Of a stretch of DNA of 64,000 nucleotides, positions 1-64,000 are shown piece after piece. Positions within the stretch are counted from its first letter, which is position 1. Each line of letters opens with the position of its first letter. The notes under the pieces were generated by a model. The model had not been told where the DNA came from. It saw only the letters and a program-made list of their open reading frames with translations, and did no database searches. Location: assembly GCF_003334765.1 (NCBI RefSeq), contig NZ_QOWT01000011.1, one strand, 5' to 3'. This DNA comes from Escherichia coli (GTDB taxonomy: Bacteria > Pseudomonadota > Gammaproteobacteria > Enterobacterales > Enterobacteriaceae). The position numbers and the translations under genes are program-made.

Positions 1-3000
1 CTGGGCGATATAGCCTGAAAGCGACGCGCCGACAGAACGGTCGGTGTTGCGAATATCGAACCAGAAGGTTTTGCTCTGGCGCTCATCGACAAACGGTTTC
101 GCCTGTTGCAGCAACTGCGCGTTCAGCAGGCCGTTATCAAACGGCGGGTTGTTTTCGGTGCAGTAGAGTGCCTTACCTGGATGCGGTTCGGCAGTCTCCA
201 GCAGCTTCGACAGCGCCAGCTTCTGCTGTTTGGCGGTGAAACCGTCCAGCTCTTTCAGCAGGTCGGTGCGACCAATCAGATCCACCAGACGTGTTACGCC
301 AAGCTGTGCCATCAGCTCGCGGGTTTCACGGGCGATAAACTCAAAGTAATTCGTCACCTTGAATGGCAGGCCGTGATAGTGGTTCTTACGCAGTTTGTCA
401 TCCTGAGTTGCTACACCCGTTGCGCAGTTGTTCAGATGGCAAATACGTAGATATTTACAGCCGAGCGCCACCATCGGGCCAGTGCCGAAGCCGAAGCTTT
501 CTGCGCCGAGAATCGCCGCCTTGATGATATCGACACCCGTTTTCAGGCCGCCATCGACCTGCAAACGGATCTTGTGACGCAAGCCGTTAGCAACCAGCGC
601 CTGCTGGGTTTCAACAAGCCCCAGCTCCCACGGACAGCCTGCGTATTTCACCGATGAAAGCGGACTTGCGCCGGTGCCGCCGTCATAGCCTGCGATGGTG
701 ATCAAGTCCGCATAAGCTTTTGCCACGCCAGTCGCGATGGTGCCTACTCCCGGTTCGGAAACCAGCTTCACGGAGATCATCGCTTTCGGGTTAACCTGCT
801 TGAGGTCGAAAATGAGCTGCGCTAAGTCCTCGATAGAGTAGATATCGTGGTGCGGCGGCGGGGAGATCAGCGTCACTCCGGGCACCGAATAGCGCAGTTT
901 GGCGATGTAAGGCGTGACTTTATCACCCGGCAACTGACCGCCTTCGCCTGGCTTCGCGCCCTGGGCGACTTTAATCTGAATGACGTCGGCATTGACCAGA
1001 TACGCCGGAGTAACCCCAAAGCGACCGGAAGCCACCTGCTTGATGCGCGACACTTTGTTGGTGCCGTAGCGCGCCGGGTCTTCGCCGCCTTCACCGGAGT
1101 TCGAATTACCGCCGATGCTGTTCATCGCTTCCGCCAGCGCCTCGTGGGCTTCCGGGCTTAACGCGCCGATAGACATCGCGGCGGTATCAAAGCGTTTAAA
1201 CAGTTCGCTTGCCGGTTCAACATCAGCAATGTTGACCGCGTTTTCACCCGGCGTAATTGCCAGCAGATCGCGCAGCGTGGTTGCCGGACGCTCATTAACC
1301 AGCTTCGCGTATTCCTGATAGTCGCTGTACTCGCCGCTTTGTACCGCTTGTTGCAGCGTGCGCACCACGTCCGGGTTGTAGGCGTGGTATTCGCCGCCGT
1401 GGACGTATTTCAGCAGACCGCCCTGGCTGATGGGCTTACGCGCCAGCCAGGCACGTTTCGACAGATTCAGCAGATCCTGCTGGAAGTCTTCAAAGCTTGC
1501 TCCACCAATGCGGCTGACCGCCCCCTGGAAGCACAGGCCCACTACATCATCGTGTAGACCGACCGCTTCAAACAGTTTCGAGCAGCGGTAAGAGGCGATG
1601 GTGGAGATGCCCATTTTGGACATGATTTTGTACAAGCCTTTGTTGATGCCGTTACGGTAGTTGAGCATCACGGTACGATAATCTTTGGCAATCGCATGGG
1701 TGTCTACCAGGCGGCCCAGCGTTTCATAGGCAAGGTATGGATAAATAGCCGTCGCGCCGAAGCCCAGCAACACGGCGAAGTGGTGCGGATCGCGGGCGCT
1801 GGCGGTTTCGACGATGATGTTGGCATCGCAACGCAGGCTTTGATCGACCAGACGGGTCTGGATCGCGCCAACCGCCATCGGGGCTGGAACCGGCAGGCGA
1901 TCTTTAGCGATATTCCGGTCGGAGAGCACCAGCAGCACGGTGCCGCTACGTACCATTTTTTCGGCTTTGTCGCACAGCTCTTTGACTGTCGCTTCGAGCG
2001 TGGTTTTAGTGACGTCAAAGGTGATATCCAGCGTATCTGCGCGGTAGTGCTCCTCTTTCATCGTCGTGAGCTGTTTGAAATCGGAGTAGAGCAGAATCGG
2101 CGATTTAAAGCTTAAACGGTGCGCCTGGCCCTCTGCTTCGCAAAAGACGTTCATTTCACGACCGATACTGGTGGCGAGCGACATAACATGCGCTTCACGC
2201 AGCGGGTCGATTGGCGGGTTAGTCACCTGGGCAAACTGCTGGCGGAAGTAGTCGTAAATAATGCGCGGCTGACTGGAGAGCACGGCGAATGGGGTATCAT
2301 CGCCCATCGAACCGACCGCTTCCTGACCGTTTTCGCCCAGTACGCGAATTACGGAGTCCAGCTCTTCCGCGCTGTAGTTAAACTGTTTCTGGTAGCTGGC
2401 AAGCGTGTCGTCGTCCAGTTCGCGGCTACCCACTTCTTCATCGGGCAGATCTTCAAACGGTACCAGTCGGCGGACGTTTTTCTCCATCCACTCTTTATAT
2501 GGATGGCGGCTTTTCAGATCGTCATCGGTTTCTGCCGAGTGCAGAATACGCCCACTGCGGGTGTCGATAACCATCAGTTCGCCTGGCCCGACGCGGCCTT
2601 TTTCGACCACTTCGTCAGGCTGGTAATCCCAGATACCGACTTCAGAGGCGCAGGTGATGAGCTTATCTTTGGTGATGACGTAGCGCGCCGGACGCAGACC
2701 GTTACGGTCGAGGTTACAGGCGGCAAAACGACCGTCGGACATCACGATGCCCGCCGGGCCATCCCACGGCTCCATATGCATGGAGTTAAAGTCAAAGAAG
2801 GCACGCAGTTCCGGGTCCATATCCGGGTTGTTCTGCCAGGCGGGTGGTACTAATAGACGCATGGCGCGGATGATATCCATCCCGCCTGCCAGCAGCAGTT
2901 CCAGCATGTTATCCATCGAACTGGAGTCAGAGCCGGTTTCGTTGACGAACGGTGCGGCGTCGTGCAGGTCAGGGATAAGCGGTGTCTGGAATTTATAAGT

Positions 3001-3855
3001 ACGCGCACGCGCCCATTGGCGGTTACCGGTGATGGTGTTGATTTCACCGTTATGCGCCAGATAGCGGAACGGTTGCGCCAGCGGCCAGCGCGGTACGGTG
3101 TTAGTGGAGAAGCGCTGGTGGAACAGGCAAATGGCCGATTCCAGACGCAGGTCCGCAAGATCCAGATAAAAGCGCGGCAGATCCGTCGGCATACACAGAC
3201 CTTTATAGATGTTCACCAGATTCGACAGGCTACAGACGTAGAAGTCTTTGTCGGCTTCGAGACGCTTTTCAATGCGGCGGCGGGCGATAAACAGACGGCG
3301 CTCCATATCGCGTGGACGCCAGCCTGCCGGGGCGTTCACAAAAATTTGCTCAATGCGTGGCAGAGAGGAGAGGGCGATTTCACCCAGCACGCCTTCGTTA
3401 GTGGGGACATCACGCCAGCCCACAATCGACAAGGTTTCGCGTTGCAGTTCTTCTTCAACGATGCGGCGTGCGGCAGCGGCGAGTTCAGGATCTTTATTCA
3501 GGAAGAGCATCCCGACAGCGTAGTTTTTTGCTAAACGCCAGCCGCGCTCCTGCGCAACGATGCGAAAAAAGCGATCCGGTTTTTGTAACAGCAAGCCGCA
3601 ACCGTCGCCGGTTTTACCATCGGCGAGAATCGCGCCACGGTGCTGCATGCGGGCCAGTGCGTGTATTGCAGTACGCACTACCTTGTGGCTAGGTTCGCCT
3701 TCTATGTGGGCGATCAGGCCGAAACCACAGTTATCCCTCTCAAGGGATTTATCGTACAACATATCGTGAACCTCCCCCAGGCTCTGCGGGAACCCCACTT
3801 CCGAACCGCTGCGCACGGGCACAGAAAGAGCGTGGCGACGGGGTTTGCGTGTCAT
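1..3855 (-). CDS. gltB: Glutamate synthase large subunit, 5' portion (3' end lies beyond window start)
   Basis: Reverse-strand ATG at 3853-3855 opens a frame reading MTRKPRRHALSVPVRSG...DNCGFGLIAHIEG (propeptide then Ntn-amidotransferase Cys); no minus-strand ORF ending in-window in the track, so the frame stays open to the edge. Confidence 0.9.
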   Translation of the reverse strand, partial: MTRKPRRHALSVPVRSGSEVGFPQSLGEVHDMLYDKSLERDNCGFGLIAHIEGEPSHKVVRTAIHALARMQHRGAILADGKTGDGCGLLLQKPDRFFRIVAQERGWRLAKNYAVGMLFLNKDPELAAAARRIVEEELQRETLSIVGWRDVPTNEGVLGEIALSSLPRIEQIFVNAPAGWRPRDMERRLFIARRRIEKRLEADKDFYVCSLSNLVNIYKGLCMPTDLPRFYLDLADLRLESAICLFHQRFSTNTVPRWPLAQPFRYLAHNGEINTITGNRQWARARTYKFQTPLIPDLHDAAPFVNETGSDSSSMDNMLELLLAGGMDIIRAMRLLVPPAWQNNPDMDPELRAFFDFNSMHMEPWDGPAGIVMSDGRFAACNLDRNGLRPARYVITKDKLITCASEVGIWDYQPDEVVEKGRVGPGELMVIDTRSGRILHSAETDDDLKSRHPYKEWMEKNVRRLVPFEDLPDEEVGSRELDDDTLASYQKQFNYSAEELDSVIRVLGENGQEAVGSMGDDTPFAVLSSQPRIIYDYFRQQFAQVTNPPIDPLREAHVMSLATSIGREMNVFCEAEGQAHRLSFKSPILLYSDFKQLTTMKEEHYRADTLDITFDVTKTTLEATVKELCDKAEKMVRSGTVLLVLSDRNIAKDRLPVPAPMAVGAIQTRLVDQSLRCDANIIVETASARDPHHFAVLLGFGATAIYPYLAYETLGRLVDTHAIAKDYRTVMLNYRNGINKGLYKIMSKMGISTIASYRCSKLFEAVGLHDDVVGLCFQGAVSRIGGASFEDFQQDLLNLSKRAWLARKPISQGGLLKYVHGGEYHAYNPDVVRTLQQAVQSGEYSDYQEYAKLVNERPATTLRDLLAITPGENAVNIADVEPASELFKRFDTAAMSIGALSPEAHEALAEAMNSIGGNSNSGEGGEDPARYGTNKVSRIKQVASGRFGVTPAYLVNADVIQIKVAQGAKPGEGGQLPGDKVTPYIAKLRYSVPGVTLISPPPHHDIYSIEDLAQLIFDLKQVNPKAMISVKLVSEPGVGTIATGVAKAYADLITIAGYDGGTGASPLSSVKYAGCPWELGLVETQQALVANGLRHKIRLQVDGGLKTGVDIIKAAILGAESFGFGTGPMVALGCKYLRICHLNNCATGVATQDDKLRKNHYHGLPFKVTNYFEFIARETRELMAQLGVTRLVDLIGRTDLLKELDGFTAKQQKLALSKLLETAEPHPGKALYCTENNPPFDNGLLNAQLLQQAKPFVDERQSKTFWFDIRNTDRSVGASLSGYIAQ

Positions 3856-4436
3856 ACGCGCGCCTCGCATTCGCCCCCTTGTTGTCCTTTTCGCATCGGT
3901 TAATACGGTGAAGAGGGGATCTCAATTACTGCATAAATATGATGAGCAGGCTGCTCATCCAGAAAGCTTCCAGCGGATTTCCAACTTATCGGGAAAGCTG
4001 ATACAGGTCAAATGGCAAGCTTATTGGTACAGAAATGTGCTTTAGCGCAAAATTCTTTATTAAATGACTGAAATTAAAATGGATTTCATCTTTAAGGCTA
4101 AAAGGGAAGTCGTTAGAGAAACAGTCAATTCCTGACTGTCATAAAGGTGTGTTAACCCTTATCCTGCCTTGAACTGACGACAAAACCAGCATTTTATACT
4201 GCCTTAATTGGTAATGACGTTTCATGCTACTGTTTTTGCCTAAAATCCATCAGGAGATAAAAAAATCTGACACAAGATAAGCAAAAGTGATTTATGTGAT
4301 TATGCATGAAATTTCGGTAATTTTGATTGATTATGCAGTTGATAAAAGCAGGCCGGGACGATTGATCCAGGTCATCGCCGAATTGAGCTAAAAATGGCAG
4401 GCTTTGGCCTCTTTTCAAGGCGCGGTCTATCAGATT

Positions 4437-5366
4437 ATGCAGTTACAGAAATTAGTCAATATGTTTGGTGGTGATCTCACCCGTCGTTATGGGCAAAAGG
4501 TGCATAAGCTGACGCTGCACGGCGGTTTTAGCTGCCCTAACCGTGACGGTACCATCGGGCGTGGTGGCTGCACATTCTGTAATGTTGCCTCGTTTGCCGA
4601 TGAAGCGCAGCAGCATCGTTCCATTGCCGAGCAACTGGCGCACCAGGCGAATTTAGTTAACCGCGCTAAACGCTATCTGGCCTACTTTCAGGCGTATACC
4701 AGCACCTTTGCGGAAGTTCAGGTGCTGCGTTCTATGTATCAGCAGGCGGTGAGCCAGGCCAATATTGTCGGTTTGTGTGTGGGTACCCGCCCGGACTGCG
4801 TGCCGGATGCGGTGCTGGATCTGCTTTGCGAATATAAGGACCAGGGTTACGAAGTGTGGCTGGAGCTGGGGCTACAAACCGCCCACGACAAAACACTGCA
4901 TCGCATCAACCGCGGCCATGATTTTGCCTGTTATCAGCGTACAACCCAGCTGGCACGTCAGCGCGGGCTGAAGGTGTGTTCCCACTTAATTGTCGGCCTG
5001 CCTGGCGAAGGGCAGGCTGAATGTTTGCAAACGCTGGAGCGAGTGGTTGAAACCGGCGTGGACGGCATAAAGCTGCATCCGCTGCATATTGTGAAAGGCA
5101 GCATTATGGCGAAAGCCTGGGAAGCGGGGCGTTTGAACGGTATTGAACTGGAGGATTACACGCTCACTGCCGGAGAAATGATTCGCCATACGCCACCGGA
5201 AGTGATCTACCACCGCATTTCCGCCAGCGCCCGTCGCCCGACGCTGCTTGCTCCGCTGTGGTGCGAAAATCGATGGACGGGAATGGTCGAGCTGGATCGC
5301 TATCTGAATGAACATGGCGTACAGGGATCGGCGCTGGGACGTCCGTGGCTACCTCCAACGGAGTAG
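4437..5366 (+). CDS. yhcC: Radical SAM family protein YhcC (function unknown)
   Basis: ORF 4404-5366; product from internal Met MQLQKLVNMFGG... (309 aa) with Cys-rich radical-SAM-like segment GGFSCPNRDGTIGRGGCTFC. Confidence 0.85.
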   Translation: MQLQKLVNMFGGDLTRRYGQKVHKLTLHGGFSCPNRDGTIGRGGCTFCNVASFADEAQQHRSIAEQLAHQANLVNRAKRYLAYFQAYTSTFAEVQVLRSMYQQAVSQANIVGLCVGTRPDCVPDAVLDLLCEYKDQGYEVWLELGLQTAHDKTLHRINRGHDFACYQRTTQLARQRGLKVCSHLIVGLPGEGQAECLQTLERVVETGVDGIKLHPLHIVKGSIMAKAWEAGRLNGIELEDYTLTAGEMIRHTPPEVIYHRISASARRPTLLAPLWCENRWTGMVELDRYLNEHGVQGSALGRPWLPPTE

Positions 5367-5461
5367 GTTGTTGAGGGGAATTCCGCATTTCTCACACAAT
5401 TTATAACGTAACTGTCAGAATTGGGTATTATTGGGGCAGGTTGTCGTGAAGGAATTCCCTA

Positions 5462-7798
5462 ATGAAGCAAATTCGTCTGCTGGCGCAGTATTATGTTGAC
5501 CTGATGATGAAGTTAGGTCTGGTGCGCTTCTCAATGTTGCTGGCGCTGGCCCTCGTCGTTCTTGCCATTGTGGTACAAATGGCGGTAACCATGGTGCTGC
5601 ATGGTCAGGTCGAAAGCATTGATGTTATTCGTTCTATCTTCTTTGGTTTGCTGATTACGCCGTGGGCGGTCTACTTTCTATCGGTGGTCGTCGAGCAACT
5701 GGAGGAGTCACGACAACGTCTGTCACGGCTGGTGCAAAAACTGGAGGAGATGCGCGAGCGCGATTTGAGCCTCAACGTTCAGTTAAAAGATAATATTGCC
5801 CAGCTAAATCAGGAAATTGCCGTTCGTGAAAAAGCGGAAGCAGAACTGCAGGAAACCTTCGGCCAACTGAAAATTGAAATCAAAGAGCGCGAAGAGACAC
5901 AAATTCAGCTCGAGCAGCAATCCTCATTCTTACGTTCCTTCCTTGATGCTTCACCCGACCTGGTTTTTTATCGTAACGAAGATAAAGAGTTTTCCGGCTG
6001 TAACCGCGCGATGGAGCTGCTGACCGGAAAAAGCGAAAAACAACTGGTTCACCTGAAACCTGCTGATGTTTACTCACCGGAAGCCGCCGCAAAAGTCATT
6101 GAAACCGATGAAAAAGTGTTCCGTCATAATGTGTCACTGACCTATGAACAGTGGCTGGATTACCCGGATGGGCGCAAAGCCTGCTTTGAAATCCGTAAAG
6201 TGCCGTACTACGACCGCGTGGGTAAACGTCACGGTTTGATGGGCTTTGGTCGCGACATTACCGAGCGTAAGCGGTATCAGGATGCGCTTGAACGGGCCAG
6301 CCGCGACAAAACGACGTTTATCTCCACCATCAGTCACGAATTGCGTACACCGCTGAACGGTATCGTCGGTCTGAGCCGCATTCTGCTGGATACCGAACTC
6401 ACCGCCGAGCAGGAAAAATATCTCAAGACCATCCATGTTTCGGCCGTCACGCTGGGGAATATCTTTAACGATATTATCGACATGGATAAGATGGAACGGC
6501 GCAAGGTCCAGCTTGATAATCAACCGGTTGATTTCACCAGCTTCCTTGCCGATCTGGAAAATCTCTCCGCATTGCAGGCGCAACAAAAAGGATTGCGCTT
6601 TAACCTGGAGCCGACGCTGCCATTACCGCATCAGGTCATTACCGACGGGACGCGTTTACGGCAGATCCTGTGGAACCTCATCAGTAACGCCGTCAAATTC
6701 ACCCAGCAAGGCCAGGTTACCGTGCGCGTGCGCTACGATGAAGGCGATATGCTGCATTTTGAAGTGGAAGACTCTGGTATCGGCATTCCGCAGGATGAGC
6801 TGGATAAAATTTTCGCCATGTATTACCAGGTGAAAGACAGTCATGGCGGTAAACCTGCCACCGGCACCGGTATTGGTCTGGCCGTTTCTCGTCGTCTGGC
6901 GAAAAATATGGGCGGCGATATTACGGTTACCAGCGAACAGGGCAAAGGTTCAACCTTTACGTTGACGATCCACGCACCGTCGGTAGCAGAAGAGGTCGAT
7001 GATGCGTTTGATGAAGACGATATGCCTTTACCGGCGCTGAATGTGCTGCTGGTGGAAGACATTGAACTGAACGTGATTGTTGCGCGTTCTGTGCTGGAAA
7101 AATTAGGTAACAGCGTTGATGTCGCCATGACCGGCAAGGCGGCGCTGGAGATGTTTAAACCGGGCGAATACGACCTGGTGTTGCTGGATATTCAGTTGCC
7201 AGATATGACCGGGCTGGATATCTCTCGTGAACTGACGAAACGTTATCCGCGCGAGGATTTACCGCCGCTGGTGGCCTTAACCGCTAACGTGCTGAAAGAC
7301 AAACAAGAGTACCTCAATGCTGGAATGGATGATGTGCTGAGTAAGCCGCTTTCTGTTCCGGCGCTAACCGCGATGATCAAGAAATTCTGGGATACCCAGG
7401 ATGATGAGGAGAGTACGATGACGACAGAAGAGAACAGTAAATCAGAAGCATTGCTCGATATTCCCATGCTGGAACAGTATCTCGAACTTGTAGGACCGAA
7501 GCTGATCACCGACGGGTTAGCGGTGTTTGAGAAGATGATGCCGGGCTATGTCAGCGTGCTGGAGTCGAATCTGACGGCGCAGGATAAAAAAGGCATTGTT
7601 GAGGAAGGACATAAAATTAAAGGTGCGGCGGGGTCAGTGGGGTTACGCCATCTGCAACAGCTGGGTCAGCAAATTCAGTCTCCTGACCTTCCGGCCTGGG
7701 AAGATAACGTCGGTGAATGGATTGAAGAGATGAAAGAAGAGTGGCGTCACGACGTAGAAGTGCTGAAAGCGTGGGTGGCAAAAGCCACTAAAAAATGA
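5462..7798 (+). CDS. arcB: Aerobic respiration control sensor histidine kinase ArcB (778 aa)
   Basis: Full-length ORF; H-box ISHELRTPLNG, receiver and HPt domains; matches ArcB. Confidence 0.95.
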   Translation: MKQIRLLAQYYVDLMMKLGLVRFSMLLALALVVLAIVVQMAVTMVLHGQVESIDVIRSIFFGLLITPWAVYFLSVVVEQLEESRQRLSRLVQKLEEMRERDLSLNVQLKDNIAQLNQEIAVREKAEAELQETFGQLKIEIKEREETQIQLEQQSSFLRSFLDASPDLVFYRNEDKEFSGCNRAMELLTGKSEKQLVHLKPADVYSPEAAAKVIETDEKVFRHNVSLTYEQWLDYPDGRKACFEIRKVPYYDRVGKRHGLMGFGRDITERKRYQDALERASRDKTTFISTISHELRTPLNGIVGLSRILLDTELTAEQEKYLKTIHVSAVTLGNIFNDIIDMDKMERRKVQLDNQPVDFTSFLADLENLSALQAQQKGLRFNLEPTLPLPHQVITDGTRLRQILWNLISNAVKFTQQGQVTVRVRYDEGDMLHFEVEDSGIGIPQDELDKIFAMYYQVKDSHGGKPATGTGIGLAVSRRLAKNMGGDITVTSEQGKGSTFTLTIHAPSVAEEVDDAFDEDDMPLPALNVLLVEDIELNVIVARSVLEKLGNSVDVAMTGKAALEMFKPGEYDLVLLDIQLPDMTGLDISRELTKRYPREDLPPLVALTANVLKDKQEYLNAGMDDVLSKPLSVPALTAMIKKFWDTQDDEESTMTTEENSKSEALLDIPMLEQYLELVGPKLITDGLAVFEKMMPGYVSVLESNLTAQDKKGIVEEGHKIKGAAGSVGLRHLQQLGQQIQSPDLPAWEDNVGEWIEEMKEEWRHDVEVLKAWVAKATKK

Positions 7799-7910
7799 CC
7801 CCGGCTAGACCGGGGTGCGCGAATACTGCGCCAACACCAGGGAAATCTTGGCTGCGCCGTAAATTATTATGATGAGTTACAAGGGCACAGCACTGTTTTT
7901 CAGGCCGCAC
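7790..7910 (-). ncRNA. arcZ: ArcZ small RNA (SraH/RyhA), convergent with arcB
   Basis: Reverse complement reads GTGCGGCCTGAAAAACAGTGCTGTGCCC...GCGCACCCCGGTCTAGCCGGGGTCATTTTTT; terminator hairpin plus U-run overlaps the arcB stop codon (7796-7798). Confidence 0.8.
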
Positions 7911-8027
7911 GCAGTTAAGATAGCAAAACTTAAATGATTTGTTACATGAATCAGTTAAATGTGTGATGCGTACCATTTTTATTAAAAAAATTAATGTGTT
8001 TCAGTCAATTGCGAAAGGATGATCACA

Positions 8028-8681
8028 ATGAAGAAAATTGGCGTAATTCTGAGCGGATGCGGCGTCTATGACGGTTCTGAAATTCATGAAGCGGTGTTGA
8101 CGTTGTTAGCTATTTCACGCAGCGGTGCGCAGGCGGTCTGCTTTGCACCGGATAAGCAGCAGGTTGATGTTATCAACCATTTAACTGGCGAAGCGATGAC
8201 GGAAACGCGCAATGTGCTGATTGAAGCGGCACGAATAACGCGCGGTGAAATCCGTCCTCTGGCCCAGGCCGATGCCGCTGAACTGGATGCGTTGATTGTG
8301 CCGGGGGGGTTTGGCGCGGCGAAGAATTTAAGCAATTTTGCCAGTCTTGGTAGCGAATGCACCGTTGACCGTGAATTAAAGGCGCTGGCACAAGCGATGC
8401 ATCAGGCCGGAAAACCGCTTGGTTTTATGTGTATTGCCCCGGCGATGCTGCCGAAAATTTTCGATTTCCCGCTGCGTTTGACCATCGGTACTGATATCGA
8501 TACCGCAGAAGTGCTGGAAGAGATGGGCGCGGAGCATGTGCCGTGTCCTGTCGATGATATCGTGGTTGATGAAGACAATAAGATTGTCACCACCCCAGCA
8601 TATATGCTGGCGCAGAACATTGCAGAAGCGGCGAGCGGCATTGATAAGCTGGTTTCCCGCGTGCTGGTTCTGGCTGAATGA
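8028..8681 (+). CDS. elbB: Glyoxalase/DJ-1-like protein ElbB (217 aa)
   Basis: ORF 8019-8681; product from [23 protein letters not shown]... Confidence 0.85.
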
Positions 8682-9406
8682 GTAAAAGCCGCTTAACGGT
8701 GTTTAGTTTCGTTCGCCGTTTTCTTTTGCGGTTAATGGTTGTCCTCGCCGTTTTCTGGGGCGGGGGCATCGCGTTGTTTAGCGTTGCGCCTGTTCCCTTC
8801 TCAGCGGTAATGGTCGAGCGACAGGTCAGCGCCTGGCTGCATGGCAATTTTCGTTACGTGGCACATTCTGACTGGGTCAGTATGGATCAAATCTCGCCGT
8901 GGATGGGACTGGCGGTGATTGCCGCAGAAGATCAGAAATTTCCTGAGCACTGGGGCTTTGATGTCGCTTCCATTGAGAAAGCCCTGGCGCACAACGAGCG
9001 CAATGAAAACCGTATTCGCGGTGCTTCAACGATTTCTCAACAGACAGCCAAAAATCTCTTTTTATGGGATGGGCGTAGCTGGGTTCGAAAAGGGCTGGAA
9101 GCCGGATTAACGCTGGGGATAGAAACGGTCTGGAGCAAAAAGCGTATCCTGACGGTTTACCTGAATATCGCCGAATTTGGCGACGGTGTGTTTGGCGTCG
9201 AAGCTGCGGCACAACGTTATTTCCACAAACCCGCGAGCAAACTTACCCGGTCGGAAGCTGCATTACTGGCAGCTGTATTACCTAATCCACTTCGTTTCAA
9301 AGTCTCCTCGCCATCGGGCTACGTGCGTAGCCGTCAGGCGTGGATTTTACGGCAGATGTATCAGTTAGGCGGTGAGCCGTTTATGCAACAACACCAGCTG
9401 GATTAA
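8678..9406 (+). CDS. mtgA: Monofunctional peptidoglycan glycosyltransferase MtgA (242 aa)
   Basis: Full-length ORF, ATGA overlap with elbB stop; GT51 motifs ([12 protein letters not shown]). Confidence 0.9.
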
Positions 9407-10035
9407 GCTTCGCGCGAAGTGAGGGCCAGCGTTTTGCTCTCACGAGGTTGCAGATCTTTCTGCAGGGCAATAGCCAGCGCCGGTTGGGCGATAAATCGTT
9501 TCCATAACCGCTCTTGCTTACGCAGACAACACCACTTCGACCAGGTCGCCAGTGGAATCAATGTGCTTTCACCAATGTTGTCGCAGACGACCGGGATAAC
9601 CTCTGACTCACTGATGCGGTGACAGAGGATATTCTGCGGCTTCAGCGACATCGTCACGATACGGTTATCCTGCAAATAACGCTTCAGCTGTTTCAGTAGC
9701 TGGCGCAGTTGTGCAATGTCTTCTTCGTAACGGCATTGTTCAGCAAATTCGGTCAGCGTAATGGAAGGCTTGCCGTCAAAATCTGCAATCACATCGTAGA
9801 CATAACCGGTTCCGCAATCCGTCTCAACGGTACCGTGATAGCGCGGTATTCCACTCCAGTCTTTTAACCGGCGACCAAGATGCGCGTAGTACTTTAACTC
9901 ACGGCGGATCTCTTTATCGCCACCATCGCCACGATGGTAGACAATCTTGATACAGCGTTGGGCATCTTCCGGATGCGCATAACATTTCCGATGTCTTCCG
10001 GTGCCCAGGGGACTTTGTTCAGATAAGCGAATCAT
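9403..10035 (-). CDS. yrbL: PhoP-regulated protein YrbL (210 aa)
   Basis: ORF 9403-10092; product from internal Met [24 protein letters not shown]... Confidence 0.8.
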
Positions 10036-10085
10036 GCCATCTCCTGGAAATATTTTCTGACGATCTCCAGTATGGTCGATTAACT

Positions 10086-10102
10086 TAAACAAAACCTAAA
10101 CA
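10086..10102 (-). promoter_or_regulatory. PhoP box direct repeat in the yrbL promoter
   Basis: Minus strand reads TGTTTA-GGTTT-TGTTTA, a perfect (T/G)GTTTA-N5-(T/G)GTTTA repeat about 50-65 nt upstream of the yrbL ATG. Confidence 0.5.
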
Positions 10103-10248
10103 ATGCCTCTTAAGGTTTTCTTAAGGTTCTTCTGAAAGTGAAAAGCGCACAAAATGTACAAATGACGTTGATTGAGAACGATTTCAGTACGTGATTTTCT
10201 TATTGTCGGGGGGAGTTTGAAGGGAGTTGTATGTCAAAGTGATGAAGA

Positions 10249-10521
10249 TTAATCTTCATCAAAACCAGAATTAAAGAGGGCGATAACGGCGGCCAGTGCT
10301 TCCTCTTCCTGTGGACCGGTCGCTTCAACTTCAATCTGCCGTCCTTTGGCAGAATCCAACATCAGCAGCGCAATAACGCTGTTGGCTTCAGCCTCGGTGC
10401 CTTCGTCATTACGTAAGAGCACTTCAGCGTCAAAACCCTGCATTAATTCAAACAGCTTCATTGCAGGCCGGGCATGCATGCCCAGCTTGTTTGTGATTTC
10501 AACAGTTTGCTTGACGGTCAT
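10249..10521 (-). CDS. npr: Nitrogen-PTS phosphocarrier protein NPr (90 aa)
   Basis: Full [29 protein letters not shown]...; HPr-like. Confidence 0.9.
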
Positions 10522-11372
10522 GGTTTACGTTTTTCCAGCGTACGATGGCGTGACTGGACGTTTTTACCGCGCGAGCGGAAGTAGTCTGCCAGTTGCTCTG
10601 CAATATACACCGAACGGTGCTTCCCGCCGGTACAACCAATGGCGACCGTCAAGTAGCTACGGTTGTTGGTTTCCAGCATAGGTAACCATAGCTCAAGATA
10701 GCTTCGCGTCTGGTAGATAAAATTGTGTACTTCTGTGTGGCGGTCGAGGAACGCGGCGACAGGTTTATCAAGACCTGTCATTGGACGCAGTTTCGGATCC
10801 CAGTGCGGGTTCGGCAAGAAGCGCACGTCAAAGACGTAATCTGCATCGATAGGGATACCGTGTTTGAAGCCGAAAGACTCAAAGACCATGGTCAGTTCGC
10901 GTTCACGTTTACCCAGCAGACGGGTACGCAGCATTTCAGCCAGCTCGTGAACGGACATTTCTGAGGTATCGACAATCAGATCCGCTCGCGAACGCAGAGG
11001 CTCCAGCAAATCGCTTTCTTTGTCGATAGCACTTTCCAGCGACAGGTTTTTGCTGGAAAGCGGATGCAGTCGGCGCGTGTCACTGTAACGACGAATTAAG
11101 GTATTACGGTCGGCATCCAGGAACAGGAGTTGCGGTGAGAAAGCGTCAGGCAGGTTACTCATCGCCTGTTCGAATATTTCTGGTGACTCCGGCATATTAC
11201 GAACATCAATGCTGACGGCGGCAGAAATCTCGCGATCGGCCAGGGTTCGAGCCAGATCGGGTAACAACACTACGGGAAGGTTATCCACGCAGTAAAAACC
11301 CATATCTTCCAGCGCACGCAGGGCGACAGATTTACCTGAACCTGAACGTCCGCTGACGATCATCAGTACCAT
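10518..11372 (-). CDS. rapZ: RNase adaptor protein RapZ (284 aa)
   Basis: Full ORF with Walker A GRSGSGKS; overlaps npr start by 4 nt. Confidence 0.9.
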
Positions 11373-11417
11373 GTACTGTTTCTCCTCACAACGTCTAAAA
11401 GAGACATTACCGAATAA

Positions 11418-11909
11418 CTACGCTTCATCCGGAGTACCTTCGGTATCCGTAATGATTTGATACAGCTCTTCATCGCTCTGGGCTGCGCGTAAACGGCGGC
11501 AGATGGTTTTGTCCGCCAGACGTTTCGCCACCAGCGACAGAGTATGCAGGTGCGTTTTAGTTTGGTCTGCCGGCACCAGCAGGGCAAAAAGTAAGTCCAC
11601 CGGTTGGTTGTCGATGGCATCGAAAGCTATAGGCGTTTCGAGCTGAACGAAAACGCCAACGGCGCGCAGAGTATCTTCTTCCAGTTTGCCATGCGGAATG
11701 GCAATACCATTGCCGATACCGGTACTGCCCATTTTTTCCCGCGTCAGGATAGCTTCAAAAACCACCTGAGGCGGCAGGCTAAGTTGTTTCGCCGCCAGCT
11801 CGCTGATGATTTCCAGGGCGCGTTTTTTGCTCTGACAGTGGACGCGGCTTCGCGTACATTCCCTGTTAAGAACACTGCTAAGCTGTAGAGTTGTATCATT
11901 ATTTGTCAT
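11418..11909 (-). CDS. ptsN: Nitrogen-PTS EIIA-Ntr (163 aa)
   Basis: ORF 11418-11933; product from MTNNDTTLQLSSVLNRECTRSRVH... Confidence 0.9.
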   Translation of the reverse strand: MTNNDTTLQLSSVLNRECTRSRVHCQSKKRALEIISELAAKQLSLPPQVVFEAILTREKMGSTGIGNGIAIPHGKLEEDTLRAVGVFVQLETPIAFDAIDNQPVDLLFALLVPADQTKTHLHTLSLVAKRLADKTICRRLRAAQSDEELYQIITDTEGTPDEA

Positions 11910-12026
11910 AATTTCACCTAAGAACCTGCCCACTCAAACAGTGGAACAGGCTCGGAGCATTAACCGTACAAATGGCCCGTTGTGCCGCACAACAGACCGC
12001 CATGCACATGCTAATTGCCCGGACAA

Positions 12027-12314
12027 TTAGTGTTGTTTCAGTTTATCTTTATGTTTGGTCAACTGGCGTGTCAGCTTATCAATTAAGCCATCAATGGCAG
12101 CGTACATGTCCTGACCTTCCGCGCTGGCATGAATTTCACCACCGTTTACATGCAGTGTTGCATCTGAGGTGTGGGTGACTTTCTCCACTTTCAGAACAAC
12201 ATAGACCTGGTTGATTCGGTCAAAATATTGCTCAAGTTTGGCAAATTTGGCTGTAACAAATTCGCGCAGTGCCTCGGTGATCTCGACGTTATTTCCGGTA
12301 ATGTTGAGCTGCAT
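12027..12314 (-). CDS. hpf: Ribosome hibernation promoting factor (95 aa)
   Basis: ORF 12027-12398; product from MQLNITGNNVEITEALREFV... Confidence 0.85.
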   Translation of the reverse strand: MQLNITGNNVEITEALREFVTAKFAKLEQYFDRINQVYVVLKVEKVTHTSDATLHVNGGEIHASAEGQDMYAAIDGLIDKLTRQLTKHKDKLKQH

Positions 12315-12336
12315 AGTGTCTTCCTTATCGGTTGGG

Positions 12337-13770
12337 TCAAACGAGTTGTTTACGCTGGTTTGACGGCGGAATGGATAAAGACTCTCGGTACTTCGCAACA
12401 GTGCGGCGTGCCACCATGATACCTTGTTCCGACAGCAAAGAGGTTAACTTGCTGTCGCTCAACGGTTTCGCTGGGTTTTCCGCCGCGATTAATTTCTTCA
12501 CCAGCGCACGAATCGCCGTGGAGGAAGCTTCGCCGCCGCCCTCGGTATTGACGTGACTGGAAAAGAAATACTTCAGTTCAAAAATGCCTCGTGGACTATG
12601 CAGGTATTTTTGCGTGGTCACGCGAGATATCGTCGATTCATGCATTTCGACAGCCTGGGCGATATCGGCCAGTACCATCGGTTTCATATATTCTTCACCT
12701 TGCTCAAAGAAGGCTTGCTGCTGTTCAACGATACAGCGACTCACGCGCAGTAGCGTATCGTTACGGCTTTCCAGACTCTTGATCAACCATTTGGCATCCT
12801 GCAGATTGCTGCGGATAAACTGGCTGTCACCATCGTTGCGCGCGTTATTGCACATCGAGGCGTAGTGCTGGTTGATTTGCAGACGCGGAATGCTGTCACT
12901 GTTGAGTTCTACCGTCCAGTGACCGTTATGCTTACGCACCAGCACATCTGGAATGACATACTCAGGTTCGCCAGTCTGGATCGACTGCCCGGGGCGCGGA
13001 TCGAGCGACTGGATCAGATTGACGGCTTCTTTCAGCACATCTTCTTTCAGACGCGTGACGCGCATTAAAGTGCGGAAGTCGTGATTGGCTAACAGATCGA
13101 GATGATCGCTAATGATCAGTCTGGCCTCTTCCAGCCACGGCGTGGTCTTATCGAATTGGGAGAGTTGGATCAGCAGACAGTCACGCAGATCTTTTGCCGC
13201 CACACCGACCGGATCAAACCGTTGGATCCGCTTAAGGACGGCTTCAACTTCGTCGATGTCGATCTCTTCATCGCCTATACTTTCGAGAATATCTTCCAGC
13301 GGGACAGTCAGATAACCGGTTTCATCAACGGCATCGACGATAGAGGTAGCAATAGCGCGGTCAGTGTCGGAAAACGGTGTCAGCTCAACCTGCCACATCA
13401 GGTAATCCTGCAAGGTCTGCGTCGTTTCGCCCTGGTAGACCGGCAGCTCGTCGTCAATGTAGTCACCGCTGGTGCCGGATGGTGTACCAGCGGTGTAAAT
13501 GGTGTCCCAACTGGCATCGAGCGGCAGCTCTTCCGGCATCTCTTTTTGTTCGAGCGCGTCGGCGGTGTCCAGCGTTTCACTGTCTTGCGTTTCGCGGGTG
13601 TCGATTTCTTCATGAGTGTCGATTTGCTCAAGCAGCGGATTACTCTCCAGCGCCTGCTGTAGCTCCTGCTGAAGTTCCAGCGTCGACAACTGCAACAGAC
13701 GAATTGCCTGTTGGAGCTGTGGCGTCATCGCCAGTTGTTGGCTAAGCCTGAGTTGCAAACCTTGCTTCAT
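12337..13770 (-). CDS. rpoN: RNA polymerase sigma-54 factor RpoN (477 aa)
   Basis: Full ORF; RpoN box [10 protein letters not shown] near the C-terminus. Confidence 0.95.
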
Positions 13771-13817
13771 GTTCAGAATCGTACTCTCCTGCTAAAACGT
13801 CGCAAACTTCTACCCTA

Positions 13818-14543
13818 TCAGAGTCTGAAGTCTTCCCCAAGGTATACACGCTTAACGTGTTCGTCTTGTAAGATTTCTGTAGGCGTGCCGTGGGCGATCA
13901 AATGCCCCTGACTGACGATATAAGCGCGTTCACAAACCGCCAGTGTTTCACGCACGTTGTGGTCAGTGATCAGCACGCCCAGGCCGCTGTCGCGCAGGTG
14001 CTCAATGATGCGTTTAATGTCGATAACCGAGATCGGGTCAACCCCGGCAAACGGTTCGTCGAGCAGAATAAATTTCGGATTCGCAGCCAGTGCGCGGGCA
14101 ATTTCTACACGGCGACGTTCACCCCCGGAGAGTGACTGCCCCATGCTGTCACGCAGGTGCTCAATGTGAAACTCTTCCATCAGCTCGTTCGCGCGGTCTT
14201 CACGTTGTTCAGCAGACAAGTCGTCACGAATTTGCAGTACCGCCATCAGGTTATCGTAAACGCTGAGGCGACGGAAAATGGAGGCTTCCTGTGGCAGATA
14301 GCCGATACCGCGGCGCGCGCGTGCATGCAGAGGCAGCAGACTGATATCGTCATCATCAATAATGATGTTGCCCGCATCGCGCGGCACAATGCCTACAACC
14401 ATGTAGAAAGTGGTGGTCTTACCGGCACCGTTTGGCCCCAGCAGACCGACAATTTCCCCGGAGTTGACGGTCAGGCTGACGTCTTCTACCACGCGACGGC
14501 CTTTATAGGCTTTTGCAAGGTTCTTTGCAGTTAATGTTGCCAT
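13818..14543 (-). CDS. lptB: LPS export ABC transporter ATPase LptB (241 aa)
   Basis: Full ORF; Walker [13 protein letters not shown] signature LSGGERRR. Confidence 0.95.
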
Positions 14544-14549
14544 AACGAA

Positions 14550-15107
14550 TTAATTACCCTTCTTCTGTGCCGGGGTCTGGCCTTTGTTGTTTTTGTCCTG
14601 CAGCTGCGACGGCACCAGAACGGTTGTTACGCGCTTGCCTTTGTCGCTGAAAGCCTGCATTTTCTGCTCTTTCACCAGGTAAGTGATCTTATCGCCCTTA
14701 ATGTTGCTATCGACCTGCTGCAGATAAGCATTACCCGTCAGAACGACAAAATCTTTTGCCAGTTCGTAGTGCATCTGGGAAGCGTGACCTTCAACGGGTT
14801 TACCGTTGTCCTGCATCTGGTAGAACGTTGCCGGTTTACCGTAGCCGTCAATCACTTCTTTACCTTGTTCGCCGCCCGGACGGGTAACGACCACTTTGTC
14901 GGCATTAATTTTGATGGTGCCCTGGGTGACGATGACATTACCGGTAAAGGTAACCACGTTGCCTTGCATATCAAGAGATTGCTGGTCCGATTCAATGTGG
15001 ATCGGCTGATCAGTGTCTCCGGTTACGGCAAATGCCGGAATGCTGGCGGCCAGAAGTGAGCTGGCAAGCACAAGATTAAGGCTGAGTTTGTTTGTTTTGA
15101 ATTTCAT
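14550..15107 (-). CDS. lptA: LPS transport periplasmic protein LptA (185 aa)
   Basis: ORF 14550-15128; product from MKFKTNKLSLNLVLASSLLAASIPAFA (signal peptide). Confidence 0.9.
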   Translation of the reverse strand: MKFKTNKLSLNLVLASSLLAASIPAFAVTGDTDQPIHIESDQQSLDMQGNVVTFTGNVIVTQGTIKINADKVVVTRPGGEQGKEVIDGYGKPATFYQMQDNGKPVEGHASQMHYELAKDFVVLTGNAYLQQVDSNIKGDKITYLVKEQKMQAFSDKGKRVTTVLVPSQLQDKNNKGQTPAQKKGN

Positions 15108-15651
15108 AGGATGTTCTAACCTTTTCAATCAGCTCGGCGTTCTTGCTGCGTAAGTTGCCGCGCATTTTCAGACCGCTGGAGTTAAATGTTGTTCCGTATA
15201 ACGTGACGAGGTCTTCAGAGGTAACATCCTGCGTCACCAGATTGATCTGCGCGTTATCCGTCGTGATTCTGCGAAGTTGAGAGTCTGGCACAAGTGCGTT
15301 GACTTCAACGTGTCCATATAAATAGAGCATCCGGTCATTGGTCAGCTTGGCTTTATCTGCTTTTACGGACCATGTCGGGATTTTATCCTTATCAAACGTG
15401 GTAAGTACCGGCTGCGTAAACCACGAAACGGCCTGATCGGAATAATATTCAACGTGTTGAGCAATCAATCGATAGCTTAGTGCCCCTTCTGGGTTATAGA
15501 CGAGCGTGTCCGTATGCTCGCTTTTATAGGTGGGATCATTGTTGTTGACGACCACCTGGGCGGTATCGTCTTTTTCGGCCATATTAATGCCGATCATCAC
15601 CAGAACCGCCAGTGATAGCACAATGATAACCCAACGTCTGGCTTTACTCAT
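15076..15651 (-). CDS. lptC: LPS export protein LptC (191 aa)
   Basis: Full ORF MSKARRWVIIVLSLAVLVMIG...; 3' end overlaps the lptA start. Confidence 0.9.
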   Translation of the reverse strand: MSKARRWVIIVLSLAVLVMIGINMAEKDDTAQVVVNNNDPTYKSEHTDTLVYNPEGALSYRLIAQHVEYYSDQAVSWFTQPVLTTFDKDKIPTWSVKADKAKLTNDRMLYLYGHVEVNALVPDSQLRRITTDNAQINLVTQDVTSEDLVTLYGTTFNSSGLKMRGNLRSKNAELIEKVRTSYEIQNKQTQP

Positions 15652-16214
15652 ATCGATTGCCCTTTGGCTTCATCCAGTTTGCCCTGCGCCAGGAGTAATA
15701 AGTCGCAAACTTCGCGCACTGCGCCACGACCGCCAGCAATGCGCGTCACGTAATCGGCGCGCGGGATCAACAGTGGATGCGCATCGGCCACGGCGACGCT
15801 TAAACCCACTTTTTCCATTACCGGCCAGTCGATGAGATCATCGCCGACATAAGCCACATTTTCCGGGGCAATCGCCAGTTTTTCCAGCAGATCGCTAAAG
15901 GCGATCAGTTTGTTTGACTGCCCCTGATACAAGTGAGTGATCCCCAATGTGGCACAACGATCTTCTACCAGTTTAGCCTTTCGCCCGGTAATGATAGCGA
16001 CTTCAATATCAGAGGTGAGCGCACAACGAATGCCATAACCGTCACGAACATTGAACGCTTTCAGCTCTTCGCCATTATTGCCCATATAAATCAGGCCATC
16101 TGACAGTACGCCATCGACATCGAGGATCAGCAGACGAATGTTCTCTGCTTTTGCTATAACGTCGGCGCTGACAGGGCCGTAACAGGTCGCAAGCGACGCA
16201 CCTGCTTTGCTCAT
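15648..16214 (-). CDS. kdsC: KDO 8-phosphate phosphatase KdsC (188 aa)
   Basis: Full ORF; HAD motif ILDVDGVLSDG. Confidence 0.9.
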   Translation of the reverse strand: MSKAGASLATCYGPVSADVIAKAENIRLLILDVDGVLSDGLIYMGNNGEELKAFNVRDGYGIRCALTSDIEVAIITGRKAKLVEDRCATLGITHLYQGQSNKLIAFSDLLEKLAIAPENVAYVGDDLIDWPVMEKVGLSVAVADAHPLLIPRADYVTRIAGGRGAVREVCDLLLLAQGKLDEAKGQSI

Positions 16215-16234
16215 TGTTGTTTATCCTTGAATCT

Positions 16235-17221
16235 TTACACTACGCCTGCACGCAGTAAATCATGCATATGTAACACACCGAGTAAATGGTCGCCATCGGC
16301 AACCATCACGGAGGTGATATGGCGGGACTGCATTAAGTTCAGTGCCTCAACGGCCAGAATGCCAGGGCGCACACGTATTCCCCCCGGCGTCATCACATCG
16401 GCAATACTTAACTGACGAACATCCACGCCCATATCGAAGACACGGCGTAAATCACCGTCGGTAAAGATGCCTTCAATCATCATATTGTCATCGCAAATGA
16501 CAGTCATACCAAGATTTTTGCGGGTAACTTCCAGCAACGCGTCACGCAGACTGGCCGTTTTCTTAACATGCGGGATCTCATCGCCCGTATGCATAATATC
16601 GTTTACGCGCAGCAGAAGTTTACGACCCAGTGCGCCGCCTGGGTGTGAGAGCGCAAAATCTTCAGCAGTAAAGCCGCGTGCTTTTAACAGCGCGACAGCG
16701 AGGGCATCGCCCATAACCAGCGTGGCGGTGGTGCTGCTGGTCGGTGCCAGCCCTAACGGACAGGCTTCTTTCGCTACTTTAACACACAGATGCACATCTG
16801 CGGCGCGCGCCATGCTGCTCTCCGGGCGACCGGTGATGCAGATTAATGGTACGTGAAGACGCTTAAGCACTGGAATTAAGGCCGTGATTTCGCTGGATTC
16901 ACCAGAGTTAGAGATAGCAATCACCACATCCTGTGGGGTAACCATGCCTAAATCACCATGCGCGGCTTCACCAGGATGGACGAAAAATGAAGGTGTACCG
17001 GTGCTGGCAAACGTTGCCGCCATTTTTCGCCCAATATGCCCCGATTTTCCCATCCCCATGACGACAACTTTCCCTTTACACCAGAACATCTTTTCACAGG
17101 CAAGCGTGAAATTCTGATTGATGTATTGATCAAGCTCCGCCAGGCATTCACGTTCAATCGCCAGGACTTCTTTACCTGCTTGCTGAAAGTCAAAACCCGG
17201 TTGTAACTCTACGTGCGACAT
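16235..17221 (-). CDS. kdsD: D-arabinose 5-phosphate isomerase KdsD (328 aa)
   Basis: ORF 16235-17242; product from MSHVELQPGFDFQQAGKEV...; SIS plus CBS domains. Confidence 0.9.
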   Translation of the reverse strand: MSHVELQPGFDFQQAGKEVLAIERECLAELDQYINQNFTLACEKMFWCKGKVVVMGMGKSGHIGRKMAATFASTGTPSFFVHPGEAAHGDLGMVTPQDVVIAISNSGESSEITALIPVLKRLHVPLICITGRPESSMARAADVHLCVKVAKEACPLGLAPTSSTTATLVMGDALAVALLKARGFTAEDFALSHPGGALGRKLLLRVNDIMHTGDEIPHVKKTASLRDALLEVTRKNLGMTVICDDNMMIEGIFTDGDLRRVFDMGVDVRQLSIADVMTPGGIRVRPGILAVEALNLMQSRHITSVMVADGDHLLGVLHMHDLLRAGVV

Positions 17222-17234
17222 AATGCGTTTCCAG

Positions 17235-18212
17235 TTATTCAACGAGTATTGGCGATAACCAGTACAACATCGCCAGCCATACGATAAATCCGCCAGTTAA
17301 TAATACCCCTACACCACGGCCCGGTTGCGGGGAGCGCCGCCAGCACAGCAACGCAAAAATAATGCTCACCAGCAACATCACGCTGTAGTCACGACTGTAC
17401 GCCAGTGGATCAATCTCTCCTGGCGTTATCAGCGCGGGTAAACCCAACACGATGACAATATTAAAAATGTTTGCGCCAATGATATTTCCGACAGCAATGT
17501 CGTTTTCACCTTTGCGAACCCCCGCTATTGCGGTTGCCAGTTCCGGCAGGCTGGTTCCGATAGCAATTGCCGTCAGACCCATCGTCAACTCGCTGATGGC
17601 AAAGTAATTCGCCAGCACCGTGGCGTTATCAACCACCATCCGCGTGGCCACTGGCATGATGATAAGCGCAATGCCGAGCCATAAAAACGCGACGGGCAAT
17701 CCGCCGTCACGCGGCAGCTCTGCAAGCTGCTCTCTGGTCAGGCTGTCAGTCCCCTGACGTTCAGCCTGACGTGCAAGTTTAACAATGAACAGCAGCCATA
17801 GCACAGCCAGAAAGAGGAGAAAGATACCATCGCTGCGACTAAGTTGTCCGTCATAGAGTACGGAACCGGCCACCACGCTGACCAACAACATTAAGGGTAA
17901 TTCACGGCGTAGAACATCAGAATGGACGGTAAAAGGACGAACCAGCGCAGCCAGACCGAGGATCAGCAATATATTGATAATGTTTGAGCCGAGGGCTGTA
18001 CCAACGGCTAAATCGCGTTGTTCGTGCAGAGACGCGGCAAGCGAGACGATGACTTCTGGTAACGATGTACCAATACTGACCACCGTCATGCCGATGATCA
18101 GCGGCGGGATGCCAAAGGTTCGGCAAAGAATAGACGCGGCAAAAACCAGGCGGTCGGCACTGTAAACGACCAAAAGTAAACCAACAATTAACAGTGCCGT
18201 AGCTAAAAGCAT
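17235..18212 (-). CDS. yrbG: CaCA-family cation antiporter YrbG (325 aa)
   Basis: Full ORF, polytopic membrane protein with internal repeat (GTSLPE twice). Confidence 0.85.
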   Translation of the reverse strand: MLLATALLIVGLLLVVYSADRLVFAASILCRTFGIPPLIIGMTVVSIGTSLPEVIVSLAASLHEQRDLAVGTALGSNIINILLILGLAALVRPFTVHSDVLRRELPLMLLVSVVAGSVLYDGQLSRSDGIFLLFLAVLWLLFIVKLARQAERQGTDSLTREQLAELPRDGGLPVAFLWLGIALIIMPVATRMVVDNATVLANYFAISELTMGLTAIAIGTSLPELATAIAGVRKGENDIAVGNIIGANIFNIVIVLGLPALITPGEIDPLAYSRDYSVMLLVSIIFALLCWRRSPQPGRGVGVLLTGGFIVWLAMLYWLSPILVE

Positions 18213-18421
18213 CTAACGTCCTTTCTTCAGGTATACTCGCCGGTCCGCTGAAGATTTTCAGAAAGCCGTAACGGATGCTTAATTTTGACTTTATGCGGCT
18301 AAAAAGTAAAACAAATGCCAGCTTTCGCTAACCACGGCGGGTAATATTCTGTAAATATGTTGGGTTCAAGGTTAAATTGAGCGCCATGCTTAGAAAATCA
18401 ACGCAAGACGAAGGGTGAATT

Positions 18422-20021
<1,600 letters not shown>

Positions 20022-20025
20022 GTTC

Positions 20026-20577
20026 ATGCAAACGAAAAAAAATGAAATTTGGGTGGGTATCTTTTTATTAGCAGCACTGCTGGCGGCGCTGTTTGTTTGC
20101 CTGAAGGCGGCGAACGTGACGTCCATACGTACTGAACCGACCTACACGCTTTATGCGACGTTCGATAACATTGGCGGCCTGAAAGCGCGCTCTCCGGTCA
20201 GTATTGGTGGCGTTGTTGTGGGTCGGGTGGCGGATATTACGCTGGACCCGAAAACCTATCTGCCGCGCGTAACGCTGGAAATTGAACAACGTTATAACCA
20301 CATTCCAGATACCAGTTCGCTGAGCATTCGTACTTCCGGCCTGCTGGGGGAACAATATCTGGCATTAAACGTCGGTTTTGAAGACCCGGAACTGGGGACT
20401 GCTATCCTGAAGGATGGCGATACAATTCAGGACACTAAGTCTGCGATGGTGCTGGAAGATCTCATTGGTCAGTTCCTTTACGGTAGTAAAGGCGATGACA
20501 ATAAGAATAGTGGCGATGCGCCAGCTGCTGCGCCAGGTAATAATGAAACCACTGAACCTGTGGGTACAACGAAATAA
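20026..20577 (+). CDS. mlaD: MCE-domain phospholipid-binding protein MlaD (183 aa)
   Basis: ORF 20011-20577; product from MQTKKNEIWVGIFLLAALLAA... Confidence 0.9.
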   Translation: MQTKKNEIWVGIFLLAALLAALFVCLKAANVTSIRTEPTYTLYATFDNIGGLKARSPVSIGGVVVGRVADITLDPKTYLPRVTLEIEQRYNHIPDTSSLSIRTSGLLGEQYLALNVGFEDPELGTAILKDGDTIQDTKSAMVLEDLIGQFLYGSKGDDNKNSGDAPAAAPGNNETTEPVGTTK

Positions 20578-21230
<653 letters not shown>

Positions 21231-21231
<1 letters not shown>

Positions 21232-21524
21232 TGAGCGAGTCACTGAGCTGGATGCAGACGGGTGACACGCTGGCGTTATCCGGAGAGCTGGATCAGGACG
21301 TTTTGCTACCGCTTTGGGAAATGCGTGAGGAAGCGGTGAAGGGGATTACCTGCATCGATCTTAGCCGTGTCTCCCGCGTGGATACGGGGGGACTGGCACT
21401 GCTGCTCCATCTTATCGATCTGGCGAAAAAGCAGGGCAACAATGTGACGCTTCAGGGGGTAAACGACAAAGTGTATACCCTGGCGAAATTGTATAATTTG
21501 CCTGCTGATGTTCTGCCTCGTTAA
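21231..21524 (+). CDS. mlaB: STAS-domain protein MlaB (97 aa)
   Basis: ORF 21135-21524; product from MSESLSWMQTGDTLALSGELD...; start overlaps the mlaC stop. Confidence 0.85.
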
Positions 21525-21683
21525 ATTTTTTCAGGCCGGATATGGCGTTAACCGCCTGTCCGGCAAACCTGCCTGCAAGTCGAGCCTTGTCTGATTTATC
21601 AGCGAGGCTTTTTGCTTATTTATGCCAGCGCAACTTTGCTCTAAGATGTTTCGCTGGTTTATTAACTGATGATTGAAGATCCC

Positions 21684-21938
21684 ATGGAAAATAATGAAAT
21701 TCAGAGCGTGTTGATGAACGCTCTCTCCCTCCAGGAAGTCCACGTTTCCGGCGATGGCAGCCACTTTCAGGTTATTGCCGTGGGTGAGTTGTTTGACGGC
21801 ATGAGTCGGGTTAAAAAACAGCAGACGGTCTATGGTCCGCTGATGGAATATATTGCGGATAACCGCATTCATGCTGTGTCGATCAAAGCGTATACCCCTG
21901 CGGAGTGGGCGCGCGATCGCAAACTGAACGGCTTTTGA
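21684..21938 (+). CDS. ibaG: BolA-family acid stress protein IbaG (84 aa)
   Basis: ORF 21669-21938; product from [28 protein letters not shown]... Confidence 0.8.
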
Positions 21939-21992
21939 GCTATGGGCGATTCGCCGGTAGCGGATATGAATTGTTAACTGAGAACAAACTAA

Positions 21993-23252
<1,260 letters not shown>

Positions 23253-23299
23253 TCGTCTGAGAGCTGGCAGCCCCGTTCGCGGGGCTACCGCCAGACCAC

Positions 23300-23578
23300 T
23301 CATTTTTTCGGTTTAGTGTAGCTACGCATCAACTGCGTTCTGTCGATAAACTCATGGGTCTGCGGATCATGGTAGCGTGATGGCCAGATAACCCAGGGGT
23401 CAGTTCCCAGGGCTTTCGCAATAATCATCTCTCCTTTCGGCCATGGGCGCGATAATGCATTCGCCAGCGTTGAGGAACTCAAACCATTTCTGCGAGATTC
23501 CGCCGCCATTGACGTTCCCTTCTTGCGCAAACCCGCAATGATGTCAGCGGGATGCCAGTCAATGAAATTACTTTCCAT
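23300..23578 (-). CDS. sfsB: Ner-like DNA-binding regulator SfsB/Nlp (92 aa)
   Basis: Full ORF MESNFIDWHPADIIAGLRKKGTSMAAESRRNGLSSSTLANAL (HTH). Confidence 0.8.
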   Translation of the reverse strand: MESNFIDWHPADIIAGLRKKGTSMAAESRRNGLSSSTLANALSRPWPKGEMIIAKALGTDPWVIWPSRYHDPQTHEFIDRTQLMRSYTKPKK

Positions 23579-23805
23579 TTTTCCTCACTCCTTAAGTTAG
23601 TCGCTTTCATTCAGAACACTTCTTCTGTCGAGCATCACTATACTCCTGATGGCCTATTGCTCTAAAAAGTTCCTGTAAAGAGTGTGAATATTCAGAATAT
23701 ATAAAGATGCACATCCCTATTTTTCAGGTGTTATAGAGCTGAATAAGTGTTTTTATGGAACTTACTGGAACCATCCCGCGCGCTGCGCGGGATGAGGGGA
23801 GGGGA

Positions 23806-24777
23806 TTAACGATCGCGTTGAACAGCGATGTGCGCGAGGCCGATGAGTGCTTCTCGCCAAGGGGTGTCCGGGAGCACCTGTAACGCTGCGATGGCTTTGT
23901 CTGCTTCTTCCTCGGCACGCTGACGCGTCCATTCAAGAGATCCACAAGCGTTCATTGCTTCCAGAACCGGTTCCAGAAGATGGCGACCGTTACCCTGTTC
24001 GATGGCGGTACGGATCATCTGTGCCTGTTCTGGTGTGCCATGATGCATCGCATGCAGCAGCGGCAGCGTCGGTTTACCTTCGTTCAGATCGTCGCCGACA
24101 TTTTTACCTAACTGTTCGCCATCGGCATTGTAATCGAGTAAATCGTCGATCAACTGGAAAGCAGTGCCGAGATAGCGCCCATAATCCTGCAGGCCTTTCT
24201 CCTCCTCCGGCGTACAGCCAGCCAGAATCCCGGAACACTGCGCGGCAGCCTCAAACAGACGCGCGGTTTTGCTATAGATAACGCGCATGTAGTTTTCTTC
24301 AGTGATGTCCGGATCGTTAACGTTCATCAGTTGCAGAACTTCACCTTCTGCGATGACGTTTACGGCTTCTGACATGACTTCCAGCACTTTGAGCGAACCG
24401 AGGCTGGTCATCATCTGGAAAGCGCGGGTATAAATAAAATCGCCTACCAGCACGCTGGCGGCATTGCCAAATGCGGCGTTGGCGGTAGCTTTACCCCTGC
24501 GCATATCTGATTCATCCACAACGTCGTCGTGTAGCAGAGTCGCCGTGTGGATAAACTCGATCAGGGCAGCAATGGTGACATGCGCATTTCCCTCATAGCC
24601 AACAGCTCGTGCAGCCAGTACAGCAATCATCGGACGAATACGTTTACCGCCGCCGCTGACGATGTAATAGCCTAACTGATTGATCAGTTGGACGTCGGAA
24701 TTAAGCTGCTCAAGGATTGCCGCATTAACACCCGCCATATCTTGCGCGGTTAACTCATTGATTTTTTCTAAATTCAT
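23806..24777 (-). CDS. ispB: Octaprenyl diphosphate synthase IspB (323 aa)
   Basis: Full ORF; trans-prenyltransferase DDxxD motifs (LLHDDVVDESD, QLIDDLLD). Confidence 0.9.
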   Translation of the reverse strand: MNLEKINELTAQDMAGVNAAILEQLNSDVQLINQLGYYIVSGGGKRIRPMIAVLAARAVGYEGNAHVTIAALIEFIHTATLLHDDVVDESDMRRGKATANAAFGNAASVLVGDFIYTRAFQMMTSLGSLKVLEVMSEAVNVIAEGEVLQLMNVNDPDITEENYMRVIYSKTARLFEAAAQCSGILAGCTPEEEKGLQDYGRYLGTAFQLIDDLLDYNADGEQLGKNVGDDLNEGKPTLPLLHAMHHGTPEQAQMIRTAIEQGNGRHLLEPVLEAMNACGSLEWTRQRAEEEADKAIAALQVLPDTPWREALIGLAHIAVQRDR

Positions 24778-24999
24778 CGCAAAAGCCGGGCTTTTCGCCC
24801 CGATTACCTTACTGTGAACAAAGGCAACTTAGGGTTTATGGTTAGGAATATAGGGTGATTGTACTGAAAAAATGGCACAGATAAACGTTACCGTACAAGT
24901 TGTGTTTTTTTTCTTCGTGTATTGACTGTAGCACTTGTCAAAGGCGTGCGTTTTGCGTAATATTCGCGCCCTATTGTGAATATTTATAGCGCACTCTGA

Positions 25000-25625
<626 letters not shown>

Positions 25626-25652
25626 GTTTTTCGCGTCCCGGTAACGGATGAA

Positions 25653-25680
25653 AGCCCCGCAACACGTTGCGGGGCTTTTT
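25653..25680 (+). terminator. Intrinsic terminator downstream of rplU-rpmA
   Basis: GC hairpin AGCCCCGC...GCGGGGCT followed by TTTTT. Confidence 0.6.
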
Positions 25681-25751
25681 ACATTCGATAACCGGTAAAA
25701 ATGCGCATGGTGCGACGTTAATCCGCAAATGCGCTTTGCAGGGAATACGGT

Positions 25752-26717
25752 ATGAAGCAGCAGGCAGGCATTGGCATTCTTTTGGCGCTCACCACAGCAA
25801 TTTGCTGGGGGGCGTTGCCAATCGCAATGAAGCAGGTGCTGGAGGTGATGGAACCTCCGACAATCGTGTTTTACCGTTTCTTGATGGCGAGTATTGGCCT
25901 GGGTGCCATTCTTGCGGTGAAGAAGAGGTTGCCGCCATTACGCGTGTTTCGTAAGCCACGCTGGTTGATTTTGTTGGCAGTGGCGACCGCCGGGCTGTTT
26001 GGGAACTTCATCCTGTTCAGCTCATCCTTGCAATACCTGAGTCCGACCGCTTCGCAGGTGATTGGGCAACTCTCGCCAGTTGGCATGATGGTTGCCAGCG
26101 TATTTATCCTCAAAGAGAAAATGCGCAGCACTCAGGTTGTAGGGGCATTGATGCTCCTGAGCGGCCTGGTGATGTTTTTTAACACCAGTCTGGTCGAGAT
26201 ATTTACAAAGCTCACCGATTACACCTGGGGAGTTATCTTTGGGGTCGGTGCGGCGACGGTTTGGGTGAGTTATGGCGTGGCGCAAAAGGTTTTATTGCGT
26301 CGGCTGGCCTCACCGCAGATCCTGTTTTTACTGTACACTTTATGTACAATTGCGCTCTTCCCTCTGGCAAAGCCTGGAGTGATAGCGCAGCTTAGCCACT
26401 GGCAGCTCGCATGTTTAATTTTTTGCGGACTGAATACCTTGGTAGGATATGGCGCCCTGGCGGAAGCGATGGCTCGCTGGCAGGCAGCGCAGGTGAGCGC
26501 GATCATCACGCTCACCCCACTGTTTACGCTGTTTTTTTCAGATCTTTTATCACTGGCCTGGCCCGATTTCTTCGCCAGACCGATGTTAAACCTTTTAGGT
26601 TATCTCGGTGCGTTTGTCGTGGTTGCGGGCGCGATGTATTCCGCCATTGGTCATCGTATTTGGGGCGGATTACGTAAGCATACAACGGTGGTATCGCAAC
26701 CCCGCGCAGGCGAATGA
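25752..26717 (+). CDS. yhbE: EamA/DMT-family inner membrane transporter YhbE (321 aa)
   Basis: Full ORF, highly hydrophobic. Confidence 0.85.
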   Translation: MKQQAGIGILLALTTAICWGALPIAMKQVLEVMEPPTIVFYRFLMASIGLGAILAVKKRLPPLRVFRKPRWLILLAVATAGLFGNFILFSSSLQYLSPTASQVIGQLSPVGMMVASVFILKEKMRSTQVVGALMLLSGLVMFFNTSLVEIFTKLTDYTWGVIFGVGAATVWVSYGVAQKVLLRRLASPQILFLLYTLCTIALFPLAKPGVIAQLSHWQLACLIFCGLNTLVGYGALAEAMARWQAAQVSAIITLTPLFTLFFSDLLSLAWPDFFARPMLNLLGYLGAFVVVAGAMYSAIGHRIWGGLRKHTTVVSQPRAGE

Positions 26718-27905
<1,188 letters not shown>

Positions 27906-27930
27906 TCACTGATGATAAACGCCAAATCAG

Positions 27931-28030
<100 letters not shown>

Positions 28031-28057
28031 AACAAAGCGCACTTTGTCAATAATCTG

Positions 28058-28088
28058 AAGCCCCGGCCATGTGCCGGGGTTTCTTTTT
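28058..28088 (+). terminator. Intrinsic terminator for obgE
   Basis: CCCCGGCCATGTGCCGGGG hairpin followed by TTTCTTTTT. Confidence 0.6.
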
Positions 28089-28090
28089 GA

Positions 28091-29524
28091 CTAATTGTTC
28101 TGATAAATATCTTTATACAAACGGCTTTCAAAACGCACTAACGGAATACGGCGATTACGCTGATCCGCAGGTTCTACTGCATAGCCAGAAAGATATTGCA
28201 CAAACGCCATTCGTTGCCCGCTCGCTGTGGTAATGAATCCCGCCAGGTTATATACCCCCTGCAACGAACCGGTTTTCGCTGAGACTTTTCCATCCACGCC
28301 CGCCTGATGCAGACCTGCACGGTACTGCAAAGAGCCGTCATAGCCCGCCAGCGGCAGCATGGAGATAAAGTTAAGTTCATTGTCGTGTTGGGCAATGTAT
28401 TGCAGCACCTGCATCATGGTGGCGGGGGCAATCAGGTTATGCCGCGAAAGCCCTGAACCATCGGCAATAATGGTGTTTCCAATATCGACACCGGCTTGCT
28501 GGCGCAGGATCTGACGCACGGCGTCCGACCCGGCCCGCCATGTTCCAGGCACATTGAAGCGCGCATGGCCTATCATGCGGAAAACCGTATCGGCGATCAT
28601 GTTGTCCGACTTTTTCAGCATAATCTTAAGCAGATCGTGCAGCGGGGCCGACTGTTTACTGGCAACTACCGTTCCAGGTTCGTTAACCTGAGTCTGGCGC
28701 AGCAGTGTTCCGCTCCAGGTGATACCCGCCTGTTTTAACTCATCTTTCAGAATTGCACCGGCATAGCTGGCTCCATCCTGCACGGCAAAAGCCAACGGGA
28801 GCGGCTCAGAACGTTGTGGCAGGCATCCCGTCAGCGTAAAGCGGTTCAGGTCGCCTGGCACCACATCCAGTTCGCAGTATTGCGCTTCGGCAGAACCACG
28901 GGGGAGGGTGCGTACCTGGCTGAACATCGTAACGGGGTAATAAGATGCCACGCGTATAAAAGCCATATCACCAGGCTTTGGGGCACTGTAGAGCGAGACG
29001 GAGAAACAGTTGCGGTCAACTATGGCGGCGGCAGGCGGAGCGCTAAAGCATTGTGTCATGTCATTCCATGGCCAGCCGGGGGCTTTATCGTGGCTGGCGA
29101 AAATGGAGGTATCTATCAACACATTGCCATCGATTTGGTTGACGCCAGATTTTTTCAAAGTCGCGACCATATTGCGAATATCCTGACGTTTTAACGTCGG
29201 ATCGGCACCAAATCGCGCCACTAAGTCACCCTTAAGTACGCCGTTTTCCACATTGCCTTTGGTTTCAAGCGTCGTGGTAAAACGAAAATCGGGGCCGAGT
29301 TGAATCAACGCCGCCAGCGCAGTAATCACTTTCTGGGTACTGGCAGGCAGCGCCATCTGCTGACTGTGGTAATCAATAGCGGGGGCCGACGCGCCGACTT
29401 TTTGCACCATCAGGGCAAGGTTGGCACCAGCGGGGAGTTGAGTAATGTACTCATCAACATTTGCGGCCTGAACACTGAACGCTATACAGCTGGTCAATCC
29501 GATGATAAATCTGGAAAATCGCAT
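28091..29524 (-). CDS. dacB: D-alanyl-D-alanine carboxypeptidase/endopeptidase DacB, PBP4 (477 aa)
   Basis: Full ORF with signal peptide MRFSRFIIGLTSCIAFSVQA and active-site STQK. Confidence 0.9.
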   Translation of the reverse strand: MRFSRFIIGLTSCIAFSVQAANVDEYITQLPAGANLALMVQKVGASAPAIDYHSQQMALPASTQKVITALAALIQLGPDFRFTTTLETKGNVENGVLKGDLVARFGADPTLKRQDIRNMVATLKKSGVNQIDGNVLIDTSIFASHDKAPGWPWNDMTQCFSAPPAAAIVDRNCFSVSLYSAPKPGDMAFIRVASYYPVTMFSQVRTLPRGSAEAQYCELDVVPGDLNRFTLTGCLPQRSEPLPLAFAVQDGASYAGAILKDELKQAGITWSGTLLRQTQVNEPGTVVASKQSAPLHDLLKIMLKKSDNMIADTVFRMIGHARFNVPGTWRAGSDAVRQILRQQAGVDIGNTIIADGSGLSRHNLIAPATMMQVLQYIAQHDNELNFISMLPLAGYDGSLQYRAGLHQAGVDGKVSAKTGSLQGVYNLAGFITTASGQRMAFVQYLSGYAVEPADQRNRRIPLVRFESRLYKDIYQNN

Positions 29525-29643
29525 AATCTCGCGCTAACAACCTGGAATCGAGCCGTCATACTACGGCGCAACGCCCTATAAAGTAAACGATGACCCTTCG
29601 GGAACTTCAGGGTAAAATGACTATCAAAATGTGAATTGTAGCT

Positions 29644-29678
29644 GACCTGGGACTTGTACCCGGGTCGGTATTTTTTTG
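29644..29678 (+). terminator. Leader terminator/attenuator in the greA 5' region (GraL-type)
   Basis: GACCTGGGACTTGTACCCGGGTC hairpin then GGTATTTTTTT about 95 nt upstream of the greA ATG. Confidence 0.45.
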
Positions 29679-29771
29679 CTTCTGGTCCCGGTAAGGAGTT
29701 ATGCCGGGCAGGCCGAACAGCCGGGGTGGGTGAAGACTTGCCCTATCAGGAATATTCAAGAGGTATAACAA

Positions 29772-30248
<477 letters not shown>

Positions 30249-30291
30249 GAATTACCCAATACTCAAGATGTTGATGTATTGTAAAGAAAGG

Positions 30292-30316
30292 AAAAAGGCC
30301 GCTATGCGGCCTTTTA
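30292..30316. terminator. Hairpin terminator between convergent greA and yhbY (likely bidirectional)
   Basis: AGGCCGCTATGCGGCCT hairpin flanked by A-run upstream and T-run downstream. Confidence 0.5.
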
Positions 30317-30403
30317 TCAACGAACAGAGCGTGGCATTTTGCTCTCCTGCCTGCGGAAAACCCCTCGTTTTACACAGCAAATGTGTGTAACTTTAGGATA
30401 ATC

Positions 30404-30697
30404 TTAGCGTGGCAGCGAGATTTTACGTTCTTTAGTTGGGCGATAAAGCACCAGCGTTTTACCGATGACCTGTACATTACAGGCGCCGGTTTCGCGCACG
30501 ATAGCTTCCACGATCAAGGTTTTAGTTTCGCGATCTTCGGTGGCGATTTTCACCTTGATGAGTTCATGGTGCTCTAACGCTTGTTCAATCTCGGCCAGCA
30601 CCCCTTCGGTCAAACCATTACTGCCAAGCAGAACAACTGGCTTGAGCGGATGTGCCAGACCTTTCAGGTGCTGTTTTTGTTTAGTACTCAGATTCAT
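30404..30697 (-). CDS. yhbY: CRS1/YhbY RNA-binding protein (97 aa)
   Basis: Full ORF MNLSTKQKQHLKGLAHPLKPVVLLGSNGLTEGVL... Confidence 0.85.
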   Translation of the reverse strand: MNLSTKQKQHLKGLAHPLKPVVLLGSNGLTEGVLAEIEQALEHHELIKVKIATEDRETKTLIVEAIVRETGACNVQVIGKTLVLYRPTKERKISLPR

Positions 30698-30720
30698 CGT
30701 ATTTTTTGCTTACGTTGGGA

Positions 30721-30748
30721 TTGAAAACGGGTCATTCTACCGCCATCT
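30721..30748 (+). promoter_or_regulatory. Candidate sigma-32 heat-shock promoter for rlmE-ftsH
   Basis: TTGAAA, 13-nt spacer, CCGCCATCT resembling the sigma-32 -35/-10 consensus (TTGAAA / CCCCATnT). Confidence 0.35.
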
Positions 30749-30822
30749 CCCATATATCACCAAATAGGCGCGTAAAAATTTACGCAATTGGTTACGATGA
30801 GTTATCCCCATGGGAAAGTTAA

Positions 30823-31452
30823 ATGACAGGTAAGAAGCGTTCTGCCAGCTCCAGCCGCTGGCTTCAGGAACACTTTAGCGATAAATATGTTCAACAGGCA
30901 CAGAAAAAGGGGTTACGTTCCCGTGCCTGGTTTAAACTTGATGAAATACAGCAAAGTGACAAACTCTTTAAACCGGGAATGACGGTTGTCGACCTTGGTG
31001 CTGCTCCGGGTGGTTGGTCACAATATGTGGTCACCCAAATTGGCGGCAAAGGCCGCATCATCGCTTGCGATCTTTTACCTATGGATCCTATCGTTGGTGT
31101 GGACTTTCTTCAGGGCGATTTTCGTGATGAACTGGTGATGAAAGCACTGCTGGAGCGCGTTGGCGACAGCAAAGTCCAGGTTGTCATGTCCGATATGGCA
31201 CCAAACATGAGCGGAACACCGGCGGTGGATATCCCCCGTGCCATGTATCTGGTGGAACTGGCGCTAGAAATGTGTCGTGATGTATTAGCGCCAGGTGGCA
31301 GTTTTGTAGTGAAGGTGTTCCAGGGCGAAGGTTTCGATGAGTATCTAAGGGAAATTCGCTCCCTGTTTACGAAGGTCAAAGTTCGTAAGCCGGACTCTTC
31401 TCGTGCACGTTCGCGGGAAGTGTATATTGTAGCGACCGGGCGTAAACCCTAA
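30823..31452 (+). CDS. rlmE: 23S rRNA 2'-O-ribose U2552 methyltransferase RlmE/FtsJ (209 aa)
   Basis: Full ORF; SAM-binding motif [13 protein letters not shown]. Confidence 0.9.
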
Positions 31453-31551
31453 CCGGGAGATTTCAGACGAAAGTTTGAAAGATGCTGGATATAGAGTATC
31501 CTGACGCTGTTTTTAACACAGTTGTAATAAGAGGTTAATCCCTTGAGTGAC

Positions 31552-33486
31552 ATGGCGAAAAACCTAATACTCTGGCTGGTCATTGCCGTTGTGCTGATGT
31601 CAGTATTCCAGAGCTTTGGGCCCAGCGAGTCTAATGGCCGTAAGGTGGATTACTCTACCTTCCTACAAGAGGTCAATAACGACCAGGTTCGTGAAGCGCG
31701 TATCAACGGACGTGAAATCAACGTTACCAAGAAAGATAGTAACCGTTATACCACTTACATTCCGGTTCAGGATCCGAAATTACTGGATAACCTGTTGACC
31801 AAGAACGTCAAGGTTGTCGGTGAACCGCCTGAAGAACCAAGCCTGCTGGCTTCTATCTTCATCTCCTGGTTCCCGATGCTGTTGCTGATTGGTGTCTGGA
31901 TCTTCTTCATGCGTCAAATGCAGGGCGGCGGTGGCAAAGGTGCCATGTCGTTTGGTAAGAGCAAAGCGCGCATGCTGACGGAAGATCAGATCAAAACGAC
32001 CTTTGCTGACGTTGCGGGCTGCGACGAAGCAAAAGAAGAAGTTGCTGAACTGGTTGAGTATCTGCGCGAGCCGAGCCGCTTCCAGAAACTCGGCGGTAAG
32101 ATCCCGAAAGGCGTCTTGATGGTCGGTCCTCCGGGTACCGGTAAAACGCTGCTGGCGAAAGCGATTGCAGGCGAAGCGAAAGTTCCGTTCTTTACTATCT
32201 CCGGTTCTGACTTCGTAGAAATGTTCGTCGGTGTGGGTGCATCCCGTGTTCGTGACATGTTCGAACAGGCGAAGAAAGCGGCACCGTGCATCATCTTTAT
32301 CGATGAAATCGACGCCGTAGGCCGCCAGCGTGGCGCTGGTCTGGGCGGTGGTCACGATGAACGTGAACAGACTCTGAACCAGATGCTGGTTGAGATGGAT
32401 GGCTTCGAAGGTAACGAAGGTATCATCGTTATCGCCGCGACTAACCGTCCGGACGTTCTCGACCCGGCCCTGCTGCGTCCTGGCCGTTTCGACCGTCAGG
32501 TTGTGGTCGGCTTGCCAGATGTTCGCGGTCGTGAGCAGATCCTGAAAGTTCACATGCGTCGCGTACCATTGGCACCCGATATCGACGCGGCAATCATTGC
32601 CCGTGGTACTCCTGGTTTCTCCGGTGCTGACCTGGCGAACCTGGTGAACGAAGCGGCACTGTTCGCTGCTCGTGGCAACAAACGCGTTGTGTCGATGGTT
32701 GAGTTCGAGAAAGCGAAAGACAAAATCATGATGGGTGCGGAACGTCGCTCCATGGTGATGACGGAAGCGCAGAAAGAATCGACGGCTTACCACGAAGCGG
32801 GTCATGCGATTATCGGTCGCCTGGTGCCGGAACACGATCCGGTGCACAAAGTGACGATTATCCCACGCGGTCGTGCGCTGGGTGTGACTTTCTTCTTGCC
32901 TGAGGGCGACGCAATCAGCGCCAGCCGTCAGAAACTGGAAAGCCAGATTTCTACGCTGTACGGTGGTCGTCTGGCAGAAGAGATCATCTACGGGCCGGAA
33001 CATGTATCTACCGGTGCGTCCAACGATATTAAAGTTGCGACCAACCTGGCACGTAACATGGTGACTCAGTGGGGCTTCTCTGAGAAATTGGGTCCACTGC
33101 TGTACGCGGAAGAAGAAGGTGAAGTGTTCCTCGGCCGTAGCGTAGCGAAAGCGAAACATATGTCCGATGAAACTGCACGTATCATCGACCAGGAAGTGAA
33201 AGCACTGATTGAGCGTAACTATAATCGTGCGCGTCAGCTTCTGACCGACAATATGGATATTCTGCATGCGATGAAAGATGCTCTCATGAAATATGAGACT
33301 ATCGACGCACCGCAGATTGATGACCTGATGGCACGTCGCGATGTACGTCCGCCAGCGGGCTGGGAAGAACCAGGCGCTTCTAACAATTCTGGCGACAATG
33401 GTAGTCCAAAGGCTCCTCGTCCGGTTGATGAACCGCGTACGCCGAACCCGGGTAACACCATGTCAGAGCAGTTAGGCGACAAGTAA
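31552..33486 (+). CDS. ftsH: ATP-dependent zinc metalloprotease FtsH (644 aa)
   Basis: ORF 31543-33486; product from [16 protein letters not shown]...; AAA Walker A GPPGTGKT, zinc site HEAGH. Confidence 0.95.
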
Positions 33487-33517
33487 GTTCCCGCATCAGA
33501 TGACTGTATTTGTACCG

Positions 33518-33547
33518 AAAACCCCGGGGCGTGCTCCGGGGTTTTTT
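33518..33547 (+). terminator. Intrinsic terminator after ftsH
   Basis: AAAACCCCGGGGCGTGCTCCGGGGTTTTTT. Confidence 0.6.
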
Positions 33548-33575
33548 CTTATCAATTCATACCAGGGATAACATC

Positions 33576-34424
33576 ATGAAACTCTTTGCCCAGGGTACTT
33601 CACTGGACCTTAGCCATCCTCACGTAATGGGGATCCTCAACGTCACGCCTGATTCCTTTTCGGATGGTGGCACGCATAACTCGCTGATAGATGCGGTGAA
33701 ACATGCGAATCTGATGATCAACGCTGGCGCGACGATCATTGACGTTGGTGGCGAGTCCACGCGCCCAGGGGCGGCGGAAGTTAGCGTTGAAGAAGAGTTG
33801 CAACGTGTTATTCCTGTGGTTGAGGCAATTGCTCAACGCTTCGAAGTCTGGATCTCAGTCGATACATCCAAACCAGAAGTCATCCGTGAGTCAGCGAAAG
33901 TTGGCGCTCACATTATTAATGATATCCGCTCCCTTTCCGAACCTGGCGCTCTGGAGGCGGCTGCAGAAACCGGTTTACCGGTTTGTCTGATGCATATGCA
34001 GGGAAATCCAAAAACCATGCAGGAAGCTCCGAAGTATGACGATGTCTTTGCAGAAGTGAATCGCTACTTTATTGAGCAAATAGCACGTTGCGAGCAGGCG
34101 GGTATCGCAAAAGAGAAATTGTTGCTCGACCCCGGATTCGGTTTCGGTAAAAATCTCTCCCATAACTATTCATTACTGGCGCGCCTGGCTGAATTTCACC
34201 ATTTCAACCTGCCGCTGTTGGTGGGTATGTCACGAAAATCGATGATTGGGCAGCTGCTGAACGTGGGGCCGTCCGAGCGCCTGAGCGGTAGTCTGGCCTG
34301 TGCGGTCATTGCCGCAATGCAAGGCGCGCACATCATTCGTGTTCATGACGTCAAAGAAACCGTAGAAGCGATGCGGGTGGTGGAAGCCACTCTGTCTGCA
34401 AAGGAAAACAAACGCTATGAGTAA
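33576..34424 (+). CDS. folP: Dihydropteroate synthase FolP (282 aa)
   Basis: ORF 33510-34424; product from [32 protein letters not shown]. Confidence 0.9.
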
Positions 34425-35754
34425 TCGTAAATATTTCGGTACCGATGGGATTCGTGGTCGTGTAGGGGATGCGCCGATCACACCTGATTTTGTGCTTAAG
34501 CTGGGTTGGGCCGCGGGTAAAGTGCTGGCGCGCCACGGCTCCCGTAAGATTATTATTGGTAAAGACACGCGTATTTCTGGCTATATGCTGGAGTCAGCAC
34601 TGGAAGCGGGTCTGGCGGCAGCGGGCCTTTCCGCACTCTTCACTGGCCCGATGCCAACACCGGCCGTGGCTTATCTGACGCGTACCTTCCGCGCAGAGGC
34701 CGGAATTGTGATATCTGCATCGCATAACCCGTTCTACGATAATGGCATTAAATTCTTCTCTATCGACGGCACCAAACTGCCGGATGCGGTAGAAGAGGCC
34801 ATCGAAGCGGAAATGGAAAAGGAGATCAGCTGCGTTGATTCGGCAGAACTGGGTAAAGCCAGCCGTATCGTTGATGCCGCGGGTCGCTATATCGAGTTTT
34901 GCAAAGCCACGTTCCCGAACGAACTTAGCCTCAGTGAACTGAAGATTGTGGTGGATTGTGCAAACGGTGCGACTTATCACATCGCGCCGAACGTGCTGCG
35001 CGAACTGGGGGCGAACGTTATCGCTATCGGTTGTGAGCCAAACGGTGTAAACATCAATGCCGAAGTGGGGGCTACCGACGTTCGCGCGCTCCAGGCTCGT
35101 GTGCTGGCTGAAAAAGCGGATCTCGGTATTGCCTTCGACGGCGATGGCGATCGCGTGATTATGGTTGACCATGAAGGCAATAAAGTCGATGGCGATCAGA
35201 TCATGTATATCATCGCGCGTGAAGGTCTTCGTCAGGGCCAGCTGCGTGGTGGCGCTGTGGGTACATTGATGAGCAACATGGGGCTTGAACTGGCGCTGAA
35301 ACAGTTAGGAATTCCATTTGCGCGCGCGAAAGTGGGTGACCGCTACGTACTGGAAAAAATGCAGGAGAAAGGCTGGCGTATCGGTGCAGAGAATTCCGGT
35401 CATGTGATCCTGCTGGATAAAACTACTACCGGTGACGGCATCGTTGCTGGCTTGCAGGTGCTGGCGGCGATGGCACGTAACCATATGAGCCTGCACGACC
35501 TTTGCAGCGGCATGAAAATGTTCCCGCAGATTCTGGTTAACGTACGTTACACCGCAGGTAGCGGCGATCCACTTGAGCATGAGTCAGTTAAAGCCGTGAC
35601 CGCAGAGGTTGAAGCTGCGCTGGGCAACCGTGGACGCGTGTTGCTGCGTAAATCCGGCACCGAACCGTTAATTCGCGTGATGGTGGAAGGCGAAGACGAA
35701 GCGCAGGTGACTGAATTTGCACACCGCATCGCCGATGCAGTAAAAGCCGTTTAA
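34417..35754 (+). CDS. glmM: Phosphoglucosamine mutase GlmM (445 aa)
   Basis: Full ORF; active-site SASHNP; start overlaps folP stop. Confidence 0.95.
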
Positions 35755-35773
35755 AGCGTTAGATAACTGGCTA

Positions 35774-35799
35774 AAAAGGCGGCGATTGTCGCCTTTTTT
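35774..35799 (+). terminator. Intrinsic terminator after glmM
   Basis: AAGGCGGCGATTGTCGCCTT hairpin then TTTT. Confidence 0.55.
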
Positions 35800-35981
35800 C
35801 TCAGCGAACACATCGGTTTTGCTGTTTTTTTCCGCAGTTGATACAATGCGATAAAATTGCCCTTGCGAAGGTCATTCGCTTTGGTTAGTATTCACACCCG
35901 CTTCAGTGGGAAAGATTAAAAACTCCCGCTTTATTGGTTGAAGCATTGGTACGCGGCAACTCCGCAAGGAACAGGTTGATT

Positions 35982-36314
35982 ATGTATGAAGCTCTTTTAG
36001 TAGTTTTCCTTATTGTGGCAATTGGCCTTGTTGGTCTGATCATGCTGCAGCAAGGTAAAGGCGCTGATATGGGAGCCTCCTTCGGAGCAGGCGCTTCCGC
36101 TACGCTGTTTGGTTCAAGTGGTTCTGGTAACTTCATGACCCGCATGACGGCGCTGCTGGCAACGTTATTCTTCATCATCAGTCTGGTGCTGGGTAACATC
36201 AATAGCAACAAAACCAATAAAGGTAGCGAATGGGAAAATCTGAGTGCACCGGCGAAAACCGAACAAACTCAGCCAGCTGCTCCGGCTAAGCCGACCAGCG
36301 ATATCCCGAACTAA
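35982..36314 (+). CDS. secG: Protein-export membrane protein SecG (110 aa)
   Basis: ORF 35934-36314; product from MYEALLVVFLIVAIGLVGLIMLQQGKGADMG. Confidence 0.9.
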   Translation: MYEALLVVFLIVAIGLVGLIMLQQGKGADMGASFGAGASATLFGSSGSGNFMTRMTALLATLFFIISLVLGNINSNKTNKGSEWENLSAPAKTEQTQPAAPAKPTSDIPN

Positions 36315-36328
36315 AAAGTAGTATCCGT

Positions 36329-36415
36329 GCCGAGGTGGTGGAATTGGTAGACACGCTACCTTGAGGTGGTAGTGCCCAATAGGGCTTACGGGTTCAAGTC
36401 CCGTCCTCGGTACCA
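36329..36415 (+). tRNA. leuU: tRNA-Leu (anticodon GAG), co-transcribed with secG
   Basis: GCCGAGGTGGTGGAATTGGTAGACACGCTACCTTGAGGTGGTAG...CCTCGGTACCA; long variable arm, anticodon loop TTGAGGT, encoded CCA. Confidence 0.9.
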
Positions 36416-36429
36416 AATTCCAGAAAAGA

Positions 36430-36451
36430 GACGCTGAAAAGCGTCTTTTTT
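36430..36451 (+). terminator. Intrinsic terminator of the secG-leuU transcript
   Basis: GACGCTGAAAAGCGTC hairpin followed by TTTTTT. Confidence 0.6.
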
Positions 36452-36873
36452 CGTTTTGGTCCTGGTCTGAGGAATGGTTGTCAGGTATCTGTATCTCGTC
36501 CAGTTGCTTTACTCGTAGCTGGTACCTTGAAACGATGGTGCCGGTACGCCTTAGTTATAAATTTTTCCCTTCTACTGACATAATTGGCACTTTATTGTGT
36601 CAACTCCAGTTCCGGTACGAATACGGATATGTTTACTTCTCGATAAACCATCCTGCTCCTGTCAGTATAACGACTGATGGCTACGTTCTGCGTAATGTTT
36701 AGAGACGCATTGATAATGTTATTTAATTACTGAGAACGCAATGGCCGCATCATTTAAAAAGAAAAAACTAACAGTGTTTCGTTCTGATATGGATCAGAGT
36801 TGAAAAACATGTCTGATATAAAATTAAACATTGTTGATAATTGTTTATATTGGTTGTGAACTTGGATTTCTGG

Positions 36874-64000: not shown

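Follow-up and report, generated by a model that had tools for sequence, protein, structure and literature searches.

The window analysed, a 64,000-nucleotide stretch of Escherichia coli DNA (contig NZ_QOWT01000011.1, assembly GCF_003334765.1), carries at its left end the 5' part of the gltB coding sequence (1-3762, minus strand), the rest of which lies beyond the window start, and next to it the divergently oriented coding sequence of yhcC, now named mnmL, a radical SAM protein (4437-5366, plus strand). arcB (5462-7798) and ArcZ (7803-7910, minus strand) lie further to the right. Of 5426 complete E. coli genomes, 5417 contained a match to the segment 3700-4600 (95-100% identity), and the annotation beneath those matches was gltB and yhcC; the divergent arrangement of the two genes proposed in the initial annotation was thus borne out by annotation and genome matches alike. 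The window is oriented as the reverse complement of MG1655. In the alignment the MG1655 spacer at 3354051-3354724 corresponded to window positions 3763-4436 and was identical at 673 of 674 bases with no indels, the sole mismatch (4087) lying inside the published IHF footprint. Since there were no indels, MG1655 positions could be converted exactly to window coordinates using w = 3762 + (3354725 − K12).

The gltB start codon was placed at the ATG at 3762-3760 (minus strand; MLYDKSLERDNC...) on the basis of the MG1655 annotation (start 3354725) and the conserved N-terminus MLYDKSLE, which was kept in all 77 other Enterobacteriaceae. An in-frame ATG located 93 nt upstream of this conserved start (3853-3855, minus strand) belongs to an outdated annotation of gltB as a 1517-aa protein. 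The reading frame from the ATG at 3855 to MLYDK was interrupted by stops or frameshifts in most genera (Citrobacter, Kluyvera, Salmonella, Klebsiella, Enterobacter and others). The gltB start was therefore taken as 3762 and not 3855, which makes the spacer between yhcC and gltB 674 bp long; the length of 581 bp given earlier (3856-4436) had rested on the ATG at 3855 and is superseded. For annotation purposes this fixes the gltB start at 3762 and allows the leader, the promoter core and the upstream region to be told apart.

The base composition of the spacer was compared with that of the whole window. The GC content of 3856-4436 was 40.6%. Across the 581-bp windows of the whole stretch the average was 51.9% (sd 3.7%), and only 1.7% of them were as low. 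The same interval contained 14 runs of at least four A or T residues, whereas composition-matched shuffles gave 6.3±2.3 (P=0.002). By these window and shuffle statistics the AT-richness and the multiple A/T tracts that had been noted from the sequence are real and beyond chance. The strong AT-richness holds for the interval overall and not uniformly: it was confined to a core at approximately 3979-4340 (GC 34.5%), while the flanks were ordinary in GC, at about 57% in the leader (3763-3978) and 50% in the yhcC-proximal part (4341-4436).

Conservation was determined by scanning one genome per species for yhcC orthologues; 80 loci were kept, and gltB was found divergently upstream of yhcC in 77 of these, with a spacer of 656-688 bp. 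Forty-five representatives less than 90% identical in the spacer were used for column conservation. The core upstream of the promoter had a GC content of 33-41% in all 45 representatives, and only about 40% of its positions matched E. coli across them. Within the AT-rich core, islands of conservation were seen at 4129-4139, 4187-4201 and 4229-4238, in the cores of the ARG boxes and in the left Crp half-site. From these sequence comparisons we infer that selection may have acted on composition and architecture more than on exact sequence. Low GC kept with little sequence identity fits DNA that is bent and wrapped by nucleoid-associated proteins, and the conserved AT-richness would then reflect a need for bendable DNA bound by nucleoid proteins, not for a particular sequence. 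The right Crp half-site and the IHF region were poorly conserved outside Escherichia, so the detailed architecture may be specific to Escherichia.

The sigma-70 core promoter of gltBDF (3983-4011, minus strand) was read from the sequence as a -35 hexamer TTGACC (4011-4006), a 17-bp spacer and a -10 hexamer TAAGTT (3988-3983). It was conserved, and TAAGTT or TAATTT was also present at the -10 position in Yersinia and Plesiomonas. A consensus promoter scan of 3700-4500 returned no promoter, and all three promoters located here (gltBDF, yhcC and the candidate sRNA G0-10702) must therefore deviate from the consensus; for gltBDF a score below the scan threshold is what would be expected of an activator-dependent promoter. 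With the CRP match at 4033-4054 as anchor, the +1 of Paul et al. (2007) was placed at approximately 3978, and the position of the -10 hexamer favoured a start at 3976. The range 3976-3978 was used throughout; the gltB transcription start site (TSS) is uncertain by a few bases, as the value of -399.5 in the FNR paper implies a start at 3969.

Published footprints for the gltBDF promoter (Paul et al. 2007, PMC1784095) were converted to window coordinates using the Crp site as anchor, and the spacer was scanned with consensus sequences scored against 200 shuffles. The footprints comprise Crp-cAMP centred at -65.5 (site -76 to -55), IHF between -75 and -113, three Lrp sites with their centres at -152, -215 and -246, and ArgR from -361 to -318 (PMC1784095). 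The published primers gltP1 and gltP2 were located at 4276-4304 and 3972-3991, and the mutagenic primer gltcrp1, which was directed at the Crp site, covers 4015-4071.

The repressing Crp-cAMP site was assigned to 4033-4054 from the CRP consensus, the published footprint and the overlap with gltcrp1. This was the best match to the CRP 22-mer in the whole spacer (6 mismatches; 1 of 200 shuffles as good), and its conservation was limited to the left half-site (0.85 vs 0.36 for the right). The converted IHF footprint spans 4053-4091. The consensus scan gave an IHF-like core, TTTCAGTCATTTA, at 4061-4073; with its 2 mismatches this match does not exceed chance, and conservation of the region was low (0.43). 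The Lrp-binding region occupies 4123-4231, with the published centres falling at approximately 4130 (-152), 4193 (-215) and 4224 (-246). The best match to the Lrp consensus, at 4187-4201, coincided with the -215 site (1 mismatch; 5 of 200 shuffles as good); the sites at -152 and -246 gave no strong consensus match, and the conservation islands 4129-4139 and 4229-4238 were found there. The ArgR operator (4296-4339) was taken from the published footprint and contains two ARG boxes spaced 21 bp apart, at 4301-4318 and 4322-4339, which form a direct repeat (D1); both lie inside the converted footprint, the second at its edge. The best ARG-box match was the one at 4322-4339 (3 mismatches), which is not significant alone, with 52 of 200 shuffles as good. 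The ARG-box cores TGCAT/ATTCA were conserved in the 45 genomes, and an enrichment of about 60-fold has been measured for ArgR by ChIP-qPCR (PMC4381063).

All converted Crp, IHF, Lrp and ArgR sites fell within the AT-rich core. The best CRP, Lrp and ARG-box matches were thus recovered at the published positions by the motif scan that had been suggested as a check, and the comparison with published gltB footprints, suggested likewise, placed every one of the four sets of sites inside the interval. The consensus scores for IHF, FNR and the ARG boxes did not rise above chance, so it is the published footprints and ChIP data that support these assignments.

Together these data identify the locus, with a probability of approximately 0.92, as the divergent yhcC(mnmL)-gltB intergenic region, the AT-rich core of which is the known activating and repressing upstream region of gltBDF. 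The earlier suggestion of an Lrp/IHF-type gltBDF control region stands, in view of the identity with MG1655 and of the published oligonucleotides and footprints that map inside it. It applies to less than the whole interval: the AT-rich core (~3979-4340) is upstream control DNA, 3856 to ~3978 is transcribed leader, and 4341-4436 holds the yhcC promoter. The region is the same locus as PgltB of E. coli K-12 (Ernsting 1993, Wiese 1997, Paul 2001/2007), from which it differs in nothing essential, the one changed base at 4087 included. It is already known and well studied, and as such is an ordinary feature.

According to the literature the sigma-70 promoter of gltBDF is weak and is barely used by RNA polymerase on its own. 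Lrp bound to three sites 150-250 bp upstream, together with IHF at -75 to -113, is reported to activate it more than 30-fold; a value of 25-40-fold has been given for activation by Lrp (PMC2374795). In the model proposed by the authors of PMC1784095, bending of the DNA by IHF would allow the Lrp complex to contact the polymerase. Crp-cAMP at -65.5 represses and keeps the polymerase in an unproductive complex, and arginine-bound ArgR on the two ARG boxes (-361 to -318) approximately halves expression, both as described in the literature. Promoters of the ilvIH type use multiple phased upstream Lrp sites and a wrapped activating complex, and resemble gltBDF in that a weak sigma-70 promoter is preceded by AT-rich DNA carrying several Lrp sites. 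Unlike these, Lrp at gltBDF acts from more than 150 bp away, requires IHF as co-activator and is insensitive to leucine (PMC1784095).

The yhcC end of the spacer was found to hold another pair of promoters, placed face to face, together with an FNR site and an sRNA whose status is disputed. The yhcC TSS at MG1655 3354077 (PMC7967276 supplement) converts to 4410, giving yhcC a 5' untranslated region of 4410-4436 (plus strand). An FNR ChIP-chip site (Grainger et al., PMC1802558) lies at 4357-4380, with the core TTGATccagGTCAT at 4362-4375. The paper gives occupancy only and states the position relative to yhcC as unknown (PMC1802558); by our calculation the centre, 4368.5, lies 41.5 bp ahead of the yhcC TSS (-41.5), a class II position. 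Fifteen of the 24 columns of the site were invariant, and the core had 8 of 10 consensus matches, which alone is not above chance. The site resembles class II FNR promoters in carrying an FNR half-consensus, TTGAT-N4-GTCAT, in being bound in ChIP-chip and in being centred 41.5 bp upstream of a TSS. It differs from them in that the class II box is TTGAT-N4-ATCAA, of which the yhcC core matches only 8 of 10 positions; the site is known here from ChIP-chip occupancy and position.

The candidate sRNA G0-10702 (Raghavan 2011) is encoded on the opposite strand at 4318-4423 (minus strand; MG1655 3354064-3354169(+), PMC7967276 supplementary file 1), with its TSS at the G at 4423 and a Term-seq 3' end within it at MG1655 3354141 (window 4346). 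These coordinates, strand and TSS coincide with those of the RNA of Raghavan 2011 and of 'as-yhcC' of Bilusic 2014. The predicted promoter, read from the sequence as TTGACT-16 nt-TAATCT (4432-4459, minus strand), lies over the yhcC start and first codons and ends 9 nt upstream of the TSS. With starts at 4423 (minus) and 4410 (plus), the G0-10702 and yhcC RNAs share a 14-nt overlap of their 5' ends. As a hypothesis, the two promoters would form a face-to-face pair in which transcription of G0-10702 and of yhcC may interfere mutually.

The gltB 5' untranslated leader, of approximately 214-216 nt (3763-3978, minus strand), was delimited by the TSS derived from the Crp centre at -65.5 and from the -10 position. 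Its conservation was block-wise. The Shine-Dalgarno sequence GGGGGAGG (3771-3778, minus strand), read from the sequence, is located 8 nt before the ATG, and its surroundings, CGCAGAGCCTGGGGAGGTTCAC, were invariant in the 45 representatives. At the other end, the first ~66 nt of the leader (3913-3978, minus strand) had 40 of 66 columns invariant and a mean identity of 0.95, and together with the core promoter it was better conserved than any other block in the spacer; its motifs recurred in Yersinia, Mixta and Cronobacter and, in part, in Plesiomonas. Embedded in this block is a hairpin, P1, GAUGAGCAG-CC-UGCUCAUC (3941-3959, minus strand; approximately +18 to +37 of the mRNA), identified by covariation. 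A second hairpin, P2 (3826-3880, minus strand), identified using RNAalifold and pair counts, is formed by AAGGGGGCGAAUGCGAGG... paired with ...CCCCGUCGCCACGCUCUU and has a variable apex.

A boxA-like motif, GCUCUUUC at 3831-3824, matched the single-stranded GCUCUUUA core of the rrn/lambda-type boxA (Nus factor) element at 7 of 8 positions. In Citrobacter, Kluyvera and Salmonella a G takes the place of its seventh U, and by prediction the motif is paired within P2; on balance a boxA element in the leader is rather doubtful. Oliver et al. in 1987 are said to have noted a resemblance of the leader to an rrn leader. No description of the leader structure was found in the literature searched, the older leader papers (Oliver 1987, Velázquez 1991) being outside its scope.

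Three other readings of the spacer were weighed against the gltBDF control region. The AT-rich stretch might be horizontally acquired or mobile-element DNA, or hide a small protein gene; the core GC of 34.5% is foreign-like, and several ORFs of 20-66 aa are present in the interval, where they arise mechanically. Against this, the gene arrangement, the spacer length of 656-688 bp and the low GC are common to 77 Enterobacteriaceae genomes. The repeat search found no long repeats or terminal inverted repeats in the interval, and a mobile or repeat element was rejected since the repeats there were short and at chance level only. Ten ORFs of at least 20 aa overlapping the interval were checked in 44 diverged genomes, and each was intact in just 0-2 of them, in agreement with the initial view that no convincing ORF is present. 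The tiny AUG-CAG-UAA at 3934-3926 is invariant and was rejected as a mini-ORF, having no Shine-Dalgarno sequence and varying in length in Phytobacter, Trabulsiella and Plesiomonas. A foreign or protein-coding origin is thus very improbable and effectively already refuted. The finding that had been named as evidence against a control region was a conserved small ORF or an sRNA occupying the DNA instead. There is no such ORF, and the candidate sRNA at 4423-4318 flanks the Lrp/IHF architecture rather than taking its place. For 4318-4436 the sRNA nevertheless bears on a reading of its own, in which this end is mainly a functional Hfq-dependent G0-10702 whose constitutive promoter would interfere with yhcC, FNR activating yhcC and blocking the sRNA. 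This is credible at somewhat less than even odds. The FNR site at -41.5 and the 14-nt overlap of the published transcripts suit it, as does the report of an abundant sRNA and a barely detectable yhcC. Raghavan et al. (2011) are reported to have described an Hfq-dependent sRNA in the yhcC-gltB spacer, and Bilusic et al. (2014) an Hfq-enriched interval, 'as-yhcC', over G0-10702. The promoter motifs TTGACT-16-TAATCT were invariant in the 45 genomes, and synonymous-codon identity in yhcC was 0.96 in codons 2-10 vs 0.58 in codons 11-90. The freezing of codons 2-10 points to an overlapping non-coding constraint, to which the start-codon context may contribute. By eye, every genus showed a 5' stem-loop; its stem differed in sequence from genus to genus and included G·U pairs that suit the minus strand only. 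On the other side, RNAalifold gave no double-sided changes on an automatic alignment, and the fold was no better than that of shuffles. The 5' 65 nt were conserved while the 3' part, the last third, was not. No Rho-independent terminator was found on the minus strand of 4318-4423, nor a conserved terminal hairpin, and the lack of a terminator has also been noted in the literature. G0-10702 differs in this from typical Hfq sRNAs, as it does in having no known target and a disputed status: EcoCyc dropped the entry in 2019 because the evidence was insufficient, but dRNA-seq is said to have confirmed its TSS. A pairing of G0-10702 with the gltB leader was rejected, 88% of shuffled sRNAs being as good. 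The conservation could also be explained by the yhcC promoter, the FNR site and the start-codon context alone.

The third reading concerns the conserved leader (3978 to 3763), which might be a cis-regulatory RNA working by attenuation, through mRNA stability or as an operator for a protein or sRNA, beside the promoter control; this reading would supplement the promoter explanation, not supplant it, and is regarded as possible though rather unlikely. It is favoured by the near-invariance of the first ~66 nt in 45 diverged genomes and by P1. Compensatory changes were present at 4 of its 8 pairs, and all 33 distinct variants, from 82 genomes, folded to a hairpin of 6-8 bp in the same place, the Yersinia stem (CUAGACG/CGUCUAG) being unrelated in sequence. 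Such a compensatory pattern indicates structure at the RNA level and not an inverted repeat bound by a protein. P2 showed some covariation (an upper-stem pair, UA25/CG10), and an RNA 3' end mapped by Term-seq at MG1655 3354657(+) (Adams et al. 2021, supplementary file 1) converts to 3830, at the 3' foot of P2. Over the whole predicted leader structure 11 double-changed pairs were counted, vs 2.6±1.1 in shuffles (0 of 500 as many). The published gltB fusions run from -406 or -270 to +246 (PMC1784095). With these end points, the leader was always included in them and the G0-10702 promoter always absent, so any post-initiation control of gltB would have been missed. The opposing evidence begins with the overall fold: the stability of the E. 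coli leader was no better than that of shuffles (z = -0.03), and unusually stable whole folds were not supported for the leader or G0-10702 (z = -0.03, 0.82 and 0.17), support being confined to local hairpins. RNAalifold also predicted that the start of the mRNA pairs with the Shine-Dalgarno sequence; this was not supported either, having no covariation and being equalled by 46% of shuffled 5' segments. Rfam covariance models, glutamine riboswitches included, gave no match, the hits being far below threshold only (SQ1002 at 19.2 bits vs a gathering threshold of 128, SNORD51 and the hairpin ribozyme). Adams et al. supplementary file 2 calls no region of Rho termination in the leader. The RNA has no known ligand or partner, and its invariant flanks could instead be DNA-level signals.

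The stabilising stem-loop of ompA-type leaders sits at the 5' end of the mRNA. The gltB leader resembles such leader hairpins, and attenuators, in having a covarying hairpin early in a long leader, within which an RNA 3' end also lies. It differs from the ompA type in that P1 begins only some 18 nt into the transcript, the flanks are more conserved than the stem, and no Rfam family corresponds to it. The covarying P1 within the near-invariant start of the gltB leader is possibly new.

As a textbook promoter under multiple global regulators (Lrp, IHF, Crp and ArgR), the gltBDF control region has little value as a discovery, and the leader is the only part of the locus that might open something new. 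Tentatively, and with rather low probability, the first ~66 nt with P1, and P2 with its 3' end, may form an undescribed, deeply conserved leader module, extending from Escherichia to Yersinia and the Erwiniaceae, that would control glutamate synthase after transcription initiation through attenuation, RNA stability or the binding of a protein or sRNA. The pathway of the gltB product, GS/GOGAT, has been estimated to account for 15% of ATP turnover (PMC1784095), and it is the synthesis of this enzyme on which such a module would act.

Two competing start codons are in use for gltB, window 3853-3855 versus 3760-3762. The former, which yields a protein of 1517 aa, is the older and persists in the annotation underlying the tables of Adams et al. 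2021, while the current RefSeq entry uses the latter (1486 aa). Comparative sequence data support only the downstream codon (3760-3762).

The gltB leader (3763-3978, minus strand) was nearly invariant across the Enterobacteriaceae over its first ~66 nt (3913-3978, minus strand). Pairing of its hairpin (3959-3941) was preserved by compensatory changes (33 variants; 82 genomes compared), and in Yersinia the stem sequence was unrelated to the other versions. The leader (3763-3978, minus strand) was searched against Rfam and no family was matched. An additional small hairpin, AGCAAGUCCUCAAACUUGUUU, was present in the leader of most genera (alignment columns ~105-125), at a position falling between window 3905 and 3912; Escherichia and Salmonella were without it. 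In Providencia stuartii (locus L082) and Mixta (locus L086), arcB was located directly upstream of gltB with yhcC absent between them. In Mixta, gltB still had a promoter and leader of the E. coli type, while its upstream region in Providencia was unrelated.

Across the 674-bp spacer between gltB and yhcC (3763-4436), the sole difference from MG1655 was C against T at window 4087, within the IHF footprint (4053-4091). The lowest GC of the entire window, about 37%, was located at approximately 36400-37400 (581-bp windows starting at 36411-36821) and was below that of the gltB control region. In the wider neighborhood, the ArcZ sRNA was identified at 7803-7910 on the minus strand (Rfam RF00081, 120.8 bits, E = 3.8e-28), adjoining arcB as in the MG1655 annotation.

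The yhcC end of the spacer carries G0-10702, a published but disputed sRNA which, together with its promoter, occupies 4318-4459 on the minus strand. The predicted promoter was invariant and overlaps the yhcC start codon; synonymous sites in yhcC codons 2-10 were nearly frozen (0.96 versus 0.58 further into the gene). Within G0-10702, Term-seq placed an RNA 3' end at 4346 (minus strand), 7 nt ahead of the first ARG box of the ArgR operator (4339). Speculatively, this end might reflect a roadblock from bound ArgR rather than a terminator.

The FNR ChIP-chip site at 4357-4380 lies upstream of yhcC (mnmL), its center exactly 41.5 bp from the published transcription start at 4410. This spacing suggests that yhcC, a radical-SAM, tRNA-modification gene, is transcribed from a class II FNR-activated promoter.

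Follow-up and report, generated by a model that had tools for sequence, protein, structure and literature searches.

The small RNA gene arcZ and its convergent neighbor arcB on a segment of the Escherichia coli chromosome

The window, i.e., the whole 64,000-nt stretch of E. coli DNA that was analyzed, carries on its plus strand an open reading frame (ORF) encoding ArcB. Its product matched the NCBIfam equivalog model NF008302 over the full length (1482.9 bits, cut-off 838) and corresponds to K-12 b3210. Convergent with arcB on the minus strand lies the small RNA gene arcZ, and elbB was placed on the other side of arcZ from arcB by a profile match and the K-12 annotation. The features of the locus are as follows:

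5462..7798, plus strand: arcB coding sequence, 778 aa, convergent partner of arcZ.
7790..7910, minus strand: arcZ gene, 121-nt primary transcript, with the TSS at 7910 and the 3' end at 7790 (annotated) or 7791 (Term-seq).
7790..7798, both strands: overlap of the two genes, UCAUUUUUU (ArcZ 3' tail) on the minus strand and AAA AAA TGA (Lys-Lys-stop) on the plus strand.
7799..7815, minus strand: Rho-independent terminator hairpin of ArcZ, CCCCGG-UCUAG-CCGGGG (terminator scan, fold and covariation).
7817..7831, minus strand: small internal hairpin in the ArcZ 3' half, GCGC-AGUAUUC-GCGC (Rfam consensus structure and predicted fold).
7827..7842, minus strand: core CCCUGGUGUUGGCGCA, target-pairing region, RNA positions 69-84 (PMC11331407).
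7791..7846, minus strand: processed 56-nt ArcZ, the active Hfq-bound form (predicted position and cleavage rule of PMC11331407).
7851..7891, minus strand: 5' stem-loop of full-length ArcZ (Rfam structure line).
7917..7945, minus strand: putative sigma-70 promoter of arcZ (from the annotated TSS and conservation).
7937..7966 (-56..-27), minus strand: conserved upstream block CACACATTTAACTGATTCATGTAACAAATC, a candidate regulator site (conservation profile).

Read from the window sequence, the minus strand from 7910 to 7790 is a 121-nt segment, GUGCGG...CCCCGGUCUAGCCGGGGUCAUUUUUU. The covariance model of Rfam family RF00081 matched this strand at 7910-7803 through all of its positions (1-106 of 106) with a score of 120.8 bits (E = 4.1e-27; gathering score 66), which is far beyond chance. 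An initial annotation of this DNA had identified the minus strand past arcB as ArcZ and proposed alignment to the annotated gene as a check. When compared with K-12 arcZ (b4450; NC_000913.3, 3350577..3350697), the window was 100% identical over 291 nt, which include the promoter, the flanks and all 121 nt of the gene. Across the 64,000 positions of the window, 12 differ from MG1655, none of them within 7740-8030. The arcZ locus was found in 5417 of 5426 complete E. coli genomes, with at least 99% identity in 5364 of these. In addition, the ArcZ 3' end mapped by Term-seq at MG1655 3350696(+) (Adams 2021, supplementary file 1) corresponds to window position 7791, inside the U-run. A mechanical 62-aa ORF at 7788-7976 on the minus strand, which begins ahead of the arcZ TSS and continues through the sRNA, was treated as spurious. 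The window also has the K-12 neighbors of ArcZ (SraH/RyhA), i.e., arcB convergent and elbB divergent, as well as the annotated overlap and the terminator, and zero differences from K-12 were found in the region. Taken together, the data confirm that the segment is the E. coli arcZ sRNA gene, real and correctly identified; no counter-evidence bears on its identity, and the weaknesses concern the mechanism of coupling to arcB alone.

The primary ArcZ transcript is cut by RNase E at AG/AUU (the slash marks the cut) to yield a 56-nt 3' fragment; the core is required for this single cut, and in the fragment it is single-stranded and pairs with rpoS (activation), flhDC, mutS and other mRNAs (PMC11331407). 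The K-12 and Salmonella literature describes a transcript that is made in aerobic and stationary-phase conditions and bound by Hfq via its 3' end. In the window, a putative RNase E site AG/AUU falls between 7847 and 7846 (RNA positions 64 and 65), ahead of the core, and fits the RN/WUU consensus. Cleavage there would give a predicted form of ~56 nt; counted from this site, exactly 56 nt remain up to the 3' end mapped by Term-seq. The architecture of an Hfq-dependent sRNA, i.e., a Rho-independent terminator with a 3' oligo-U tail, is also present. The transcript of ~120 nt and the shorter processed 3' fragment that the initial annotation had foreseen correspond to the published 121-nt and 56-nt forms. 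Given the sequence identity to K-12, ArcZ expression, Hfq binding and processing are very likely in this organism as well.

In the Rfam structure, the 5' stem of full-length ArcZ is formed by GCUGUGCC (7884-7891) paired with GGCGCAGC (7851-7858). Mean identity to E. coli across 117 loci was 0.42 for positions 1-64, as compared with 0.90 for positions 65-121, and this greater conservation of the 3' half is in keeping with activity residing in the 3' fragment. The core was invariant in 111 aligned sequences, although this invariance is partly imposed by the search pattern, which fixed the bases of both the internal hairpin and the core.

By scanning positions 7600-8100, we obtained a single terminator-like site, on the minus strand, with a stem of eight pairs (7816-7798), six of them G-C, and the tail CATTTTTTAG. 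A terminal hairpin was also part of the predicted fold of ArcZ. In the alignment with other species, compensatory changes (GC to or from AU, CG to or from UA) were observed at three stem pairs, and 98.3% of cells in the stem were paired versus at most 43.8% when the partners were slid. The hairpin quoted in the initial annotation, CCCCGGTCTAGCCGGGG, is the plus-strand sequence of 7799-7815 and had been described as sitting directly on the arcB stop codon. It does adjoin that codon, but its G-C stem starts one base after the TGA at 7796-7798, and the stop codon is contacted solely by an optional A-U closing pair that lengthens the hairpin to 7798/7816. The ArcZ tail covers this stop codon together with the two Lys codons that end arcB. 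Since the U-tail at 7790-7795 is the complement of these lysine codons, the two genes as annotated share 9 nt, or 8 nt when the Term-seq 3' end is used, with perfect complementarity. K-12 arcB is similarly annotated at 3350689..3353025, overlapping arcZ. Thus, the two genes are convergent and their transcripts antisense at the 3' ends, as had been proposed.

The proposal that ArcZ and arcB share this terminator was, however, not supported. Like known bidirectional intrinsic terminators, the hairpin has a palindromic G-C stem between convergent units and an A-run on one side. Were it a true bidirectional terminator ending both transcripts, their overlap would be approximately the hairpin, about 25-35 nt. 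The stem is a nearly perfect palindrome that folds equally well in arcB-sense RNA, it is preceded on the plus strand by the run AAAAAA (7790-7795), as in such terminators, and no other convincing plus-strand terminator is present from 7816 to the elbB start. Unlike bidirectional intrinsic terminators, however, this one has a U-tract in the ArcZ direction only. Beyond the hairpin, the plus strand reads UGCGCGAAUAC, and beyond the stem UGCGCGAAUACUGCGCC (stem flank TGCGCGAATAC), none of which provides a U-tract, and the first T-run of at least four on this strand is at 7896. This flank is G/C-rich and, being the complement of the conserved GCGCACC segment of ArcZ, cannot turn U-rich. The scan called no plus-strand terminator across 7600-8100, and the curated MG1655 Term-seq lists include the 3' end of ArcZ but give none for the arcB strand from 3349181 to 3350696. 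We therefore consider it improbable that the hairpin ends both RNAs, and regard it as a one-directional terminator for ArcZ and not as a canonical shared one. Another candidate arcB terminator at ~7851-7900, consisting of GCUGCGCC, a 25-nt loop, GGCACAGC and then ACUGUUUUUC, was rejected, as it has one mismatch and a large loop and was not called by the scan. Expression of arcB may be too weak for the curation thresholds of the Term-seq lists. An ArcZ-only terminator role is a modest addition.

Upstream of the TSS, a putative promoter was placed by hand, with a -35 element GTAACA (7940-7945), a 17-nt spacer and an extended -10 element TGcTATCTT (7917-7925), the TG and TAT..T columns of which are conserved in 117 loci. 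A generic sigma-70 scan called no promoter within 7600-8100, because the match here is only 8/12. Regarding control by ArcA, a review states that ArcA binds the arcZ promoter (PMC11331407); Park 2013 reported no ArcA ChIP site there. In the arcZ upstream region, we found no match of at least 11/16 to the 16-nt ArcA direct-repeat consensus, and three matches with up to two mismatches to the 10-nt ArcA box, as compared with 2.0 +/- 1.6 in shuffled sequences. The conserved block holds one 8/10 ArcA-box-like match (-43..-52), in an AT-rich spacer, and such matches occur at chance frequency. Given that the direct repeat is absent and the box matches are at chance level, no ArcA site is claimed at arcZ, and direct binding of ArcA to this promoter is doubtful.

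As cited in PMC11331407, PMC4152358, PMC3937726 and PMC4281340, Mandin & Gottesman 2010 reported that ArcB/ArcA represses arcZ and that ArcZ lowers arcB mRNA, resulting in mutual repression. According to these four sources, arcB mRNA is destabilized by ArcZ and ArcZ is lowered by arcB mRNA, and they credit the same study with an effect that depends on complementarity; it reportedly broke the pairing and restored the effect by compensatory mutation. The statement in the initial annotation that coupling of ArcZ and arcB expression had been reported is borne out to this extent. With respect to mechanism, full-length arcB mRNA must hold at least 7791-7798, and probably has a 3' UTR that enters the arcZ region. 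ArcZ would then be perfectly complementary to the arcB mRNA 3' end, and might promote the decay of this mRNA by acting as a cis-encoded antisense RNA. The arcB mRNA may in turn act on ArcZ; an antisense role for arcB mRNA is speculation by the review's own word (PMC11331407). GadY/gadX and McaS/abgR are similar E. coli pairs, in each of which the sRNA is encoded convergently with a protein gene and complements the mRNA of that gene at its 3' end or UTR (PMC4281340). GadY, however, stabilizes gadX mRNA, and abgR is unaffected by McaS (PMC4281340), whereas ArcZ is reported to destabilize arcB mRNA. ArcZ further differs in acting chiefly in trans, as an Hfq sRNA whose many targets are distant. 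We are highly confident in the explanation as a whole, i.e., that the segment is arcZ, convergent with arcB and ended by a terminator of its own, with a reported mutual repression that would act through cis-antisense pairing.

Among other species, arcB was convergent and immediately downstream of arcZ in 119 of 120 loci. The arcB stop abuts the ArcZ terminator stem in 88 of 118 loci, these being the other Enterobacterales species in which both the stop codon and the stem could be scored, and exact abutment is retained in distant genera, e.g., Yersinia, Photorhabdus, Proteus, Serratia and Dickeya. This count is a modest addition to the known arrangement. The stem and the stop are separated by 164-193 nt in Pectobacterium, and by 5-24 nt in Pantoea, Tatumella, Rosenbergiella and Mixta; a separation in P. 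carotovorum has likewise been noted (PMC11331407). Since all of these retain ArcZ, the overlap is not needed by ArcZ. Six loci gave negative distances between stop and stem. By inspection, the ArcB ORF reads on in four of them, namely L097 (Serratia sp. M24T3), L108 (Biostraticola tofi), L070 (Pantoea sp. 1.19) and L118 (a MAG). Of the other two, L026 was a tblastn artefact, the real stop being 9 nt earlier, and L008 (-2) reflected only a different calling of its hairpin.

The separated species raise the possibility that the overlap merely results from genome packing and regulates nothing by itself. In that case, ArcZ would affect ArcB/ArcA only indirectly or in trans, and the abutment would persist only because the A-run/U-run serves as both Lys-Lys codons and terminator tail. 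In roughly one quarter of the species sampled, both ArcZ and arcB are retained but lie apart (Pectobacterium and several Erwiniaceae), the mature ends overlap by just 8-9 nt, and the induction of acid resistance by ArcZ is arcB-independent (PMC3937726). Against this, the convergent synteny and the exact abutment extend to distant genera, and the secondary sources, as far as they relate the original work, agree that each RNA lowers the other. On balance, we think it unlikely that the overlap is only such a by-product.

Coupling might otherwise depend mainly on a fraction of arcZ transcription that passes the terminator and continues for hundreds of nt within arcB, on the antisense strand, before Rho ends it. 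Transcriptional interference or a long antisense duplex would then be at work in place of the short overlap of the mature 3' ends. An arcZ-strand Rho-termination region has been mapped at MG1655 3351461, antisense to arcB and ~765 nt downstream of the 3' end of ArcZ, where downstream coverage was 20 without and 418 with bicyclomycin (Rho score 15.2, p = 1e-68; Adams 2021, supplementary file 2). This read-through is small, however, with downstream coverage in the absence of bicyclomycin amounting to ~1% of that upstream, and the antisense signal could start at another site inside arcB, the 800-nt windows being too coarse to fix its origin. In the literature examined, no link between read-through and regulation was found, and we judge read-through very unlikely to be the main route.

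A more speculative proposal, which we consider a long shot, is that the C-terminal Lys-Lys codons of ArcB are fixed as the template of the Hfq-binding U-tail of ArcZ. A one-base change in the homopolymer would affect how ArcZ terminates and, at the same time, carry the ArcB frame on into sequence antisense to ArcZ, as in the four loci that read on, and Rho-limited read-through antisense RNA could carry part of the mutual repression. In the literature examined, no analysis of such a dual-coding constraint or of a part played by Rho-limited read-through was found.

The tail-to-tail arrangement of arcZ and arcB is thus conserved and already in the literature, with nothing biologically new in it, and the presence of arcZ merely confirms the window as a standard segment of the E. 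coli chromosome. The arcB overlap belongs to a mutual-repression loop described previously, and through ArcZ, oxygen/redox sensing by ArcB/ArcA is connected in enterobacteria to the general stress sigma factor RpoS as well as to motility, mutagenesis and virulence.

A whole-window Rfam scan matched the full ArcZ model (RF00081; gathering score, 66) at 7910-7803 on the minus strand, with a score of 120.8 bits and E = 4.1e-27. The minus strand from 7910 to 7790 corresponds to a 121-nt RNA with the 3' end CCCCGGUCUAGCCGGGG-UCAUUUUUU, and 291 nt of this strand (window 7740-8030) were 100% identical to the matching stretch of E. coli K-12 MG1655, in whose record the ncRNA arcZ (b4450) occupies 3350577..3350697. 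On the plus strand, the ORF 5462-7798 was identified as ArcB by an end-to-end match to the NCBIfam equivalog NF008302 (1482.9 bits; cut-off, 838), with elbB and mtgA following it. In MG1655, arcB (b3210; 3350689..3353025) also lies on the strand opposite arcZ, and the two annotations overlap by 9 nt. Hence arcZ is a real feature that the initial annotation identified correctly, including its convergence with arcB and the antisense relationship of the two 3' ends. It is also a known one, a textbook sRNA in its textbook position, which the K-12 annotation carries and a 2024 review covers, together with an overlap of roughly 10 nt. The features of the locus are as follows:

7917-7945, minus strand: inferred arcZ sigma-70 promoter (-35 GTAACA, 7940-7945; 17-nt spacer; extended -10 TGcTATCTT, 7917-7925)
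7910, minus strand: arcZ transcription start (K-12 annotation)
RNA positions 20-27/53-60: long-looped 5' stem of ArcZ (Rfam structure)
7842-7827, minus strand: conserved core CCCUGGUGUUGGCGCA, in the ArcZ 3' fragment
7831-7817, minus strand: small GCGC hairpin, in the 3' fragment
7815-7799, minus strand: ArcZ terminator, in the 3' fragment, followed by the U-tail
7799-7815: palindromic G-C stem, directly after the arcB stop codon
7796-7798, plus strand: arcB stop codon TGA, end of ORF 5462-7798

The whole window matches MG1655 3294487-3358486 (reverse complement) collinearly, differing by 12 substitutions in 64 kb and by no indels. Of 5426 complete E. coli genomes, 5417 contained a 351-nt query (window 7700-8050), 5364 of them at 99% identity or more. 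In nine genomes there was no match, in 54 the match covered less than 80% of the query length, and some carried the query in two places, one such place being on a plasmid.

For the ArcZ start, the review PMC11331407 refers to Argaman (2001) and to transcription-start-site profiling studies. The inferred promoter was not called by a generic promoter scan, because only 8 of 12 positions match. ArcZ is Hfq-dependent and is cleaved by RNase E to a 56-nt form, with the cleavage rule RN↓WUU (PMC11331407). The predicted site AG↓AUU at RNA positions 64/65 (window 7847/7846) fits this rule, and the stretch from 7846 to the ArcZ 3' end mapped by Term-seq in MG1655 (3350696(+), window 7791; Adams, 2021) spans exactly 56 nt, as published for the active form. 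A 62-aa ORF (7788-7976, minus strand; ATG at 7976) spanning the promoter and the whole sRNA looks spurious; its start codon lies upstream of the arcZ transcription start.

At the junction, the plus strand reads ...GCC ACT AAA AAA TGA CCCCGGCTAGACCGGGG TGCGCGAATACTGCGCC... A consensus scan of 7600-8100 returned a single terminator-like site, on the minus strand, with a stem at 7816-7798 (8 pairs, six of them G-C) and the tail CATTTTTTAG. The ArcZ tail UCAUUUUUU covers the arcB stop codon and the two lysine codons before it. The hairpin said to sit directly on the stop codon is thus present at 7799-7815, with its G-C stem adjoining that codon rather than lying on it.

The further proposal that arcB shares this terminator is the one part of the initial annotation that the data did not support. 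Read in the direction of arcB, the stem leads not into a U-tract but into UGCGCGAAUACUGCGCC, which cannot be U-rich because it is the complement of a conserved ArcZ segment; the earliest plus-strand T-run of at least four lies at 7896. The scan of 7600-8100 called no plus-strand terminator, and the curated MG1655 Term-seq lists, which are coordinate-sorted with both strands mixed, hold no arcB-strand 3' end between the ArcZ end and the far-off next positions. The hairpin is also predicted to fold in arcB-sense RNA, where it could stabilise the arcB 3' end once transcription has been terminated by Rho or has run on toward elbB.

On the arcZ strand, supplementary file 2 of Adams (2021) places a strong Rho-termination region at MG1655 3351461 (window ~7026), antisense within arcB and ~765 nt beyond the ArcZ 3' end, with a Rho score of 15.2 and a downstream coverage of 20 without versus 418 with bicyclomycin. 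This bicyclomycin signal hints at Rho-limited read-through antisense to arcB, in which part of transcription may get past the ArcZ terminator and be halted by Rho at that distance into arcB.

An exact-pattern scan with the ArcZ core, using one genome per species, yielded at least 120 Enterobacterales loci, the matches listed including Yersinia, Photorhabdus, Xenorhabdus, Proteus, Providencia, Serratia, Dickeya, Erwinia, Pantoea, Edwardsiella and Hafnia. Among the matches listed, the ArcB C-terminal domain was convergent just downstream of ArcZ in 119/120, the remaining locus having a flank of only 239 nt. The exact layout of the window recurred in 88 of the 118 listed loci scorable for both features; in these, the complement of the arcB stop begins at the last stem base, the overlap is 9-11 nt, and the ArcB Lys-Lys codons are complementary to the U-run. 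Also among the matches listed, the stem-to-stop gap was 5-24 nt in Pantoea, Tatumella, Rosenbergiella, Mixta and a few others, and 164-193 nt in three Pectobacterium species, an exception in keeping with a remark in PMC11331407. In four loci, from Serratia sp. M24T3 (L097), a MAG (L118), Pantoea sp. 1.19 (L070) and Biostraticola tofi (L108), an A/T homopolymer differs in length by one base, so that the usual arcB stop is out of frame. The ORF reads on through the terminator hairpin; it terminates inside the stem-loop region in L070 and L108, and extends into ArcZ antisense sequence in L097 (~19 aa added) and at least as far in L118; these extensions may be real or may reflect homopolymer sequencing errors.

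When 111 distinct 3' halves were aligned, 98.3% of terminator stem cells were paired, versus at most 43.8% with the partners slid. Three stem pairs showed both-sided changes, such as the replacement of G-C by A-U in the Photorhabdus/Proteus group. Averaged over 117 loci, identity with the E. coli base was 0.90 for ArcZ positions 65-121, 0.42 for positions 1-64 and 0.65 for the promoter (-62..-1); the core and small hairpin were fixed by the search pattern, making their invariance partly circular. This distribution of conservation is as would be expected of an ArcZ whose functional RNA is the 3' fragment.

The conserved promoter parts in these 117 loci were the TGnTAT..T element and a block at -56..-27 (window 7937-7966, CACACATTTAACTGATTCATGTAACAAATC), upstream of and overlapping the -35 element, which was conserved above the level of the ArcZ 5' half. 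According to PMC11331407, ArcA-P binds the arcZ promoter; in the ChIP data of Park (2013), no ArcA site is reported upstream of arcZ. The 117-bp arcZ-elbB spacer holds three ArcA-box-like 10-mers, a chance frequency (2.0 +/- 1.6), one of them within the block. This candidate regulator site is not a clear ArcA site. Beyond the spacer, the longest elbB ORF starts at 8019 (+; 220 aa), the K-12 and PGAP annotations start at 8028 (217 aa), and the NCBIfam profile alignment begins at residue 4 of the 220-aa form.

Window ArcB differs from K-12 ArcB at a single residue (window 7418), M653 (STMTTEEN) replacing the V653 of MG1655 and strain E2865. It falls in an acidic stretch, DDEESTVTTEENSK, ~125 residues before the C-terminus; we take this stretch to be an inter-domain linker. 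Another arcB SNP, at 6169, is synonymous. At 40244, the initiator tRNA gene metY (40198-40274, plus strand) has G at its position 47, where MG1655 has A, presumably the known K-12-specific tRNAfMet2 A46 polymorphism; in that case, the window derives from a close non-K-12 relative. The other Rfam matches above gathering score were all at their expected K-12 positions:

47089-47260, minus strand: SraG sRNA
29555-29676, plus strand: greA leader
46745-46859, plus strand: S15 (rpsO) leader
40363-40463, plus strand: rimP leader
45162-45232, plus strand: naRNA4
40198-40271, plus strand: tRNA metY
36329-36412, plus strand: tRNA leuU

Among the targets of ArcZ, rpoS is activated at the level of translation, and flhDC, mutS and others are repressed (PMC11331407, PMC4152358, PMC3937726). 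A reciprocal effect, with arcB mRNA acting as an antisense on ArcZ, is called speculative in PMC11331407. As summarised in PMC4281340, Mandin and Gottesman (2010) found that ArcZ binding to the arcB 3' UTR induces mRNA decay, the bound stretch taking in 6 coding nt ahead of the stop codon; the overlap in the window agrees with the region as summarised there. The coupling of ArcZ and arcB expression invoked by the initial annotation is thus one reported in the literature, in which ArcB/ArcA is described as repressing ArcZ under low oxygen and ArcZ, in turn, as reducing arcB mRNA (PMC11331407, PMC4152358, PMC3937726).

Follow-up and report, generated by a model that had tools for sequence, protein, structure and literature searches.

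PhoP-activated promoters and the yrbL locus of Escherichia coli

The gene yrbL has counted among the textbook genes of the Mg2+/PhoP regulon since the early 2000s; published work covers its operator, its spacing, and its start site. In Salmonella, the yrbL promoter comprises a PhoP box, TCGTTTAGGTTTTGTTTAA, located 11 nt from the -10 hexamer CATACT, a -35 element TAGGTT with an 18-nt spacer, and a 32-nt leader (Zwir et al. 2012, PMC3335776). The promoter was assigned to "architecture I", with the box in direct orientation, and the overlap of the box with the -35 element led to its prediction as class II. S1 mapping detected a single start in wild-type Salmonella at 10 µM Mg2+ that was absent in a phoP mutant (PMC3335776). 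In the same study, the footprinting primer set C, used for the PhoP-P series, includes primer C2, and the yrbL S1 probe was C2/C3; on the strength of this shared primer, the Salmonella yrbL promoter was probably among those footprinted with PhoP-P. In Shigella flexneri, a 19-nt site, tTGTTTAggtttTGTTTAa, was described upstream of yrbL, a fragment from this region was gel-shifted by PhoP-P, and deleting phoPQ reduced yrbL RNA to 0.02x (PMC5775216). In E. coli, a yrbL-gfp reporter increases upon optogenetic induction of PhoP (PMC13215669), and work in K-12 treats yrbL as a standard PhoP-regulated gene (PMC2789325).

The mgtA and phoP promoters of E. coli and Salmonella (architecture I, class II) likewise have a single (T/G)GTTTA-N5-(T/G)GTTTA box, in direct orientation, around one turn above the -10 hexamer and with no -35 element (PMC3335776). 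They differ from yrbL in their spacing (12 nt versus 11 nt in yrbL) and in having no adjoining PmrA box, and mgtA has a long regulatory leader, unlike yrbL. The pmrD promoter, a 'bi-fan' that is activated by PhoP and repressed by PmrA, resembles yrbL in that transcription is driven from a PhoP box and restrained from a PmrA box a short way upstream; however, the pmrD boxes lie ~38 bp apart, compared with ~23-24 bp in yrbL, and the yrbL PmrA box is a perfect repeat.

The window analyzed here, the whole stretch of 64,000 nt, is a segment of an E. coli chromosome. Its plus strand encodes elbB and mtgA, and its minus strand encodes yrbL, npr, rapZ, ptsN, hpf, and rpoN. The spacer between npr and yrbL (213 nt, 10036-10248) is 100% identical to that of K-12 MG1655, so that experiments in K-12 are directly applicable. 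A sequence-only reading of this DNA had drawn attention to the interval 10036-10248, which is the entire npr-yrbL spacer; the PhoP box proper occupies 10086-10102. Read on the minus strand, the spacer has the order ...AACCTTAAGAAAACCTTAAGAGGCAT-TGTTTAGGTTTTGTTTA-AGTTAATCGAC-CATACT-GGAGATCG...AGGAGATGGC-ATG. Its elements, together with the gene that they serve, are as follows.

9403..10035, minus strand: yrbL coding sequence, 210 aa, kinase-like, Pfam PF10707 (YrbL-PhoP_reg)
10035..10033, minus strand: yrbL start codon ATG, corresponding to the RefSeq MG1655 start at 3348452
10045..10041, minus strand: Shine-Dalgarno sequence AGGAG of yrbL, read from the sequence
10102..10086, minus strand: PhoP box TGTTTA-GGTTT-TGTTTA (TGTTTAGGTTTTGTTTA), read from the sequence
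10102..10097 and 10091..10086, minus strand: upstream and downstream hexamers (half-sites) of the PhoP box
10074..10069, minus strand: -10 hexamer CATACT, invariant in 12/12 aligned promoters
10061..10067, minus strand: inferred transcription start zone, transferred from the Salmonella S1 map (~10067)

The layout is that of Salmonella yrbL (PMC3335776) in its single direct box, the 11-nt gap, CATACT, TAGGTT, a leader of ~32 nt, and a PmrA box ~24 bp upstream. Unlike the Salmonella box, in which the first half-site is CGTTTA, the box in the window begins with TGTTTA, a difference of one base; some Salmonella yrbL sequences have ATTTA as the second half-site. The Shigella flexneri box (PMC5775216) is identical to that of the window, and the organism differs nominally, Shigella falling within E. 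coli.

The product of yrbL is named "PhoP regulatory network protein YrbL" in RefSeq. The longest mechanical yrbL open reading frame begins at a TTG at 10092, inside the PhoP box (extension 10035-10092, minus strand). We rejected this TTG as the start codon: the extension is unconserved and lies upstream of the transcription start, and the ATG at 10035 is preceded by AGGAG. At the other end of the gene, yrbL and mtgA are convergent and their 3' ends overlap by 4 nt (9403-9406; in MG1655 the ends are at 3349084 for yrbL and 3349081 for mtgA). In RNA polymerase studies, yrbL is the standard "consensus elemental pause" template (G-10...C-1 G+1; PMC11260103), and several candidate elemental-pause sites occur near the yrbL start codon, in the early transcript (~9990-10067, minus strand).

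Homologs of yrbL also turned up elsewhere. A contig from a human gut metagenome carries two adjacent YrbL-family genes on opposite strands, with ~50% identity to E. coli YrbL, and the pair adjoins a gene of the Kdo-kinase family (PF06293) and glycosyltransferases. From this neighborhood comes a hint that lipopolysaccharide or other envelope sugars may be targets of the kinase-like YrbL family. A 420-bp contig in the Tannerella forsythia ATCC 43037 assembly (NZ_JUET01000135.1) is 99% identical to E. coli yrbL and is almost certainly assembly contamination.

The PhoP box and the geometry of the yrbL promoter

The sequence-only reading had proposed that TGTTTA-GGTTT-TGTTTA is an exact match to the PhoP consensus lying 51-67 nt before the yrbL ATG, and both coordinates and uniqueness bear this out. 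Counted from the A of the ATG at 10035, the box occupies the nucleotides 51-67 upstream. The exact pattern TGTTTA-N5-TGTTTA occurs only once across both strands of the 64-kb window, at the yrbL box, with 0 mismatches, and dinucleotide-preserving shuffles give a chance expectation of 0.01. The box conforms to the (T/G)GTTTA-N5-(T/G)GTTTA tandem direct repeat of architecture I promoters and shares the minus strand with yrbL, that is, it is in direct orientation. The gap between the box and CATACT is 11 nt (10085..10075), within the 11-12 nt of architecture I. At the -35 position, 18 nt upstream of CATACT and inside the PhoP box, the sequence is TAGGTT, a poor element with 2/6 matches. No sigma-70 consensus promoter was called in a scan of 9900-10400, which fits an activator-dependent promoter.

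Relaxing the pattern to KGTTTA-N5-KGTTTA with one mismatch adds a single site in the window, TGTTAATTGTTGGTTTA, at 18177-18193 (minus strand). This site falls within codons 7-12 of an open reading frame (17235-18212) whose product is a membrane protein with a hydrophobic N-terminus. We rejected it as a PhoP site, as it is coding sequence and its occurrence is at chance level (0.67 expected).

The same numbers bear on whether the yrbL repeat could itself be a chance match in an AT-rich spacer, with the Mg2+ response of yrbL being indirect. By our own arithmetic, assuming uniform composition, ~0.5 exact TGTTTA-N5-TGTTTA matches are expected per 4.6-Mb genome, and the one-mismatch site at 18177-18193, clearly coding and at chance level, shows that near-matches of this kind do occur. 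However, only 0.01 exact matches are expected in the window, and the yrbL repeat has the right orientation and stands 11 nt from an invariant -10 hexamer. Both half-sites are kept across genera while the spacers drift, and PhoP-P shifted the Shigella yrbL upstream fragment, which carries an identical box (PMC5775216). A coincidental match is, in our view, hardly credible.

The sequence, orientation, and geometry of the site fit the published PhoP-activated yrbL promoter and thus support the proposal that yrbL belongs to the Mg2+/PhoPQ regulon. Published data also show the PhoP-dependent induction that this proposal calls for: the Salmonella S1 start, the Shigella RNA, and the E. coli reporter are all PhoP-dependent. 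The sequence-only reading had further held that the repeat makes the operator position explicit; the position is correct, but it is not new, having been explicit in the literature for two decades. The PhoP box of the yrbL promoter is already known in detail, and its confirmation adds nothing new. Binding of PhoP-P and PmrA to this exact E. coli DNA is supported by the identical Shigella box and by secondary citations of Minagawa 2003 and Zwir 2005.

The start site can be placed by transfer from Salmonella. The 32-nt leader reported there (PMC3335776) puts the start downstream of the box, and not upstream of the repeat as would be expected if the box lay within the untranslated leader. Transferred to the window, the Salmonella start maps to ~10067, just 2 nt past the -10 hexamer, which is unusually close; the true start may therefore lie a few nucleotides downstream, hence the zone 10061-10067, which corresponds to MG1655 3348420-3348426. 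An error of a few nucleotides affects either the Salmonella start or the -10 hexamer assignment. For E. coli, a discrete yrbL start is visible in a published 5'TNET-seq/dRNA-seq figure, and the supplements of PMC12709180 and PMC3415461 contained no coordinate for it. A scan of the spacer against Rfam returned nothing but a meaningless sub-threshold snoRNA match. In E. coli Ecol_AZ161 (NZ_CP019012.1), the IS66-family element ISEc23 (tnpA, tnpB, transposase) is inserted within the yrbL -10 hexamer, right after CATAC; this insertion is a natural knock-out of the PhoP-dependent yrbL promoter.

We considered whether the box might instead lie inside the 5' untranslated region of a transcript that originates upstream, by read-through from npr or from another promoter, with PhoP acting as a roadblock or a repressor. 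The scan of 9900-10400 revealed no intrinsic terminator between npr and yrbL, where E. coli lacks the intrinsic upstream terminators present in some genera, so that some read-through from the rpoN operon is conceivable; in addition, a conserved block at 10142-10161, described below, has no assigned function. Yet Shigella yrbL RNA falls ~50-fold without PhoPQ (PMC5775216), and a loss of this size indicates that PhoP activates. Salmonella has a single start that depends on PhoP and low Mg2+, with its 32-nt leader (PMC3335776), the scan of 9900-10400 found no sigma-70-like promoter upstream, and related genera with canonical terminators between npr and the conserved block keep the same layout. 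We therefore regard a position within an upstream-initiated leader as very improbable.

The end of the spacer that adjoins npr has features of its own. Following npr, the minus strand of 10205-10235 is a C-rich, G-poor tract that resembles a Rho utilization site, and at the equivalent place C. amalonaticus, Siccibacter, and Pluralibacter have a clear hairpin followed by a T-run. A perfect 20-bp palindrome, GATGAAGATTAATCTTCATC, at 10241-10260 extends across the npr stop codon (TAA, 10251..10249). Its RNA would fold into a hairpin just where the coding sequence of the rpoN operon ends, and the palindrome is partly constrained by the C-terminus of NPr.

Conservation of the promoter and the PmrA/BasR input

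We collected yrbL loci from Escherichia species, Citrobacter, Salmonella, Siccibacter, Pluralibacter, Superficieibacter, "Erwinia sp.", Cedecea, and Enterobacter hormaechei and aligned their upstream regions. Mean column identities, computed over 12 promoters from Escherichia, Citrobacter, and Salmonella, were as follows.

Conserved upstream block: 0.96
PmrA box: 0.94
PhoP box: 0.89
-10 hexamer: 1.00
Intervening spacers: 0.55-0.69
Sequence upstream of the block: 0.52

The footprint is thus sharply modular, with discrete conserved islands between drifting spacers, and the layout is recognizable in Siccibacter, Superficieibacter, and the E. hormaechei copy. Within the PhoP box, the first base of each hexamer varies (T, C, or A) and GTTTA or ATTTA is retained, in agreement with the published (C/T/G)GTTTA submotifs (PMC3335776). 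Among the variants sequenced here, those of E. coli have CGTTTA as the second half-site, and those of Salmonella and Citrobacter have CGTTTA or ATTTA. The exact K-12 30-mer around the box is present in 3343 of 5426 complete E. coli genomes (62%) and missing from the other ~38%. The allele TGTTTAGGTTTCGTTTA, found in O157:H7 and others, accounts for 848 of the 5426, the second half-site of O157 being CGTTTA, and CFT073 and others carry the allele TGTTTAGATTTCGTTTA; this strain variation falls at 10086-10091 within the PhoP box. With several natural alleles in circulation, the "perfect" PhoP box is a lineage allele, not a requirement.

The second island of the footprint, next to the PhoP box, had been overlooked by the sequence-only reading.

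10109..10128, plus strand: PmrA/BasR box CTTAAGGTT-TT-CTTAAGGTT, a perfect 9-nt repeat

Its hexamers, CTTAAG-GTTTT-CTTAAG at 10109-10125, fit the CTTAAK type with a 5-nt spacer and an 11-bp period, and the box lies 6 bp upstream of the PhoP box. The pattern YTTAAK-N5-YTTAAK occurs at one site in the window, 10109-10125, compared with 0.07 expected by chance. PmrA half-sites have been described as CTTAAT and CCTAAG, with base contacts to TAA (PMC10570014). According to two papers that cite Zwir 2005 (PMC3335776, PMC2681069), PhoP and PmrA sites occur together in the yrbL promoters of E. coli and Salmonella, E. coli yrbL is repressed by PmrA, and the PhoP and PmrA boxes of yrbL are ~24 bp apart; the centre-to-centre distance in the window is 23 bp. 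By these accounts, the PmrA/BasR box is a known repressor input to yrbL and not a new one. In iron-adapted E. coli B lines, basR, eptA, and the arn genes are up-regulated and yrbL is among the most strongly down-regulated genes; low yrbL expression in these BasSR-activated lines is consistent with PmrA repression.

The adjoining box raises the question of whether the PhoP repeat might chiefly be the target of another regulator of the OmpR/PhoB family, with dependence on PhoP arising through a cascade (e.g., from PhoP to RstA). Tandem hexamers that repeat every 11 bp are the target of all regulators in this family, the PmrA box is 6 bp away, and yrbL responds to iron, to the state of BasSR, and to Fur. 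However, the hexamers are the exact PhoP consensus and not of the PmrA half-site (CTTAAK), RstA, or OmpR types, where the scans with RstA- and OmpR-type consensuses covered the upstream block and gave background matches there. Moreover, purified PhoP-P shifted the Shigella yrbL upstream fragment with its identical box (PMC5775216). We consider it most unlikely that another family member is the chief occupant.

We are thus confident that yrbL is transcribed from a class II, PhoP-activated sigma-70 promoter whose operator is this repeat, and that PmrA, at the adjacent box, tempers the promoter. What this analysis contributes to the case is the sequence, the finding that the repeat is unique in the window, the geometry of the promoter, and the phylogenetic footprint; that PhoP binds, that expression depends on PhoP and Mg2+, where transcription starts, and that PmrA represses are taken from the literature. 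In the mechanism that we propose, PhoQ, activated by low Mg2+, cationic peptides, acid pH, or osmotic upshift, would phosphorylate PhoP, and a PhoP-P dimer would bind the two TGTTTA hexamers head-to-tail, one helical turn apart. The PhoP box would stand in for the absent -35 element (TAGGTT), 11 nt before CATACT, and from the box PhoP would recruit RNA polymerase, a contact proposed by analogy with mgtA. Transcription would start a few nucleotides past CATACT and yield a leader of ~30 nt bearing the AGGAG ribosome-binding site. PmrA/BasR, activated by Fe3+ or Al3+, would bind CTTAAG-N5-CTTAAG just upstream and lower yrbL expression, presumably by occluding PhoP or upstream contacts of the polymerase.

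A conserved block upstream of the two boxes

The remaining island of the footprint lies further upstream.

10161..10142, minus strand: conserved block TTGTACATTTTGTGCGCTTT, 20 nt, at -94..-75 from the inferred start

The block is near-invariant across Escherichia, Citrobacter, and Salmonella. Its mean column identity of 0.96 in the 12 promoters, against 0.52-0.55 for its flanks, is second in the spacer to that of the -10 hexamer. A 13-nt gap, variable in sequence and constant in length, separates it from the PmrA box. The core of the block, TAC(A/G)-N4-GTGC, is kept in Superficieibacter and in a yrbL copy of Enterobacter hormaechei, and a recognizable core is also present in Siccibacter and Pluralibacter. 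The distance from TACA to the PhoP box is 55-56 bp in E. coli, Salmonella, Superficieibacter, and the E. hormaechei copy. This copy stands in a second context, beside a tRNA-like gene and not downstream of npr.

848-924 and 1076-1200 of the E. hormaechei locus: yrbL homolog next to a tRNA-like gene (ARAGORN anticodon TTA, 'tRNA-Stop')
1076-1200 of the E. hormaechei locus: yrbL homolog

This copy preserves the block, has TGTTTAATGTCCATTTA as its PhoP box and CATAAT as its -10 hexamer, and retains its PmrA box in degenerate form only.

We examined whether the block could be an RNA or terminator element of npr and rejected this. In C. amalonaticus, Siccibacter, and Pluralibacter, the block is preceded by a canonical npr terminator, a hairpin with a T-run, and in E. 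hormaechei the copy stands away from npr altogether. The terminator position in these genera and the relocated copy together indicate that the block is part of the control region of yrbL rather than of the 3' end of npr.

In two ChIP-seq/RNA-seq studies, yrbL is listed among the genes under direct Fur control in MG1655 and CFT073, and the Fur ChIP-seq summit of CFT073 (NC_004431.1:3781815) maps 3 nt upstream of the block. We looked at the spacer for a Fur box. Against the 19-bp consensus GATAATGATAATCATTATC, the best match in the spacer was 11/19 in both K-12 and CFT073, a score at background level, as 269 positions of the window score at least 11, and there were no NATWAT hexamers, as in Fur arrays, in the spacer. 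Comparison of the block with an RstA box, a marbox, an Ada box, the MlrA palindrome, sigma-54 -24/-12 elements, and OmpR, CpxR, CRP, TyrR, or Fur sites likewise gave background matches throughout, and all were rejected, as anywhere from 30 to thousands of other positions in the 64 kb score as high. The best of these matches, to the Ada box (9/11), rests partly on non-conserved spacer.

Given its conservation, we speculated that the block is an operator for a third, as yet unassigned regulator of yrbL, a proposal that we put forward tentatively and with some doubt. The block could also be the real anchor of the Fur ChIP-seq signal, which lacks a Fur box. The E. coli yrbL reporter reaches saturation early, and its response to PhoP is looser than that of the phoP, pmrD, and slyB reporters (PMC13215669), a behavior that points to additional inputs; the block may account for this less faithful tracking of PhoP by yrbL relative to other regulon members.

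The value of the present analysis is modest and lies in the full anatomy of the K-12 promoter, which reads, from upstream to downstream, block, PmrA box, PhoP box, and -10 hexamer; the block is the only lead with some novelty. If it is indeed an operator, the yrbL promoter would be a three- or four-input integrator of Mg2+ through PhoP, Fe3+ through PmrA, Fe2+ through Fur, and an unassigned signal. YrbL is a kinase-like protein, and knowing all of its inputs could help to find its role.

Follow-up and report, generated by a model that had tools for sequence, protein, structure and literature searches.

The DNA analysed in this work is a stretch of 64,000 nucleotides (hereafter called the window) that consists of E. 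coli K-12-type DNA. The gene order around the region of interest is obgE (26733-27905, plus strand), dacB (28091-29524, minus strand), greA (29772-30248, plus strand), yhbY (30404-30697, minus strand), rlmE and ftsH. A 501-nt stretch spanning the greA leader and the dacB-greA intergenic region shows 100% identity with E. coli K-12 MG1655, and it was found in every one of the 5426 complete E. coli genomes that were searched. The Rfam family RF01769 ("Enterobacteria greA leader") matches positions 29555-29676 over the full length of the model (1-124), with a score of 127.5 bits and a gathering score of 60. The RefSeq annotation of the E. coli genomes inspected carries no feature over this element, which is described in the literature under the name GraL. 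Elsewhere in the window, Rfam matches are located at 7803-7910, 36329-36412, 40198-40463, 45162-45232, 46745-46859 and 47089-47260; these are ArcZ, two tRNAs, the rimP leader, naRNA4, the S15 leader and SraG, at the positions expected for E. coli.

The features of the greA leader are listed below, together with the evidence on which each assignment is based.

29590-29618, plus strand: greA P1 (sigma70) promoter, -35 element ATGACC at 29590-29595, 17-bp spacer, -10 element TAAAAT at 29613-29618 (consensus scan; Potrykus 2010; conservation)
29601-29628, plus strand: greA P2 (sigmaE) promoter, GGAACTT at 29601-29607, 16-bp spacer, TCAAA at 29624-29628 (pattern match; published consensus; conservation)
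29623-29640, plus strand: GraL 5' tail, +1 to +18 of P1 transcripts, with the P1 start at A29623 and the P2 start at A29634 or A29635 (published numbering; in vitro initiation)
29641-29651, plus strand: terminator stem, 5' arm GCTGACCTGGG (terminator scan; fold; covariation)
29652-29658, plus strand: terminator loop ACTTGTA, 7 nt (minimum-free-energy fold; sequence and length differ between genera)
29659-29669, plus strand: terminator stem, 3' arm CCCGGGTCGGT (terminator scan; fold; covariation)
29670-29681, plus strand: A-U7-GCUU release zone (published 3' ends; Term-seq; T-run conserved across Enterobacterales)
29682-29771, plus strand: greA 5' UTR beyond the terminator, reached on read-through; Shine-Dalgarno sequence AAGAGG at 29758-29763 (sequence)
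29772-30248, plus strand: greA coding sequence, 158 aa (open reading frame list; RefSeq annotation of the identical MG1655 sequence)

An earlier sequence-only reading of this DNA had pointed out a hairpin followed by seven T residues about 95 nt upstream of the greA ATG, and this element is present exactly as it was quoted. It consists of GACCTGGG (29644-29651), the loop ACTTGTA (29652-29658), CCCGGGTC (29659-29666), GGTA (29667-29670) and a run of exactly seven T (29671-29677), the last of which sits 95 nt before the A of the ATG at 29772. The 8-bp hairpin described in this way is the upper part of the full GraL stem, which comprises 11 bp formed by GCUGACCUGGG and CCCGGGUCGGU (29641-29669) and is followed by A, U7 and GCUU (29670-29681). 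The three added lower pairs are G29641.U29669, C29642-G29668 and U29643.G29667, and only A29670 lies between the stem and the T-run.

In the terminator scan, the hairpin has 7 G-C pairs among its 11 pairs, a loop of 7 nt and the tail ATTTTTTTGC. It has the form of a canonical intrinsic terminator, that is, a G+C-rich stem, a short loop and a U7 run one nucleotide past the stem on the transcript strand; inspection of the minus strand showed that the hairpin is followed there by TACAATTCAC, which contains no T-run. The free energy of the hairpin is -18.6 kcal/mol, corresponding to z = -4.8 against dinucleotide shuffles, and none of 200 shuffles folds as well. Under strict criteria (at least 9 bp, at least 5 G-C pairs and at least 6 T in 8), two hairpins are found in the real 64-kb window, compared with 0.4 per shuffled window, when both strands (128 kb) are scanned; the chance of finding such a hairpin in a 250-nt leader in the right orientation is about 1 in 1000. 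It is confirmed that the GraL hairpin is statistically unusual and not a chance feature. The sole other hairpin satisfying the strict criteria in the window is located at 52559-52583 on the plus strand, and has 9 bp, 6 G-C pairs and a T-rich tail (AGCCCCGATTTTTACCATCGGGGCT TTTTTTCTG).

The hairpin and T-run are almost certainly the published GraL leader terminator, a partly efficient, Rho-independent terminator located unusually near two overlapping promoters. The sequence-only reading had regarded the element as consistent with GraL RNA, and in fact the agreement holds feature by feature: the locus and the sequence are the same, as are the 11-bp stem, the AU7GCU2 tail, the P1 and P2 starts 11 bp apart and the AUG at +150 (PMC2836576; PMC6829880). 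No difference was found, so that the window contains the published element itself. The terminator is already known, having been described in 2010, dissected in 2019, entered in Rfam and detected by Term-seq. Note that the functional statements on GraL given below are taken from papers on the identical sequence, and the analysis presented here is sequence-based.

The greA gene is transcribed from overlapping sigma70 (P1) and sigmaE (P2) promoters (Potrykus 2010, PMC2836576). P1 was assigned in that work as a promoter of the TTGACA-N17-TATAAT type, and P2, which we located at 29601 with the search pattern GGAACT-N(15-18)-TC.AA, agrees with the sigmaE consensus GGAACTT-N16-TCNAA quoted there. Among 26 Enterobacterales sequences, the TGAC and TAAAAT of P1 and the GAACT core of P2 are invariant or nearly so. 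In the published numbering, counted from the P1 start, the hairpin spans +19 to +48, the U-rich tail ends at +59 and greA begins with its AUG at +150 (Dylewski 2019, PMC6829880). This numbering, with the stem starting at +19, the tail extending to +59 and the ATG at +150, is compatible only with A29623 as the P1 start. In vitro, transcription is primed by ApU at P1 and by ApA at P2, and the two starts are 11 bp apart (PMC2836576); therefore the P2 start is A29634 or A29635. Two further reported promoters, P3 and P4, gave only 17 and 6 Miller units, and P1 and P2 are the sole active greA promoters (PMC2836576/PMC6829880).

The earlier reading had also proposed that the leader terminator stops a fraction of the transcripts, and published measurements bear this out. 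Two-thirds of greA transcripts end in the leader, with 3' ends spread over about 10 nt; the abstract of the original report describes an "11 bp stem followed by AU7GCU2", and the 3' ends were mapped within UAU7GCU2, to within 2 nt on either side (Potrykus 2010, PMC2836576). Chains of GraL initiated at P1 are 49-59 nt long (Dylewski 2019, PMC6829880). In purified transcription, chains of 50-60 nt (P1) and 40-50 nt (P2) build up and resist GreA and GreB, and they are released from immobilised templates (PMC2836576/PMC6829880). The activity of a P1P2-lacZ fusion falls from about 750 to about 250 units once the hairpin region is added, which corresponds to 66% termination in vivo, and termination in vitro is about 60% (PMC2836576). 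Both clusters of GraL RNA are seen on Northern blots, in a pattern that is unchanged in rnc and rne mutants (PMC2836576/PMC6829880); single-copy GraL is barely detectable by this method (PMC2836576/PMC6829880), although Term-seq read counts are high (PMC7815308). Mutations of the stem have graded effects: shortening it from 11 to 7 bp lowers the termination efficiency four-fold, disruption of the three bottom pairs abolishes the longer products, and swapping these pairs results in precise termination with sharper 3' ends in vitro (PMC2836576/PMC6829880).

A check by 3'-end mapping at about 29676-29680 had been proposed, and published Term-seq data on the identical sequence provide it, with a positive outcome. 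A 3' end was recorded at MG1655 position 3328811 on the minus strand, which is -96 relative to the greA start codon; it is supported by 65,239 reads in one growth condition and by 61,204 in another (Adams 2021, PMC7815308). This position is 29676 of the window, the sixth of the seven T, and it defines an RNA of 54 nt from P1 and of 42-43 nt from P2. The intrinsic-terminator score of this 3' end is 5.2, the threshold being 3.0, and its Rho score is 0.67, which is not significant ("No") (PMC7815308). The TERMITe paper contains no discussion of greA.

We then compared the stem among species, using 80 gammaproteobacterial greA loci, fetched with one genome per species. In 25 Enterobacterales, which range from Escherichia to Budvicia and Photorhabdus, greA is preceded at a distance of approximately 80-130 nt by a hairpin with a T-run after it. 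RNAalifold independently recovers the same helix, with double changes at 9 of 10 pairs. When the 25 sequences were aligned using a covariance model (R1) built from GraL, 87.3% of the stem cells form standard pairs, compared with 74.4% in shuffles, and the stem covariation score is 0.508, compared with 0.273, with none of 500 shuffles reaching the observed values; note that such a structure-fitted alignment itself favours the structure. Compensatory changes involving both sides are observed at 10 of the 11 stem pairs, and sliding the partner by 1-3 columns reduces the pairing to 25-54%. For example, Rosenbergiella, Klebsiella sp. BIGb0407, Erwinia and Photorhabdus have wholly different arm sequences with the pairing retained. 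The GraL stem is maintained by compensatory changes across Enterobacterales.

A search of the 80 greA loci with the GraL covariance model gave matches confined to Enterobacterales; a match in Shewanella (E = 0.62) and one in the window at 57025 (E = 0.83) were treated as chance matches. The Rfam model RF01769 was run on 26 Enterobacterales loci (L001-L024, L033 and Ca. Pantoea edessiphila, L049), 22 of which score over its threshold, and on the seven Pasteurellaceae loci, none of which does.

The word "attenuator", which the sequence-only reading had applied to this element, holds loosely, in the sense of a leader terminator. In its stricter sense, a classical attenuator or riboswitch-like leader, an RNA structure upstream would compete with the terminator. 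Two observations speak for such a structure: the RF01769 consensus draws three helices 5' of the terminator in a full-length model that the window fits, and Naville and Gautheret (2010, PMC2965389) claimed "a clear antiterminator structure" for greA leaders. However, the 5' helices of RF01769 fall at 29555-29625, where they either precede the P1 start at A29623 or span it, and are not in the RNA. Nor do they covary in the 26 Enterobacterales sequences: pairing is seen in 79.3% of their cells and in 79.6% of those of shuffles, the covariation score is 0.056 (shuffles, 0.059; 323 of 500 at least as high), and a double change occurs at one pair only, where 1.2 are expected. The candidates of Naville and Gautheret were taken from up to 200 nt upstream of the terminator, with start sites disregarded (PMC2965389). 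In the real transcript of 59 nt, the terminator is the only fold, both as the minimum-free-energy structure and as the centroid, and the stem is preceded by no more than 18 nt of RNA in transcripts from P1 and about 7 nt in those from P2. We rejected the antiterminator reading on the basis of the non-covarying helices and their position upstream of the start site: no transcribed antiterminator is present in the greA leader, and GreA increases termination rather than relieving it. The authors of the GraL studies themselves stated that the element fits neither the definition of an attenuator nor that of a riboswitch (PMC2836576/PMC6829880). The antiterminator reading is already largely refuted, and we consider it very improbable.

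Two other accounts concern the short RNAs themselves. In one of them, the hairpin chiefly serves to terminate a separate, trans-acting sRNA gene, graL, with the greA mRNA as incidental read-through and the control of greA as a by-product. Overproduction of GraL changes more than 100 transcripts and improves competitive fitness, effects that scrambled GraL lacks (PMC2836576/PMC6829880), nudE is reported as a trans target (PMC6829880), and the +1 to +18 sequence is conserved. Much of this conservation, however, is accounted for by the sigmaE -10 element and the P2 start, with which the sequence overlaps. Moreover, since P1 and P2 are the sole active promoters, all greA mRNA passes through the terminator, and the GreA-dependent control requires GraL in cis; GraL supplied in trans fails to reproduce it. 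A role in trans and control of greA in cis are not mutually exclusive, and we regard the account that gives priority to the former as unlikely. The other account, in which Rho-dependent termination or nuclease processing generates the short RNAs, has in its favour that 3' ends scattered over about 10 nt are unusual for an intrinsic terminator, and that the P3 and P4 5' ends suggest processing in the greA leader. Against this, purified RNA polymerase yields the same array of 3' ends with the chains released, rnc and rne mutants leave the pattern unaltered, the Rho score is insignificant at 0.67 and bicyclomycin does not raise downstream relative to upstream coverage (PMC7815308), and, in vitro, the 3' ends become sharper when three base pairs are swapped. 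This account is already refuted by the in vitro data and is extremely improbable.

The flaw revealed above lies in the Rfam model rather than in the locus. Naville and Gautheret (2010) is the probable source of the RF01769 family, and the 5' two-thirds of the model represent conserved promoter DNA, not RNA structure, so that the antiterminator it implies does not exist. In other words, 29555-29622 is conserved because it is promoter DNA, which probably comprises the overlapping greA P1, greA P2 and divergent dacB promoters. The block AAAGTAAACGATGAC (29580-29594) shows no variation, or almost none, among the 26 Enterobacterales sequences, and a variable stretch of about 13 nt separates it from another conserved block, CATACTACGG (29557-29566). 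Read on the minus strand, these two blocks (29557-29594) give TTTACT-N18-TAGTAT, which, judging from this match, is plausibly a putative divergent dacB promoter overlapping the -35 element of greA P1. A literature search found no published dacB start site.

The GreA autoregulation to which the sequence-only reading referred depends on this leader according to the published data. Deletion of greA raises the activity of leader-lacZ fusions about 3-3.5-fold and lowers GraL about 4-fold, and the catalytically dead GreA D41A does not repress (PMC2836576/PMC6829880). GreA regulation is kept when the native promoter is replaced by lacUV5 (PMC2836576/PMC6829880), and is unaffected by deletion of everything past +59 (PMC6829880). 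When the +1 to +18 sequence is scrambled or the hairpin arms are swapped, the repression by GreA is largely lost and termination in vitro persists (PMC6829880). The effect is not due to GraL in trans, to Hfq, to Nus factors or to sigmaE (PMC2836576/PMC6829880). The GreA effect on termination is not seen in purified in vitro transcription (PMC2836576/PMC6829880), and the feedback step may therefore be indirect.

The leader thus works as follows. RNA polymerase initiates with sigma70 at P1 (A29623) or with sigmaE at P2 (A29634/5). An A/U-rich segment, 18 nt long from P1 and about 7 nt long from P2, is transcribed first, followed by the hairpin of 11 bp with a 7-nt loop (29641-29669). At the A-U7-GCUU sequence (29670-29681), approximately two-thirds of the complexes release their RNA, mainly with a 3' end at 29676 in vivo; the resulting GraL RNAs measure about 54 nt when started at P1 and about 43 nt when started at P2. 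The other third of the complexes continue for 90 nt and form the greA mRNA. The weak pairs at the foot of the stem (G.U, C-G and U.G) may allow two registers, of 8 bp and of 11 bp, that would move the release window by three nucleotides and thereby spread the release sites; this idea agrees with the published loss of longer products when the bottom pairs are broken. GreA would raise termination through an accessory factor or by an indirect route.

The consensus elemental pause has the form G-11 G-10 ... Y-1 G+1. The sequence at 29667-29678, GG-UAUUUUUUU|G (G29667 and G29668, then U29677 | G29678), fits this consensus with the RNA 3' end at U29677, and the spacing of G(-10), T(-1) and G(+1) is retained in 17 of 25 Enterobacterales. 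One could imagine, although we consider it unlikely, that the GraL terminator directly senses the state of the secondary channel of RNA polymerase; GreA-stimulated cleavage at the U7|G pause, together with a partner, could then shift complexes to a release-competent register. If this were true, the feedback would not be indirect, and GraL would be an intrinsic terminator boosted by the product of its own gene, a new kind of factor-enhanced intrinsic termination. GreA acts globally as a transcription fidelity and anti-arrest factor, so that the control of its dosage is of interest.

Beyond the terminator, the read-through leader (29677-29800) folds no better than shuffled sequences (z = -0.47). 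This part contains a 10-codon mini-ORF (region 29693-29733) that extends from an ATG at 29701 to a TGA at 29731-29733; AAGGAG is located just 2 nt before the ATG, and both lie within the loop of a CCCGG/CCGGG hairpin. The mini-ORF lacks conservation in E. albertii and Citrobacter, and is probably not translated. At the other end of the gene, published Term-seq data contain a strong 3' end on the greA strand at 30419, 171 nt beyond the greA stop codon and inside the 3' end of yhbY, and a yhbY 3' end at 30290, according to which the greA and yhbY mRNAs would overlap by about 130 nt. A hairpin at 30293-30315 has a T-run on the yhbY side only.

Among the 80 loci, dacB and greA are divergent in Enterobacterales, in Pasteurellaceae and in a single Orbaceae genome. 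Many of the remaining gammaproteobacterial loci (within L026-L080) have greA directly after carB, here identified by its conserved C-terminal motif alone, on the same strand, with overlapping stop and start codons in about a dozen cases; a separate leader is lacking in these carB-greA loci. Shewanella, Aeromonas and Alcanivorax also have a hairpin some 30 nt ahead of greA, which was not counted as a leader terminator, since the upstream gene is on the same strand and the hairpin may be the terminator of that gene; in Aeromonas and in two of the three Shewanella loci, this gene is one other than carB. In Pasteurellaceae (L025, L028, L030, L032, L034 and L044), a hairpin with a T-run is located about 30 nt before the greA ATG, at approximately 1440-1475 of each locus. 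The upstream gene is divergent there, so that the hairpin can only belong to the greA leader. The scan detects perfect hairpins in four of these loci (L025, L030, L032 and L044), and the arms vary between genera with the pairing kept. Just upstream, on the greA strand, lies a match to the Rfam family RF02904 ("Aggregatibacter sRNA 69"), at 1337-1419 in L030, 1344-1426 in L032, 1331-1412 in L028 and 1335-1416 in L025. The two together suggest that a leader RNA resembling GraL has been entered here under a different name, and the Pasteurellaceae hairpin is probably an analogue of GraL.

To the literature, this work adds the correction of the Rfam model, independent order-wide covariation support for the stem and the unrelated terminator of Pasteurellaceae. 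The window scores over the threshold of RF01769, and the final helix of that model is the GraL terminator; unlike GraL RNA, model positions 1 to about 68 (29555-29622) lie upstream of the mapped start site and show no covariation. The Pasteurellaceae greA leader resembles the GraL locus in its divergent dacB, in a G+C-rich hairpin with a T-run in the greA orientation, and in pairing that is kept despite changes of the arms. It differs in that its hairpin is about 30 nt from the ATG, whereas that of GraL is about 95 nt away, and in the lack of sequence similarity to GraL, as neither the GraL covariance model nor RF01769 matches it. The greA leaders of bacilli and the rnk leaders (Naville and Gautheret 2010, PMC2965389) have unrelated sequences and predicted structures, and no common feature was found in that work. 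A likeness is also seen with sRNAs that originate in prematurely terminated 5' UTRs, among them those detected by Term-seq in E. coli (Adams 2021, PMC7815308) and the SreA riboswitch RNA of Listeria: here, too, the released leader fragment can act in trans and the terminator controls the gene in cis. GraL differs from sRNAs such as the SreA riboswitch RNA in that it involves neither a ligand nor an alternative fold; instead, it is the protein product of the gene that increases termination.

Follow-up and report, generated by a model that had tools for sequence, protein, structure and literature searches.

Does the spacer between the divergent genes yhbY and rlmE of Escherichia coli carry a heat-shock promoter, and which of the C-rich motifs following its TTGAAA hexamer would serve as the -10 element? 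The entire 125-bp yhbY-rlmE spacer (positions 30698-30822) had been flagged, with the candidate promoter on the rlmE strand, in the 64,000-nucleotide stretch of DNA analyzed here, which we call the window. The window is E. coli DNA with the gene order dacB (minus strand), greA (plus) and yhbY (minus), followed by rlmE, ftsH, folP and glmM, all on the plus strand. Open reading frames and annotation identified yhbY (30404-30697, minus strand), the divergent neighbor, as encoding a ribosome assembly RNA-binding protein; rlmE, also known as rrmJ or ftsJ (30823-31452, plus strand), as encoding the 23S rRNA U2552 2'-O-methyltransferase; and ftsH, or hflB (31552-33486, plus strand), the second gene of the operon, as encoding the protease that degrades sigma-32. 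The yhbY-rlmE intergenic region was 100% identical to that of MG1655, and a 701-bp segment around the promoter was at least 99% identical in each of the 5,426 complete E. coli genomes that were searched. A window position w was converted to NC_000913.3 as 3358487 - w.

We conclude with high confidence that the flagged element is the known sigma-32 (RpoH) heat-shock promoter of the rlmE-ftsH operon, listed in RegulonDB as rlmEp2. The promoter is already documented, and our additions are a phylogenetic footprint and an explicit description of its overlap with the promoter of yhbY. The sequence match, the conservation and the agreement of coordinates come from the present analysis, while sigma-32 binding, heat induction and the feedback through FtsH are taken from the literature.

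The -35 element, TTGAAA (30721-30726, plus strand), matched the consensus at 6/6 positions. An earlier note on this DNA had described the hexamer as followed, after 13 nt (30727-30739), by CCGCCATCT at 30740-30748, and the sequence confirmed this reading. When aligned to TTGAAA-N(13-15)-CCCCATnT, the site was best written as TTGAAA-N14-CGCCATCT, with a 14-bp spacer (30727-30740) that also holds the -10 hexamer of the divergent yhbY promoter, and with the -10 region at 30741-30748; in this form it agreed with 12/13 consensus positions. The -10 region alone agreed with CCCCATnT at 6/7 specified positions, its single mismatch being a G at -14, while the -10 regions of the 11 canonical promoters used for comparison spanned TACGATGT to CCCCATCT. 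Position -14 is the 'extended -10' position contacted by K130 of sigma-32 (PMC10216364). The consensus has also been quoted as CTTGAAA-13/15bp-CCCCAT (PMC3168786), and the base preceding TTGAAA at the rlmE site (A30720, -36) is not the consensus C, whereas a C or a G stands there in each of the 11 canonical E. coli sites, a frequent but not obligatory feature of sigma-32 promoters. The rlmE site thus deviated from the consensus twice, with A for C at -36 and G for C at -14.

The comparison set consisted of the upstream regions of 11 classical MG1655 sigma-32 genes (dnaK, clpP, lon, htpG, clpB, grpE, ibpA, hslV, fxsA, groS and htpX), whose best sites matched 10-13 of the 13 consensus positions with spacers of 13-16. 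Allowing at most one mismatch, the pattern TTGAAA-N14-CCCCATNT had a single match on the two strands of the 64-kb window, at the rlmE site, where shuffled sequences predicted 0.07; with at most two mismatches the rlmE site was still the sole match (1.58 expected). Weight matrices built from the 11 canonical E. coli promoters, with or without 10 Shewanella sites, placed the rlmE site 1st to 3rd among about 128,000 window positions, with 0.1-4.6 equally good chance matches expected per 64 kb, a figure that varied with the pseudocount and with the inclusion or omission of -36. With the 11-promoter matrix that scored -36, the rlmE site fell below all of the training sites because of its A at that position, and 2.5-4.6 equal matches were expected per 64 kb. 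Because chance matches are expected at these rates by weight matrix, the motif alone can be considered suggestive, but not decisive, and our identification does not lean on the model-dependent matrix scores. It is the position of the site and its conservation that lift it above chance.

Two other high-scoring sites were observed in the window. Between yhcC and gltB there is a sigma-32-like sequence, CTTGAAA-13-TGCCATTT (4392-4420, minus strand; about 3354068 on the plus strand of NC_000913.3), which outscored the rlmE site under one weight matrix. It was not among the sigma-32 binding-list entries that were accessible from PMC5493296 and PMC2996942, and on account of this absence it is probably a chance match. 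To judge from sequence and position, the top weight-matrix match, CTTGAAA-16-CCCCCTTT (about 47090-47120, minus strand), is apparently the opposite-strand reading of the G+C-rich rpsO-pnp terminator hairpin. If so, it is a false positive, indicating that terminator stems can mimic a C-rich -10 element.

To obtain a footprint of the spacer, species-representative genomes were scanned with RlmE, yielding 80 Enterobacterales species with RlmE sequences 84-100% identical, ranging from Escherichia to Proteus, Xenorhabdus, Edwardsiella, Budvicia and Zophobihabitans. TTGAAA-N14-C[G/A]CCATCT was found upstream of rlmE in 79 of the 80 species, with CGCCATCT in 78 and CACCATCT in one. The remaining species had TTGTAA-N14-CGCCATAT, and the 14-bp spacing was thus kept in 80/80. 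Identity to E. coli was 99-100% at each position of the -35 element (30721-26) and of the -10 region (30741-48), and 100% at A30756; positions 30750-54 (28-72%) and 30764-68 (28-76%) were poorly conserved, and identity was again as low as 28-72% from 30766 on. These variable positions right beside the motif serve as an internal control for divergence among the sampled species. The footprint decides between the two -10 candidates. The overlapping yhbY promoter and its leader could account for some of the conservation.

The transcription start provided a separate comparison. RegulonDB lists 'rlmEp2, reverse, 3325753' in U00096.2 coordinates, with direct-assay and transcription-initiation-mapping evidence, according to the S2 table of PMC5493296. 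We calibrated the offset between assemblies on two other listed promoters, clpBp (2732227) and grpEp (2748769); taking their starts to lie 8 nt after the last T of the -10 puts them at 2734205 and 2750747 in NC_000913.3, and both gave +1978 for this part of the chromosome. Adding this offset to 3325753 gives 3327731, which is A30756 in the window, 8 nt after the last T of CGCCATCT; the position is uncertain by 1-2 nt, as the offset was self-calibrated. The mapping itself is taken from secondary listings. Numbered as in the structure of the sigma-32 open complex, the dnaKp1 scaffold has CCCC at -15 to -12 and its -10 has the final T at -8 (PMC10216364), and the -10 geometry of rlmE is the same as in that scaffold (PMC10216364). 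The rule that the start lies 8 nt after the last T was exact for the listed starts of dnaKp2 and fxsAp, held within 1 nt for groSp, htpGp1 and ibpAp, and was 5 nt off for hslVp. The converted start coincides with the position predicted from CGCCATCT, and therefore supports the first of the two -10 candidates.

Published binding data point to the same holoenzyme. In genomic SELEX with purified sigma-32 holoenzyme, the rrmJ/yhbY spacer gave a 14.1-fold signal, the third-highest peak (PMC5493296). A sigma-32 ChIP-chip signal at ftsJ is given in PMC2996942, and PMC3923258 (Cho et al.) places here the ChIP region SigH_324, with which regions of RNA polymerase and of sigma-70 overlap, as well as the sigma-70 region SigD_1318 covering the spacer. 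According to a review, the ftsH promoter is recognized by RpoH and induced by heat (PMC8745692), and heat-inducible, rpoH-dependent transcription is likewise stated, after Herman et al., in PMC9927249. Herman et al. 1995 is the reference cited for rlmEp2, or the ftsJ-hflB heat-shock promoter, in PMC5493296 and PMC9927249. A full-text literature search with the promoter sequence itself returned no match, and one with promoter names gave nothing of relevance. The proposal in the earlier note of a sigma-32 promoter for rlmE-ftsH, made from TTGAAA and (C)CGCCATCT, is therefore borne out by motif, conservation, published binding and listed start alike.

The spacer also contains a sigma-70 promoter for yhbY on the minus strand. 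Its -10 hexamer, TAGAAT (30734-30739), lies within the spacer of the sigma-32 promoter, matches the consensus at 5/6 positions and was 95-100% conserved. The probable -35 hexamer, placed by its 18-bp spacing, is TTGGTG (30758-30763), coinciding with bases +3 to +8 of the rlmE transcript; it agrees with TTGACA at 3/6 positions, and its TTG part was 88-100% conserved among the 80 species. Transcription of yhbY starts at 30728-30729, as mapped by 5' RACE and SMRT-Cappable-seq: the 5' RACE start lies at -31, which is window position 30728 (PMC2760140 supplement), and the SMRT-Cappable-seq transcription unit begins at NC_000913.3 position 3327758, which is window position 30729 (PMC6131387). The supplement of PMC2760140 assigns 'tggcGGTAGAATgacc' / 'GGTAGAAT' as the sigma-70 -10 of the 5' RACE start. 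Consistent with this promoter, two further segments of the footprint were nearly invariant, CATTCTAC in the sigma-32 spacer (30733-40) and the block TATCRCCAA (30755-63), which together read TTGGYG-N18-TAGAAT on the minus strand. The invariance of the sigma-32 spacer can be attributed to the yhbY promoter on the other strand, since a sigma-32 promoter needs no such sequence.

Other readings of the same elements were considered. The one that survives best, and which we nevertheless hold to be very unlikely, is that they serve mainly sigma-70 holoenzyme as a housekeeping promoter of rlmE. TTGAAA is also a good sigma-70 -35 element, a sigma-70 ChIP region covers the spacer, and the name rlmEp2 implies another rlmE promoter. 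However, there is no acceptable -10 hexamer 16-18 bp downstream of TTGAAA, where CATCTC matches at 2/6 positions, and the yhbY promoter suffices to explain the sigma-70 signal. A consensus sigma-70 scan of 30698-30822 found nothing on the plus strand, or on the minus strand, where it misses the experimentally mapped yhbY promoter. Further, a 2009 start-site study of cells grown at 30 C reported starts for yhbY and ftsH but no sigma-32 start for rlmE, and the only start upstream of rlmE at that temperature was one single-read entry at -416 (PMC2760140).

It is less probable still that the block owes its conservation solely to yhbY, as its sigma-70 promoter and 5' leader, and that its likeness to a sigma-32 promoter is coincidental. 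The TAGAAT hexamer and the mapped yhbY start do lie inside the block, and sigma-70 binding there is on record as region SigD_1318. In the yhbY promoter, however, CGCCATCT falls in the spacer, where sigma-70 has no sequence requirement, and it is invariant there while the adjacent positions 30750-54 vary freely, which argues that it is conserved for a function of its own. The selection of this region in vitro by purified sigma-32 holoenzyme, and the positive sigma-32 ChIP-chip result, also speak against coincidence. Least probable of all is that the true -10 is the downstream (T)CCCATAT at 30748-55, with a start around 30762-64: TCCCATAT agrees with CCCCATAT at 7/8 positions, but this choice needs a 21-nt spacer, compared to 13-16 in the 11 canonical promoters, its positions 30750-54 show 28-72% conservation against 99-100% for CGCCATCT, and the converted RegulonDB start at 30756 falls inside or just after it. 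CCCATAT is indeed present at 30749-30755, as the earlier note had said, but its suggestion of a second element there does not hold, as these bases lie 21 nt from the -35, include the variable positions, and occupy -7 to -1 of the rlmE promoter rather than a -10 element.

After a temperature upshift, the accumulating sigma-32 brings RNA polymerase to rlmEp2, and transcription of rlmE and ftsH increases. As FtsH degrades sigma-32, the promoter belongs to a negative feedback loop of the heat-shock response. It couples sigma-32 to the protease that destroys it, forming one arm of the feedback that ends the response, which is textbook knowledge. The ftsH gene also has its own sigma-70 promoter, TTGAAA-16-TATCCT (31475-31502, plus strand), with a start at 31509, as found by a promoter scan and two published start data sets. 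The start lies at -43 of hflB (PMC2760140 supplement), and SMRT-Cappable-seq detected an ftsH unit at 3326978-3324938 with hundreds of reads, an abundant ftsH-only transcript (PMC6131387). Read-through from greA across the antisense yhbY into rlmE-ftsH is a listed operon variant (PMC6131387), and a study of EHEC reported upstream transcripts running into ftsJ-hflB (PMC9927249). These routes, its own sigma-70 promoter and read-through, account for the expression of the essential ftsH gene without stress.

Several further features of the surrounding region were recorded. PMC3923258 includes a sigma-E ChIP region, SigE_19, just upstream of greA (window about 29135-29735), which is consistent with a sigma-E promoter for greA. 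A 100-aa open reading frame antisense to yhbY (30465-30767, plus strand) crosses the sigma-32 promoter at its 3' end, and corresponds to 'oloz4542', which has been proposed for E. coli O157:H7 as an overlapping gene (PMC9927249). Within ftsH, the minus strand carries an antisense open reading frame of 495 aa (31780-33267), probably a shadow of the highly conserved ftsH frame.

From the start at A30756, annotated here as rlmEp (RegulonDB rlmEp2), to the start codon of rlmE, the 5' UTR would be 67 nt long (30756-30822), and it includes the ribosome-binding site GGGAAAG (30812-18, plus strand). The ribosome-binding region was the only conserved part of this leader. A small hairpin or palindrome, GCGCGTAAAAATTTACGC, spans +14 to +31 (30769-30786, plus strand); in Citrobacter it reads GTGTAGAAATTTACAC, in which C>T and G>A changes are paired, and more distant genera have unrelated sequences. 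The 5' UTR was rejected as an unusual, thermometer-like RNA structure, as it folded no better than shuffled sequences (z = -0.06). A PurR site has been predicted over 30782-97 (PMC2760140 supplement), and falls in a non-conserved stretch. A third C-rich motif, CCCCAT at 30806-11, lies just before the rlmE ribosome-binding site; its counterpart in the species representative of E. coli is CCCAAT. It was rejected as a -10 element because it has no -35 (9/13 consensus positions), is polymorphic within E. coli and is not conserved in other species.

The two divergent promoters are closely interleaved. Their starts are 27-28 bp apart and about 45 bp are common to both; each -10 lies in the spacer of the other promoter, and positions +3 to +8 of either transcript hold the -35 of its opposite number. 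All 80 Enterobacterales species in the sample have this arrangement, and Shewanella, in which the spacer sequence ATTCTAC is retained, apparently has it too. RNA polymerase footprints measure about 70-75 bp, so we infer that two holoenzymes should not bind the spacer simultaneously, making mutual exclusion of the sigma-32 and sigma-70 holoenzymes at the rlmE and yhbY promoters plausible. It is conceivable, although we regard this as a speculative and rather unlikely extension, that by admitting one polymerase at a time the interleaved promoters act as a sigma-competition switch, in which a rise in sigma-32 would turn rlmE-ftsH on and the 50S assembly factor YhbY off. In the literature that we searched, we found no discussion of the interleaving of the rlmE and yhbY promoters, and no description or test of it as a switch.

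Closely spaced divergent, or back-to-back, promoters are a known general class in bacteria. The rlmE/yhbY pair resembles this class in that the starts are a short distance apart and both -10 elements lie between them. It is unlike the class in that the sigma factors differ, rlmE being served by sigma-32 and yhbY by sigma-70, and in that each -35 is located in the early transcribed region of the other. Taken as a sigma-32 promoter, the site is the same object as rlmEp2 of RegulonDB and EcoCyc (the ftsJ-hflB or rrmJ-ftsH promoter), from which it shows no difference. With the canonical promoters dnaKp1/p2, htpGp, groSp, grpEp, hslVp, ibpAp and lonp it has in common the TTGAAA hexamer, a 13-14 bp spacer, a -10 of the CCCCATnT type and transcription that begins 8 nt beyond the last T. 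Its consensus score of 12/13 is the same as that of lon, grpE, ibpA and groS, and its 14-bp spacer is the same as that of htpG, groS and clpP. The rlmE promoter departs from the canonical group at two bases: -36 is A, where the others have C or G, and -14 is G in place of C. Variants of this kind have also been predicted in Shewanella, where the clpP site has a CGCCAT variant too and the lon site reads ATTGAAA (PMC3168786). The predicted homologous site upstream of rrmJ in Shewanella oneidensis, GTTGAAAAACCGCTATTCTACCCTTATATA, also keeps ATTCTAC (PMC3168786).

What the first reader, a model, noticed from the sequence alone, without database searches (positions are those of the whole stretch)
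36416..36873. 458-bp AT-rich non-coding spacer between leuU and yhbX
After the secG-leuU terminator there is a long AT-rich stretch containing only short, low-complexity ORFs (e.g. 36478-36702) before yhbX. It presumably contains the yhbX promoter and may be a nucleoid-protein binding platform. It is the largest feature-poor stretch in the window apart from the gltB control region.
Basis: inference. Interest (0 to 1): 0.3.

Follow-up and report, generated by a model that had tools for sequence, protein, structure and literature searches.

The report
Ordinary upstream spacer of yhbX islet
The 458-bp gap between the leuU tRNA gene and yhbX is a real but ordinary non-coding stretch: its first 42 bases are the known leuU terminator, and the rest is the AT-rich upstream flank of a small, E. 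coli-specific, probably horizontally acquired yhbX segment, with no sign of a hidden gene or RNA.

Summary
The gap is exactly 36416-36873 (458 bp) and is identical to E. coli K-12 MG1655 3321614-3322071. It is the second-largest unannotated gap in the window. GC is 38% overall, but uneven: 44% for 36458-36702 and 30% for 36703-36873.

The gap has two parts:
- **36416-36457:** the experimentally characterised leuU 3' trailer and Rho-independent terminator.
- **36458-36873:** the non-coding 5' flank of a ~2.06-kb low-GC segment (spacer plus yhbX, 36458 to ~38515).

That segment is absent from the three Salmonella and Citrobacter loci I could read, where leuU and argG lie ~180-210 bp apart. In 237 of 5426 complete E. 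coli genomes it is replaced by an unrelated helix-turn-helix (HTH) gene. The breakpoints fall right after the leuU terminator and inside the last codons of argG.

I found no Rfam match, no unusual RNA fold and no homologue for the 74-aa ORF outside this locus. The spacer varies about as much as yhbX third-codon positions, and it tolerates IS1, IS26 and cat-cassette insertions.

The likely function is the yhbX promoter region. The best sigma-70-like site is 36813-36841. A weak in vitro RpoH SELEX peak also falls in the spacer. H-NS binding is plausible but untested.

Verdict: ordinary, low interest.

The parts
36416..36422 (+). A/U-rich leuU 3' trailer (AAUUCCA) just after the CCA end; site of RNase E/G cleavage that removes the terminator
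   Evidence: Sequence. Mohanty & Kushner, PMC2241853: 3' ends map 1-2 nt after CCA within AAUU, and are RNase E/G dependent.
36423..36457 (+). Rho-independent terminator of the secG-leuU operon (stem-loop 36423-36452, T tract to 36457)
   Evidence: Terminator scan: 13-pair stem, 4-nt loop, T run. Shown experimentally in PMC2241853. Spacer positions 2-36 are 100% conserved in Salmonella diarizonae, and the hairpin is recognisable in Citrobacter. No substitutions among 7 E. coli strains; two of them carry a 3-base deletion at 36426-36428.
36458..36458 (.). Left junction of the variable segment: homology with the alternative E. coli allele, and with Salmonella and Citrobacter, ends here
   Evidence: Pairwise alignment with strain 1943. 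About 250 genomes match the 651-bp query only up to 36457. Outgroup sequences.
36458..36702 (+). Distal spacer, 44% GC, no detectable function. It contains the 74-aa TTG ORF 36478-36702, which is most likely a chance ORF.
   Evidence: No Rfam hit. RNA fold z = -1.0 (+) and -0.04 (-). The ORF has only 5 same-locus E. coli gene calls among 5.8 billion clusters and no NCBIfam hit. 6 nonsynonymous against 4 synonymous polymorphisms. 4.1% variable sites against 4.8% at yhbX third positions. IS1 insertion at 36506-36515 in strain BY63. A cat cassette between 36563 and 36564 is used as a linked marker for ftsH (bioRxiv 10.1101/2023.02.03.527047).
36526..36554 (+). Weak sigma-32-like lead: CTTGAA, 15 nt, CGCCTTAG (4 of 7 specified positions of CCCCATNT)
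   Evidence: Own scan. An RpoH-holoenzyme SELEX peak (intensity 3.2, the listed peaks start at 3.0) is listed for the yhbX<leuU spacer (PMC5493296). My coordinate transfer places it roughly at 36560-36700, +/-100. A CTTGAA hexamer in 458 bp is expected by chance about 0.2 times.
36703..36873 (+). Promoter-proximal AT-rich block (30% GC): presumed yhbX promoter/regulatory region and the most plausible H-NS target
   Evidence: Composition. A/T tracts at 36719-36729, 36752-36760, 36816-36828 and 36844-36851. 2.9% variable sites plus small indels among strains.
36783..36819 (+). Palindrome TCTGATATGGATCAGA (36783-36798), with its half-site repeated as TCTGATAT at 36812-36819 overlapping the predicted -35. 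A possible operator; unassigned.
   Evidence: Read directly from the sequence. One strain carries a substitution in the right arm. No regulator tested.
36813..36841 (+). Best sigma-70-like promoter candidate for yhbX: CTGATA, 17 nt, GATAAT. Predicted start near 36847-36849, giving a ~25-nt leader.
   Evidence: Consensus scan, 9 of 12 matches. One site was found against 1.6 +/- 1.1 expected in shuffles, so the match alone is not significant. Only its position supports it.
36874..38499 (+). yhbX, predicted phosphoethanolamine transferase (sulfatase family, PF00884), 43% GC: the cargo of the variable segment
   Evidence: ORF and annotation. The nearest relatives outside the E. coli cluster are at most 46-48% identical.
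38500..38515 (.). Right junction of the variable segment. The yhbX stop and the argG stop are 7 bp apart. The last two argG codons differ from the alternative allele and the outgroups, and the ancestral argG terminator is missing.
   Evidence: Alignments and raw sequences. No terminator-like site on the argG strand.

Best explanation
The gap is a composite of two unrelated pieces.

(1) Bases 36416-36457 belong to the secG-leuU transcription unit. They hold a short A/U-rich trailer, where RNase E/G cuts off the terminator, and the Rho-independent terminator itself. This is shown experimentally in the literature.

(2) Bases 36458-36873 are the non-coding 5' flank of a ~2.06-kb low-GC segment (spacer plus yhbX). 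This segment sits between the leuU terminator and the end of argG in most E. coli, but not in the Salmonella or Citrobacter loci examined. It looks like horizontally acquired DNA, fixed by recombination rather than by a tRNA-site integrase.

Within piece 2, the AT-rich ~170 bp next to yhbX most likely carries the yhbX promoter. The best candidate has its -35/-10 at 36813-36841 and would give a ~25-nt leader. As 30%-GC foreign DNA, this block is probably bound and damped by H-NS. Both points are inferred.

The distal ~245 bp (44% GC) most likely has no sequence-specific function. It is co-transferred flank that drifts at about the neutral rate and mainly keeps the yhbX promoter away from the strong secG-leuU terminator.
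For: - **Terminator:** scan, published 3'-end mapping (PMC2241853) and conservation in Salmonella and Citrobacter.
- **Segment boundaries:** homology with the alternative allele stops at 36457/36458 and resumes inside the last argG codons.
- **Distribution in E. coli:** the spacer is single-copy in 5179 of 5426 complete genomes. The alternative HTH-gene allele is in 237.
- **Outgroups:** Salmonella diarizonae, Citrobacter sp. MGH106 and C. amalonaticus have leuU and argG ~180-210 bp apart, with no yhbX and no similarity to the spacer beyond the terminator.
- **Composition:** the segment is the lowest-GC 2-kb stretch of the 64-kb window, 42% against 52%.
- **No close source:** the nearest YhbX relatives are at most 46-48% identical, sit in other gene contexts, and share no upstream motif.
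- **Near-neutral drift:** variable sites are 4.1% (distal) and 2.9% (proximal), against 4.8% at yhbX third positions.
- **Tolerance of disruption:** IS1, IS26 and cat insertions in the spacer.
- **Promoter:** a sigma-70-like site at 36813-36841 and an RNAP-RpoH SELEX peak listed for the spacer.
- **Annotation:** nothing is annotated here in curated MG1655.
Against: - No transcription start site, ChIP or reporter data could be retrieved, so the promoter position and H-NS binding are inferred.
- The sigma-70-like match is no better than chance in shuffled sequence.
- All E. coli alleles are at least 95% identical, so the conservation test has little power. A short operator or a small transcript could hide in it.
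- Presence of the segment in other Escherichia species (E. albertii, E. fergusonii, E. marmotae) could not be checked, because the genome collection returned no Escherichia locus. 'E. coli-specific' therefore means absent from the three Salmonella and Citrobacter loci where the leuU-argG gap could be read.
- 10 of the 5426 genomes carry neither allele and were not examined.
Confidence: 0.75

Rival explanations
1. The 74-aa ORF 36478-36702, or the 20-aa ORF 36741-36803, is a real unannotated small-protein gene.
For: The 74-aa frame is open in all 7 strains aligned. A GAGGA motif lies 5 nt upstream of its TTG. A few pipelines have called it as a hypothetical protein.
Against: - It has only 5 gene calls, four labelled or near-identical E. 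coli and one unlabelled at 75% identity, among 5.8 billion protein clusters. There is no homologue elsewhere and no NCBIfam match.
- Polymorphisms run 6 nonsynonymous (including R>C, F>S and Q>H) to 4 synonymous.
- It starts 21 nt after a strong terminator, with no promoter in between.
- It is interrupted by IS1 in a natural isolate and by a cat marker in laboratory strains.
- The 20-aa ORF is frame-shifted in the three most divergent of the seven strains aligned (AVS0790, A36, 23AR0151).
- Neither ORF is in curated MG1655, which does list small proteins such as yrbN.
Confidence: 0.04
2. The spacer encodes a small regulatory RNA or a structured cis-regulatory leader of yhbX (for example a long 5' UTR started from a distal sigma-32 promoter near 36526-36554).
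For: An RpoH-holoenzyme SELEX peak is listed for the spacer. A perfect CTTGAA -35 lies at 36526 on the yhbX strand. Two more distant YhbX relatives also have upstream gaps of ~530-550 bp.
Against: - There is no Rfam match, even at E <= 5.
- Folding energies are indistinguishable from shuffles.
- The sigma-32 -10 is poor (4 of 7), and the SELEX signal (3.2) is barely above the lowest values listed (3.0).
- One natural strain mutates the CTTGAA (36526 C>T).
- No motif is shared with the upstream regions of relatives.
- Variation is at about the neutral level.
Confidence: 0.1
3. The distal spacer is a decayed remnant of something once functional: a pseudo-tRNA or attachment-site scar of an integrase-mediated island at leuU, or a pseudogene fragment from the donor.
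For: The location directly 3' of a tRNA gene is a classic island site. A 20-nt stretch (36523-36542) is 75% identical to the leuU anticodon/variable arm. GC of 44% resembles yhbX coding DNA.
Against: - The leuU-like repeat is not significant: 122 of 500 shuffles score as well, and only 33 of 87 positions match in register.
- No tRNA-like hit in the spacer from ARAGORN or Rfam.
- No direct repeat of the tRNA 3' end flanks the segment, and there is no integrase.
- The junction lies after the terminator, not inside the tRNA.
- No translated similarity to the neighbours of the nearest YhbX relative.
- No homologue for the longest frame.
Confidence: 0.1

Closest known systems
Rho-independent terminator and 3' trailer of the E. 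coli secG-leuU operon (Mohanty & Kushner 2008, PMC2241853)
   Same: Bases 36416-36457 are this element itself: an A/U-rich RNase E/G site after CCA, then a 13-pair hairpin and a T tract.
   Different: It covers only 42 of the 458 bp and explains nothing downstream of 36457.
Small horizontally acquired low-GC 'islets' next to tRNA genes in enterobacteria, typically silenced by H-NS (xenogeneic silencing)
   Same: Low GC (42% against 52%), absent from Salmonella and Citrobacter at the same site, polymorphic within the species, with a 30%-GC upstream region.
   Different: There is no integrase and no duplicated tRNA 3' end. The junction is after the terminator and inside the last argG codons, so the segment looks like a recombinational replacement, not a site-specific insertion. 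H-NS binding was not tested.
3' external transcribed spacer of the glyW-cysT-leuZ tRNA operon (3'ETS-leuZ), an sRNA sponge
   Same: Both are tRNA-Leu 3' trailers released by RNase E and ending at the operon terminator (for leuU; the leuZ case is recalled from the literature).
   Different: The leuU trailer is only 42 nt and is nearly all terminator hairpin. No sRNA pairing was tested here, and none is reported in the papers I read. This is a resemblance only.
Promoter regions of the other E. coli phosphoethanolamine-transferase genes (eptA, eptB, eptC), which respond to envelope-stress regulators
   Same: An AT-rich upstream region of a paralogous envelope-modification gene. Short direct and inverted repeats overlap the predicted promoter.
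   Different: No PmrA, PhoP or sigma-E site was identified. The TGTTGA-N4-TGTTTA repeat has 10-bp spacing, not the 11-bp spacing I recall for PhoP boxes. This is a reading from memory, not a test.

Membership tests
Intrinsic (Rho-independent) terminator | G+C-rich hairpin followed directly by a U tract, with transcript 3' ends mapping there | tested here: met
   Scan at 36423-36452 plus T tract. 3' ends mapped in PMC2241853.
Sigma-70 promoter of yhbX | -35 and -10 hexamers with 16-18 bp spacing upstream of the gene | tested here: inconclusive
   CTGATA-17-GATAAT at 36813-36841 (9 of 12). One site found against 1.6 +/- 1.1 in shuffles.
Sigma-70 promoter of yhbX | A mapped primary transcription start site | not testable with these tools
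   No TSS table that I could open listed yhbX or leuU.
tRNA-associated genomic island (integrase type) | Low G+C relative to the genome, and absence from related species | tested here: met
   GC 42% against 52%. Absent in Salmonella and Citrobacter.
tRNA-associated genomic island (integrase type) | An integrase gene and direct repeats duplicating the tRNA 3' end at both borders | tested here: not met
   No such ORF or repeat. The leuU-like 20-mer is at chance level. The junction lies after the terminator.
H-NS-bound xenogeneic DNA | AT content well above the genome average, with A/T tracts | tested here: met
   30% GC in 36703-36873, with A/T tracts of 8-13 nt.
H-NS-bound xenogeneic DNA | H-NS occupancy in vivo (ChIP) and de-repression in an hns mutant | not testable with these tools
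   No data found. The TCGATAAATT-like motif at 36640 (8 of 10) occurs at background frequency, 1.2 per kb.
Small-protein gene | ORF conserved beyond the species, with an excess of synonymous change | tested here: not met
   No homologue outside the locus. 6 nonsynonymous against 4 synonymous changes. The 20-aa ORF is frame-shifted in some strains.
Described RNA family (Rfam 15) / structured RNA | A covariance-model match, or a fold more stable than shuffled sequence | tested here: not met
   Only tRNA reaches its gathering score. Nothing meaningful starts in 36458-36873. z = -1.0 and -0.04.

The most novel reading that the evidence does not exclude
The distal half of the spacer is not inert. 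It could carry a sigma-32 (heat-shock) promoter near 36526-36554 that drives a ~310-nt leader. That would put the uncharacterised phosphoethanolamine transferase YhbX under heat or envelope-stress control, with the leader acting as a regulatory RNA or H-NS/Rho-sensitive switch. More broadly, the leuU-argG junction could be a recombinational hot spot exchanging alternative cassettes (yhbX against an XRE-HTH gene).
Probability: 0.08. Interest if true: 0.35.

Novelty: already known. Interest (0 to 1): 0.12.

Why it matters
It matters little for new biology. The region is a plain intergenic stretch of the best-annotated bacterial genome, and my tests found no hidden gene, RNA or repeat element.

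The useful points are practical:
- The spacer should be read as part of a lineage-specific yhbX segment, not as conserved core intergenic DNA.
- It is a tolerated insertion site, both naturally and in the laboratory.
- In yhbX-carrying strains argG has lost its ancestral terminator and converges directly on yhbX. That is relevant to anyone studying expression of either gene.
- yhbX remains the least characterised phosphoethanolamine-transferase paralogue in E. coli, so knowing where its promoter can and cannot be narrows future experiments.

Tried and rejected
- **Rfam at E <= 5:** only tRNA. The weak hits (STnc50, isrK, MIR8008) merely overlap the terminator hairpin.
- **Pseudo-tRNA or att scar:** the 20-nt leuU-like repeat is at chance level.
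- **RNA structure:** the distal spacer shows no signal on either strand.
- **H-NS high-affinity motif:** matches occur at background frequency.
- **YhbX scan of species-representative genomes:** no confirmed hit.
- **leuU-anchored scan of the same collection:** 23 loci but no Escherichia. It was still useful for Salmonella and Citrobacter.
- **First protein search with YhbX:** returned only near-identical E. coli entries.
- **Apparent 74-88% identical YhbX fragments in the representative library:** the one traced (P0157, locus L034) is bisulfite-converted E. coli reads, with every difference C>T. I discarded it and suspect the other 68-88% fragments are the same, but did not check them. P0129 (86%) traced instead to an ordinary E. 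coli contig, 98.8% identical at the DNA level.
- **Upstream regions of four distant YhbX relatives:** no shared motif. A shared 10-mer with L036 is isolated and at about chance level.
- **Plasmid collection:** the only hits are mislabelled or integrated chromosomal copies.
- **Divergent E. coli alleles:** attempts to pull out the three records in the 80-90% identity band failed. A sub-query showed no such band, so they are probably partial alignments.
- **Literature:** TSS, H-NS and ribosome-profiling supplements were either not held, or cut before 3.32 Mb, or did not list the genes. Papers that mention yhbX concern the argG-yhbX junction as an engineering site, a knockout screen and an intragenic GalR motif, not this spacer.

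Full report
**Observation**

The window around the finding is E. coli K-12 in reverse orientation. The gene order is glmM (34417-35754), secG (35982-36314), tRNA-Leu(GAG) leuU (36329-36415), yhbX (ATG 36874, stop 38499) and, converging on it, argG (38507-39850).

The gap 36416-36873 is exactly 458 bp. Over the 4301 bases I compared, the window equals MG1655 apart from one SNP inside yhbX (MG1655 coordinate = 3358487 - window position). The curated MG1655 record annotates nothing between yhbX and leuU.

Against the RefSeq annotation of a strain identical to the window here, this is the second-largest unannotated gap in the window. Only yhcC-gltB (674 bp) is larger.

GC is 38.2%, against 51.9% for the window. 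That places it in the lowest 1% of 458-bp windows. The composition is uneven: 44% in 36458-36702 and 30% in 36703-36873.

**Anatomy, part 1: the leuU trailer and terminator**

The first 42 bases are not anonymous spacer. They hold the A/U-rich trailer after the CCA end and a 13-pair hairpin with a T tract (36423-36457).

Mohanty and Kushner showed that secG-leuU transcripts end after this Rho-independent terminator. They also showed that RNase E, with help from RNase G, removes the terminator by cutting in the AAUU just after CCA (PMC2241853).

This is the only part of the gap with similarity outside E. coli. Spacer positions 2-36 are identical in Salmonella enterica subsp. diarizonae, and the hairpin is recognisable in Citrobacter.

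**Anatomy, part 2: the flank of a variable segment**

A search of 5426 complete E. coli genomes found the leuU end of the query in all of them. About 250 matched only up to base 36457.

In those genomes, such as strain 1943, everything from 36458 to the end of argG is replaced. The replacement is an unrelated 954-bp gene for an XRE-type helix-turn-helix (HTH) protein on the other strand. This alternative allele is present in 237 genomes.

The spacer itself is single-copy in 5179 genomes. Ten genomes carry neither allele and were not examined.

Three outgroup loci could be read across the interval: Salmonella diarizonae, Citrobacter sp. MGH106 and C. amalonaticus. In all three, leuU and argG are only ~180-210 bp apart. 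They have no yhbX and no similarity to 36458-36873.

The outgroups and the HTH allele share an argG terminator (AAAAAAGGCCGC...GCGGCC). The yhbX allele lacks it. Its yhbX and argG stop codons are 7 bp apart, and the last two argG codons differ: GQ* here, VK* in the HTH allele and AK* in the outgroups.

The unit is therefore 36458 to ~38515, about 2.06 kb at 42% GC. It is the lowest-GC 2-kb stretch in the window.

There is no integrase and no duplicated tRNA end, and the left junction lies after the terminator. This is not a classical integrase-type tRNA island. It looks like a recombinational replacement.

YhbX has no close source. Outside its own E. coli cluster, the best full-length relatives are 41-46% identical. 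They sit in unrelated contexts, and their upstream regions share no motif with this spacer.

**Is anything hidden in 36458-36873?**

- **Known RNA families:** Rfam gives nothing at E <= 5.
- **RNA structure:** the distal half folds no better than shuffled sequence on either strand, with z = -1.0 and -0.04.
- **The 74-aa ORF:** its only matches among 5.8 billion protein clusters are five sporadic calls of the same locus (four E. coli, one unlabelled at 75% identity). It has no NCBIfam match.
- **Selection on that ORF:** among seven strains its ten polymorphic sites split 6 nonsynonymous to 4 synonymous.
- **The 20-aa ORF at 36741:** it is frame-shifted in three of the seven strains.
- **tRNA remnant:** a 20-nt resemblance to leuU is at chance level.
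- **Rate of variation:** across K-12 and the three most divergent strains I found, variable sites are 4.1% (distal spacer) and 2.9% (proximal spacer). Third-codon positions vary at 4.8% in yhbX, 8.7% in argG and 13.2% in glmM. The spacer thus drifts at about the synonymous rate of its own segment.
- **Tolerance of insertion:** IS1 sits at 36506-36515 in strain BY63, and IS26 at about 36770 in another isolate. A cat cassette between 36563 and 36564 is used as a linked marker for ftsH in MG1655 derivatives.

All E. coli alleles are at least 95% identical. These conservation tests therefore have limited power against a very short element.

**Likely function**

By position, the yhbX promoter must lie in this stretch.

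The only sigma-70-like site is CTGATA-17-GATAAT at 36813-36841, 33 nt before the ATG. The match is no better than chance in shuffles, so it is a candidate and not a finding. It overlaps a small palindrome (TCTGATATGGATCAGA, 36783-36798) and a repeated half-site (36812-36819). These could be an operator; no regulator was assigned.

Genomic SELEX with RpoH holoenzyme lists a weak peak for this spacer, at intensity 3.2, barely above the lowest values listed (3.0) (PMC5493296). My coordinate transfer puts it at roughly 36560-36700, +/-100 bp.

A perfect CTTGAA lies at 36526, but the -10 that follows is poor. One natural strain mutates that CTTGAA. I treat a sigma-32 promoter with a long leader as a low-probability lead.

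H-NS binding of the 30%-GC block is plausible from what is generally known about xenogeneic silencing. I found no data on it, and the one motif match is at background frequency.

**Comparison with what is known, and verdict**

Part 1 is a published element. Part 2 behaves like the upstream flank of a small acquired low-GC gene segment. It fails the defining tests for an integrase-type island, a small-protein gene and a described RNA family.

What it missed is that the stretch is lineage-specific and polymorphic rather than conserved.

Nothing here is surprising to a specialist, so interest is low. The most novel reading still open is a heat-shock promoter with a regulatory leader for the uncharacterised YhbX. 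I put it below 10%.

**Caveats**

- Both scans of the species-representative genome collection returned no Escherichia locus, not even for an exact leuU pattern. I could not test whether the segment occurs in other Escherichia species.
- Contigs assembled from bisulfite-converted reads put at least one fake 'divergent' YhbX fragment (P0157) into the protein library. I identified it (locus L034) and discarded it.
- The literature supplements that might hold TSS, ChIP or ribosome-profiling calls for this locus were not available, or were cut before this part of the genome.

Noticed in passing
L001:6191-7144 (E. coli strain 1943); same site as window 36458-38515: 237 of 5426 complete E. coli genomes carry an unrelated 317-aa protein gene between leuU and argG instead of spacer+yhbX. 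It has an N-terminal XRE-type HTH domain and a large C-terminal part with no family match. NCBIfam and PADLOC hits are weak and cover the HTH only.
   Followed up: partly
window 38499-38515: In the yhbX allele, the yhbX and argG stop codons are 7 bp apart. The argG terminator kept by Salmonella, Citrobacter and the HTH allele is missing, and the last two argG codons differ (GQ* against VK*/AK*). argG transcripts probably run antisense into yhbX; a 2025 paper lists argG-yhbX as an 'excludon' (PMC12288877).
   Followed up: partly
window 34417-39850 compared with L038-L040: Third-codon-position diversity among four strains is much lower in yhbX (4.8%) than in the flanking core genes glmM (13.2%) and argG (8.7%). 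yhbX first and second positions are relatively variable (1.4%). This fits a younger or swept segment under relaxed constraint. yhbX is a pseudogene in one of the strains examined (internal stop in XH2172) and is split by IS26 in Z1323CEC0017.
   Followed up: partly
L034 (Logan SRR3359616 contig), protein P0157 and possibly similar fragments: A contig 83% identical to the window over 5.5 kb differs only by C>T changes. It is assembled from bisulfite-converted E. coli reads. Such contigs create fake 'divergent homologues' in the protein libraries; the other 68-88% identical YhbX fragments may be the same but were not checked.
   Followed up: yes
L024 (contig labelled MAG: Collinsella sp.): This 1.5-kb contig carries E. 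coli leuU, the HTH-allele gene (100% identical) and the end of argG. It is almost certainly E. coli contamination in a Collinsella bin.
   Followed up: no
window 36830-36859: Three TTGTT-like units at 10-bp spacing (TTGTTGATAA / TTGTTTATAT / TGGTTGTGAA) overlap the predicted -10 and start site of yhbX. The pattern is reminiscent of response-regulator direct repeats. No regulator was identified.
   Followed up: no
L033:3821-4022 and L023:720-933 (Salmonella diarizonae, Citrobacter amalonaticus): The short leuU-argG spacer of these outgroups contains REP/BIME-like palindromes (GCCGGATGGCGGCG...GCCTTAT..GGCCTAC). Both E. coli alleles lack them.
   Followed up: no
window 37987: This is the single difference from MG1655 in the 4.3 kb compared (T here, G in MG1655), at a first codon position inside yhbX. 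The window is therefore from a K-12-like strain that is not identical to the reference; JME65 is one of several strains that match it exactly over the 651 bases compared.
   Followed up: no
Genome-contig collection: An exact 48-nt leuU pattern and the YhbX peptide patterns returned no Escherichia locus from the species-representative genome collection. Its stored sequence seems incomplete for this genus, so negative results there should be read with care.
   Followed up: no
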